Program-made: the position numbers and the translations under genes
Assembly: GCF_003334335.1 (NCBI RefSeq)
Contig: NZ_QOWQ01000073.1
Direction: 5' to 3' (one strand)
Length of the DNA stretch: 7,140 bases
Source of the DNA: Escherichia coli
GTDB taxonomy: Bacteria; Pseudomonadota; Gammaproteobacteria; Enterobacterales; Enterobacteriaceae
Shown: positions 1 through 7,140 of the stretch, piece by piece
Position numbering within the stretch: position 1 is the first letter of the stretch
How the letters are laid out: the number at the start of each line of letters is the position of its first letter
The notes under the pieces: model-generated
Database searches by the model: none
The model's input: the letters and a program-made list of their open reading frames with translations, nothing else
Told to the model about the DNA's origin: nothing

Positions 1-32
<32 letters not shown>

Positions 33-775
33 CCATTTTTACTGTAAAACCGTGGCCAATATTACTTGACCACTACAAGTTAGCTGAGATGTTAAGCTGC
101 TGGCTGCATACACCTTGCCAAATCTAATCGCTGTTATCTTAACCAATTTCCAGGATACAAGGGGGCGATTACTGAGAATGCTCTCAGACTGTCACTCACC
201 AGATCGGATACGTTTACTGCTCAGGCGGATGCTTAATGCACTCTGTTCAGGTGCATTGCAGGTACGTTTTATGTACGCAGGTTATACGCCAGTTATCAGG
301 GATAACCCTGTGAGTACAACGCAATCTGTTGCTACTGGGTAGACTGGTCTGCTGATCACACTCACAGATTTATTTCACATATATGAACTCATGTGTTTGA
401 GCTCTCTTATATATTTATAATACCAATCAGACAGTCTTATCCCACCAGTGATACCTGTCGCCTGCCCACAGGTCACGGGCTGATGCACCACAACCGCCTT
501 CAAAAACAACTCTGCAATTATCAGAACGCCAGTTTTCCCCTTGTCTCACGAAAGTCCTCCCTCCTTTATCACGTGCGCGTGCGGAAGCATCGTTTCGCAA
601 CAATCACCCGACATACCGGTACGGCTCAGCCACCGCAATCCCCCCGTTTATCTCCTGACGGTTACATTCCCGATTATTTTTTACGTTTTTCCCCGGTTGT
701 TATGCCGGGGAAGGTGGTGCGTTGTTTTCATCACCAACGCCGGTTGAGATTAACAACATCCGGAGGAACATTTTC

Positions 776-982
776 ATGAATACCCCAGTTTCACTGATGG
801 ATGACCAGATGGTCGACATGTCGTTTATCACTCAGCTGACCGGCCTGACCGATAAATGGTTTTACAAGCTCATCAAGGATGGTGCCTTTCCTGCCCCCAT
901 CAAACTGGGCCGTAGCTCCCGATGGCTGAAAAGTGAAGTGGAAGCCTGGTTGCAGGCACGTATTACACAGTCCCGTCCGTAA
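776..982 (+). CDS. alpA: AlpA-family prophage/island transcriptional regulator (small HTH DNA-binding protein), 68 aa
   Basis: ORF in the 722..982 frame; I start it at the internal ATG 776 because GGAGG (762-766) sits 9 nt upstream. The translation MNTPVSLMDDQMVDMSFITQLTGLTDKWFYKLIKDGAFPAPIKLGRSSRWLKSEVEAWL has the AlpA-family pattern (HTH followed by G-R-x-x-RW-x-x-SEV/I-x-x-W) as I recall it. Size (~70 aa) fits. Confidence 0.85.
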   Translation: MNTPVSLMDDQMVDMSFITQLTGLTDKWFYKLIKDGAFPAPIKLGRSSRWLKSEVEAWLQARITQSRP

Positions 983-1067
983 TTCCTGACCGTTATCCGT
1001 TCAACCGCAGCAAAGGCATGATCCGGCCCCCGGAGGCATTTTGCTGCGCGCTAAAGGAGAGAATATT

Positions 1068-1640
1068 ATGCAAAAACTTGAAAACCGGTGTGAGCTGCTG
1101 CTCATCCAGCATCAGAAATGGATGACAAACGTGACGAGGCTTATCGTCGCTCATGGAATGGGGGCTCCGCATCTTCATGGTTATCACCGCCTGACCCTGG
1201 CCCACTTTTTTCTGCCAGAAAAAGGCACCATCATCTCAGTGGCACCACAGGGACTCTATCAGGTCGTCAACCCGGGAACACCACCGTTCATTCCTGCCAT
1301 TCAGGAAGGGTTAATGACCAGCATTCAGACCCATGAAATCATGCTGCTTACACATTTTAATCTGGGCGGCGTTTTACTCAGTGAGCTACATCGTCTGGGT
1401 GAAAACCGGCTGGCAAACAGGCTGAACAGCCTGCTCCGGCGTTTCAACGATCGTGATCTCTACCACACGCTGATATGGCTGTGCTGGTATGATCTGATGT
1501 GTGCTCACTCCATGCAGCCCTGGACTGAAGAGTTAAAGCATAAATCACATGCAGAGCTTGAAAACTGGGCTGTGGCGCGCAAACGGGAAAAGCGCGAGCT
1601 GGAACTGATGATTGACGAGTACCTGTTATACGCCTGTTGA
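1068..1640 (+). CDS. Hypothetical protein, 190 aa, function unknown (island-associated)
   Basis: Long ORF (track 1041..1640). I prefer ATG 1068 over the TTG at 1041 because AGGAGA (1054-1059) lies 8 nt upstream. Protein-like composition, no internal stops for 573 nt. I do not recognise the family from the sequence. Confidence 0.6.
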   Translation: MQKLENRCELLLIQHQKWMTNVTRLIVAHGMGAPHLHGYHRLTLAHFFLPEKGTIISVAPQGLYQVVNPGTPPFIPAIQEGLMTSIQTHEIMLLTHFNLGGVLLSELHRLGENRLANRLNSLLRRFNDRDLYHTLIWLCWYDLMCAHSMQPWTEELKHKSHAELENWAVARKREKRELELMIDEYLLYAC

Positions 1641-1679
1641 TTCATAACGCTCCCGGGCCTCCGCACACTTACTTTTCCT

Positions 1680-1711
1680 CCGTCACCCTCATGCAGAAGC
1701 GGGGGTGACGG
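1680..1711. other. GC-rich hairpin between convergent genes (9-bp stem CCGTCACCC / GGGTGACGG, 14-nt loop); no clear U-tract on either strand
   Basis: Inverted repeat read directly: 1680-1688 pairs with 1703-1711. It lies in the 120-bp gap between the stop of the + strand ORF (1640) and the stop of the - strand ORF (1761). No T-run follows on either strand, so it is not a canonical intrinsic terminator. Confidence 0.3.
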
Positions 1712-1760
1712 GCATACTGCGATACCACCACTGAATAATCCGTCTCAGCAACAGGGAACA

Positions 1761-3251
1761 TTATAAGCCAAAGGATTGCTCATGCCATCTTATCAGTTTC
1801 TGGCTGTAGCACGCATTCAGTTCAGGCAGCGTGATATTGTTTATTTCGGAAAGCAGGACATAGGTGGTTTTTCCTTCCTGCACGACAGAGAGCCTGAGTT
1901 GAGATGCAAGAATGTTCAGCAGGACGTTCAGCTTTTTCCTGTTCCGGAACCGGCCCGGGCCACACTGGAGAATATAATTTTTCCTGACACGGGGCGGGCA
2001 TTCTCCGCGGCACTCCTCAATGAGCCAGTCGAGCAGCTCCCGGGCGTCCTGCAGCTGCAGTTCAGATTCGTCAGGTAACGCAAATAATTTTTTATATTCA
2101 TCTGTGTACCACGAACTTATTACGACAGCAGACGTCATGATATCGGCAGAGATTTTCCCTTCACCCTGACTGAAATACTGCAATAACGCAGCAATTCTCG
2201 CAATGTTTTCTGTTTTTTTTGAAACATGCCCCCGAAACTGGCTTAAGGGTCCGGAAGGAGACAAATCCTGCTCCAGAACATTATAGTGATCAATAAATAT
2301 TTTTTGCGCTTCAGGAGAAAAATGCAGACAATAACGTTCATCCTTACTGGATTTTTCAATACTGCCTCTGGCCAGTTCCATTAATCGTTCATGAAATGCC
2401 GTTAATGATCCTCCCGGGGTCACAGCTCCGTTAATAAAGCGTTTCCCCTGCGTGGTGGCAGGTTTACTGATTAGACAACGGGCAAGAAAACCACTGTCCC
2501 TGGCAACAGAACCTTTTCGCTCCATATATCGGTCAAAAAGACCGGGTTGTACCATGAGGGATAATGTCATTCTAGCATTTTCAATCATCTGTTCGGGTTC
2601 ATTCTTTCTGTCCACCGACAATACGGAGCCATCCCACATTTTGTTAATAAAAGGCAGCTCAGACAGGGTATACCCATCAAATATTATACCGGCTTCATCA
2701 GACATGATACCCACTGAACGCCACTGACCACAAAGCTGATCTTTAATTGCTGCTGTCGTGGCATCATTAAAAATGAATTTATATCTTACAGGTTTTTCCC
2801 CTCTGTTTTTCTGAAGCGCTTCCAGTTGTCTGAGCGTTTCTGACTCATCCGCGCCTTTGCGGAGTTCTTTATTCAGTTTTGACAACAATGCTTTTTTCTG
2901 CGCCTTTAAAAGCTCTTCCTTATTTTTCCATATCGTCAGTTCATTTTTGTGTCTGGAATATAACAGCATCTCCTGCTGGTACAGGGGCTCCATTAATAAT
3001 TTGTCCACTGCGGTTTTTCGTTCTCCGGACTCAGCAAGCGTCAGTAAGAAAAGAGAAACCGGCCCCCGCAGTGTATTCAGTCTGCAGACATCAATCAGAT
3101 TCTGGCAGACAAGTGAAACAGCGCCCAGGGCAGATGCTGCCACAAGCCCCAGGGGAGCCTGCGTGATTTGCTGAGCTTCAATAACGGCATCACGAATGAG
3201 TGGAGGCAGCGAGCTCAGGGGAAACTCATCAGGATACTGAAAGTATGGCAT
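1761..3251 (-). CDS. YfjI-like DUF3987-domain protein (mobile-element associated, possibly replication-related), 496 aa
   Basis: Minus-strand ORF 1761..3269. I start it at the ATG at 3251 (MPYFQYPDEF...) because a GAGGT Shine-Dalgarno sits 5 nt upstream on the minus strand. The N-terminal region (FPLSSLPPLIRDAVIEAQQITQAPLGLVAASALGAVSLVCQNLIDV) resembles DUF3987/YfjI proteins as I recall them. The many short ORFs overlapping it are antisense or alternate-frame artefacts. Confidence 0.8.
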   Translation of the reverse strand: MPYFQYPDEFPLSSLPPLIRDAVIEAQQITQAPLGLVAASALGAVSLVCQNLIDVCRLNTLRGPVSLFLLTLAESGERKTAVDKLLMEPLYQQEMLLYSRHKNELTIWKNKEELLKAQKKALLSKLNKELRKGADESETLRQLEALQKNRGEKPVRYKFIFNDATTAAIKDQLCGQWRSVGIMSDEAGIIFDGYTLSELPFINKMWDGSVLSVDRKNEPEQMIENARMTLSLMVQPGLFDRYMERKGSVARDSGFLARCLISKPATTQGKRFINGAVTPGGSLTAFHERLMELARGSIEKSSKDERYCLHFSPEAQKIFIDHYNVLEQDLSPSGPLSQFRGHVSKKTENIARIAALLQYFSQGEGKISADIMTSAVVISSWYTDEYKKLFALPDESELQLQDARELLDWLIEECRGECPPRVRKNYILQCGPGRFRNRKKLNVLLNILASQLRLSVVQEGKTTYVLLSEINNITLPELNACYSQKLIRWHEQSFGL

Positions 3252-4084
3252 AATGACCTCACAACACACAGAACATAAAGTACCGCAACTATTGCTACTA
3301 ATAGCAAAAATAGCAGCAGAATCAATACAGGATAAAAATTTCTGTCGATTTTCAGATTAAATAATAACCATTCGGTATTTTGTCGCTAAAGAATGTTAGA
3401 ATGAATCTGTGCGTCTACGGGCGCTCTCCGGAACACACATGTTGATTAATTTTCACACAACAACGTACCAGCAAAAAGCATCATCCAGGGTATTGCAGGT
3501 ACGGGTTTCCTGCCGGGAATAAACATAAACAGTTTCCCCGGAGTAACGCTTTCAGAAAACTGCCCTCCTGAAGAAGAATAAAATAAAGAAGATGACAGTT
3601 CCTGCACTGAATGCTGAGTACAATATTCTATGGACAGGATGACATTTTTATAAATAACAAAAACCATTTAATACTGATACATCAATAAAATACTTCCTCC
3701 CTGCTGACACAGATAAAATGCAACATTTTTTCTTCAAATACTTCTGTATAATCGCCAGCCAATGATGAGAATGGATTAAAATAACACTTCTTCGACAAAC
3801 ACAAAAACCAGCCTTCATTTTCACATCATCATCCAGTTTTAATTAAACCCTGACGAGCGACAGTATTTCAGTTCAGGAATTAAAAGCCAGCTATTACTCA
3901 GTAAAAACACCACCAACTAATAATATCTCAGCAGATATTTCCTGACCAGGATGACACATTTATTAAAGATTTTTAACAGGACACTTCACATTACTGAACG
4001 CTATTCCGACAGTATCACTACACAAATAAAAAAGGGAACTGGATAAATATTCATGCCGGAAGAATGGTGTAACAAAAGCATTTA

Positions 4085-4221
4085 ATCATTACGTGCGTAT
4101 TCCTCTCTATTCGATCACGGTTTGGCCAAACCGTGATCGATTCAGATGCCATTTTGCAAGTACGCATGACCCGGAAGGGAAACACTTAACAACATGGTAT
4201 CAACAGATATCATTACGTGCG
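4085..4221. repeat. 13-bp perfect direct repeat ATCATTACGTGCG (4085-4097 and 4209-4221) bracketing the 30-bp palindrome
   Basis: Read directly. Both copies are identical over 13 bp with similar T/C-rich tails (TATTCCTCTCTAT vs CACTCTTAT). They are 124 bp apart. Confidence 0.85.
4111..4140. repeat. 30-bp perfect palindrome TCGATCACGGTTTGGCCAAACCGTGATCGA with two symmetric GATC sites (candidate operator or RNA hairpin)
   Basis: The sequence equals its own reverse complement over exactly 30 bp (checked base by base); it does not extend, since 4110 and 4141 are T and T. GATC at 4113-4116 and 4135-4138 are the only GATC sites in the 3270-4540 spacer. Confidence 0.9.
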
Positions 4222-4357
4222 CACTCTTATAAAAATACACAGCAGAAGCAAGATAACTCTAAACGTAAATTTAATATCTCCCACTGACTGCCCCGACAAT
4301 ATACTGAAAAATACTCACCTCAGTAAACATAAACACACCTGATAATCAGGCTGCAAG

Positions 4358-4441
4358 ATGAATATTTTTCTCCTTTACGGAGTAATCAGCCTGCTGTTTA
4401 ACAATAACCGCGTATTTTCATGGAAGGATATCACCCAATAA
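4358..4441 (+). CDS. Candidate small ORF, 27 aa (MNIFLLYGVISLLFNNNRVFSWKDITQ); possible leader peptide or small hydrophobic protein
   Basis: ATG at 4358 to TAA at 4439-4441, verified codon by codon. Hydrophobic N-terminal half. A weak AGG lies 7 nt upstream and a 13-bp palindrome CCTGATAATCAGG (4338-4350) sits just before the start. A terminator-like hairpin follows about 85 nt downstream. The ORF is too short for statistical support. Confidence 0.15.
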   Translation: MNIFLLYGVISLLFNNNRVFSWKDITQ

Positions 4442-4527
4442 CGGATAACTCCTGCCCTCCTTCATGTTAATACGCAACATCCCCATCGATTCCAAACAAT
4501 TTCAGACAGATATTATCTCCGTGAATC

Positions 4528-4566
4528 CCCCGCCACCTTTCCGGTGTGCGGGGTTTTGTCTTTTTT
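4528..4566 (+). terminator. Intrinsic (rho-independent) terminator-like hairpin plus U-tract, immediately upstream of the GTPase start codon
   Basis: GC-rich stem 4528-4537 (CCCCGCCACC) pairing with 4543-4553 (GGTGTGCGGGG) with one bulged T and a 5-nt loop TTTCC, followed by TTTTGTCTTTTTT (4554-4566). The GTPase ATG is at 4583. Confidence 0.6.
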
Positions 4567-4582
4567 CACCGGGAATACATGT

Positions 4583-5455
4583 ATGAATCCGTCTGATGCC
4601 ATTGAGGCAATTGAAAAACCACTTTCTTCCCTGCCTTACTCGCTTTCCCGTCACATCCTGGAACATCTGCGCAAACTCACCAGTCACGAACCCGTGATTG
4701 GCATTATGGGTAAAAGCGGGGCCGGTAAATCCTCACTCTGTAATGCACTGTTTCAGGGGGAGGTCACCCCGGTCAGTGATGTTCACGCCGGCACCCGGGA
4801 AGTGCGGCGCTTCCGTCTGAGTGGCCACGGTCACAGCATGGTTATCACTGACCTGCCCGGGGTGGGCGAGAGCCGGGACAGGGATGCAGAGTATGAAGCC
4901 CTGTACCGTGACATTCTGCCTGAACTGGACCTGGTGCTGTGGCTGATTAAAGCCGATGACCGGGCCCTGTCTGTGGATGAGTATTTCTGGCGACACATCC
5001 TGCAGTGCGGACATCAGCAGGTGCTGTTTGTGGTGACACAGGCCGACAAAACGGAGCCCTGCCATGAATGGGATATGGCCGGCATTCAGCCCTCTCCCGC
5101 ACAGGCACAGAACATTCGCGAAAAAACGGAGGCGGTATTCCGTCTGTTCCGGCCTGTACATCCGGTTGTGGCCGTATCGGCCCGCACCGGCTGGGAACTG
5201 GATACGCTGGTCAGTGCGCTCATGACAGCGCTTCCCGACCATGCCGCCAGTCCCCTGATGACCCGCCTGCAGGACGAGCTGCGCACGGAATCTGTCCGCG
5301 CTCAGGCCCGTGAGCAGTTTACCGGTGCGGTGGACCGGATATTTGACACAGCGGAGAGCGTCTGTGTTGCCTCTGTTGCACGCACGGTTCTGCGTGCCGT
5401 CCGTGACACAGTGGTCTCTGTTGCCCGCGCGGTATGGAACTGGATCTTCTTCTGA
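4583..5455 (+). CDS. yeeP: YeeP/YfjP/YkfA-family GTPase of cryptic prophages/islands (ribosome-binding GTPase-like), 290 aa, apparently intact
   Basis: ORF 4544..5455. Start set at ATG 4583 (MNPSDAIEAIEKPL...) with a weak GGGAA 7 nt upstream; GTG 4544 is an alternative. P-loop GKSGAGKSS (G1), DLPGVGE (G3, DxxG) and TQADK (G4-like) are present. Its position directly upstream of the Ag43 gene matches the yeeP-flu arrangement in E. coli K-12 as I recall it. Confidence 0.85.
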   Translation: MNPSDAIEAIEKPLSSLPYSLSRHILEHLRKLTSHEPVIGIMGKSGAGKSSLCNALFQGEVTPVSDVHAGTREVRRFRLSGHGHSMVITDLPGVGESRDRDAEYEALYRDILPELDLVLWLIKADDRALSVDEYFWRHILQCGHQQVLFVVTQADKTEPCHEWDMAGIQPSPAQAQNIREKTEAVFRLFRPVHPVVAVSARTGWELDTLVSALMTALPDHAASPLMTRLQDELRTESVRAQAREQFTGAVDRIFDTAESVCVASVARTVLRAVRDTVVSVARAVWNWIFF

Positions 5456-5526
5456 ACCTGTTGTGGATGATGTCCTCCTTGCCTCTGAGTCTGCTCACAA
5501 AAGCGCTGTTTTCGTTACTGTCTCTC

Positions 5527-5555
5527 TTGTCCGTGCAATAGCTTGATAATAGAAT
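5527..5555 (+). promoter_or_regulatory. Candidate sigma70 promoter for agn43/flu (-35 TTGTCC, 17-bp spacer, -10 TAGAAT)
   Basis: TTGTCC at 5527-5532 and TAGAAT at 5550-5555, separated by 17 bp. The predicted start site is about 5562, at the first GATC, which fits the known overlap of the promoter with the OxyR/Dam site. Not experimentally positioned here. Confidence 0.45.
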
Positions 5556-5560
5556 AAAAC

Positions 5561-5596
5561 GATCGATACCTATTTTATCGATCGTTAATATCGATC
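5561..5596. promoter_or_regulatory. Ag43 phase-variation switch: three clustered Dam GATC sites (5561-5564, 5580-5583, 5593-5596) within the presumed OxyR binding region
   Basis: Sequence CGATCGATACCTATTTTATCGATCGTTAATATCGATCGTT read directly, about 190-230 bp upstream of the Ag43 start codon. Three GATC sites inside the OxyR operator are the established hallmark of the agn43 Dam/OxyR epigenetic ON/OFF switch. Confidence 0.8.
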
Positions 5597-5760
5597 GTTA
5601 TGCTAATAATAACTCCTGTTAGCAACGTGCACAGATACACACAGACATGAGATTCAGGGAACAACAGAGCCACACGTCAGAAACTTCCGTCAGCCGGACC
5701 TCCGGCACTGTAACCCTTTACCTGCCGGTATCCACATCTGTGGATACCGGCTTTTTTATT
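5562..5760 (+). ncRNA. isrC: agn43 5' leader / IsrC-like small RNA (promoter-proximal transcript ending at the leader terminator)
   Basis: Inferred: a transcript starting near 5562 from the candidate promoter would end at the strong terminator at 5724-5760, giving a product of about 200 nt. In E. coli K-12 the sRNA IsrC is annotated between yeeP and flu, as I recall. The ends are not determined from sequence. Confidence 0.4.
5724..5760 (+). terminator. Intrinsic terminator in the agn43 leader (12-bp perfect stem, 4-nt loop, T-run)
   Basis: GCCGGTATCCAC (5724-5735) pairs perfectly with GTGGATACCGGC (5740-5751), loop ATCT, followed by TTTTTTATT (5752-5760). It lies 29 nt upstream of the Ag43 ATG. 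Confidence 0.75.
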
Positions 5761-5788
5761 CACCCTCACTCTGATTAAGGAAATGCTG

Positions 5789-7140
5789 ATGAAACGACAT
5801 CTGAATACCTGCTACAGGCTGGTATGGAATCACATTACGGGCGCTTTCGTGGTTGCCTCCGAACTGGCCCGCGCACGGGGTAAACGTGGCGGTGTGGCGG
5901 TTGCACTGTCTCTTGCCGCGGTCACGTCACTCCCGGTGCTGGCTGCTGACATCGTTGTGCACCCGGGTGAAACAGTGAATGGCGGAACACTGGTAAACCA
6001 TGACAACCAGTTTGTATCCGGAACAGCTGATGGCGTGACTGTCAGTACCGGGCTTGAGCTGGGGCCGGACAGTGACGAAAACACCGGCGGGCAATGGATA
6101 AAAGCGGGTGGCACAGGCAGAAACACCACTGTCACCGCAAATGGTCGTCAGATTGTGCAGGCAGGAGGAACTGCCAGTGATACGGTTATTCGTGATGGCG
6201 GAGGGCAGAGCCTTAACGGACTGGCGGTGAACACCACGCTGGATAACAGAGGTGAGCAGTGGGTACACGGGGGAGGGAAAGCTGCCGGTACAATTATTAA
6301 CCAGGATGGTTACCAGACCATAAAACATGGCGGACTGGCAACCGGAACCATCGTCAACACCGGTGCAGAAGGTGGTCCGGAGTCTGAAAATGTGTCCAGC
6401 GGTCAGATGGTCGGAGGGACGGCTGAATCCACCACCATCAACAAAAATGGCCGGCAGGTTATCTGGTCTTCGGGGATGGCACGGGACACCCTCATTTACG
6501 CCGGTGGTGACCAGACGGTACACGGAGAGGCACATAACACCCGGCTGGAGGGGGGTAACCAGTATGTACACAACGGTGGCACGGCAACAGAGACGCTGAT
6601 AAACCGTGATGGCTGGCAGGTGATTAAGGAAGGAGGAACTGCCGCGCATACCACCATCAACCAGAAAGGAAAGCTGCAGGTGAATGCCGGCGGTAAAGCG
6701 TCTGATGTCACCCAGAACACGGGCGGTGCACTGGTTACCAGTACAGCTGCAACCGTCACCGGCACAAACCGCCTGGGAGCATTCTCCGTTGTGGCGGGTA
6801 AGGCTGATAATGTCGTACTGGAAAATGGCGGACGTCTGGATGTGCTGAGCGGACACACAGCCACTAATACCCGCGTGGATGATGGCGGAACGCTGGATGT
6901 CCGCAATGGTGGTACCGCTACCACCGTATCCATGGGGAATGGCGGGGTACTGCTGGCCGATTCCGGGGCCGCTGTCAGTGGTACCCGGAGCGACGGAACG
7001 GCATTCCGTATCGGAGGCGGTCAGGCGGATGCCCTGATGCTGGAAAAAGGCAGTTCCTTCACACTGAACGCCGGTGATACGGCCACGGATACCACGGTAA
7101 ATGGCGGACTGTTCACCGCCAGGGGCGGCACACTGGCGGG
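5789..7140 (+). CDS. flu: Antigen 43 (Ag43) self-associating autotransporter adhesin, 5' part (signal peptide plus passenger beta-helix); runs off the window end
   Basis: ATG 5789 with AAGGA (5777-5781) 7 nt upstream. Translation begins MKRHLNTCYRLVWNHITGAFVVASELARARGKRGGVAVALSLAAVTSLPVLAADIVVHPGETVNGG..., matching the Ag43 N-terminus including the extended autotransporter signal peptide. The frame is open to 7140 and shows the ~19-residue Gly/Thr/Asn-rich repeats typical of the passenger domain. Confidence 0.9.
   Translation, partial: MKRHLNTCYRLVWNHITGAFVVASELARARGKRGGVAVALSLAAVTSLPVLAADIVVHPGETVNGGTLVNHDNQFVSGTADGVTVSTGLELGPDSDENTGGQWIKAGGTGRNTTVTANGRQIVQAGGTASDTVIRDGGGQSLNGLAVNTTLDNRGEQWVHGGGKAAGTIINQDGYQTIKHGGLATGTIVNTGAEGGPESENVSSGQMVGGTAESTTINKNGRQVIWSSGMARDTLIYAGGDQTVHGEAHNTRLEGGNQYVHNGGTATETLINRDGWQVIKEGGTAAHTTINQKGKLQVNAGGKASDVTQNTGGALVTSTAATVTGTNRLGAFSVVAGKADNVVLENGGRLDVLSGHTATNTRVDDGGTLDVRNGGTATTVSMGNGGVLLADSGAAVSGTRSDGTAFRIGGGQADALMLEKGSSFTLNAGDTATDTTVNGGLFTARGGTLA
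6100..7140 (+). repeat. Degenerate ~57-bp (19-20 codon) periodic repeats encoding the Ag43 passenger beta-helix rungs
   Basis: Recurring units such as AGGTASDTVIRDGGGQSL / GGGKAAGTIINQDGYQTIK / NGGTATETLINRDGWQVIKEGGTAAHTTINQKG at roughly 19-20 residue spacing in the translation. These explain the long spurious antisense ORFs in this stretch. Confidence 0.7.

Follow-up and report, generated by a model that had tools for sequence, protein, structure and literature searches.

Downstream of an AlpA-family regulator gene in an Escherichia coli island, a gene for an uncharacterised protein of 190 amino acids (aa) converges on an inverted gene of the YfjI family (DUF3987). Does this pair form an accessory cargo module, or is it part of the backbone of the island? 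A preliminary description of the locus took the former view, contrasting the layout with that of the CP4-57 element, in which alpA, yfjI and yfjJ are co-directional (as they indeed are in K-12), and regarding the pair as a rearranged candidate cargo module with, for example, a role in replication/partition or defence against phage. From the neighbourhoods, homologues and predicted structure of the genes in the window (the whole stretch of 7,140 nucleotides that was analysed), we consider it probable that the region represents the usual backbone, for regulation and replication, of an E. coli island that is CP4-44-type, tRNA-associated and Ag43-carrying, with the 190-aa gene as a constant partner of the AlpA regulator.

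Organization of the locus

The window contains the following features:

776-982, + strand: AlpA-family helix-turn-helix gene, 68 aa, matching Pfam Phage_AlpA
1006-1048, + strand: two-tier hairpin in the intergenic region between alpA and the 190-aa gene, its 3' end 19 nt ahead of the ATG
1048-1841, no strand: variable cassette, where homology with the other allele type in E. coli is interrupted at the DNA level
1055-1059, + strand: Shine-Dalgarno sequence AGGAG of the 190-aa gene, seen by direct reading, 8 nt ahead of the start codon at 1068
1068-1640, + strand: 190-aa open reading frame (ORF), uncharacterised Aec62-like family
1641-1760, no strand: convergent intergenic region with a GC-rich inverted repeat at ~1680-1711
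1761-3251, - strand: YfjI-family DUF3987 gene, 496 aa, helicase-type P-loop ATPase (Pfam PF13148)
3252-4582, no strand: AT-rich spacer of 1,331 bp between the divergent yfjI and GTPase genes
4583-5455, + strand: YeeP/YfjP-like GTPase gene, island backbone (Era/MnmE/Der matches)
From 5789: agn43, downstream of the GTPase gene

The elements named in the preliminary description (the 190-aa ORF, the inverted DUF3987 gene and a spacer of ~1.3 kb) were thus all located, and transcription of the DUF3987 gene is directed away from the spacer, as had been proposed. The 190-aa gene and yfjI are separated by a gap of 120 bp, in which a stem (CGUCACCC/GGGUGACG) is seen in folds of both strands; this gap was considered as a bidirectional intrinsic terminator and rejected, as the hairpin has no U-tract and is no more stable than shuffled controls (z ~ -1.2). 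The spacer (GC 34-41%) is ~90% conserved in comparison with locus L002, a second E. coli island carrying a different allele of the small gene, contains no annotated gene in the identical RefSeq record and has no Rfam match. A replication origin adjoining yfjI was also sought in the spacer, where no iterons, tandem repeats or ori-like repeats were found. The GTPase gene, annotated 'GTPase family protein', has domain-level matches to the Era, MnmE and Der GTPases. Neither the window nor the surrounding 20 kb in locus L001 contains an integrase or packaging gene.

The convergent layout is common among E. coli islands

The convergent order (alpA and the 190-aa gene in one direction, yfjI in the other) is found in 796 of 5,426 complete E. 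coli genomes, and a further 1,152 have the same layout with a 36%-identical, Aec62-type allele of the small gene (both counted at ≥80% coverage), as against only 384 genomes with the CP4-57 order, many of them K-12 laboratory derivatives. Because the order in the window is the common, conserved one among related islands, the earlier conclusion that it represents rearranged cargo is wrong. The window proteins are also distant from those of K-12, AlpA being 25% identical to its K-12 counterpart and YfjI 52% identical over its full length; the window therefore represents a different island lineage, not a rearranged CP4-57.

An annotated island (NZ_CP042892.1, strain NMBU-W12E19) is 100% identical to the window and extends it on both sides. 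Upstream, genes for a Zn-ribbon protein and a Gp2/YfjJ-like protein, both on the minus strand, precede alpA, the small gene (annotated as hypothetical) and the inverted yfjI; downstream, the GTPase gene and agn43 are followed by genes encoding DUF932, antirestriction, JAB/RadC and CbeA/CbtA proteins. Loci L002 and L003 have the same gene order as the window, and the colinear series of alpA, small gene, reversed yfjI, spacer, GTPase gene and agn43 is that of the CP4-44-type Ag43 backbone. Islands with the small gene are carried by more than one third of E. coli genomes, including clinically important lineages, with CFT073 and ST131 strains among the matches.

An uncharacterised protein family restricted to Enterobacterales

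The 190-aa ORF is a genuine gene. It has full-length, gap-free homologues at 36-39% identity, among them the Aec62-type allele (36% identity over 183 residues, no gaps, E = 6e-41), its dN/dS ratio against close alleles is ~0.22 (from small counts), and AlphaFold2, given 14 sequences, yields a confident model (pLDDT 88, pTM 0.87); together these rule out a chance ORF. An A/GGGA motif is conserved at the Shine-Dalgarno position in a 17-sequence alignment. In the predicted fold of this protein, which is soluble and cytoplasmic, a long N-terminal helix and a beta hairpin precede a variable linker, after which a bundle of six helices makes up the C-terminal part.

The description of this protein as lacking a recognised family holds. 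Pfam yielded no match with the single sequence or with any of the 14 members of the alignment, NCBIfam, PHROG and PADLOC were equally blank, and a profile search against PDB sequences returned nothing better than E 0.4. The structure-based search that had been suggested for it gave only members of its own family in AFDB50 (Foldseek TM 0.86-0.94) and, among viral structures, no match with E < 1, so that no well-characterised family with a mundane role came to light. Some of these AFDB50 entries are labelled 'Secretoglobin family protein' or 'Malate transporter', labels that none of the profiles used here supports.

An exhaustive profile search recovered only 122 cluster representatives, all within the Enterobacterales and named in databases 'Aec62' or 'hypothetical'; the family is essentially absent from phages and true plasmids. 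Two motifs, G[VI]L[LI]SE.xRL and LxxLCW, are invariant in the family and present in the 190-aa protein; a putative conserved surface includes S105, E106 and R109 together with C139 and W140. Hidden paralogues were sought among unannotated neighbouring genes using hhalign, with probabilities below 1% for each of the proteins compared (UCP030791 in L010, a 176-aa protein in L006 and a 192-aa, YagK/YfjJ-like protein in L031). A search of the literature on Aec62, YfjI and DUF3987 brought up no work on the function of the small protein.

The 190-aa gene is a companion of alpA

The AlpA protein of the window matches Pfam Phage_AlpA (PF05930, E = 6.3e-9, model positions 4-51 of 51), HTH_17 (6.7e-7) and a PHROG family annotated 'excisionase and transcriptional regulator'. 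Using a 6-sequence alignment, we identified 29 loci with a gene of the 190-aa family in Enterobacterales other than E. coli. An alpA homologue (65-96% identity) lies directly upstream on the same strand in 28 of them, the sole exception being a locus cut by a contig end, and the spacing between the two genes is ~85-110 bp. Divergent members of the Aec62-like family likewise follow alpA; in one Yersinia group (P0099), no alpA gene is called beside the small gene. Nineteen of the 29 loci also contain a homologue of the GTPase gene, placed upstream of alpA in the opposite orientation. The place of the 190-aa gene behind alpA in 28 of these 29 loci shows that it is not optional cargo; it is the backbone partner of one AlpA clade, with which it forms a fixed two-gene unit.

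YfjI shows no such linkage. The protein matches PF13148 (E = 2.5e-94, model positions 1-363 of 364) and phrog_2373, 'DNA helicase' (3e-81); its 496 aa are counted from an ATG with a GAGG Shine-Dalgarno sequence, and an upstream GTG at 3269 gives 502 aa. A Walker A-like AESGERKT (a deviant P-loop, with R for the second G) and a Walker B-like GIMSDE are both conserved in K-12 YfjI, and Walker A and B motifs have been described for the DUF3987 family (PMC11724360). Pfam shows DUF3987 alone, with no PriCT or primase domain, and scans of four window proteins gave no primase domain or match. YfjI is a predicted stand-alone DUF3987 helicase-type ATPase and a unit separate from the 190-aa gene; it probably belongs to the replication genes of the island, along with the minus-strand gene, upstream of the window, for a YagK/YfjJ Gp2-like Rep-type protein. 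Its absence from many related islands shows it to be dispensable.

These neighbourhoods bear directly on the proposal that the 190-aa gene and the inverted DUF3987 gene constitute a single accessory module, for replication/partition or against phage, created by local rearrangement. The 190-aa gene and yfjI stand side by side in ~1,900 E. coli genome matches, DUF3987 proteins are known as helicases of mobile-element replication modules (PMC11724360), and replacement of small-gene alleles reaches into the 3' tail of yfjI, all of which would suit such a module. Against it, DUF3987 is found within 6 kb of the small gene in none of the 29 loci from other species, which, taken with the alpA linkage in 28 of them, means that the 190-aa gene and yfjI are not a module; E. 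coli islands without YfjI (L004, L048, L049) still have alpA and the small gene, and the layout is that of the majority, with no rearrangement. The final 25-27 codons of yfjI are wholly different between the two allele types, and K-12 YfjI stops ~3 residues beyond the point at which the tails diverge; the tails are unconserved read-through. The repeats expected of an origin are absent beside yfjI, as noted above, and neither protein matches any family in PADLOC-DB 2.0 at E ≤ 0.1, which also tells against the anti-phage option. The single-module proposal is already largely refuted by the neighbourhood data, and we give it very little credence.

A role of the small protein as an accessory factor in island replication, for example as a loader or origin-recognition partner acting in concert with the YagK/YfjJ Gp2-like Rep-type protein (and with YfjI in islands that have it), is likewise improbable, if marginally less so. 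The gene order does offer points in its favour: in other species, the gene most often found immediately after the small gene is YagK/YfjJ-like (11 loci), while elsewhere such a gene lies just upstream of alpA, and in CP4-57 it is YfjI that fills the slot between alpA and yfjJ held elsewhere by the small gene.

A hairpin between alpA and the 190-aa gene

The hairpin between the two cistrons is conserved among relatives and has no U-tract. RNAalifold recovered only a 5-bp inner stem from the alignment of this intergenic region; the register of the outer stem differs between lineages, so that it cannot be aligned for counting covariation. The inner palindrome, which is conserved, might just as well be a site at which a protein binds DNA. 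A simple scan, which could miss promoters, detected no promoter-like site on the + strand between alpA and the 190-aa gene. Given the lack of a detectable promoter of its own, the shared strand and the hairpin between the cistrons, the 190-aa gene is most likely co-transcribed with alpA.

Taken together, this organization suggests a model in which alpA and the 190-aa gene would be read as one transcript, the latter with its own strong Shine-Dalgarno sequence, and the hairpin would set the amount of transcript that reaches, or survives into, the second cistron; YfjI would be transcribed leftwards from the AT-rich spacer, as a separate replication-type unit. On this basis we tentatively propose that the 190-aa protein might act in the AlpA-controlled switch of the element, for instance by partnering or modulating AlpA during excision or induction, rather than benefit the host.

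The small gene is exchanged as a cassette

In comparison with L002, the window shows DNA homology at 84% over positions 181-1047 and at 90% over 1842-4093, and between 1047 and 1842 only a 105-bp relic of homology. The breakpoints are sharp, falling at the ribosome-binding site of the small gene and within the 3' tail of yfjI. E. coli carries at least four alleles of the small gene, at 36-39% identity, between flanks that are 84-90% identical in DNA. The small protein has evolved much faster than AlpA (34-39% versus 65-80% identity in the same loci) and also faster than the GTPase. Duplication is seen at several loci: paralogues stand in tandem in L015 and near each other in L038, L028 has an incomplete second copy, and L002 retains the relic of one. 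Immediately downstream of the small gene, other species have Dnd, type I restriction-modification (R-M)/methyltransferase, HNH and VgrG genes. The small gene is thus swapped as a cassette, and it borders a site that holds defence cargo in other species.

Fast evolution and cassette exchange, as seen in these comparisons, appear to fit a gene of conflict or specificity at least as well as a housekeeping cofactor. The 190-aa protein could serve in anti-defence, in exclusion or in immunity specificity, with its gene under AlpA control at the margin of a cargo site and its alleles maintained by diversifying or frequency-dependent selection. The divergent alleles between conserved flanks, the sharp breakpoints, the duplicated copies, the rapid evolution and the downstream Dnd, R-M, HNH and VgrG genes all point in this direction, as does the presence of antirestriction and RadC-like genes on the same islands. 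Several observations nevertheless weigh against such a role: the protein has no PADLOC match and resembles no known protein or fold of defence or anti-defence, its dN/dS ratio reflects purifying, not positive, selection within an allele type, the family is all but missing from phages and true plasmids, and the position of the gene is fixed relative to alpA, not to cargo. We therefore regard a conflict gene as possible but rather doubtful, somewhat more so than participation in the AlpA switch.

The two ideas can also be combined, more speculatively still, by supposing that Aec62-like proteins are AlpA-coupled switch or specificity factors with a new fold, each allele either tuning the firing of the AlpA programme, the trigger of which could be a phage or host signal, or neutralising a different host defence. 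If correct, this would account at once for the coupling to alpA, the cassette swaps, the tandem duplication and the position at the edge of a defence-cargo hotspot.

While the convergent layout is simply the standard backbone of a very common type of E. coli island, already annotated in thousands of genomes, the lasting value of the analysis lies in the clear definition of an uncharacterised, Enterobacterales-only family with no detectable relative in sequence or fold, the function of which would inform our understanding of how widespread cryptic islands are controlled.

Comparison with known systems

The closest named relative of the 190-aa protein is Aec62 (UniProt, e.g. Q5K5T0), a member of the same family (35-37% identity, TM 0.86-0.91 to the model) that occupies the same slot after alpA but belongs to a different allele group; the 200-aa allele of L002 falls in the cluster containing an entry of this name. 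Aec62 itself is listed in a gene table of one paper (PMC6174562), and the name carries no functional assignment.

Window YfjI shares a DUF3987 domain with Walker A and B motifs with AgaPH, a PriCT-DUF3987 protein of a pAgo-carrying mobile element that is a demonstrated 5'-3' helicase and has been proposed to replicate its own element (PMC11724360). AgaPH differs in having an N-terminal PriCT domain and an adjacent primase-polymerase (PMC11724360), neither of which has a counterpart in the window. ATP-dependent unwinding of DNA in the 5'-3' direction is known from AgaPH alone. The combination of alpA with a DUF3987 gene recurs in the PICMI phage satellites, in which AlpA is the key activator and a DUF3987/DUF5906 'primase' serves replication (PMC10803314). 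In contrast to the window, however, these are small Vibrionaceae elements located at fis, with no Aec62-like gene in the published model (PMC10803314); the window gives no sign of helper-phage dependence or packaging.

AlpA of Pseudomonas aeruginosa, of the same Pfam family as window AlpA, is described in two reports as loading onto RNA polymerase, resulting in read-through of a downstream terminator hairpin (PMC7969949, PMC9371919). The setting described there is that of the alpBCDE lysis genes, whereas the hairpin in the window follows alpA itself and has no U-tract.

Among E. coli elements, the K-12 cryptic prophage CP4-57 (intA, yfjH, alpA, yfjI, yfjJ) shares with the island of the window an AlpA-family regulator, a YfjI DUF3987 protein, a YfjJ/Gp2-like protein, a YfjP-type GTPase, DUF932, antirestriction and RadC-like genes, and an arm with a CbtA-type toxin-antitoxin system. 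In CP4-57, alpA, yfjI and yfjJ run in one direction with no Aec62-like gene, whereas in the island of the window alpA is succeeded by the small gene, yfjI has the opposite orientation, and the yfjJ-like gene is a minus-strand gene farther upstream. In the CP4-44-type Ag43 islands (yeeP, flu/agn43, yeeR-yeeW, cbeA/cbtA), the right-hand arm (GTPase gene, IS102 RNA region, agn43, DUF932, antirestriction, JAB, DUF987 and CbeA/CbtA) is the same as that of the island of the window. The CP4-44 remnant of K-12 presumably lacks the left-hand part with alpA, the small gene and yfjI, which we take to be present in the full versions of wild strains.

Gene content of the window

The ORF map, the sequence and a 100%-identical RefSeq record (E. 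coli O10:H32 NMBU-W12E19) agree on all of the features listed below, and the preliminary description was right in every detail of genes and layout.

Features of the window
776-982, + strand: AlpA-family helix-turn-helix gene (Pfam Phage_AlpA, 6.3e-9)
1068-1640, + strand: 190-aa ORF (the 'small gene'), AGGAG 8 nt 5' of the ATG
120 bp: intergenic gap between the small gene and the YfjI gene
1761-3251, - strand: YfjI/DUF3987 gene (Pfam 2.5e-94, whole model; PHROG 'DNA helicase', 3e-81)
1,331 bp: spacer, GC 34-41%, annotation-free in the identical record
4583-5455, + strand: YeeP-like GTPase gene
5559-5764: IS102 RNA (full-length Rfam match, 255 bits), in the leader 5' of agn43
from 5789: agn43

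Inside the IS102 RNA match, at 5576-5600, lies the tandem TATCGATCGTTAA (1.9 copies, with GATC sites), which is probably the Ag43 phase-variation switch (Dam/OxyR). The region upstream of alpA (181-775) is long and non-coding, with ∼0.9 kb from an hha pseudogene to alpA in L001, the annotated island record of NMBU-W12E19. It is 84% conserved relative to the other island type and had no match in an Rfam search; it could be the site of the alpA operon promoter and regulatory sites.

The small gene defines an enterobacterial family

The 190-aa ORF is a real gene. Its homologues align over their full length without gaps at 36-39% identity, and its dN/dS against close alleles is ∼0.22, compared with 0.085-0.12 for alpA and 0.03-0.11 for the GTPase gene (few counts in each case). 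A confident AlphaFold model based on a 14-sequence alignment (pLDDT 88, pTM 0.87) comprises a long N-terminal helix, a beta hairpin, a linker (residues ∼68-89, variable and of low confidence) and a six-helix C-terminal bundle. The invariant positions of this ‘Aec62-like’ family fall in two helices, G[VI]L[LI]SE.xRL and LxxLCW. The family is small: among 1.84 billion cluster representatives, searched exhaustively by HMM, 122 belong to it, many of them fragmentary. Phage records and true plasmids contain essentially no members. Named members are Enterobacterales in every case (Escherichia, Citrobacter, Klebsiella, Enterobacter, Salmonella, Yersinia, Pectobacterium, Dickeya, Providencia, Proteus, Morganella, Photorhabdus and others). 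That the protein belongs to no recognised family, as first described, stands, and the value of the finding rests wholly on this orphan family.

The sole ‘phage’ record with a member (OR851001.1, ‘Salmonella phage S.Kent 1-2-1’, positions 1945-2472, 31% identity) is 3.6 kb long and unannotated, odd for a phage genome, and may represent an island fragment that was packaged or mis-assigned. Two metagenome-assembled genomes labelled Collinsella sp. (L019) and Bacillota bacterium (L036) carry Enterobacterales-typical island sequence, the L019 proteins being 96% identical to the alpA and small-gene products of the window; both are most likely mis-binned contigs.

The small gene is linked to alpA, not to yfjI

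Among 29 loci from different species, fetched by conserved family peptides, an alpA homologue (65-96% identity to the window AlpA) lies directly upstream of the small gene on the same strand in 28, usually after a gap of ∼100 bp, with a Zn-ribbon gene intervening in three; the remaining contig ends 198 bp upstream. Contigs of the most divergent members typically read YagK/YfjJ-like gene, alpA, zero to two Zn_ribbon_11 genes, family member, variable genes, and only a Yersinia group among them lacks a nearby alpA call. A YfjI homologue within 6 kb of the small gene was found in none of the 29 loci. Because E. coli islands devoid of YfjI (L004, L048, L049) retain both alpA and the small gene, the small gene is the backbone partner of AlpA, and YfjI is an independent, dispensable neighbour; the convergent pair, initially proposed to form one module, is not a unit.

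The arrangement is common in E. coli

The co-directional order alpA, yfjI, yfjJ initially stated for CP4-57 is correct for K-12. However, a single colinear megablast match to the window layout (700-3400, at least 80% of the query covered) occurs in 796 of 5,426 complete E. coli genomes, O25b:H4-ST131 strains among them, and the equivalent arrangement with a divergent, 200-aa Aec62-type allele (represented by the island locus L002) occurs in 1,152, sets that may overlap; the CP4-57 order occurs in 384, with K-12 laboratory strains predominating among the matches listed. The CP4-57 order is thus the minority, and the window layout is not unusual. AlpA and YfjI of the window are 25% and 52% identical, respectively, to their K-12 counterparts. 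The island is a separate lineage of the CP4-44/Ag43 type, flanked in L001 by Zn-ribbon and Gp2/YfjJ-like genes on the left and by DUF932, antirestriction, JAB/RadC and CbeA/CbtA genes on the right. Since this arrangement is the common, conserved one, the reading of a rearranged CP4-57 with an accessory cargo module is refuted on its own terms; thousands of genomes already carry an annotation of the locus.

Allele exchange, cargo and the role of the small gene

DNA homology between the window and L002 runs at 84% until position 1047, 21 nt 5' of the ATG, is then lost, and resumes (90%) at 1842, within the 3' end of yfjI. The last 25-27 yfjI codons (window 1761-1841) are unrelated between the two types; because K-12 YfjI stops ∼3 residues past the point of divergence, these tails seem to be unconstrained extensions of the ORF, reading into the cassette until a stop codon. 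A 105-bp relic of the window-type 3' end (74% identity) persists in L002 (7064-7168), behind the allele of that locus. Second Aec62-like copies occur as intact tandem paralogues (L015, 7273-7848 and 8001-8525), ∼2.5 kb further downstream (L038, 6001-6564 and 9088-9597) or as a partial copy (L028, 6679-6936). The simplest history has the gene duplicated in an ancestor, with copies then lost differentially and exchanged by recombination. In the same loci the small protein (34-39% identity) diverges much faster than its neighbours AlpA (65-80%) and the GTPase (45-61%).

In other species, genes downstream of the pair include DndB, DndC and DndD (L022, 7119-11834; cluster in three loci), a methyltransferase of type I R-M or MADS type (seven loci), complete type I R-M systems, an HNH protein, a VgrG/DUF4123 T6SS effector cluster or fimbrial genes. 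By a crude count of raw ORFs, those downstream are more diverse (105 clusters among 158 ORFs) than those upstream (75 among 170), and the pair therefore borders a site of often defence-related cargo, which looks like a hotspot, while the small gene stays fixed. Further cargo regions lie at L020:10220-11854 and L006:4596-7244, and in L015 and L016.

Cassette exchange, neighbouring or tandem paralogues and adjacent defence cargo favour the main alternative, an AlpA-controlled conflict or specificity gene that evolves fast; the protein has no PADLOC match and no fold similarity, however, and purifying selection acts within allele types, and we consider this alternative unlikely. The reading we favour is that the small gene is an AlpA-linked backbone gene, most likely acting in the island's own control; this placing in the island's organisation is probable, and a specific role as a partner of AlpA is proposed tentatively.

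A palindromic 66-bp segment of the spacer (4093-4158), containing a perfect 30-bp palindrome (4111-4140; TCGATCACGGTTTGG/CCAAACCGTGATCGA), is missing from the otherwise colinear L002 spacer. Across 2,668 E. coli genomes it recurs at 6,400 places, 660 of which are on plasmids, and a single genome has as many as 50; none is annotated. In its behaviour the segment resembles a miniature mobile or palindromic repeat element.

Comparison with known AlpA and DUF3987 systems

Between alpA and the small gene, no promoter-like site was found on the + strand, and a two-tier hairpin (1006-1048) is conserved in position and shape across ∼24 of 27 Enterobacterales loci, its outer stems being specific to each lineage. 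Formal covariation support is thin: the alignable part is limited to the nearly invariant inner stem (UCCGG/CCGGA), which contains one covarying pair. The hairpin matched no Rfam family, and the lack of a U-tract 3' of the stem sets it apart from canonical intrinsic terminators. It may work in the RNA, as an attenuator or stabiliser, or in the DNA, as an operator or palindromic binding site. The small gene would be co-transcribed with alpA, and the hairpin would modulate expression of this second cistron. Such a hairpin is of interest because a P. aeruginosa AlpA-family protein is known as a processive antiterminator (PMC7969949, PMC9371919), an analogy that proves nothing here.

Window YfjI contains Walker A-like (AESGERKT) and Walker B-like (GIMSDE) motifs, both also conserved in K-12 YfjI. 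DUF3987 proteins include a replication gene product of PICMI satellites (PMC10803314) and a PriCT-DUF3987 5'-3' helicase partnered with a primase-polymerase (PMC11724360). Unlike the latter, the window protein lacks PriCT and primase domains (Pfam) and has no primase gene nearby, and the spacer adjoining yfjI shows no iterons. This points to a helicase-like ATPase of the YfjI type that stands alone and probably belongs to the vestigial replication genes of the island.

Follow-up and report, generated by a model that had tools for sequence, protein, structure and literature searches.

A common 1.3-kb AT-rich gap between the divergent yfjI and GTPase genes of Escherichia coli is probably intergenic DNA of composite make-up that contains no gene

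We analyzed a 7,140-nt stretch of Escherichia coli island DNA (the window), in which the divergent yfjI and GTPase genes are separated by 1331 nt. In our judgement it is somewhat more probable than not that this gap is a geneless intergenic composite, in which low-constraint AT-rich filler (about 1.1-1.2 kb) lies in a cargo slot and is bounded by a conserved control module of the GTPase gene. The filler, referred to below as the spacer, is truly non-coding. Sequence-specific function, which has been shown in part, would be confined to the ends of the gap, namely to the yfjI-proximal segment on the left, where it is inferred, and to a 94-nt module on the right.

The gap occupies positions 3252-4582 (GC 0.38) and encloses the segment 3270-4540, which a preliminary description of the window had presented as a 1.3-kb AT-rich non-coding spacer between the divergent DUF3987 and GTPase genes. 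It is bounded by the ATG of yfjI on the minus strand at 3251 and by the ATG of the GTPase gene at 4583, both start codons being transferred from the RefSeq annotation of 99.6-100% identical records. The left neighbor, yfjI (1761..3251, minus strand), encodes a 496-aa YfjI family protein (DUF3987, E = 2.4e-94), and the right neighbor (4583..5455, plus strand) encodes a 290-aa GTPase of the YeeP/YfjP/YkfA type with a match to MMR_HSR1. The gap is real and unannotated: no annotated feature lay under the match to it in any RefSeq record inspected. It was found in about one third of complete E. coli genomes (about 1800-1900 genomes).

The composition of the gap is indeed unlike that of the flanking genes, as had been stated in the same description: the GC content of 3270-4540 is 0.378 vs 0.459 in yfjI and 0.588 in the GTPase gene (0.49 in the whole window). 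The AT-rich, fast-evolving spacer bulk at 3252..4488 (1237 nt, GC 0.377) contains 0.36 A, 0.22 C, 0.15 G and 0.26 T on the plus strand. This marked asymmetry of A+C vs G+T between the strands is kept in four lineages.

The absence of convincing ORFs was confirmed by stop codons at chance density, by the lack of codon periodicity and by the lack of protein homologues. The longest spacer ORFs have 73 aa (minus strand), 64 aa (plus strand, crossing an inserted repeat) and 58 aa (minus strand); none of the ORFs is conserved among the lineages, those of 73, 64, 58, 36 and 31 aa being broken by indels, insertions or stops. Stops are not depleted, their number per frame being within about 2 sd of shuffles in four lineages, and the 3-base periodicity signal is 0.5-1.9 (one borderline value of 2.5) vs 2-6 in the flanking genes. 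A word-indexed search of the six-frame translation against 5.8 billion protein clusters gave zero matches. An exhaustive HMMER search of 1.84 billion representatives, with open spacer segments of at least 28 aa as queries, returned only short proteins (29-146 aa, 53-100% identity), and the matches that were traced proved to be spurious predictions derived either from the spacer family or from copies of the inserted repeat elsewhere.

The short hydrophobic ORF noticed earlier does exist (36 aa, 3325..3215, minus strand, overlapping the yfjI start), but the alignment shows that in L003 an in-frame TGA comes after its TTG start. It is hardly credible that this ORF or another in the spacer encodes a small protein, for instance a toxin-like or membrane peptide. 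The strong hydrophobicity of the ORF, its overlap with the start of yfjI and the presence of several ORFs of 30-73 aa are compatible with such a product; however, hydrophobic codons are expected from the T-rich composition of the minus strand alone, the start is interrupted in L003, the remaining ORFs are either broken by indels between lineages or cross inserted repeats, and there is no protein family match. The suggestion of a small-peptide module was not supported, no ORF being conserved among lineages.

In other genera the same slot upstream of the GTPase gene carries variable cargo, including Gabija, a type III methyltransferase, a VPA1262/PDC-S05-like protein, a NERD-helicase giant protein and unknown AT-rich genes. 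In CP4-57 of strain K-12 the position upstream of yfjP is held by rnlAB, as the preliminary description correctly stated. The filler may have arisen by erosion of earlier cargo. The stricter reading, according to which the spacer consists of one or more decayed protein-coding cargo genes that once stood between yfjI and the GTPase gene and are functionless now, is unlikely. At least 10 loci of other genera contain a single AT-rich gene (294-401 aa, GC 0.34-0.40) exactly there, these positional genes end about 85 nt before the GTPase start, and the spacer (1.24 kb) is of about the same size; its neutral-rate change, indels and insertions are also the pattern expected of decay. On the other hand, translated searches revealed no frameshifted remnants of known genes and no similarity beyond the spurious ORFs of the spacer itself. 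When every upstream ORF of 31 loci from other genera was compared with the spacer by tblastn, nothing exceeded shuffles, and profile HMMs of the gene families found at the equivalent position scored the spacer no better than shuffled sequence. Every frame is without stop depletion or a residue of periodicity, and the C/G ratio of the plus strand is 1.45 in the spacer vs 0.70-0.92 in the positional genes.

To characterize the divergence of the spacer, we compared it among lineages with the flanking genes as a reference. Spacer K was 0.134 for L003 and 0.295 for L039 (overall 0.13-0.30, with 112-181 gap columns), and K at 4-fold-degenerate sites for the same two lineages was 0.159 and 0.220 in yfjI and 0.149 and 0.120 in the GTPase gene. 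The divergence of the spacer thus appears to be at or above that of the 4-fold-degenerate sites of its neighbors, which suggests low constraint, the comparison being a rough one owing to recombination mosaicism (the segment 3601-3900 differs by 3% from L003 and by 25% from L039). The lineages are also separated by frame-breaking indels of 1-7, 29, 71 and 73 nt. In addition, the spacer tolerates insertions of IS66 and IS21, a truncation and another deletion of 111 nt, and in the O157-type configuration an IS66 element replaces yfjI together with the left half of the spacer.

Three of these length differences coincide with short repeats or hairpins. The 29-nt indel (3942..3970) is filled in the window and in L004 and missing in L003 and L005; it takes out half of the second copy of a 32-nt direct repeat (3623-3654 and 3935-3966, 75% identical). 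The direct repeats reported earlier are thus present, but as weak two-copy pairs only, with no tandem arrays in the spacer. A ToxI-like or CRISPR-like array was considered and rejected, as the spacer contains no tandem or regularly spaced repeats.

The second difference is a MITE-like inserted palindromic repeat of 71 nt (4091..4161) with TACG at both junctions, which is missing from L003, L005 and L039. It contains the palindrome mentioned in the preliminary description, which is a perfect one of 30 nt (4111-4140) but lies within an insertion that other lineages are without. Copies of the same element number 6400 across 2668 E. coli genomes, with a maximum of 50 in one genome, and the element was also found, alone, on more than 100 plasmids of Escherichia, Salmonella and Klebsiella; its half-copies adjoin transposase fragments of different families. 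The third is a 73-nt hairpin element (4406..4478, arms at 4410-4422 and 4463-4475), absent from L039 and 80-82% similar to an annotated stem_loop beside eaaC in phages P-EibA and P-EibC. Its occurrences in E. coli are mostly inside copies of the spacer described here. BLAST searches of phages and plasmids with the spacer gave matches only to the two small repeats. Small hairpin insertions and indels of this kind would have been collected by the filler over time.

Conservation across related islands is essentially nil for the bulk of the spacer, for which no counterpart was detected at 31 GTPase loci from other genera; the shared part is the last 94 nt only, and this part is conserved beyond Escherichia. 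At the opposite end, the segment 3252..3560 (minus strand) co-segregates with the yfjI haplotype: the window and L004 have one variant, L003 and L039 the other, following their yfjI alleles. It includes an invariant block, TAATAGCAAAAATAGCAG, at 3298-3315. This segment presumably holds the yfjI promoter and 5' UTR, an assignment that was read from the sequence and was not flagged in the promoter scan.

We also considered whether the spacer could be a cis-acting site for maintenance of the island (a replication origin, oriT or partition site) used by the DUF3987/YfjI protein. DUF3987 proteins occur in phage and satellite replication modules, the AT-rich tract adjoins the gene of such a protein, and palindromes are present. 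Nevertheless, a maintenance site is very improbable here. The palindromes sit in insertions missing from other lineages, there are no iterons or tandem repeats, and the sequence is unconserved. Moreover, CP4-57-type YfjI homologues (51-52% identity; viral-contig search) are without such a spacer, and in O157-type islands yfjI and the adjacent half of the spacer have been replaced.

The discrete non-coding RNA proposed in the preliminary description was not supported: there is no Rfam match, folding outside the inserted palindrome is near that of shuffles, and the substitution rate is not below the neutral proxy. The search of the whole window with Rfam cmscan at E <= 1 gave no match in 3252-4582. 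Folding z-scores of the spacer against composition-matched shuffles are mostly between -1 and +1, with moderate values of -2 to -3 at 3401-3560, at 3801-3960 and on the minus strand at 4281-4520; strong folding (z = -4) was revealed only in the 71-nt palindromic insertion. In the core, the plus strand has a weak MFE of -13 to -20 kcal/mol per 160 nt. Promoter-like sites number 4 vs 4.1 +/- 2.2 in shuffles, and no unit of a promoter plus a terminator with the layout of an sRNA gene (50-300 nt) was found by the scan. The TATAAT hexamer at 3747..3752 (plus strand), which had been described as promoter-like, is present, but no -35 partner accompanies it, the promoter scan gave no site there, and in L039 it reads CATAAT. 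Similarly, the terminator noted earlier was confirmed (4528-4566), but it belongs to the promoter/leader region of the GTPase gene and not to a spacer RNA gene; it is the only good terminator found by the scan.

It is accordingly quite improbable that the spacer is a non-coding RNA, either a long structured one or a set of sRNAs, acting as a defence or regulatory module in place of the protein cargo of other islands. Such a role would fit the defence genes that the slot holds elsewhere, the length maintained among lineages, the very wide distribution, the conserved strand-asymmetric composition and the three segments with moderate z-scores. It fits poorly with a blank Rfam result even at this permissive threshold, with plus-strand RNA that is nearly structureless and mostly folds like shuffles, with the lack of excess promoter-like sites and of a promoter-terminator unit, with substitution at no less than the neutral rate accompanied by many indels, and with the failure to find homologues outside Escherichia. 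The published sRNAs of UPEC and E. coli K1, PapR, C271 and sRNA-17, map elsewhere. Among these candidates, the oligos for PapR and C271 of UTI89 are absent from the window, and sRNA-17 of E. coli K1, which came from a screen of intergenic regions >1 kb, is located in the mEp460 prophage and is unrelated in sequence. Searches of the literature for exact sequence strings gave no paper.

In contrast to the spacer bulk, the last 94 nt of the gap (4489-4582) are conserved across many enterobacterial genera and are the only part of it that is. This module contains a promoter box at 4490..4516 (plus strand), conserved in at least 12 genera and composed of TTCCAA (4490-4495), a 15-nt spacer and TATTAT (4511-4516), which match the sigma-70 consensus at 3/6 and 5/6 positions, respectively. 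The 20-mer AATTTCAGAYAGATATYATC at 4498-4517 is exactly conserved, and the exact promoter motif recurs upstream of the GTPase gene, always at the same distance, in 21 loci, including a dozen records from other genera; in the window it occurs once vs 0 occurrences expected by chance. The promoter scan, which demands a spacer of 16-18 nt, did not call the box. The homologous K-12 sequence is TTGAAA-15-TATCAT, the promoter assigned to the RpoD-holoenzyme SELEX sites at ykfA and yfjP (PMC3946193). Positions 4490-4516 are the predicted sigma-70 promoter of the GTPase gene, with a putative transcription start at about 4523.

The box is followed by a predicted 5' leader of the GTPase mRNA (4517..4582, plus strand) with a GC hairpin at 4528-4553 and a U-run at 4554-4566. 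This terminator-like element consists of a 10-bp GC stem and UUUUGUCUUUUUU and was matched by the terminator scan; the stretch 4528-4566 should act as an intrinsic terminator or attenuator, as predicted from its structure. All 19 homologous leaders were found to have a hairpin at the same position, the stem sequences differing among them, and in 17 of the 19 a U-run follows it. By reading, the hairpin and U-run were also recognized in the sequences of the yfjP-type leaders, of which two of three were folded with RNAfold. For the leaders of yfjP and ykfA in K-12, no 3' end appears in the published Term-seq tables (PMC7815308).

Pairing is possible between the 5' end of the leader, CUCCGUGAA (4517-4525), and UUCACCGGG (4565-4573), a segment that overlaps the Shine-Dalgarno sequence GGGAA (4571-4575). 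The energy of this duplex beats shuffles in about 12-14 of the 19 leaders, and in 4-5 of them the pairing is absent; the anti-Shine-Dalgarno pair is GUGAA/UUCAC in one clade and CUGAA/UUCAG in another. Alignment of the leaders with a CM gave pair counts no better than shuffles, and the CM recovered only the close clade. No leader consensus was obtained with MAFFT/RNAalifold because the hairpin lengths differ. If these predictions hold, the GC hairpin and U-run of a leader of about 60 nt would attenuate transcription and the 5' end of the leader would sequester the ribosome-binding site; a weak promoter, a leader terminator and a masked ribosome-binding site would together hold the GTPase at a low basal level. 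We know of no function for GTPases of the YeeP/YfjP/YkfA group; the YeeP family has at least 3360 homologues. The window also contains a gene of the AlpA family (Phage_AlpA; AlpA-like protein at 776-982) linked to the GTPase gene, and in 15 of the 31 other loci such a gene lies within 6 kb of the GTPase gene.

Returning to the AT-rich filler, more than 1 kb of DNA with 62% A+T is a usual substrate for coating by H-NS/Hha, and untranslated, unstructured RNA that is rich in C and poor in G is a classic loading substrate for Rho. The A+T content of the spacer (GC 0.377 over 1237 nt) is that of H-NS-silenced DNA, and the island carries its own hha paralogue. A high-affinity H-NS motif similar to TCGATAAATT is not enriched (7 vs 5.95 +/- 2.59 in the whole window). 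The RNA of the plus strand is untranslated and unstructured, with C > G over about 80 nt, as expected of a rut sequence: rut-like 80-nt windows, defined by C >= 1.5 G and G <= 15%, number 48 of 115 for plus-strand RNA and 1 of 115 for minus-strand RNA. Judging by its composition, the spacer is probably an H-NS/Rho substrate. H-NS/Hha would coat it, a rightward transcript, being untranslated and unstructured, would be loaded by Rho, and for both reasons the spacer would tend to silence or insulate the two divergent genes. The silenced regulatory locus of the preliminary description is plausible from composition alone, and any effect of the spacer is likely to be compositional and not sequence-specific.

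The length of the spacer is similar, about 1.15-1.34 kb, among lineages that differ by K of about 0.3. The deletion bias of bacteria is expected to shrink truly useless DNA. Since its length has been kept and it is widespread despite this bias, some selection for retaining the spacer is possible.

For genome annotation, these results mean that a very common unannotated gap of 1.3 kb conceals neither a missed gene nor a known RNA and so can stay annotated as intergenic. Of greater value than the spacer are two by-products of the analysis. The conserved promoter and leader, apparently built for tight repression, give an experimental handle on when the GTPase is switched on. The same module delimits a variable slot on its downstream side and could serve as a landmark for mining new defence candidates.

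Comparison with known systems places the locus among several types of island DNA. The 71-nt element resembles MITEs and REP-like repeats in being short, palindromic, multi-copy, polymorphic for presence and located on both plasmids and chromosomes; its terminal inverted repeats and target-site duplication are not clear-cut, with only the shared TACG and a weak terminal symmetry revealed, and no parent IS was identified. A true RNA gene of these islands is exemplified by IsrC (IS102), a known sRNA of CP4-44 annotated in K-12, and the sole Rfam match of the window is to it (RF00124, 5559-5764, 255 bits). It belongs to the same island family and is separated from the spacer by the GTPase gene. 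Unlike the spacer, it has a strong Rfam match and its own terminator; it is located outside 3270-4540 and is unrelated in sequence.

The right-end module is similar to an antitermination cassette of the AlpA/Q type in having a -35/-10 spacer invariant across genera, a terminator-like hairpin in the leader and a linked AlpA gene. In alpB, however, the hairpin is 54 nt from the start, whereas here it follows the predicted start by about 5 nt, and the Pseudomonas element GGGACGN5GGTA is unrelated to the conserved promoter spacer AATTTCAGAYAGA, so that the likeness is an analogy only. By this analogy one could speculate that the 94-nt module is an undescribed cross-genus control cassette of the GTPase, in which the AlpA of the island would bind the -35/-10 spacer and bring about read-through of the leader terminator, as Q or the Pseudomonas AlpA does, with the ribosome-binding site masked by the 5' end of the leader, and that the AT-rich spacer would be an emptied or eroded hotspot of defence cargo retained as an H-NS/Rho insulator. 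We regard this combined proposal as doubtful, and as a little less probable than a decayed cargo gene.

The spacer differs from standard H-NS targets in its strong A+C/G+T asymmetry and in the unenriched high-affinity motif. In other respects it is like H-NS/Hha-silenced island DNA with Rho suppression: a long AT-rich non-coding tract on an island with hha, whose composition is kept without sequence conservation and whose plus-strand RNA is C-rich and unstructured. Finally, the slot here is geneless, with no detectable relation to the cargos of P4-type hotspots (RnlAB and AbpAB in one host, Gabija GajA/GajB in another). It nevertheless has the layout of these hotspots, such as that with rnlAB/abpAB in CP4-57, where the cargo varies by host beside a conserved GTPase promoter.

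The window lies within a CP4-like integrative island of E. coli; it matches strain G1/2 at 100% identity and the pheV island of CFT073 at 99.6%. An AlpA-family HTH gene (776-982, + strand; Pfam Phage_AlpA) and a hypothetical gene of 190 aa (1068-1640, + strand) are followed by the YfjI/DUF3987 gene (3251..1761, - strand), a gap (3252-4582), the YeeP-type GTPase gene (4583-5455, + strand; MMR_HSR1), the sRNA IsrC (IS102; 5559-5764, + strand; Rfam RF00124, 255 bits, full length) and, at the right end of the window, the start of the antigen 43 gene. IsrC has the same place between the GTPase gene and antigen 43 in K-12 CP4-44. The island also has its own hha paralogue (Hha/YmoA family) and an 'inovirus Gp2 family' gene, located a few kb upstream of alpA (2400-2624, 426-650 and 1097-1309 in the compared loci L001, L004 and L039, respectively); certain strains have hha as a pseudogene or split by an IS3 element.

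The preliminary description presented the gap as a long AT-rich spacer without convincing ORFs and with a composition sharply different from its flanks, and it was accurate in both respects. The gap is 1331 nt long, its GC content is 0.38 vs 0.46 and 0.59 in the flanking genes, none of its ORFs exceeds 73 aa, and the RefSeq records inspected annotate nothing in it. Of 5426 complete E. coli genomes, 2800 contain the spacer, with 80% or more of its length covered in 1813 of these, and the same two genes flank it in all six loci inspected.

The bulk of the spacer (3252-4488) does not represent any recognisable kind of gene. Its six-frame translation retrieved no protein from 5.8 billion protein clusters, and when 1.84 billion representatives were searched exhaustively with HMMER, solely proteins of 29-146 aa with 53-100% identity came up; two of these were traced to contigs and proved to be ORFs called on copies of the same spacer, and one further protein matches the segment running through an inserted repeat. 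Stop codons are as dense as in shuffles in every frame of four lineages, and the 3-base periodicity seen in the flanking genes is absent from the bulk. A strongly hydrophobic ORF of 36 aa (3215-3325, - strand) runs across the start codon of yfjI in another frame; since TGA follows its TTG start in the L003 lineage, the T-rich strand probably yields it as a by-product. The suggestion of a small-peptide module is thus not supported, and neither is that of a non-coding RNA: an Rfam search of the gap at E <= 1 gave no match, folding z-scores are about zero across the bulk except at an inserted palindrome, and promoter-like and terminator-like sites show no excess over shuffles. The palindrome, TATAAT, terminator-like hairpin, hydrophobic ORF and direct repeats listed earlier all exist, the direct repeats being weak; iterons and tandem arrays were not found in the spacer.

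Two of the structured elements in the spacer are insertions. The first is a palindromic repeat of 71 nt (4091-4161) with a perfect 30-nt core, which is missing from three lineages and has 6400 places spread over 2668 E. coli genomes, with as many as 50 in a single genome (further places are L006 3001-3078 and L052 2501-2535). It also stands alone on many plasmids of Escherichia, Salmonella and Klebsiella. Half-copies of it adjoin transposase fragments from several IS families. The second is a 73-nt hairpin element (4406-4478) missing from L039. Phages P-EibA and P-EibC have, next to their autotransporter gene eaaC, an annotated stem_loop with 80-82% similarity to this element (L051 1501-1559). 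IS66 (ISEc8), IS21 and IS421 insertions were revealed in the spacer or the GTPase gene of various strains (L038 2596-4908; L055 5868-7837; L005 5440-6552), another genome has an additional deletion of 111 nt in its spacer, and in the O157-type 'cah' configuration ISEc8 replaces yfjI and the left half of the spacer.

Comparison of four lineages (the window, L004, L003/L005 and L039) revealed that they are separated by indels of 1, 2, 3, 5, 6, 7, 29, 71 and 73 nt and that the spacer is a recombination mosaic, with breakpoints near 3560-3600 (mosaic regions 3560-3600 and 3836-3935 in alignment A2). Its left 300 nt track the yfjI haplotype, the flanking genes group otherwise, and region 3601-3900 is 97% identical to L003 and only 75% to L039. 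Since the pattern is mosaic, only a rough comparison of rates can be made between the divergence of 3252-4488 from the window (K = 0.134 for L003 and 0.295 for L039) and that at 4-fold-degenerate sites of yfjI (0.159 and 0.220) and the GTPase gene (0.149 and 0.120). Nothing in these alignments suggests purifying selection on the bulk, in which constraint was undetected by this rough measure.

Among 31 loci encoding GTPase relatives in about a dozen other genera, nothing of the gap proved to be common except its last ~94 nt; all 31 lack the remainder of the spacer, and they lack YfjI as well. Directly upstream of the GTPase gene, other hosts carry variable cargo: a type III methyltransferase, Gabija GajB or a GajA-GajB pair, a VPA1262/PDC-S05-like protein, a 1652-aa NERD-helicase protein or, in K-12, RnlAB with AbpAB (anti-phage cargo was seen in L007, L009, L012, L059, L060 and L040). 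As the preliminary description stated, rnlAB lies upstream of yfjP in K-12. The commonest cargo is just one AT-rich gene, which evolves fast, encodes 294-401 aa and has no family assignment (L011 4925-5872; L013 4999-5913; L016 4917-5897; L022 4715-5842; L023 4690-5892; L017 4987-5913; L025 4829-5914; L062 1368-2402). Its products are 20-32% identical among themselves, have no Pfam, NCBIfam or PADLOC match and may represent an uncharacterised partner or defence family. Many genera have this gene between the GTPase gene and a divergent alpA homologue; in 11 loci it is the sole gene there, with the AlpA homologue (65-80% identity) 1.4-1.9 kb upstream. The spacer therefore occupies a cargo slot, which looks like a defence-cargo hotspot. 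No relationship between the spacer and the positional gene families was detected by tblastn or profile HMMs, its C > G bias is the opposite of theirs, and YfjI homologues of the CP4-57 type lack such a spacer. With the translated searches, these comparisons exclude recognisable pseudogene remnants; of the proposed decayed gene, an unrecognisably old remnant is possible.

The bulk is thus non-coding and AT-rich, and its composition is constant although its sequence is unconstrained. AT-rich DNA of such kind is subject to xenogeneic silencing, being coated by H-NS/Hha, and Rho ends untranslated, unstructured, C-rich/G-poor transcripts. The + strand RNA of the bulk would be unstructured and C-rich/G-poor, with rut-like sequences in 48 of 115 windows of 80 nt vs 1 of 115 on the other strand. 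H-NS/Hha, on an island with its own hha paralogue, would coat the bulk, and Rho, backed up by the leader hairpin of the GTPase gene, would terminate rightward untranslated transcripts across it, so that the two divergent genes would be silenced and insulated, an effect that may be selected or incidental. The roughly constant length across deep lineages and the strand asymmetry leave some room for a function that escaped detection. The spacer itself is ordinary; the useful results are the conserved promoter-leader of the GTPase gene and the slot for cargo that it bounds.

By its conservation, the right end (4489-4582) appears to be the functional part of the gap: it is 75-96% identical across genera in which the GTPase proteins are only about 60% identical. 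The 20-mer AATTTCAGAYAGATATYATC, single in the window, is conserved at every base and keeps a fixed distance to the start codon. The conserved box contains TTCCAA-15-TATTAT, and its K-12 counterpart upstream of yfjP is TTGAAA-15-TATCAT, the promoter assigned to RpoD-holoenzyme SELEX sites at ykfA and yfjP (Shimada et al., PMC3946193). A GC-rich hairpin, varying in sequence between clades, follows the -10 element in all 19 leaders examined, with a U-run behind it in 17; by reading of the sequence three more yfjP-type leaders have both, and two of the three also folded computationally. The terminator-like hairpin noted earlier belongs to this conserved leader and not to an RNA gene in the spacer. 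The predicted transcript begins with ~9 nt (CUCCGUGAA) that could pair with a region including the Shine-Dalgarno sequence, better than shuffles in roughly 12-14 of 19 leaders. The pairing segments switch from GUGAA/UUCAC to CUGAA/UUCAG between clades; pair counts on a covariance-model alignment are no better than shuffles. Predicted masking of the Shine-Dalgarno region is thus suggestive, not proven.

[quoted passage not shown] In the window an AlpA-family gene is likewise linked to the GTPase promoter and leader hairpin, and by this analogy only it can be hypothesized that it is a candidate regulator of the GTPase gene.

Follow-up and report, generated by a model that had tools for sequence, protein, structure and literature searches.

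A conserved promoter-like box and a predicted intrinsic terminator directly precede the start codon of a GTPase gene family in enterobacterial islands

We analysed a stretch of 7,140 nucleotides from Escherichia coli (assembly GCF_003334335.1, contig NZ_QOWQ01000073.1), hereafter the window. Its plus strand, which carries all features below unless stated otherwise, encodes a GTPase of the YeeP/YfjP/YkfA family (4583-5455; RefSeq annotation, NCBIfam matches and alignment with the K-12 paralogues), an Era/EngA-like TRAFAC GTPase of unknown function. Directly before its start codon lies a predicted terminator hairpin (4528-4553; folding and covariation) with a stem of 10 bp, one bulged U and the loop UUUCC, at -18.5 kcal/mol. 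The 5' arm CCCCGCCACC (4528-4537), the loop TTTCC of five nucleotides (4538-4542) and the 3' arm GGTG-(T bulge)-GCGGGG (4543-4553) give eight G-C pairs, one A-U and one G-U pair, and are followed by the U-tract TTTTGTCTTTTTT, also given as UUUUGUCUUUUUU (4554-4566). A sequence-only reading of the window had already pointed to a hairpin and U-tract directly before the GTPase ATG, and both sequence and coordinates agree with its description. Between the end of the U-tract and the ATG at 4583 (RefSeq) there are 16 nt (4567-4582), which hold a weak Shine-Dalgarno sequence GGGAA (4571-4575) located 7 nt from the ATG (8 nt when counted from GGGA); the aligned position reads CTGAGA or GAGGAG in other lineages. 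The same reading had judged this gap too small for a promoter. With 16 nt including the Shine-Dalgarno sequence this holds, and GTPase mRNA can therefore arise only from read-through transcripts, as had been proposed. An alternative GTG start at 4544 was rejected because of its position within the hairpin and because the N-terminal alignment of homologues begins at the ATG. Translational coupling to an upstream 40-aa open reading frame (4464-4586), whose stop overlaps the ATG, was likewise rejected, since this frame starts before the onset of homology and conservation and crosses the covarying stem.

Folded in a 51-nt context the hairpin reached -21.3 kcal/mol (z = -4.1), a stability found in 0 of 200 shuffled sequences, and it was still present in longer fold contexts. 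A consensus terminator scan reported 8 sites against 6.8 expected, which is not significant alone, and detected only a 5-bp sub-stem at this position. A stricter scan of the plus strand of the 7.1-kb window returned three sites, namely 683-722 (without an adjacent U-tract), the GTPase hairpin and the agn43/IsrC terminator. On a d'Aubenton-Carafa-type score the GTPase hairpin obtained +30.8, the IsrC terminator +48.9 and the hairpin of K-12 yfjP +45.7.

Conservation was assessed in 86 distinct upstream regions from Enterobacterales, with terminator scoring performed on 80 distinct leaders. A hairpin followed by a T-rich tract was present in 77 of the 80 leaders, the tract standing after the stem in nearly all lineages, and the terminator score exceeded zero in 55 of 80 leaders versus 1 of 240 shuffled ones, with a wide spread of predicted strength among lineages. 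The stem sequence was wholly different between lineages, with the pairing retained. For the yfjP/ykfA-type group 93.3% of stem cells were paired, compared with only 30-54% in slid controls, and double changes occurred in 9 of 12 pairs; against 500 shuffles this covariation was equalled in 0/500 on four of five measures and in 6/500 on the fifth (further pair types). RNAalifold recovered the same helix unaided, with compensatory changes in 8 of 10 pairs. The yeeP-type group showed 88.4% of cells paired and double changes in 4 pairs. When hairpin arms were exchanged, stability fell from -16.2 kcal/mol for own arms to -7.7 for swapped arms and -3.95 for swaps between groups. The compensatory stem changes that the sequence-only reading had suggested looking for in orthologous upstream regions were thus present in both groups, in the RNAalifold result and in the arm swaps. 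A Raoultella copy combined a truncated GTPase gene with a decayed hairpin. A GC-rich stem-loop within the usual range of about 5-14 bp and with a short loop, an adjoining U-rich tract and compensatory changes, three features by which intrinsic terminators are recognized, were found, and by these features the hairpin is a selected and conserved intrinsic terminator, at which we infer that transcription ends.

Immediately upstream of the hairpin we identified a second conserved element that had escaped the sequence-only reading and that is predicted to be a sigma-70-type promoter. It comprises a -35-like hexamer TTCCAA (4490-4495; 3/6 match to TTGACA), a 15-nt spacer ACAATTTCAGACAGA (4496-4510; consensus ATAATTTCAGAyAGA) and a -10 hexamer TATTAT (4511-4516; 5/6 match to TATAAT). 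Promoter geometry places the putative transcription start at G4523, the 7th base after the -10 hexamer. Sigma-70 promoters normally have a spacing of 16-18 nt and a purine start 6-8 nt downstream. Judged by its 3/6 -35 hexamer and 15-nt spacer the promoter is weak; the consensus scan did not call it, and a better-scoring promoter-like site lies 300 nt upstream (4186-4213). Among the 86 distinct sequences the -10 hexamer was TATTAT in 41 and TATCAT in 44, and the K-12 paralogues, whose hexamers align with the box of the window, carry TTGAAA at the -35 position. The +1 G and +2 A of an invariant GAA each contained 2.0 bit. Mean conservation was 0.09 bit per position upstream of the -35 hexamer versus 1.35 from -34 to -1 (86 distinct sequences), the information content stepping at -34 from about 0.1 to more than 1.2 bit, and the conserved box runs from -34 to +4. 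Spacer positions -27 to -13 are conserved well past the needs of a sigma-70 promoter, which is unusual for a promoter spacer. Homology between E. coli island types also sets in around the -35 hexamer, at 4476-4494 (breakpoints 4476, 4489 and 4494), and the cargo upstream differs. Between two deep groups the box is 69% identical, compared with 38.5% for third codon positions of the most conserved GTPase block and 26.5% for the flank. The pattern TTCAGANANATATYAT occurred exactly once per locus, always with the GTPase downstream and never as a stand-alone element. Centred on the -10 hexamer is an imperfect 25-bp palindrome without strand, TTCAGACAGATA-T-TATCTCCGTGAA (4501-4525), in which the pattern matches 4501-4517 on the plus strand (0 mismatches) and 4509-4525 on the minus strand (3 mismatches); its yfjP/ykfA-type form is TTCAGA-N13-TCTGAA. 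This conserved palindromic box over the -10 hexamer looks like a possible operator. Genomic SELEX with the RpoD holoenzyme, carried out in vitro, yielded peaks within both the perR-ykfA and the rnlB-yfjP spacer (Shimada 2014, PMC3946193), and TTGAAA-15-TATCAT was proposed for both ykfA and yfjP, the promoter being chosen by eye (PMC3946193).

With the start at G4523 the hairpin would occupy +6 to +31 of its own 60-nt leader rather than close a long leader or an upstream gene. The stem starts at +6 in the window, 5 nt from the predicted 5' end as in the yeeP-type group, and at +13 to +18 in the yfjP/ykfA-type group, so that only 5-17 nt of leader precede it in both groups, and the distance from the element to the GTPase start codon is constant at 22-30 nt. 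The sequence-only reading had offered as an alternative that the hairpin ends a separate upstream transcript. This does not fit the window, where the closest gene on the upstream side, yfjI, is divergent and lies at a distance of 1.3 kb. In a set of 74 loci the first open reading frame upstream was on the opposite strand in 29 and on the same strand, ending at most 100 nt upstream, in 24. With upstream neighbours so often divergent or distant, the hairpin cannot simply be assigned to a preceding gene as its terminator. Downstream of the GTPase a WYL regulator was found in 63 of 80 loci, with or without a DUF932 gene, and the Ag43 gene followed directly only in the E. coli CP4-44 type. About 78% of complete E. 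coli genomes matched the GTPase module with its cassette of promoter box and hairpin, frequently in multiple copies (in CFT073 the GTPase gene is C_RS17355), and the module was also found in Klebsiella, Salmonella, Yersinia, Citrobacter, Serratia, Photorhabdus and others; on plasmids the cassette was rare (28 of 72,556 records). Several co-directional module genes have a hairpin and U-tract 23-37 nt before their ATG and no room for a promoter in between. Such terminators precede the later module genes yfjQ, the antirestriction gene and Ag43, and the hairpin between the GTPase gene and yfjQ is conserved over about 35 loci; a conserved promoter before this latter terminator was looked for and none was found.

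The sequence-only reading had noted the same layout before Ag43, and there is indeed a hairpin (5724-5751) followed by a U-tract, with the Ag43 ATG at 5789. This hairpin is the terminator of the IsrC/IS102 RNA, the prematurely terminated agn43 leader (5559-5764; Rfam RF00124, 255.5 bits), which is transcribed from the agn43 promoter TTGTCC-17-TAGAAT (5527-5555; hexamers as listed for isrC in PMC3946193). For antitermination of IsrC, PMC5389530 cites Wallecha 2014. Both leaders have a stem (12 bp in agn43) and a U-tract shortly before the start codon (37 nt in agn43), leave no room for a promoter and require read-through, and the short terminated RNA is a by-product in agn43, as it would be in the GTPase leader. 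The flanks after the U-run are also similar (TTTTTTCACC vs TTTTTTATTCACCC). However, in agn43 some 160 nt of a leader of roughly 227 nt come before the terminator, which leaves room for RNA-level effects, whereas in the 60-nt GTPase leader the hairpin would start near +6; initiation at agn43 is phase-variable via OxyR and Dam at three GATC sites, whereas the GTPase promoter box contains no GATC; and no sequence or Rfam relationship exists between the two, RF00124 matching only 5559-5764. Across Enterobacterales the GTPase cassette mostly occurs with no Ag43 gene next to it. The two leaders are alike in layout only. Of the shared regulatory logic that had been suggested for the two adjacent genes, the part based on adjacency was not borne out, since Ag43 follows the GTPase only in the CP4-44 type and a WYL regulator does so in 63 of 80 loci. 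The two leaders also belong to no common sequence family; what stands is the presence of terminators before the start codons of several island genes.

Premature terminators in 5' untranslated regions (Adams et al. 2021, PMC7815308), attenuators and riboswitches likewise place a hairpin and U-tract between transcription start and ATG and thereby limit expression. In all of these the leader ahead of the terminator folds in an alternative way, codes for a leader peptide or interacts with a small RNA or ligand, whereas the GTPase leader has just 5-17 nt before the stem and no alternative fold. We searched 4440-4585 and 4523-4620 for alternative antiterminator folds and found none, the hairpin being present in every minimum-free-energy and centroid fold; the mutually exclusive structures that the sequence-only reading had proposed to seek in 4440-4583 were accordingly absent. 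RNAalifold of the leaders gave no second conserved helix, and a conserved antiterminator fold could not lie further upstream, since inter-island homology starts only at 4476-4494 and conservation is nil before the -35 hexamer. A search against all Rfam families (E up to 1) matched only IsrC in the window, and GTPase leaders of eight other loci remained unmatched. The leader contained no leader peptide and no RfaH ops element GGCGGTAGnnTG, which occurred nowhere in the window with fewer than two mismatches (matches with two mismatches: 9 vs 5.0 expected). Lacking a competing fold, a leader peptide, an ops site or an Rfam match, attenuation of the GTPase leader by an RNA switch is excluded. Of the conditional termination or attenuation proposed by the sequence-only reading, the requirement for read-through thus stands and RNA-based attenuation does not.

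In the available parts of the public start-site and 3'-end data (Adams 2021, Kim 2012, Ettwiller 2016, Yan 2018, Naville 2010) the predicted RNAs were not seen at the predicted coordinates. For K-12 these are a yfjP start at 2767642 (+) with a 3' end near 2767687-9, and a ykfA start at 269028 (-) with a 3' end near 268980-2. Kim 2012 had no start at the predicted site and, for ykfA, listed only weak ones located 265 and 506 nt upstream, and the Term-seq supplements of Adams 2021 (PMC7815308) listed no 3' end for yfjP or ykfA and no abundant short RNA. The SMRT-Cappable-seq and Cappable-seq data, as far as available, likewise showed nothing at these coordinates. An RNA of about 40 nt may escape Term-seq libraries, or the promoter may be silent. 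RNA polymerase ChIP-chip in an omega-less strain showed occupancy changes at yfjP, yfjQ, the perR-ykfA spacer and flu (PMC5811629), which are not interpretable here. Our literature search found no published description of the promoter-terminator cassette.

After exclusion of an RNA switch, either the terminator acts passively or a Q-like protein acts at the promoter. We tentatively favour the former and give it a probability of roughly 45%. The terminator would then be a leaky gate in a compact cassette of some 95 bp that moves together with the GTPase gene and consists, in order, of the -35 (4490-4495) and -10 (4511-4516) hexamers, a start near G4523, the hairpin at +6 to +31, the U-tract, the Shine-Dalgarno sequence and the ATG. 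RNA polymerase coming from this promoter or from the variable upstream cargo would meet the terminator before the start codon. Termination would probably be partial, and the read-through fraction alone would yield mRNA for the GTPase and the genes downstream. Such a gate might keep expression of the island module low and shield it from upstream transcription, and conditional control, if any, would be exerted at initiation through the conserved palindromic promoter box. Hairpin and U-tract, their conservation and covariation and the sharp onset of conservation at the -35 hexamer are observed, and passive action is assumed because neither a competing structure nor a leader peptide would fit into the leader. 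The wide spread of predicted strength among lineages is more readily explained by a tunable, leaky gate than by an all-or-none lock. Several observations speak against passive action: for low expression alone a weaker promoter would suffice, insulation would predict the order terminator and then promoter, the conserved spacer sits where the binding elements of Q and Pseudomonas aeruginosa AlpA sit, and genes further along the module have terminators of their own in front of them.

Factor-dependent antitermination has as its hallmark a conserved terminator placed immediately after a conserved promoter. Under this somewhat unlikely explanation a DNA-binding protein at the spacer or palindrome would load onto polymerase in the manner of Q or P. 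aeruginosa AlpA, pass the terminators of the module and switch the module on together. The architecture resembles that of PA0807, with an AlpA element between -35 and -10 and a terminator 26 bp after the start (PMC7969949, PMC9371919), and more generally that of the Q-dependent late promoters (lambda PR'-tR', phages 82 and 21) and of alpB/PA0807, where a terminator lies tens of bases after the promoter, a conserved DNA element lies between -35 and -10 and further terminators occur in the unit (PMC7969949, PMC9371919). The hairpin at +6 to +31 of the predicted transcript shows this proximity to the promoter. Conservation of the spacer from -27 to -13 beyond sigma-70 needs, the lack of an alternative RNA structure in the leader, the hairpins with U-tracts 23-37 nt before the ATG of several co-directional module genes and the hairpin between GTPase and yfjQ kept in about 35 loci all agree with such a factor. 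Nevertheless, no Q-like or AlpA-like antiterminator candidate was found among the island proteins examined. The local 68-aa helix-turn-helix protein belongs to the excisionase-type Phage_AlpA family PF05930, whereas the P. aeruginosa antiterminator AlpA is a larger protein with a 21Q-like fold (PMC9371919), so that homology was rejected and the shared name is coincidental. The 190-aa hypothetical neighbour matched no Pfam, PHROG or NCBIfam family, and its single-sequence AlphaFold model was unusable (pLDDT 41); on these family searches it was rejected as a Q-like factor. Neither of the two was recognized as a cognate antiterminator encoded in the element. There is no RfaH ops site, and inspection of the first transcribed bases revealed no convincing -10-like, sigma-dependent pause element, although GAACAT at +1 of the yfjP/ykfA type has the A2/A5/T6 pattern; GAATCC of the yeeP type lacks T6. 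Terminator strength differs widely between lineages, the cassette persists in decayed K-12 islands, and Term-seq did not detect the abundant short terminated RNA expected from a constitutively firing Q-type promoter. A search for the GTPase box in an AlpA-regulated region (K-12 intA) gave no meaningful match. The WYL regulator YfjR as binder of the box is unsupported, its own upstream motif being different (GGACA-N5-TGTCC, repeated); ChIP-exo found no YfjR sites (PMC8464067). That the cassette is the entry to an undescribed processive antitermination circuit of enterobacterial CP4-type islands, running through the GTPase, DUF932, antirestriction and Ag43-like adhesin terminators, we consider quite unlikely.

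The box might instead be a protein-binding site or recombination boundary rather than a promoter active in vivo, with the hairpin stopping upstream transcription and the GTPase expressed by rare read-through. Consistent with this, published K-12 data map no start at the predicted position, a co-directional reading frame ends within 100 nt upstream in 24 of 74 loci, the box is the border between variable cargo and conserved module, and the site at 4186-4213 scores better. We nonetheless hold it to be distinctly improbable: in extent and geometry the conserved block exactly matches a promoter (-35, fixed 15-nt spacer, TATyAT, invariant purine 7 nt on), the K-12 paralogues have spacers to which RNA polymerase holoenzyme binds in vitro (PMC3946193), and in the window, as in at least 29 further loci, the nearest upstream gene is divergent and leaves no transcript to be ended. 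Very improbable is a role of the hairpin mainly as a 5'-proximal stem that protects the read-through mRNA against 5'-end-dependent decay, with the U-rich stretch boosting translation and termination incidental. In the yeeP-type group no more than 5 nt separate the stem from the predicted 5' end, and the U-rich region of 15-20 nt exceeds the needs of termination and adjoins the Shine-Dalgarno sequence; but a stem beginning at +13 to +18, as in the yfjP/ykfA type, is beyond the range of classical 5' protection, nearly every lineage has the U-run directly next to the stem, with terminator scores comparable to IsrC, and no covariation supporting U-tract/Shine-Dalgarno pairing was found across the leaders. 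The terminated RNA of about 35-45 nt could also itself be the product, as a small RNA or a decoy for Hfq or another protein, as IsrC has sometimes been regarded. Promoter plus terminator is the classic signature of a small-RNA gene, a hairpin with a U-tail is an Hfq-binding module, and the 5' tail GAACATACC is conserved in the yfjP/ykfA-type group. This is extremely improbable given that the RNA of the window would consist of little besides the hairpin, its tail being 5 nt long and a seed region lacking, the sequence of the stem varies freely, the element always lies 22-30 nt from the GTPase start codon and never alone, and Term-seq contains no such RNA (PMC7815308).

The GTPase module is widespread, and its cassette is small and sharply defined. 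A tandem promoter and terminator kept over such evolutionary depth, with the structure of the stem fixed and its sequence free, suggests a deliberate gate on transcription entering these islands. A passive gate, as we favour, would be a natural attenuator and insulator and would explain the near-silence of the module genes in laboratory strains. If instead a factor opens it, the cassette would belong to a new antitermination system linking the expression of the adhesin Ag43, antirestriction and toxin-antitoxin genes in pathogenicity islands, and a CP4-type circuit of this kind would switch on a silent module at once and, in E. coli, bypass Ag43 phase variation.

The window derives from an E. 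coli genomic island of the CP4-44/CP4-57 type, and its central 1.4 kb (3300-4700, the stretch searched) showed 100% identity to strain G1/2 and 99.3% to CFT073. The island encodes an AlpA-family HTH protein (776-982, + strand; Pfam PF05930), a 190-aa protein of unknown function (1068-1640, +), yfjI (1761-3251, -) and, after an AT-rich, ORF-poor spacer of 1.33 kb, a GTPase of the YeeP/YfjP/YkfA family (4583-5455, +), followed by the agn43 regulatory region with the IsrC/IS102 RNA (5559-5764; Rfam, 255 bits) and agn43 itself, which starts at 5789. About 55 nt upstream of the AlpA-like gene lies a strong hairpin at 683-722 (TTCCCCGG-N8-CCGGGGAA, -20 kcal/mol within an extended fold) without an adjacent U-tract.

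The sequence-only reading had placed a hairpin and U-tract before the GTPase ATG, and both are present: the 5' arm CCCCGCCACC (4528-4537, +) pairs with GGTG-U-GCGGGG (4543-4553) around a UUUCC loop, and the U-tract TTTTGTCTTTTTT (4554-4566, +) follows, with the annotated ATG at 4583. Compared with shuffled sequence the hairpin had a stability z of -4.1 (0 of 200 shuffles as stable), and it recurred in every fold of longer contexts. A loose consensus terminator scan of the window was not significant taken alone; a stricter scan of the window's + strand returned only three hairpin-plus-T sites, including the known IsrC terminator, and a d'Aubenton-Carafa-type score gave +30.8 for the GTPase hairpin versus +48.9 for IsrC.

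The same reading was right that the gap separating hairpin and ATG is too short for a promoter; the predicted promoter sits on the other, upstream side, directly adjoining the hairpin. Alignment with the K-12 paralogues identified a -35 hexamer TTCCAA (4490-4495) and a -10 hexamer TATTAT (4511-4516) with a 15-nt spacer between them, all on the + strand, and an invariant G at 4523 (+), 7 nt after the -10 hexamer, as the predicted start, from which the hairpin would begin near position +6 in a leader of 60 nt. We infer the start at 4523 as well as termination at the hairpin and its efficiency. K-12 yfjP and ykfA are preceded by the same order of AT-rich conserved box, hairpin, U-tract, Shine-Dalgarno and ATG, with stems wholly unlike that of the window (CGGCAGAACC/GGTTCTGCCG and CGGCGGAATC/GATTCTACCG). 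Shimada et al. 2014 found RpoD-holoenzyme bound in vitro to the yfjP and ykfA upstream spacers, at low positional resolution, and proposed TTGAAA-15-TATCAT as a 'constitutive promoter' (PMC3946193); these hexamers are those of the conserved box. Among the starts given by Kim 2012, those for ykfA are all weak and lie 265 and 506 nt upstream of the gene, and the portions covered of the Ettwiller 2016, Yan 2018 and Naville 2010 data showed nothing at the predicted coordinates. The box also forms an imperfect palindrome of 25 bp (4501-4525) with the -10 hexamer at its centre, which suggests an operator.

The comparison covered 80 GTPase loci, taken from species representatives throughout the order Enterobacterales (Escherichia, Citrobacter, Klebsiella, Enterobacter, Salmonella, Yersinia, Serratia, Hafnia, Photorhabdus, Erwinia, Arsenophonus and others). 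Among 86 distinct upstream regions, information content averaged 0.09 bit per position between -90 and -35 and 1.35 between -34 and -1. The -10 hexamer was TATCAT in 44 and TATTAT in 41 of these, the hexamer 15 nt 5' of it was TTCCAA, TTCAAA, TTGAAA or TTAAAA, and the spacer consensus ATAATTTCAGAyAGA and GAA at +1 were near-invariant. The loci fall into two deep groups, yeeP-type (including the window) and yfjP/ykfA-type, whose GTPases are about 50% identical; between them the box showed 69% identity, versus 38.5% at third codon positions of the best-conserved GTPase block and 26.5% in the flank just upstream. E. coli islands with differing upstream cargo (restriction-modification genes, hypothetical genes, IS elements) shared homology only from 4476, 4489 or 4494 on, which is the -35 hexamer. 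Each locus carried one box, solely before the GTPase gene. K-12 CP4-57 contains another, degenerate copy of the entire cassette (box, CGGCAGAATC hairpin, U-tract, Shine-Dalgarno) upstream of the ypjI pseudogene (L093 7930-8050); the first codons of a ykfA-like GTPase adjoin it, and it is what remains of the GTPase 5' end of a different island.

Of 80 distinct leaders, 77 had a hairpin with a T-rich tract after it, 22-30 nt ahead of the ATG, and at least 42 different inner-arm sequences occurred. In the yfjP/ykfA-type group a 12-bp helix was paired in 93.3% of cells (slid controls just 30-54%), the observed value being reached by 0 of 500 shuffles on four of five measures and by 6 of 500 on the fifth; RNAalifold independently found this helix and nothing else. 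Nine of its 12 pairs have changed on both sides, so the lack of compensatory change that would have spoken against the sequence-only reading is not what the stem displays. Pairing reached 88.4% of cells in the yeeP-type group, where the inner pairs covary. Swapping 3' arms, an alignment-free comparison, weakened the fold (mean energy -16.2 kcal/mol before and -7.7 after the swap, -3.95 between groups), and a Raoultella copy with a truncated GTPase gene has lost the hairpin. The element is under selection as structure plus U's, the make-up of a terminator.

The spacer at 3252-4489 (1.2 kb, 32-42% G+C, few ORFs, no annotated gene) is conserved across 80% or more of its length in some 1810 E. coli genomes and has a strong + strand skew, C over G and A over T. 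Such an AT-rich, C-over-G-skewed composition is what H-NS-bound DNA and, at the RNA level, Rho-loading sites typically show. A perfect 30-bp palindrome at 4111-4140 (TCGATCACGGTTTGG/CCAAACCGTGATCGA, GATC at each end) has an 18-nt direct repeat ATCATTACGTGCG(T/C)A(T/C)TC on either side, at 4085 and 4209, and this region (4085-4226) could be a protein-binding or origin-like site. The window's best sigma-70-like site, TTAACA-16-TATCAT (4186-4213, +; 10 of 12 matches), lies 300 nt upstream of the cassette and shares ACAGATATCAT with the GTPase box, a third similar word being present at 3928-3938. The 4186-4213 site might be a copy of the box that has since decayed, or else a further promoter whose transcripts run into the same terminator.

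Several readings of the hairpin were excluded. It had been suggested that it ends an independent upstream transcript; in the window the closest gene on that side is divergently oriented at a distance of 1.3 kb, and among 74 loci the closest upstream ORF lies on the opposite strand in 29 and, in only 24, on the same strand with its end within 100 nt. An antiterminator fold was also not borne out, as neither folding of longer contexts nor RNAalifold gave an alternative fold, and no leader ORF was found in the GTPase leader. With no more than 5 nt preceding the stem in the yeeP-type group, about 12-17 nt in the yfjP/ykfA-type group, and no conservation upstream of the -35 among the 86 upstream regions, an RNA switch is out, and riboswitch-type and leader-peptide attenuation are ruled out. 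The ops site for RfaH control is absent, and Rfam has no family at the GTPase leader.

We favour, though not by a large margin, a passive, leaky gate with control at initiation (probability roughly 0.45), because predicted terminator strength varies widely among lineages, the cassette persists in decayed K-12 islands and an abundant short RNA has not been reported; the list of Adams 2021 has no 3' end at yfjP or ykfA. However, a conserved promoter with an immediate conserved terminator would be an odd design for mere low expression or insulation. Factor-dependent antitermination by a protein modifying RNA polymerase at the promoter, as for phage Q or P. aeruginosa AlpA, is the other reading that fits, and we hold it less likely. 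The AlpA case comes close in layout, its binding element lying between -35 and -10 and its terminator beginning 26 bp after the start (PMC7969949), but that AlpA is larger and has a 21Q-like fold (PMC9371919), whereas the window's 68-aa AlpA-family protein is excisionase-type (PF05930) and unrelated to it. No other candidate was found: the 190-aa neighbour gave no family match and its single-sequence structure model was unusable. Of the 80 loci, 63 encode the WYL regulator YfjR downstream of the GTPase. This family (DeoR-HTH plus WYL domain) is absent from the window's island; where present, its gene is found about 1.1-2.7 kb past the GTPase start (L012-L091; K-12 L093 2204-2905), adjoining the GTPase directly in yeeP-type loci and following the DUF932 gene yfjQ in yfjP/ykfA-type loci. 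Upstream of it are repeated GGACA-N5-TGTCC-like motifs unlike the box (L093 ~2015-2145; L006 ~3548-3672), and ChIP-exo found no YfjR sites (PMC8464067).

The parallel with agn43 drawn earlier holds for the 3' layout of stem, U-run, about 30-37 nt and ATG. It does not extend to a common sequence family, and the two genes adjoin only in the E. coli CP4-44 type. The agn43 terminator, in contrast, lies about 160 nt into a long leader whose promoter is under OxyR and Dam control; IsrC antitermination was described by Wallecha 2014, according to a passage in PMC5389530. The broader intuition of recurring leader terminators gained some support, as strong hairpin-plus-U elements lie 23-37 nt before the start codons of several co-directional module genes: yfjQ (K-12 L093 1102-1129, ATG 1166), yfjX/lfgA (L093 8374-8396, ATG 8420), ykfF and yafX (CP4-6, reverse strand) and, in other species, Ag43-like genes directly after yfjR (L054 5702-5730; L066 5667-5695; L069 5706-5736), with no promoter room at any of these junctions. 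The GTPase-to-yfjQ hairpin is kept in about 35 loci, and the stems before Ag43-like genes are unlike the E. coli IsrC terminator. When RNA polymerase was mapped by ChIP-chip in a strain without the omega subunit, the change at flu was the genome's largest, probes in yfjP, yfjQ and the perR-ykfA spacer belonged to the same set of altered sites, and yfjQ mRNA was up 4.8-fold (PMC5811629). These altered loci are those with leader terminators, in data that do not separate initiation, termination and flu phase state.

Our literature search found no published description of the promoter-terminator cassette, which on comparative grounds appears real and strongly conserved and is best classed with promoter-proximal or 5'-UTR intrinsic terminators. 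The island module as a whole looks like an operon punctuated by terminators.

Follow-up and report, generated by a model that had tools for sequence, protein, structure and literature searches.

An intact YeeP/YfjP/YkfA-family GTPase gene beside agn43 in an Escherichia coli island

The closest described relatives of the gene examined here are yeeP of Escherichia coli K-12 (b1999; CP4-44), which is annotated as a pseudogene of 426 nt, and its paralogues yfjP (CP4-57) and ykfA (CP4-6). A literature search on yeeP, yfjP, and ykfA found no functional study and no paper assigning a function to any member of the family; in one preprint, a yfjP deletion was tested for persister waking and was not followed up there. 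A comparable gene order has been described for the SRL PAI of Shigella flexneri, in which an AlpA-like gene and hypothetical genes are followed by a YeeP-like GTPase (97% to YeeP) and then Ag43 (orf46-orf47), the module running on as GTPase-Ag43-YfjQ-YfjX-RadC (PMC6980539). The stretch of E. coli DNA analysed in this study (7,140 nt, hereafter the window) shows the same layout, with upstream island genes for an AlpA-like HTH protein and YfjI, but stops inside agn43. An intact GTPase gene beside Ag43 is nothing unusual, and the finding as stated alters little. Our overall explanation, to which we assign a probability of roughly 0.7, is that the window carries an intact island-backbone GTPase of the YeeP/YfjP/YkfA family, that its adjacency to Ag43 is positional, and that K-12 yeeP is truncated.

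The GTPase gene and its motifs were located as follows.
4583..5455, + strand: CDS of the YeeP/YfjP/YkfA-family GTPase, 290 aa, intact (translation, Pfam, RefSeq, alignments, and predicted model)
4709..4732, + strand: G1/P-loop GKSGAGKS, aa 43-50 (invariant columns G43, G46, G48, K49, and S50)
4850..4861, + strand: G3 DLPG, aa 90-93 (invariant D90, P92, and G93; DLPGVGE read in the sequence)
5036..5050, + strand: G4-like TQADK, aa 152-156 (Q153, D155, and K156 nearly invariant)

Translation of 4583-5455 on the + strand gave 290 codons without a stop, and the CDS of WP_016238810.1 in a genome 99.9% identical to the window (NZ_CP116067) has identical coordinates; the protein thus already carries the RefSeq label GTPase family protein. 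The motifs GKSGAGKSS (aa 43-51), DLPGVGE (aa 90-96), and TQADK (aa 152-156) fell on columns that are invariant or nearly so in a family alignment of 52 sequences (G43, G46, G48, K49, S50, T71, D90, P92, G93, Q153, D155, K156, and S199), in which the G4-like consensus is [NT]QxDK. All the family signatures in this alignment, that is, G1 GxxGxGKS, T71, G3 DxPG, [NT]QxDK, and SA, were present in the window protein. The residue after DLPG is Val, not Gln, from which we take the protein to be a hydrophobic-substituted (HAS-type) GTPase.

The window protein could be aligned from the first to the last residue with K-12 YfjP and YkfA (287 aa; 51% identity), and 291-aa proteins of Yersinia, Serratia, Klebsiella, and many other Enterobacterales covered 100% of the query. 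Even distant relatives were alignable up to residue 289, so that colinearity with the family members of about 287-291 aa holds from end to end. These alignments, together with that of K-12 YeeP, agree with the first-pass annotation, which had described the GTPase as full-length, with all G motifs and no frameshift. The Pfam match to MMR_HSR1 (E = 5.7e-14), a dN/dS of 0.13-0.27, and 155 clusters of relatives at E <= 1e-30 indicate a real gene rather than a chance ORF. The G motifs and the C-terminal VVSVARAVW..F tail are the same as in YfjP and YkfA, and the island type and upstream layout are common to the K-12 copies; in contrast, the window protein contains four additional residues behind the G4 motif, and agn43 lies downstream of its gene, whereas a DUF932 gene directly follows yfjP and ykfA.

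That K-12 yeeP is a pseudogene had been noted in the first-pass annotation, and the comparison bore this out. The DNA homology of K-12 yeeP begins only at window position 4903; consequently, codons 108-290 are kept and G1-G3 are lost. Over the surviving part, YeeP is 98% identical to the window protein, which is complete. A second truncated GTPase copy was found in K-12 CP4-57, at the ypjI pseudogene. The implied rarity of an intact copy beside Ag43 was contradicted by the genome counts: 4072 of 5426 complete E. coli genomes had a copy that spanned 80% or more of the gene, and 1523 genomes had the full gene contiguous with a window-type agn43 leader, compared with about 360 genomes in which a truncated GTPase lay beside agn43, those sampled being K-12-type. 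The 90%-identity cluster of the 290-aa proteins held 18,190 member sequences. CFT073 and ATCC 25922 are among the strains with this island. K-12 yeeP is a lineage-specific 5' truncation, the K-12 state being the exception and the intact state the usual one. At this locus, the K-12 reference is not representative, and its pseudogene annotation should not be carried over to other strains. The paralogues YfjP and YkfA in K-12 could in principle replace YeeP in trans.

One gene order around the GTPase gene was shared by Y. ruckeri, K. aerogenes, Serratia, E. coli, and K-12 CP4-57 and CP4-6. In the relatives, the conserved same-strand module comprised the GTPase, a variable cargo slot, DUF932, an antirestriction gene (KlcA/ArdB-like), RadC, DUF987, and CbeA/CbtA. 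The slot bordered by the GTPase held a CBASS-like set, AbpAB and RnlAB, a type ISP restriction enzyme, or a NERD helicase; in plasmid pNDM-CIT, which has the same gene order, a CBASS-like set (nucleotidyltransferase, ThiF, MPN, and SAVED) was located just upstream. Furthermore, the GTPase was almost the sole cargo of mobilisable plasmids of 4.8-5.9 kb; the 5.9-kb plasmid (NZ_CP100742) has it in an operon after EcsC and a hypothetical gene. In the genome 99.9% identical to the window, an IS66 element lies downstream of agn43. These arrangements indicate that the GTPases of about 290 aa are a backbone gene of the P4-integrase/AlpA-type ('CP4-like') islands of Enterobacterales. The window copy is an intact, expressed-type member and would be the first gene of the module. 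In the E. coli YeeP clade, the slot is mostly filled by an Ag43/Cah-type autotransporter, which has a phase-variable promoter and an IsrC leader/terminator of its own. In this island family, which is very common, the GTPase marks the border at which a variable cargo slot (with defence genes in several relatives) meets a conserved right arm, and the Ag43/Cah adhesins sit in one fixed slot behind it.

Upstream of the GTPase gene, the following elements were found.
4490..4516, + strand: putative promoter of the GTPase gene, -35 TTCCAA (4490-4495), 15-nt spacer, and -10 TATTAT (4511-4516), proposed from the conserved box
4501-4517, + strand: conserved box TTCAGACAGATATTATC, containing the -10 of the putative promoter
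4528..4566, + strand: leader hairpin of 10 bp with one bulge (4528-4553), then the T-run TTTTGTCTTTTTT (4554-4566) (fold energy and hairpin scan)

In E. coli, Yersinia, Klebsiella, Serratia, Hafnia, Enterobacter, and others, the family GTPase genes have this conserved box ahead of them, and the DNA farther upstream is unrelated. For K-12 ykfA and yfjP, an upstream site of the same layout, TTGAAA-15-TATCAT, appears in a published list of RpoD-holoenzyme binding sites (PMC3946193). A second box in K-12 CP4-57 was considered as a separate use of the element and set aside, as it is the 5' end of the truncated GTPase copy at ypjI.

The hairpin and T-run resemble an intrinsic terminator and end 17 nt ahead of the GTPase ATG. 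The hairpin of the window, with a fold energy of -19.5 kcal/mol, is by itself unexceptional for its composition (z = -1.64). Across the family, a hairpin and T-run with the stem end 24-32 nt before the ATG were present in 34 of 46 distinct upstream regions, compared with 81 of 383 control ORFs; two more family regions had them at 9 and 23 nt, giving 36 of 46 in all. In the YfjP-type subfamily, compensatory changes were found at all 11 stem pairs, and the stem sequence was wholly different in Serratia and K-12 yfjP. RNAalifold detected no structure in a mixed alignment of all leaders, in which MAFFT had misaligned the two types of hairpin. With the subfamilies separated, the YfjP-type stem was recovered, but the YeeP-type alignment was still out of register; hence, the per-sequence hairpin scan and the control set were used instead. 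By the definition adopted in this analysis, namely, the box TTCAGAyAkATATyAT and a hairpin/T-run about 24-32 nt before the ATG, positions 4501-4517 and 4528-4566 of the window carry the family feature. No Rfam family was matched to the leader element, and an Rfam E-value search of 3200-4700 gave a chance-level match only.

The GTPase gene has a conserved promoter-like box of its own followed by a hairpin/T-run, an element kept across genera and absent from Rfam. It resembles an undescribed attenuator; we put the odds at about even that the hairpin attenuates transcription, in which case expression of the module would be low or conditional. In P. aeruginosa, AlpA is an antiterminator that combines a site embedded in the promoter with a terminator located downstream (PMC7969949). 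The island AlpA-like HTH protein in the window matched Pfam Phage_AlpA at 6.3e-9, and one might speculate, by analogy, that it acts as an antiterminator in the same way. In a solved-structure search with this protein, the sole matches were to TorI and an unrelated AlpA-family protein, and the expected cryo-EM chains of P. aeruginosa AlpA were not among them.

Subsequently, the possible role of the protein was considered from its predicted fold. The model showed an Era/EngB-like G domain with helical N- and C-terminal flanks and a strongly amphipathic helix at the C-terminal end, and the catalytic Gln after G3 is lacking. Whole-protein fold matches were obtained to Irga6/IIGP1, Irgb6/Irgb10, LeoA, BDLP, and IniA with a TM of about 0.55 (TMq 0.52-0.57), and the family profile matched Irgb10 at E = 1.5e-14. 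These matches are suggestive of a relationship to IRG at the superfamily level only. The Pfam IIGP match (PF05049) had an E of 0.017 and covered only residues 24-99, which does not place the protein in IRG/IIGP. Likewise, the PADLOC LeoBC match (1.8e-8) aligned residues 10-126 with profile positions 52-162 of 601, a partial match that does not place a 290-aa GTPase among the dynamin-like/Eleos proteins (LeoA and LeoBC; over 550 aa, with stalk/paddle). The window GTPase is about 100-400 residues shorter than IRGs and dynamin-like proteins, and the likeness appears to lie in the predicted fold rather than in demonstrated membership. When the GTPase and the genes upstream of it were scanned with PADLOC and PHROGs, only weak G-domain matches and no functional label were obtained. 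From the model, we tentatively suggest that the protein could be a nucleotide-dependent dimerising switch, Era/IRG/dynamin-like, that serves the mobile element and neither ribosome assembly nor Ag43 export.

A more specific possibility is that the GTPase is a stand-alone conflict protein of mobile elements, acting in phage defence, exclusion, or counter-defence as a small IRG/dynamin-like protein that oligomerises on a membrane or other target. The fold matches and the LeoBC match described above point in this direction, as do the position of the gene, which borders a slot with defence-type gene sets and heads a module with antirestriction and RadC genes, and its presence as nearly the only cargo on the small mobilisable plasmids. 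However, the PADLOC matches are confined to the G domain, no defence family claims the protein, the fold similarity is modest, and the gene was absent from the phage collection searched; a conflict role is accordingly possible but rather doubtful. An extended version, in which the YeeP/YfjP/YkfA proteins are small prokaryotic IRG/dynamin relatives in mobile-element conflict, the module is silenced by the terminator at 4528-4566 until an island factor (e.g., the AlpA-family protein, 776-979) bypasses it on induction or transfer, and Ag43 is inserted cargo, would be a long shot.

The label '50S ribosome-binding GTPase' corresponds to a different reading, in which the protein, like Era, EngA, and EngB, is associated with ribosomes and modulates their assembly or translation for the island. 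These TRAFAC-class ribosome-assembly GTPases are its closest G-domain sequences and structures. In contrast to them, the window GTPase has no KH domain, second (tandem) G domain, or other RNA-binding domain, is predicted to have helical flanks, and is encoded by a gene restricted to mobile elements. The NCBIfam equivalog scores were all far under the cut-offs (Era, 51.5 bits versus 237; Der (EngA), 46 versus 306.7; YsxC (EngB), 37.9 versus 124.45). Furthermore, its G1 lacks the Asn that is typical of potassium-dependent Era/TrmE-class enzymes. A ribosomal role is therefore improbable. Most E. coli genomes carry the gene, frequently as several copies, and the predicted fold would favour an IRG/dynamin-like description over the usual 'ribosome-binding' one.

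The first-pass annotation had also proposed that the GTPase might be functionally coupled to Ag43 and had suggested RT-PCR across 5455-5789. As a small correction, agn43 starts at 5789, so that the intergenic stretch is 5456-5788. It corresponds to the known agn43 control region and differs from that of K-12 by no more than a few substitutions and small indels.
5527..5555, + strand: sigma-70 promoter of agn43/isrC, TTGTCC-17-TAGAAT (promoter scan)
5559..5764, + strand: agn43 leader, IsrC/Rfam IS102 RNA (Rfam RF00124, terminator scan, and GATC positions)
5561, 5580, and 5593, + strand: the three GATC sites of the agn43 leader (sequence)
5724-5751, + strand: stem of the intrinsic terminator of the agn43 leader, followed by a T-run (terminator scan)
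5789..7140, + strand: 5' part of agn43 (autotransporter adhesin Ag43), running past the window end (RefSeq of the 99.9%-identical genome, with coordinate offset)

The leader matched RF00124 over its full length with 255.5 bits (gathering score, 46); together with the leader terminator and the three GATC sites that follow the promoter, this identifies the region as the agn43 control region/IsrC. In K-12, isrC is annotated at the same place, and identical promoter hexamers have been listed for it (PMC3946193). A passage in one report, citing Wallecha 2014, describes flu expression as under antitermination control of IsrC (PMC5389530).

Coupling in the sense that the GTPase is co-transcribed with agn43, or that Ag43 depends on it for expression, secretion, or phase variation, draws on a tight linkage. 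In E. coli, 1872 genomes had a window-type agn43 leader and 1883 had the GTPase 3' half together with that leader, so that virtually all such leaders have a GTPase 3' end upstream. From an evenly spaced sample, we estimate that an Ag43/Cah-family gene adjoins the best-matching GTPase copy in about 85-90% of E. coli genomes, divergent Cah-type autotransporters likewise lying downstream of the GTPase. The terminator scan found none in the interval from the GTPase stop (5455) to the agn43 promoter, which makes read-through to the agn43 leader physically possible. However, agn43 has its own promoter, GATC sites, and terminated leader, and these are the same in K-12 beside the truncated yeeP. The K-12 Ag43 is the functional archetype of this adhesin, and Ag43 expressed alone confers aggregation in heterologous hosts.

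The partner also differs elsewhere. Downstream of a 96%-identical GTPase, dynamin/YjcZ/patatin genes take the place of Ag43, no autotransporter lies downstream of the Yersinia, Klebsiella, and Serratia orthologues or of YfjP and YkfA, and the family members on the small mobilisable plasmids (32-44% identical) have no autotransporter gene. Moreover, when the agn43 regulatory region was fused to T7 RNAP with a kanR cassette between it and yeeP', methylation-dependent expression states persisted (PMC4872104), that is, the region was functional when detached from yeeP'. We attribute the tight linkage to common descent, which does not formally bar a functional tie. Since a phase-variable promoter and an IsrC leader/terminator come with the autotransporter itself, its adjacency to the GTPase is best read as positional and inherited by descent rather than as a partnership; functional coupling is not supported, and we regard it as highly improbable.

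Finally, selection on the gene was examined. Comparison with the 96%-identical E. coli copy gave a dN/dS of 0.25; for Yersinia, Klebsiella, and Serratia, where dS was saturated, the values were 0.13-0.17. That the GTPase is a functionless relic, its frame left open by chance in a young, lately spread island, might be suggested by the 95-99% identity of the E. coli copies, which leaves little time for decay, and by truncated copies such as K-12 yeeP and ypjI, but is scarcely credible against these cross-genus ratios, a length and motifs kept down to 30-45% identity, and the conserved promoter/leader element. The GTPase gene is under purifying selection and is selectively maintained. An antisense ORF within it (4733-5242, 169 aa) was set aside as a by-product of the high G+C content.

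The ORF at 4583-5455 was translated without interruption into a protein of 290 aa carrying GKSGAGKSS (aa 43-51), DLPGVGE (aa 90-96), and TQADK (aa 152-156), confirming the first-pass annotation, which had read it as free of frameshifts with all of these GTPase motifs. In a family alignment of 52 sequences, extending down to ~30% identity, the motifs sat on invariant or near-invariant columns (G43, G46, G48, K49, S50, T71, D90, P92, G93, Q153, D155, K156, and S199). K-12 YfjP and YkfA (287 aa) were 51% identical to the window protein and could be aligned with it end to end, and full-length alignments were also obtained with 291-aa proteins of Yersinia, Serratia, Klebsiella, Citrobacter, Enterobacter, Erwinia, and Pectobacterium. 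A search without a word index returned 155 clusters (50% identity) at E ≤ 1e-30; most were 290-310 aa, save fragments or fusions close to the query, and many aligned as far as residue 289. In comparison with an E. coli copy 96% identical to the gene, the dN/dS ratio (Nei-Gojobori) came to 0.25, and with the orthologues of Yersinia, Klebsiella, and Serratia to 0.13-0.17, indicating that the frame is maintained by selection. The description of K-12 yeeP as a pseudogene was also borne out: b1999 is so annotated (426 nt), it shares DNA homology with the window only from position 4903 onward, and codons 108-290 are kept in frame with G1-G3 lost.

The description of the gene as intact is correct, yet such a gene is ordinary and already annotated. 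Among the 5426 complete E. coli genomes, 4072 carried a copy with at least 80% gene coverage at ≥95% identity; the median number of GTPase gene places per genome was two, and the 90%-identity cluster of the 290-aa form held 18,190 member sequences. Window 4300-5900 was matched at 99.9% by the E. coli DETEC-S792 chromosome and at 90-99% by more than 4500 further complete genomes. The full gene was contiguous with the window-type agn43 leader in 1523 genomes, compared with 1883 genomes for the GTPase 3' half plus this leader; therefore, about 19% of such junctions have a truncated gene. The truncated junctions in the sampled rows were of the K-12 type and came from 4.6-Mb K-12-like or laboratory genomes. 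Gene coordinates were taken from the RefSeq annotation of the 99.9%-identical genome and converted to window positions.

Genes of the window
776-982: AlpA-like helix-turn-helix regulator (Pfam Phage_AlpA, 6.3e-9)
1068-1640: hypothetical protein (RefSeq annotation of the closest genome)
1761-3251, minus strand: YfjI-family protein (PHROG 'DNA helicase' family match, 3e-81)
4583-5455, exactly: 'GTPase family protein' WP_016238810.1 (RefSeq)
5789, start: agn43 (RefSeq annotation of the closest genome)

The same order of AlpA-like gene, hypothetical genes, GTPase, and Ag43 is found in the Shigella SRL pathogenicity island, where YfjQ, YfjX, and RadC follow (PMC6980539). The hypothetical protein between the AlpA-like gene and yfjI (1041-1640, plus strand; 190-199 aa) had no match in PHROGs and PADLOC scans. 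In the closest genome (NZ_CP116067; coordinates of locus L001), the IS66-family element ISEc49 follows agn43 in place of yeeR/DUF932 (10791-13094), and an IS3 element and an hha fragment lie upstream of the AlpA-like gene (116-1770); this island copy is therefore rearranged at both ends.

Functional coupling of the GTPase to the neighboring Ag43, which had been suggested as well, was not supported, since agn43 has its own control region and the GTPase occurs elsewhere without an autotransporter. The stretch between the two genes (5456-5788) is the control region already known for agn43.

Elements of the agn43 control region
5527-5555: sigma-70 promoter of agn43, TTGTCC-17-TAGAAT (promoter scan)
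5561, 5580, and 5593: three GATC sites
5559-5764: IsrC (Rfam IS102), full-length match, score 255.5 bits (gathering score 46)
5724-5751: terminator stem within the IsrC leader (terminator scan)

K-12 isrC is listed with identical promoter hexamers (PMC3946193), and a passage of PMC5389530 citing Wallecha 2014 describes flu expression as controlled via IsrC antitermination. When a 525-bp agn43 region with the first 48 bp of agn43 was fused to T7 RNAP, a kanR cassette lying between it and yeeP', methylation-dependent expression states were still transmitted (PMC4872104). Furthermore, K-12 keeps the promoter, GATC sites, and leader of agn43 although the adjoining yeeP is truncated. Because a terminator scan between the GTPase stop and the agn43 promoter (5455-5527) found none, transcription could physically read through into the agn43 leader; expression of agn43 does not depend on such read-through. 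Two codons before the annotated agn43 start there is an in-frame ATG (5783-5791, ATGCTGATGAAA); K-12 reads AAGCTGATGAAA at this place, and the start at 5789 is therefore the conserved one.

Seen from the Ag43 side, the linkage was essentially complete (window-type leader in 1872 genomes against 1883 for the GTPase 3' half plus leader), and divergent Cah-type genes were likewise found behind the GTPase. From the GTPase side, it is not obligatory. DUF932 genes directly follow K-12 YfjP and YkfA. Behind the orthologues in Yersinia, Klebsiella, and Serratia stand WYL, YfjS/YafY, IrmA, or YfjT genes, with DUF932, antirestriction, RadC, DUF987, and CbeA/CbtA coming next. Most simply, the GTPase would head a conserved module of the island, cargo would enter the slot behind it, and Ag43/Cah would be the cargo that spread along with the E. 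coli YeeP clade. On four E. coli contigs (L005-L008; ~9091-13444 in L005), a 96%-identical GTPase had behind it, in place of Ag43, genes for a dynamin-like protein of 794 aa, a YjcZ-family protein, and a patatin-like phospholipase, a set that may be defence-type cargo in the slot of Ag43.

The interval between YfjI/YfjJ and the GTPase was also variable in content: it held a CBASS-like gene set (nucleotidyltransferase, ThiF, MPN, and SAVED) on pNDM-CIT, AbpAB and RnlAB in K-12 CP4-57, and a type ISP restriction enzyme or a NERD helicase in other related elements. Window 3270-4582 fills the same slot with 1.3 kb of 34-40% G+C and no RefSeq-annotated gene; its wider conservation was restricted to the last ~95 nt. 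This interval was kept at ≥80% coverage in 1812 E. coli genomes. At 4111-4140, ~440 bp upstream of the GTPase start, it contains a perfect 30-bp palindrome, TCGATCACGGTTTGGCCAAACCGTGATCGA, with a GATC site in either arm, which among the loci compared was present only in the window and the closest genome.

Some novelty is confined to a conserved leader element and an IRG-like fold, neither of which belonged to the original claim on the GTPase and Ag43. When the 550 nt 5' of the start codon were aligned for six loci, only the last ~95 nt were related.

Leader element (4490-4566)
4501-4517: conserved box TTCAGAyAkATATyAT, in the window TTCAGACAGATATTATC
4511-4516: -10-like TATTAT, with TTCCAA 15 nt upstream
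4528-4553: GC-rich hairpin, fold energy -19.5 kcal/mol
4554-4566: T-run after the hairpin, ending 17 nt ahead of the ATG

The promoter layout is the same as that of 'TTGAAA-15-TATCAT' before K-12 ykfA and yfjP, which is among the RpoD-holoenzyme binding sites from genomic SELEX (PMC3946193). Transcripts starting at this promoter, if it is used, would include the hairpin. The box pattern matched almost only at the pre-GTPase position (103 loci). Of 46 distinct upstream regions of the family, 36 had a hairpin with T-run, including those of Vogesella and Aquitalea genomes, against only 81 of 383 control ORFs of the same loci; in 34 of the 36, the stem ended 24-32 nt before the ATG. The window hairpin by itself was unexceptional for its composition (z = -1.64). 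In the YfjP-type subfamily, all 11 pairs of the predicted 11-bp stem had at least one compensatory change, and the stem sequences in Serratia and K-12 yfjP were wholly unlike that of the window. The element, which is conserved across Enterobacterales and had no match in an Rfam search, looks like a promoter with an intrinsic terminator behind it, a putative attenuator of the island GTPase module, and this candidate appears to be undescribed so far. In the ypjI pseudogene region of K-12 CP4-57 (20455-20575 of L003), a second GTPase copy is present in truncated form, as a 5' end with its own promoter box and hairpin that reads MSNSEGW and then a stop; two such modules have therefore left remnants in CP4-57.

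The AlphaFold model of the GTPase, which was confident (pLDDT 93.7), showed three parts.

Parts of the AlphaFold model
aa 3-34: two N-terminal helices
aa 38-228: G domain
aa 236-289: C-terminal helical hairpin

By G domain, the nearest relatives were EngB, Era, and EngA, but all NCBIfam equivalog scores were far under the cut-offs and no RNA-binding domain was present. The label '50S ribosome-binding' is no more than the name of the Pfam G-domain family, and a literature search on yeeP, yfjP, and ykfA found no known function for any family member. No transmembrane segment was predicted, and the last helix was strongly amphipathic (hydrophobic moment 0.71). Together with the Val, not Gln, directly after G3, the amphipathic helix, the sub-cut-off scores, and the missing RNA-binding domain weakly favor an Era/IRG/dynamin-like switch that would dimerise depending on nucleotide and serve the mobile element. 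Nearly the sole cargo of Col-type mobilisable plasmids of 4.8-5.9 kb was a GTPase of this family with 32-44% identity to the window protein, which argues for a self-contained GTPase function benefiting a mobile element. In the 5.9-kb plasmid NZ_CP100742.1, the gene stood last in an apparent operon, behind those for an EcsC-family protein and a hypothetical protein in this order (2495-4889), and in the small mobilisable Col-type plasmid CP099030.1 (4.8 kb) it lay at 3402-4283.

Follow-up and report, generated by a model that had tools for sequence, protein, structure and literature searches.

A probable Dam/OxyR phase-variation switch upstream of agn43 on an Escherichia coli chromosomal island

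The gene setting of the locus

The window, by which we mean the whole stretch of 7,140 bp that was analysed, is chromosomal island DNA of E. coli, and matches the genomes of DETEC-S792, S1-KEN-03-A and others at 99.9% identity over its full length. The gene layout was taken from the RefSeq annotation of such near-identical (99.9%) genomes, the first entry below resting on DETEC-S792 and S1-KEN-03-A in particular and the last on a translation of the window itself.

1-69: last 69 bases of an IS3-family transposase gene
776-982: small helix-turn-helix gene (RefSeq)
1068-1640: hypothetical gene (RefSeq)
1761-3251, minus strand: YfjI-family gene (RefSeq)
3252-4582: AT-rich stretch of 1.3 kb without annotated genes, between the divergent YfjI-family gene and GTPase gene
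4583-5455: complete YeeP-like GTPase-family gene (RefSeq)
5789-7140, plus strand: 5' part of agn43 (flu), 450 codons translated without a stop and open to the window end

The AT-rich stretch at 3252-4582 has a GC content of 34-41%, as compared to 50-60% in its flanks, and holds two GATCs (4113 and 4135). When 3200-4620 was searched permissively against Rfam, only a sub-threshold chance match came back. One genome of this group, NMBU-W12E19, departs from the window sequence before position 75, and has IS66-family elements directly 3' of agn43 with no yeeR-irmA genes there; in UPEC, yeeR-irmA form an operon with agn43 (PMC4807369).

The frame that is open to the window end matches the NCBIfam model NF033177 ('Ag43/Cah family autotransporter adhesin') with 795 bits over profile positions 1-452 of 948, and in genomes that are 99.9% identical to the window RefSeq annotates agn43 as an intact CDS of 3123 bp. 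Directly upstream of this Ag43-family gene, in the 333-bp gap that separates it from the YeeP-like GTPase gene, sit the three closely spaced GATC sites with which this work is concerned. They had been proposed in a first-pass annotation of the DNA and are indeed present, starting at 5561, 5580 and 5593; the 38-mer quoted there, CGATCGATACCTATTTTATCGATCGTTAATATCGATCG, is found letter for letter at window positions 5560-5597. Out of 5,426 complete E. coli genomes, 1,908, K-12 among them, have a GTPase-agn43 intergenic region that matches the segment 5440-5800 (361 bp). In strains G1/2, G6/7 and G8, whose island is likewise 99.9% identical, the matched region is broken by an IS421 element, and the annotation gives the adhesin gene as 'AIDA repeat-containing protein' and not as agn43. 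The genes dam and oxyR belong to the E. coli core genome, and both lie outside the 7,140-bp window.

Promoter, GATC cluster and leader RNA

The regulatory features assigned to the gap between the GTPase gene and agn43 are as follows.

5527-5555, plus strand: sigma-70 promoter of agn43, with -35 TTGTCC (5527-5532), a 17-bp spacer and -10 TAGAAT (5550-5555)
5559-5595, no strand assigned: predicted OxyR site, the best frame of the 37-bp tetramer consensus ATAGnTnnnAnCTAT-N7-ATAGnTnnnAnCTAT
5559-5764, plus strand: agn43 leader RNA, the small RNA IsrC (Rfam RF00124, 'IS102 RNA')
5561-5564, no strand assigned: GATC-I, whose G (5561) is the inferred transcription start (+1)
5580-5583, no strand assigned: GATC-II, starting 19 bp after GATC-I as in K-12; kept in 103 of 107 surveyed loci
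5593-5596, no strand assigned: GATC-III, starting 13 bp after GATC-II as in K-12; kept in 106 of 107 surveyed loci
5724-5757, plus strand: intrinsic terminator within the leader, a GC-rich stem of 12-13 bp (5724-5751) followed by TTTTTT
5777-5781, plus strand: Shine-Dalgarno sequence AAGGA, 7 nt before the ATG, the same in 14 of 14 aligned alleles

Within 5300-5900 the site at 5527-5555 is the only promoter-like one, and both of its hexamers are as in K-12. The start predicted at 5561 falls 6 nt past the -10 hexamer, and the ATG at 5789 follows it by 228 nt. In K-12, the agn43 start is said to be the G of the upstream GATC (Wallecha, 2002), and from the same work the footprint of OxyR(C199S) reportedly extends from -16 to +42, which by homology we take to correspond to a protected region of about 5545-5602 in the window. 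In the ST131 strain EC958, the agn43 start was mapped by 5' RACE to a point 228 bp from the start codon (PMC4807369). The allele of strain 751, another ST131 strain, shows no indel relative to the window from the switch to the ATG, and the EC958 start, at 228 bp before the ATG, corresponds to 5561.

The OxyR site was located by sliding the tetramer consensus, with its half-site as quoted in PMC2909390, over both the window and K-12. The best frame spans the whole of GATC-I and GATC-II as well as the first three bases of GATC-III, with 5596 just outside, and agrees with the consensus at 14 of 20 specified positions; K-12 has the same score in the same frame, and a score of 14 is reached at only 2 of 7104 window positions. 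As the Toledano consensus is crude, an unchanged score of 14/20 does not prove an unchanged affinity for OxyR. The other match of this score (391-427) is AT-rich, holds no GATC, lies upstream of the helix-turn-helix gene and is most likely a chance match. An alternative frame shifted by 22 bp (5581), which scores 12/20 here as against 14/20 in K-12, was not taken as the site because GATC-I falls outside it.

With respect to GATC content, the window holds 15 sites, where dinucleotide-preserving shuffles hold 26.9 +/- 4.8 (and at least 15 in 199 of 200 shuffles), such that GATC is under-represented. The nearest site upstream of the cluster is at 5443, inside the GTPase gene and 118 bp from GATC-I. 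The suggestion of the first-pass annotation that the switch offers an internal reference point for GATC-based control within the island found no support: GATC is scarce elsewhere in the window, where the AT-rich chance match at 391 is the one stretch that scores like the agn43 site. A second tight trio of GATCs (1449, 1455 and 1491) was noted inside the hypothetical gene at 1068-1640, with no OxyR-like match seen there.

If 15 sites are placed uniformly in 7140 bp, three starts fall within 33 bp in 2.4% of simulations. By position alone the cluster is therefore unusual, moderately improbable but not overwhelmingly so, and the comparative evidence is the stronger. One might contend that the cluster arose by chance in an AT-rich intergenic region and carries no regulatory meaning, a contention to which a positional P of about 0.024 leaves some room. 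However, homology to a characterised regulatory region extends over about 1,900 genomes, the match to the Rfam leader family runs over the full length, and in 101 of 107 loci the three GATCs hold their register amid polymorphic surroundings. We regard a fortuitous cluster as extremely improbable, and indeed as refuted on account of these comparative data.

The leader itself is recognised by RF00124 with 255.5 bits (gathering score 46, E = 1.4e-49) over the full length of the model, 1-206, and this is the only Rfam family found in the window; the 'IS102' of the family name is an intergenic-sequence number and not an insertion sequence. Its predicted fold of -59 kcal/mol stands at z = -5.5 relative to shuffles, and 31 nt separate the end of the terminator from the start codon.

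The GATC palindromes could in principle be kept mainly for an RNA role, as arms of the 5' hairpin of IsrC, or as a SeqA-binding cluster, and not for competition between Dam and OxyR. The Rfam consensus structure does pair the arm of GATC-II with that of GATC-III, and in the predicted fold of the window allele GATC-I would pair with GATC-II in an 8-bp hairpin; SeqA, for its part, is said to bind the agn43 region (Kaminska, 2010). Yet the hairpin partner varies between alleles, and it is the GATC tetranucleotides and their spacing that are invariant whereas the stems are not. For instance, positions 5578 and 5598, which face each other in the Rfam hairpin, are U and U in the window but C and U in the alleles of EE72d and Nissle, with no compensatory change. 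As for SeqA, PMC13337833 cites Kaminska 2010 in this connection, but summarises later work to the effect that sequestration mediated by OxyR, and not by SeqA, is central to the OFF state. An RNA or SeqA role as the main reason for the palindromes is accordingly held to be very improbable, with Dam/OxyR competition remaining the preferred account of them.

Comparison with K-12 and natural variation of the switch

An alignment to the upstream region of K-12 flu had been set beforehand as a check on the annotation, and its outcome was favorable. Over the 361-bp region the window is 88.6% identical to K-12 strains, the alignment runs ungapped from the -35 hexamer to the end of the switch, and the GATCs keep the K-12 spacing (19 and 13 bp). 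The switch (5561-5602) carries five substitutions, given here as window/K-12: 5565 G/A, 5569 C/T, 5587 A/T, 5598 T/A and 5601 T/A. A further difference, TG/CA at 5544-5545, is situated in the promoter spacer. Three of the five switch substitutions fall inside the 37-bp OxyR frame, all at unspecified (N) positions, and it is for this reason that the score of 14/20 is unchanged from K-12. A disrupted OxyR half-site, which had been named as a finding that would speak against the annotation, was looked for and, by the consensus criterion, none was seen.

The likeness to K-12 agn43 extends beyond the switch: the position between a YeeP-like GTPase gene and agn43, the -35 and -10 hexamers, the GATC spacing, the OxyR frame and its score, the leader RNA family, the terminator, the ribosome binding site and the context of the start codon are all the same. 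The window differs in that its leader has small indels (a net 4 nt longer) and many substitutions, and in that its upstream GTPase gene is complete, while that of K-12 is a truncated pseudogene. The match to the known agn43 regulatory region was hence borne out, with promoter, IsrC/IS102 leader, terminator and open Ag43 frame all found. Two adjectives of the first-pass annotation call for some restraint. 'Canonical' is apt insofar as every defining element is present, but the segment 5561-5602 departs from K-12 at 5 of 42 bases and the spacer at 2 more; 'intact' holds for spacing, OxyR score and the lack of indels, and is a statement about sequence only.

The natural diversity of the switch was surveyed by aligning 13 E. 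coli alleles that span 84-98% identity, and by scanning metagenome contigs with an anchor from the -35 region, CTGTCTCTCTTGTCCGTGCAA, which presupposes no GATC. In total, 107 loci could be aligned, representing 34 distinct alleles over 110 nt; they do not count as phylogenetically independent samples. In 101 of the 107, the GATC trio is complete and in register. One GATC is lost in six loci, in which GATC-I reads GATG (L044, L085), GATC-II reads AATC (L032, L068, L092) or GATC-III reads GATT (L058). These six could be naturally biased or locked variants of the switch, to judge by their sequences, and singletons among them that come from low-coverage metagenome contigs could be assembly errors.

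Across the 107 loci, 289 minority calls fall within 5561-5602, 7 of them on the 12 GATC bases and 282 on the other 30 positions. By permutation, this polymorphism load on the GATCs has P = 0.015 against 12 random positions and P = 0.022 against three random non-overlapping 4-mers, both for loci that are not independent of one another. A Fisher test of variable versus invariant positions, GATC against other, was not significant (P = 0.16-0.22) because many of the non-GATC positions are invariant too. Eight non-GATC positions of 5561-5602 are polymorphic in at least 10 loci, and zero GATC positions are. Nucleotide diversity in the switch (pi = 0.089) exceeds that of the promoter (0.050) and of the GTPase gene (0.034) but not that of the Ag43 passenger domain (0.12-0.21). 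Judged by this comparison of alleles, it is the GATCs and the distances between them that are conserved, and not the switch segment as a whole.

The allele of the window is assembled from common bases, each of those across 5545-5602 being present in 31 or more of the 107 loci. As a combination it is rare: an identical 86-bp allele is carried by 6 of the 5,426 complete E. coli genomes, and an identical 110-nt allele by two genomes plus two contigs from metagenomes. The OxyR score is 14 in 91 of the surveyed loci, 13 in 15 and 15 in 1. All three GATCs of the window lie in an identical 11-mer, TATCGATCGTT, at 5558-5568 (inverted), 5576-5586 and 5589-5599; K-12 has three different contexts.

These observations bear upon the one alternative that would leave the homology intact and alter its meaning, namely that the window carries a homologous switch whose setting has shifted quantitatively, the flanking substitutions having changed OxyR affinity or the kinetics of Dam so as to bias the switch toward ON or OFF or to lock it. 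Were the allele shifted or locked, the word 'intact' would mislead. There are, as noted, five substitutions relative to K-12 within 42 bp, and highly polymorphic positions of the survey (5565, 5569, 5578, 5587, 5598 and 5601, of which 5569, 5587, 5598 and 5601 show three or four bases) adjoin the GATCs. The identical 11-mer at all three sites is found in only 9 of 107 loci, and both binding affinity and the number of GATCs are noted to matter for switching (PMC2909390, discussion). On the other hand, each variant base is common elsewhere, no specified OxyR position and no GATC is hit, and the spacing is unchanged. The ST131 allele of strain 751, furthermore, shares the A at 5587 and the T at 5598, and EC958, a different ST131 strain, is strongly OxyR-repressed. 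On balance we consider a shifted or locked allele improbable, and favor a switch that works as it does in K-12.

A separate matter is why the flanks should be so polymorphic in the first place. It is conceivable, although in our estimation unlikely, that selection tunes the rate of ON/OFF switching allele by allele through OxyR affinity or the flank preference of Dam; the alternative would be neutral drift, or else gene conversion among paralogous copies of agn43. If rate tuning were true, the window allele, with its three identical copies of TATCGATCGTT, would represent a distinct setting. Islands that are otherwise nearly identical were seen to differ preferentially in the switch and leader. 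S1-KEN-03-A (L016) differs from the window by 9 SNPs in 7140 bp, 4 of which are at 5569 (C>G), 5587 (A>G), 5615 and 5631, and UPEC-245U (L017) by 16 SNPs, including those at 5605 and 5631; positions 5569 and 5587 are multi-allelic in the wider sample also. This concentration of SNPs could be due to gene conversion between paralogous agn43 copies, to a mutational hot spot, or to selection on switching rate.

A scan of a one-genome-per-species collection with TATCGATCGTTNATATCGATCG and with the degenerate 38-mer ACGATCNATANCNATTTNANNGATCGTTNATATCGATC gave zero matches, which suggests that, at the stringency of the scan, the agn43 switch is not widespread beyond E. coli. The same scan is uninformative on E. 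coli itself, since no more than about 35% of its genomes carry the region and the species representative may lack it.

The proposed mechanism and its relatives

In K-12, one OxyR repressor site is overlapped by three GATCs that are substrates of Dam; once methylated, the site is closed to OxyR (ON), whereas OxyR on unmethylated DNA represses agn43 and blocks methylation (OFF), and replication opens a window in which Dam and OxyR compete (PMC3764049, PMC4872104, PMC13337833, PMC2909390). Expression of agn43 is described as being further controlled by antitermination at the IsrC leader (PMC5389530). Because every sequence element of this mechanism is present in the window, the K-12 mechanism is the best explanation for it, and we consider it highly likely that the three GATCs constitute the agn43 (flu) Dam/OxyR switch, working as in K-12 on this E. 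coli island. That the window allele binds OxyR, is sensitive to methylation and switches between ON and OFF we infer from the K-12 and UPEC literature.

As envisaged for the window, the sigma-70 promoter at 5527-5555 would drive transcription from the G of GATC-I (5561), and a single OxyR tetramer site would overlap both the agn43 start and all three GATCs. OxyR occupying the unmethylated site would block transcription and at the same time shield the GATCs from Dam, giving a heritable OFF state. Should Dam methylate the sites after replication and before OxyR rebinds, OxyR would be excluded and the promoter would fire, giving a heritable ON state. The resulting transcript would open with an IsrC leader of approximately 200 nt, and the terminator at 5724-5757 would presumably stop a part of the transcripts before they reach the coding sequence.

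A switch of this kind is already known. The window holds an ordinary natural allele of it, with the mechanism unchanged, and the result is a correct annotation and not a discovery. The annotation is nonetheless a secure one, and the Ag43 adhesin gene of the island is very probably phase-variable. Phase-variable Ag43 means that expression, aggregation and biofilm phenotypes depend on the colony that is picked (PMC3764049). A by-product of this work is a small survey of alleles, whose six GATC-loss loci could inform work on how the switching rate varies in nature.

Two other epigenetic systems make use of comparable parts. The Salmonella gtr (P22) and opvAB systems employ the same proteins, with Dam-methylated GATCs in OxyR half-sites blocking OxyR and bound OxyR blocking methylation (PMC2909390). 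The gtr arrangement comprises four GATCs, grouped as two pairs, together with three OxyR half-sites, which make up two alternative sites upstream of the promoter, and whether OxyR activates or represses depends there on the site it occupies; agn43 and the window locus have one repressor site over the start and three GATCs (PMC2909390). An architecture of the gtr/opvAB type was not found in the window, where three GATCs lie in one predicted OxyR site that overlaps +1. Switches of the pap family are likewise epigenetic ON/OFF devices, in which Dam and a DNA-binding protein compete at GATCs, but they rely on Lrp and PapI at two mutually exclusive Lrp sites with a 102-bp spacing (PMC2909390), in contrast to the 19- and 13-bp spacing and OxyR-like context of the window.

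For agn43 itself, a survey of methylome papers for mixed methylation at non-K-12 alleles turned up no allele-specific data, these papers citing the K-12 work only. Each of the two allelic groups of agn43 is reported to possess three GATCs at similar distances (PMC2808357). Repression of agn43 by OxyR has been demonstrated in the UPEC strains CFT073, 83972 and EC958, and in ST131 EC958 an oxyR mutation raises agn43 transcription 121-fold (PMC4807369). The closest relatives of the window allele belong to a clade at 95-99% identity (592 genomes) that takes in the alleles of UPEC/ST131/Nissle 1917, O104:H4 and the bovine strain EE72d. Members of this clade have a leader of equal length and show 2-4 differences from the window in the 86 bp of promoter and switch. 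The window allele combines the G at 5565 and T at 5578 of O104:H4 with the A at 5587 of EE72d and Nissle. Unlike it, the Nissle and ST131 alleles have C at 5571, and AAGAAT in place of TAGAAT as the -10 hexamer (window 5550). This form of the hexamer, in which the first T of the consensus is lost, was seen in 10 of 107 loci, among them Nissle 1917 (L005) and ST131 strain 751 (L006).

Follow-up and report, generated by a model that had tools for sequence, protein, structure and literature searches.

The agn43 5′ leader of E. coli carries, between its phase switch and the Ag43 start codon, a hairpin with a U-tract (5724-5760) that is very probably a Rho-independent terminator, acting as an attenuator after the switch and as the source of the small RNA IsrC. 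We analysed it in a stretch of 7,140 nucleotides (hereafter the window), in which the adhesin gene is cut by the right end (Table 1). Judged by alignment to the K-12 locus, the hairpin is the already described end of IsrC, so that the window holds an intact copy of a known element and nothing new in principle; the points of some interest beyond that element are a mosaic leader that occurs in two types and a natural allele in which the terminator is weakened. Ag43 drives cell aggregation and biofilm formation, and its gene is a textbook case of epigenetic phase variation; a terminator in the leader would give Ag43 a second control step after the ON/OFF switch. The structure of the hairpin, its position, its match to the K-12 isrC ends and its conservation come from this analysis. 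That attenuation or antitermination at IsrC controls flu is taken from passages of the literature cited below, and the efficiency of termination at this allele, together with what permits read-through, is what we infer.

The probable terminator hairpin and its surroundings

A 51-nt stretch containing the hairpin folds as RNA into a single hairpin (-24.1 kcal/mol, ensemble frequency 0.96), and none of 200 dinucleotide shuffles equalled this stability (z = -8.7). In random windows of the same size generated by a first-order Markov model, a T-run preceded by a perfect stem of 10 bp or more appeared in one of 300. A generic pattern scan returned eight terminator-like sites in the window where 6.8 were expected, so there is no enrichment overall, and the hairpin at 5724-5751 is by far the best of the eight. 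Its G+C-rich stem runs into U6AUU without a spacer, which is the arrangement of an intrinsic terminator, and it would work on the + strand only: AGGTAAAGGG, the sequence after its reverse complement, is not rich in T. By these fold predictions and pattern scans, the hairpin is very probably a genuine and strong transcription stop signal in the agn43 leader.

Table 1. Features of the agn43 leader and its neighbours, with positions in the window
Feature	Position	Strand	Basis or detail
yeeP-like GTPase-family gene, conserved left neighbour	4583-5455	+	RefSeq "GTPase family protein" in a near-identical record; NCBIfam GTPase domain matches
Predicted sigma-70-like promoter of agn43/IsrC	5527-5555	+	TTGTCC, 17-nt spacer, TAGAAT; 9/12 matches in a promoter scan
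Putative OxyR/Dam phase-variation switch	5559-5598	+	GATC at 5561, 5580 and 5593, at the transcript 5′ end
Equivalent of the IsrC (IS102) sRNA, agn43 leader to terminator	5561-5757	+	Rfam RF00124 and MG1655 isrC ends; 197 nt
Variable centre of the leader (type A)	5599-5715	+	Resemblance to the type B centre at shuffle level (z = 0.8)
Small hairpin GCCGG-ACCU-CCGGC	5693-5706	+	Rfam consensus structure and MFE folds; arms repeat the base of the terminator stem
Intrinsic terminator stem-loop	5724-5751	+	GCCGGTATCCAC-ATCT-GTGGATACCGGC; 12 perfect bp, 8 of them G-C; loop ATCT
U-tract TTTTTTATT	5752-5760	+	TTTTTT at 5752-5757, then ATT to 5760; annotated K-12 IsrC 3′ end at 5757
agn43 Shine-Dalgarno AAGGA	5777-5781	+	7 nt before the ATG; read from the sequence
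agn43 (Ag43 autotransporter adhesin) CDS, cut by the window end	5789-7140	+	NF033177 auto_Ag43; RefSeq start

The initial annotation had described a perfect 12-bp stem with a T-run, and this is what lies at 5724-5757, with 12 of 12 positions paired and the z-score given above. Its distances need some adjustment. The stem ends 37 nt before the Ag43 ATG at 5789; measured from the T6 run the gap is 31 nt, and from the whole of TTTTTTATT it is 28 nt. The 29 nt originally given results from counting from 5760 itself. Likewise, the element had been drawn as 5724-5789, of which the first base is indeed the start of the hairpin and the last already belongs to the Ag43 ATG.

Upstream of the hairpin, the block around the -10 region (TAATAGAATAAAACGATC) is kept in both leader types described below, and the 5′ end of MG1655 isrC maps 6 nt downstream of the -10 hexamer. 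The layout is that of a Dam/OxyR switch, with three GATC sites within ~35 bp over the transcription start and a spacing equal to that of K-12; among metagenome copies that include the promoter block, three GATC sites are present in 81 of 82 and two in the remaining one. The role of these sites in agn43 phase switching is credited by citing papers to Haagmans and van der Woude (2000) and Wallecha (2002). A minus-strand "terminator" given by the pattern scan at 5558-5586 is a mere palindrome of the first two GATC sites; in the RNA these bases can form a 10-bp hairpin at the extreme 5′ end, or GATC sites two and three may pair instead, as in the Rfam consensus.

Downstream, a promoter scan found no promoter-like site in the 37 nt that separate the hairpin from the ATG, so full-length agn43 mRNA must pass the terminator, in line with the need for read-through that had been proposed. 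The segment TAAGGAAA is conserved across all alleles. The downstream gene had been named as Ag43, and this identity is borne out by NCBIfam NF033177 (E = 9e-239 over 450 aa within the window) and by the RefSeq agn43 start, which is identical in a record that matches window positions 5480-5900 at 100%. Another in-frame ATG occurs at 5783, two codons before the annotated start.

On the left side, record NZ_CP042892.1 is near-identical to the window only from ~4540 on, and base comparison at a fixed offset fails upstream of that point; gene names upstream of ~4540 were taken from the open reading frames and from other records. The yeeP-like GTPase gene is also the neighbour of the leader in K-12 and at type B loci. 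Between it and a YfjI-family gene lies a 1.33-kb A+T-rich stretch (3251-4582, 34-40% G+C) with no annotated feature in RefSeq records, and an Rfam search of 3200-5560 at E <= 1 gave no match; of 5426 E. coli genomes, 1813 retain at least 80% of the length of 3251-4582, and one genome may hold up to 7 copies.

Correspondence to IsrC

The leader matches the Rfam family RF00124 (IS102) over the whole model (window 5559-5764, model positions 1-206 of 206; 255.5 bits, E = 1.4e-49; gathering score 46 bits), and this is the sole above-threshold match when the whole window is compared with Rfam. The leader of K-12 W3110 scores 252.6 bits against the same model. In MG1655 (NC_000913.3), the ncRNA gene isrC (b4435) occupies 2071317-2071511 and the flu CDS begins at 2071539, both in the cryptic prophage CP4-44. 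In a pairwise alignment, MG1655 isrC starts at window position 5561, on the G of the first GATC, and ends at 5757, on the final T of T6, with identity at 172 of 197 positions. The IsrC-like nature of the leader, which had been put forward from the letters alone, is thus borne out by a full-length family match and by both ends of the K-12 gene; the predicted length of 197 nt fits the terminated transcript of about 200 nt that had been expected, and the comparison with the K-12 isrC coordinates, which the initial annotation had suggested, agrees to the nucleotide.

The surroundings correspond as well. The GTPase gene (4583-5455), the RNA (5561-5757) and agn43 (from 5789) follow each other on one strand, and the layout in MG1655 is equal; K-12 IsrC (IS102; RF00124, b4435) likewise lies between the yeeP-like gene and agn43, and its promoter, three-GATC block and terminator are those of the window. 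The window allele differs from that of K-12 in stem pair 8 (U-A instead of U-G), in the loop (ATCT instead of GTTT) and in 4 additional nt between the terminator and the Shine-Dalgarno sequence. The two stems are predicted to be about equally stable (-22.9 kcal/mol in the window vs -22.3 kcal/mol in K-12), and the stem in the window is Watson-Crick paired throughout, so that the earlier description of the element as fully intact holds.

The name calls for some care. The Salmonella island RNA that is also called IsrC forms a separate Rfam family (isrC) and is unrelated to the E. coli flu leader RNA (IS102). The Rfam-based annotation of O157 EDL933 carries both names, with IS102 entered twice.

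Natural variation of the hairpin and two leader types

The hairpin is kept in both leader types and in ~110 metagenome copies, and the changes in it preserve pairing or sit in the loop. In the metagenome copies the loop reads ATCT, ATTT, TTTT or GTTT; stem pair 8 is U-A (as in the window), U-G (as in K-12 and most type B leaders) or C-G; pair 12 is C-G or U-G; and the other pairs are constant save in rare alleles. The U-tract directly 3′ of the stem is conserved in these copies. When the 11 distinct hairpin alleles were tested for covariation, pairing was kept in 98.5% of cells and 8 of the 12 pairs were invariant; no double-sided change relative to the commonest pair was found among them, and covariation was not above the shuffle control. 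The comparative evidence for the stem is, as read from these alleles, strong conservation with pair-preserving changes and not statistical covariation.

One natural allele is weakened: its 5′ arm has a C-to-A mismatch and its T-run is reduced to T5 (-16.7 vs ~-22.9 kcal/mol). It precedes intact ORFs of 1039-1040 codons in four metagenome contigs (L033, L058, L095 and L112) and an agn43 pseudogene in strain AF22 (L011, 342-618). In two genomes the switch and the terminator are both absent and an insertion sequence lies upstream, namely ISEc12 of the IS21 family (L007, 408-615) and ISEc23 of the IS66 family (L009, about 670-711); in L007 the Shine-Dalgarno sequence is the first point at which homology returns. 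Such insertion-bearing copies would escape phase variation and attenuation alike. A search with the pattern CCGG-N20-CCGGCTTTTTTATTCA in one genome per species returned seven unrelated terminators from unrelated bacteria and none from Escherichia, the pattern being too strict to judge the range of the element.

A 421-nt leader query matched 4091 of 5426 complete E. coli genomes, at full length in 1888; the remaining matches begin 5 nt before the hairpin, at query position 240, and the terminator block is present in ~4000 of the 5426 genomes. Alignment of the loci resolved two leader types. Type A, the type of the window and of K-12, was found in 1888 of the 5426 genomes, and type B, which precedes cah, agn43 or genes of the Ag43/Cah family, was found at full length in 3433 (examples are loci L003-L006 and L008, with the centre at about 450-597). 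Types A and B have in common the -10 region and the three GATC sites, and again a segment that starts just upstream of the hairpin and extends over the Shine-Dalgarno sequence and the first codons. Their similarity is far above shuffles in the 5′ block (z = 11) and in the 3′ block (z = 18) and at shuffle level in the centre (z = 0.8), which is ~117 nt long in type A and ~148 nt long in type B. The leader as a whole measures 254-255 nt in type B vs 224-230 nt in type A. Type B leaders (those of cah and its kin, e.g., in O157 strains) thus have the same switch, terminator, U-tract, Shine-Dalgarno sequence and first codons, and they reach the IS102 gathering score, at 72-73 bits, via their two ends only. 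A metagenome scan anchored on the invariant ORF start gave 120 loci, in which both types are present and a third type was not found. The K-12 leader type, the one studied so far, is therefore the minority form, and the unstudied type B is the commoner natural form.

Two leader types that are otherwise unrelated, and most E. coli genomes, keep the terminator and the switch almost without change, which argues, as far as sequence comparison goes, that the attenuation step is under selection. It is a rather doubtful further step, which we put forward tentatively, to regard the leader centre as an exchangeable module flanked by an OxyR/Dam switch and a terminator that are both invariant, in which case "IsrC" would be two sRNAs with a common promoter and terminator, each perhaps with its own trans targets or its own read-through input into Ag43 or Cah. 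If this were true, the name IsrC would cover two different small RNAs.

Proposed attenuation and competing readings

In the proposed mechanism, phase-ON cells have all three GATC sites methylated and OxyR excluded; transcription would then start at ~5561, and every transcript from there would meet the terminator at 5724-5760. Stopped transcripts would yield the ~197-nt RNA that is IsrC (IS102), and read-through transcripts would carry the Shine-Dalgarno sequence and the Ag43 ORF. An attenuation step would in this way be added to the epigenetic ON/OFF switch, with the leader-derived sRNA as its by-product or co-product. Leader-level control of agn43, which the initial annotation gave as established, is indeed described in the literature: a passage in PMC5389530, which cites Wallecha et al. 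(2014), puts flu/agn43 under the control of attenuation or antitermination at IsrC, and an entry in PMC5811629 reads "IsrC sRNA (flu gene attenuation)". What counts against the attenuation model is the abundance of Ag43 in ON cells, since so stable a hairpin, backed by a good U-tract, would be expected to terminate efficiently.

The arrangement has well-known parallels. In the trp and pyrBI leaders and in riboswitch expression platforms, as here, an intrinsic terminator lies between the promoter and the start codon and read-through is needed for expression; and in 5′ UTR-derived sRNAs made by premature termination (Adams et al. 2021, PMC7815308), the stopped product is likewise a stable short RNA. 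Unlike in the trp, pyrBI and riboswitch attenuators, we could not demonstrate an antiterminator structure, a leader peptide or a ligand-sensing domain in the agn43 leader, and the main control of agn43 is an epigenetic switch at the promoter. For neither leader type did nascent-RNA folds, compared with dinucleotide shuffles, give a cis antiterminator above chance. The terminator 5′ arm of type A finds its best upstream partner in the CCGGC of the small hairpin at 5693-5706 (-14.2 kcal/mol vs a shuffle mean of ~-9.5), which is equalled by 3-4% of shuffles and hence marginal, and the total pairing probability of the arm is not above shuffles. A candidate antiterminator in type B, in which the 5′ arm pairs with an upstream GUGGUUAAUGGC at a probability of 0.9-1.0, was rejected, as 51-60% of shuffles were as good.

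Among the alternatives to attenuation as the main role, the one that fares best, unlikely as it is, holds that the terminator mainly makes a trans-acting sRNA, IsrC, with targets of its own, and attenuates agn43 only in second place. In the MG1655 annotation IsrC is an ncRNA gene in its own right, its knock-down by dCas13a led to a 6.2-fold change in lycopene yield (PMC10783499), and types A and B differ exactly where a seed region would lie. An IsrC-directed knock-down would, however, also strike the isrC-flu mRNA, and no target is established, the function of IsrC in trans being called unknown in papers or given only as an IntaRNA prediction. A trans-acting role is, moreover, compatible with attenuation and does not exclude it.

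Less probable still is an added role as an insulator, by which the hairpin would also shield agn43 from transcription of the upstream island (the yeeP-like GTPase gene) and so keep OFF cells OFF. The same-strand GTPase gene stops at 5455 with no terminator found by the scan before the leader, and the order of GTPase gene, leader and adhesin gene is constant at all loci examined; an insulator would nevertheless be expected upstream of the promoter, whereas the hairpin sits downstream of it and would halt the gene's own transcripts too.

We give very little credence to a ribosome that, by translating a leader ORF (5647-5778), would set read-through across the terminator as in pyrBI attenuation. 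This 43-codon ORF does cross the terminator and stops at a TAA that lies within the agn43 Shine-Dalgarno sequence. None of the three frames is closed by a stop codon in the hairpin, each allele examined has a terminator-crossing ORF that begins with ATG, and that of K-12 runs in frame into Ag43. Such crossing ORFs are, however, also present in 40-82% of leaders with a shuffled centre, their start positions and frames differ among alleles, and no ATG among them has a Shine-Dalgarno sequence upstream; a pyrBI-type leader peptide was accordingly rejected as a candidate. That the stem-loop mainly stabilises or processes the 5′ end of agn43 mRNA without termination is just as improbable: a passage in PMC5389530 reports stabilised flu mRNA without IsrC, from which it follows that the isrC-flu transcript is processed, but the U-tract right after the stem is conserved and the annotated 3′ end of IsrC coincides exactly with the final U, a hallmark of intrinsic termination.

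Returning to the attenuator as the preferred reading, we looked for its product in the MG1655 3′-end tables of Adams et al. (2021; PMC7815308), which hold no isrC-labelled row and no sense-strand flu row among the rows listed. Because flu is phase variable, this absence is weak negative evidence, and OFF-phase cells may be its cause. The same tables give 3′ ends of antisense RNAs inside flu at MG1655 2072596 (-) and 2074672 (-). If the alleles are collinear, the former corresponds to about window position 6846, a region overlapped by a long minus-strand ORF at 5927-6856.
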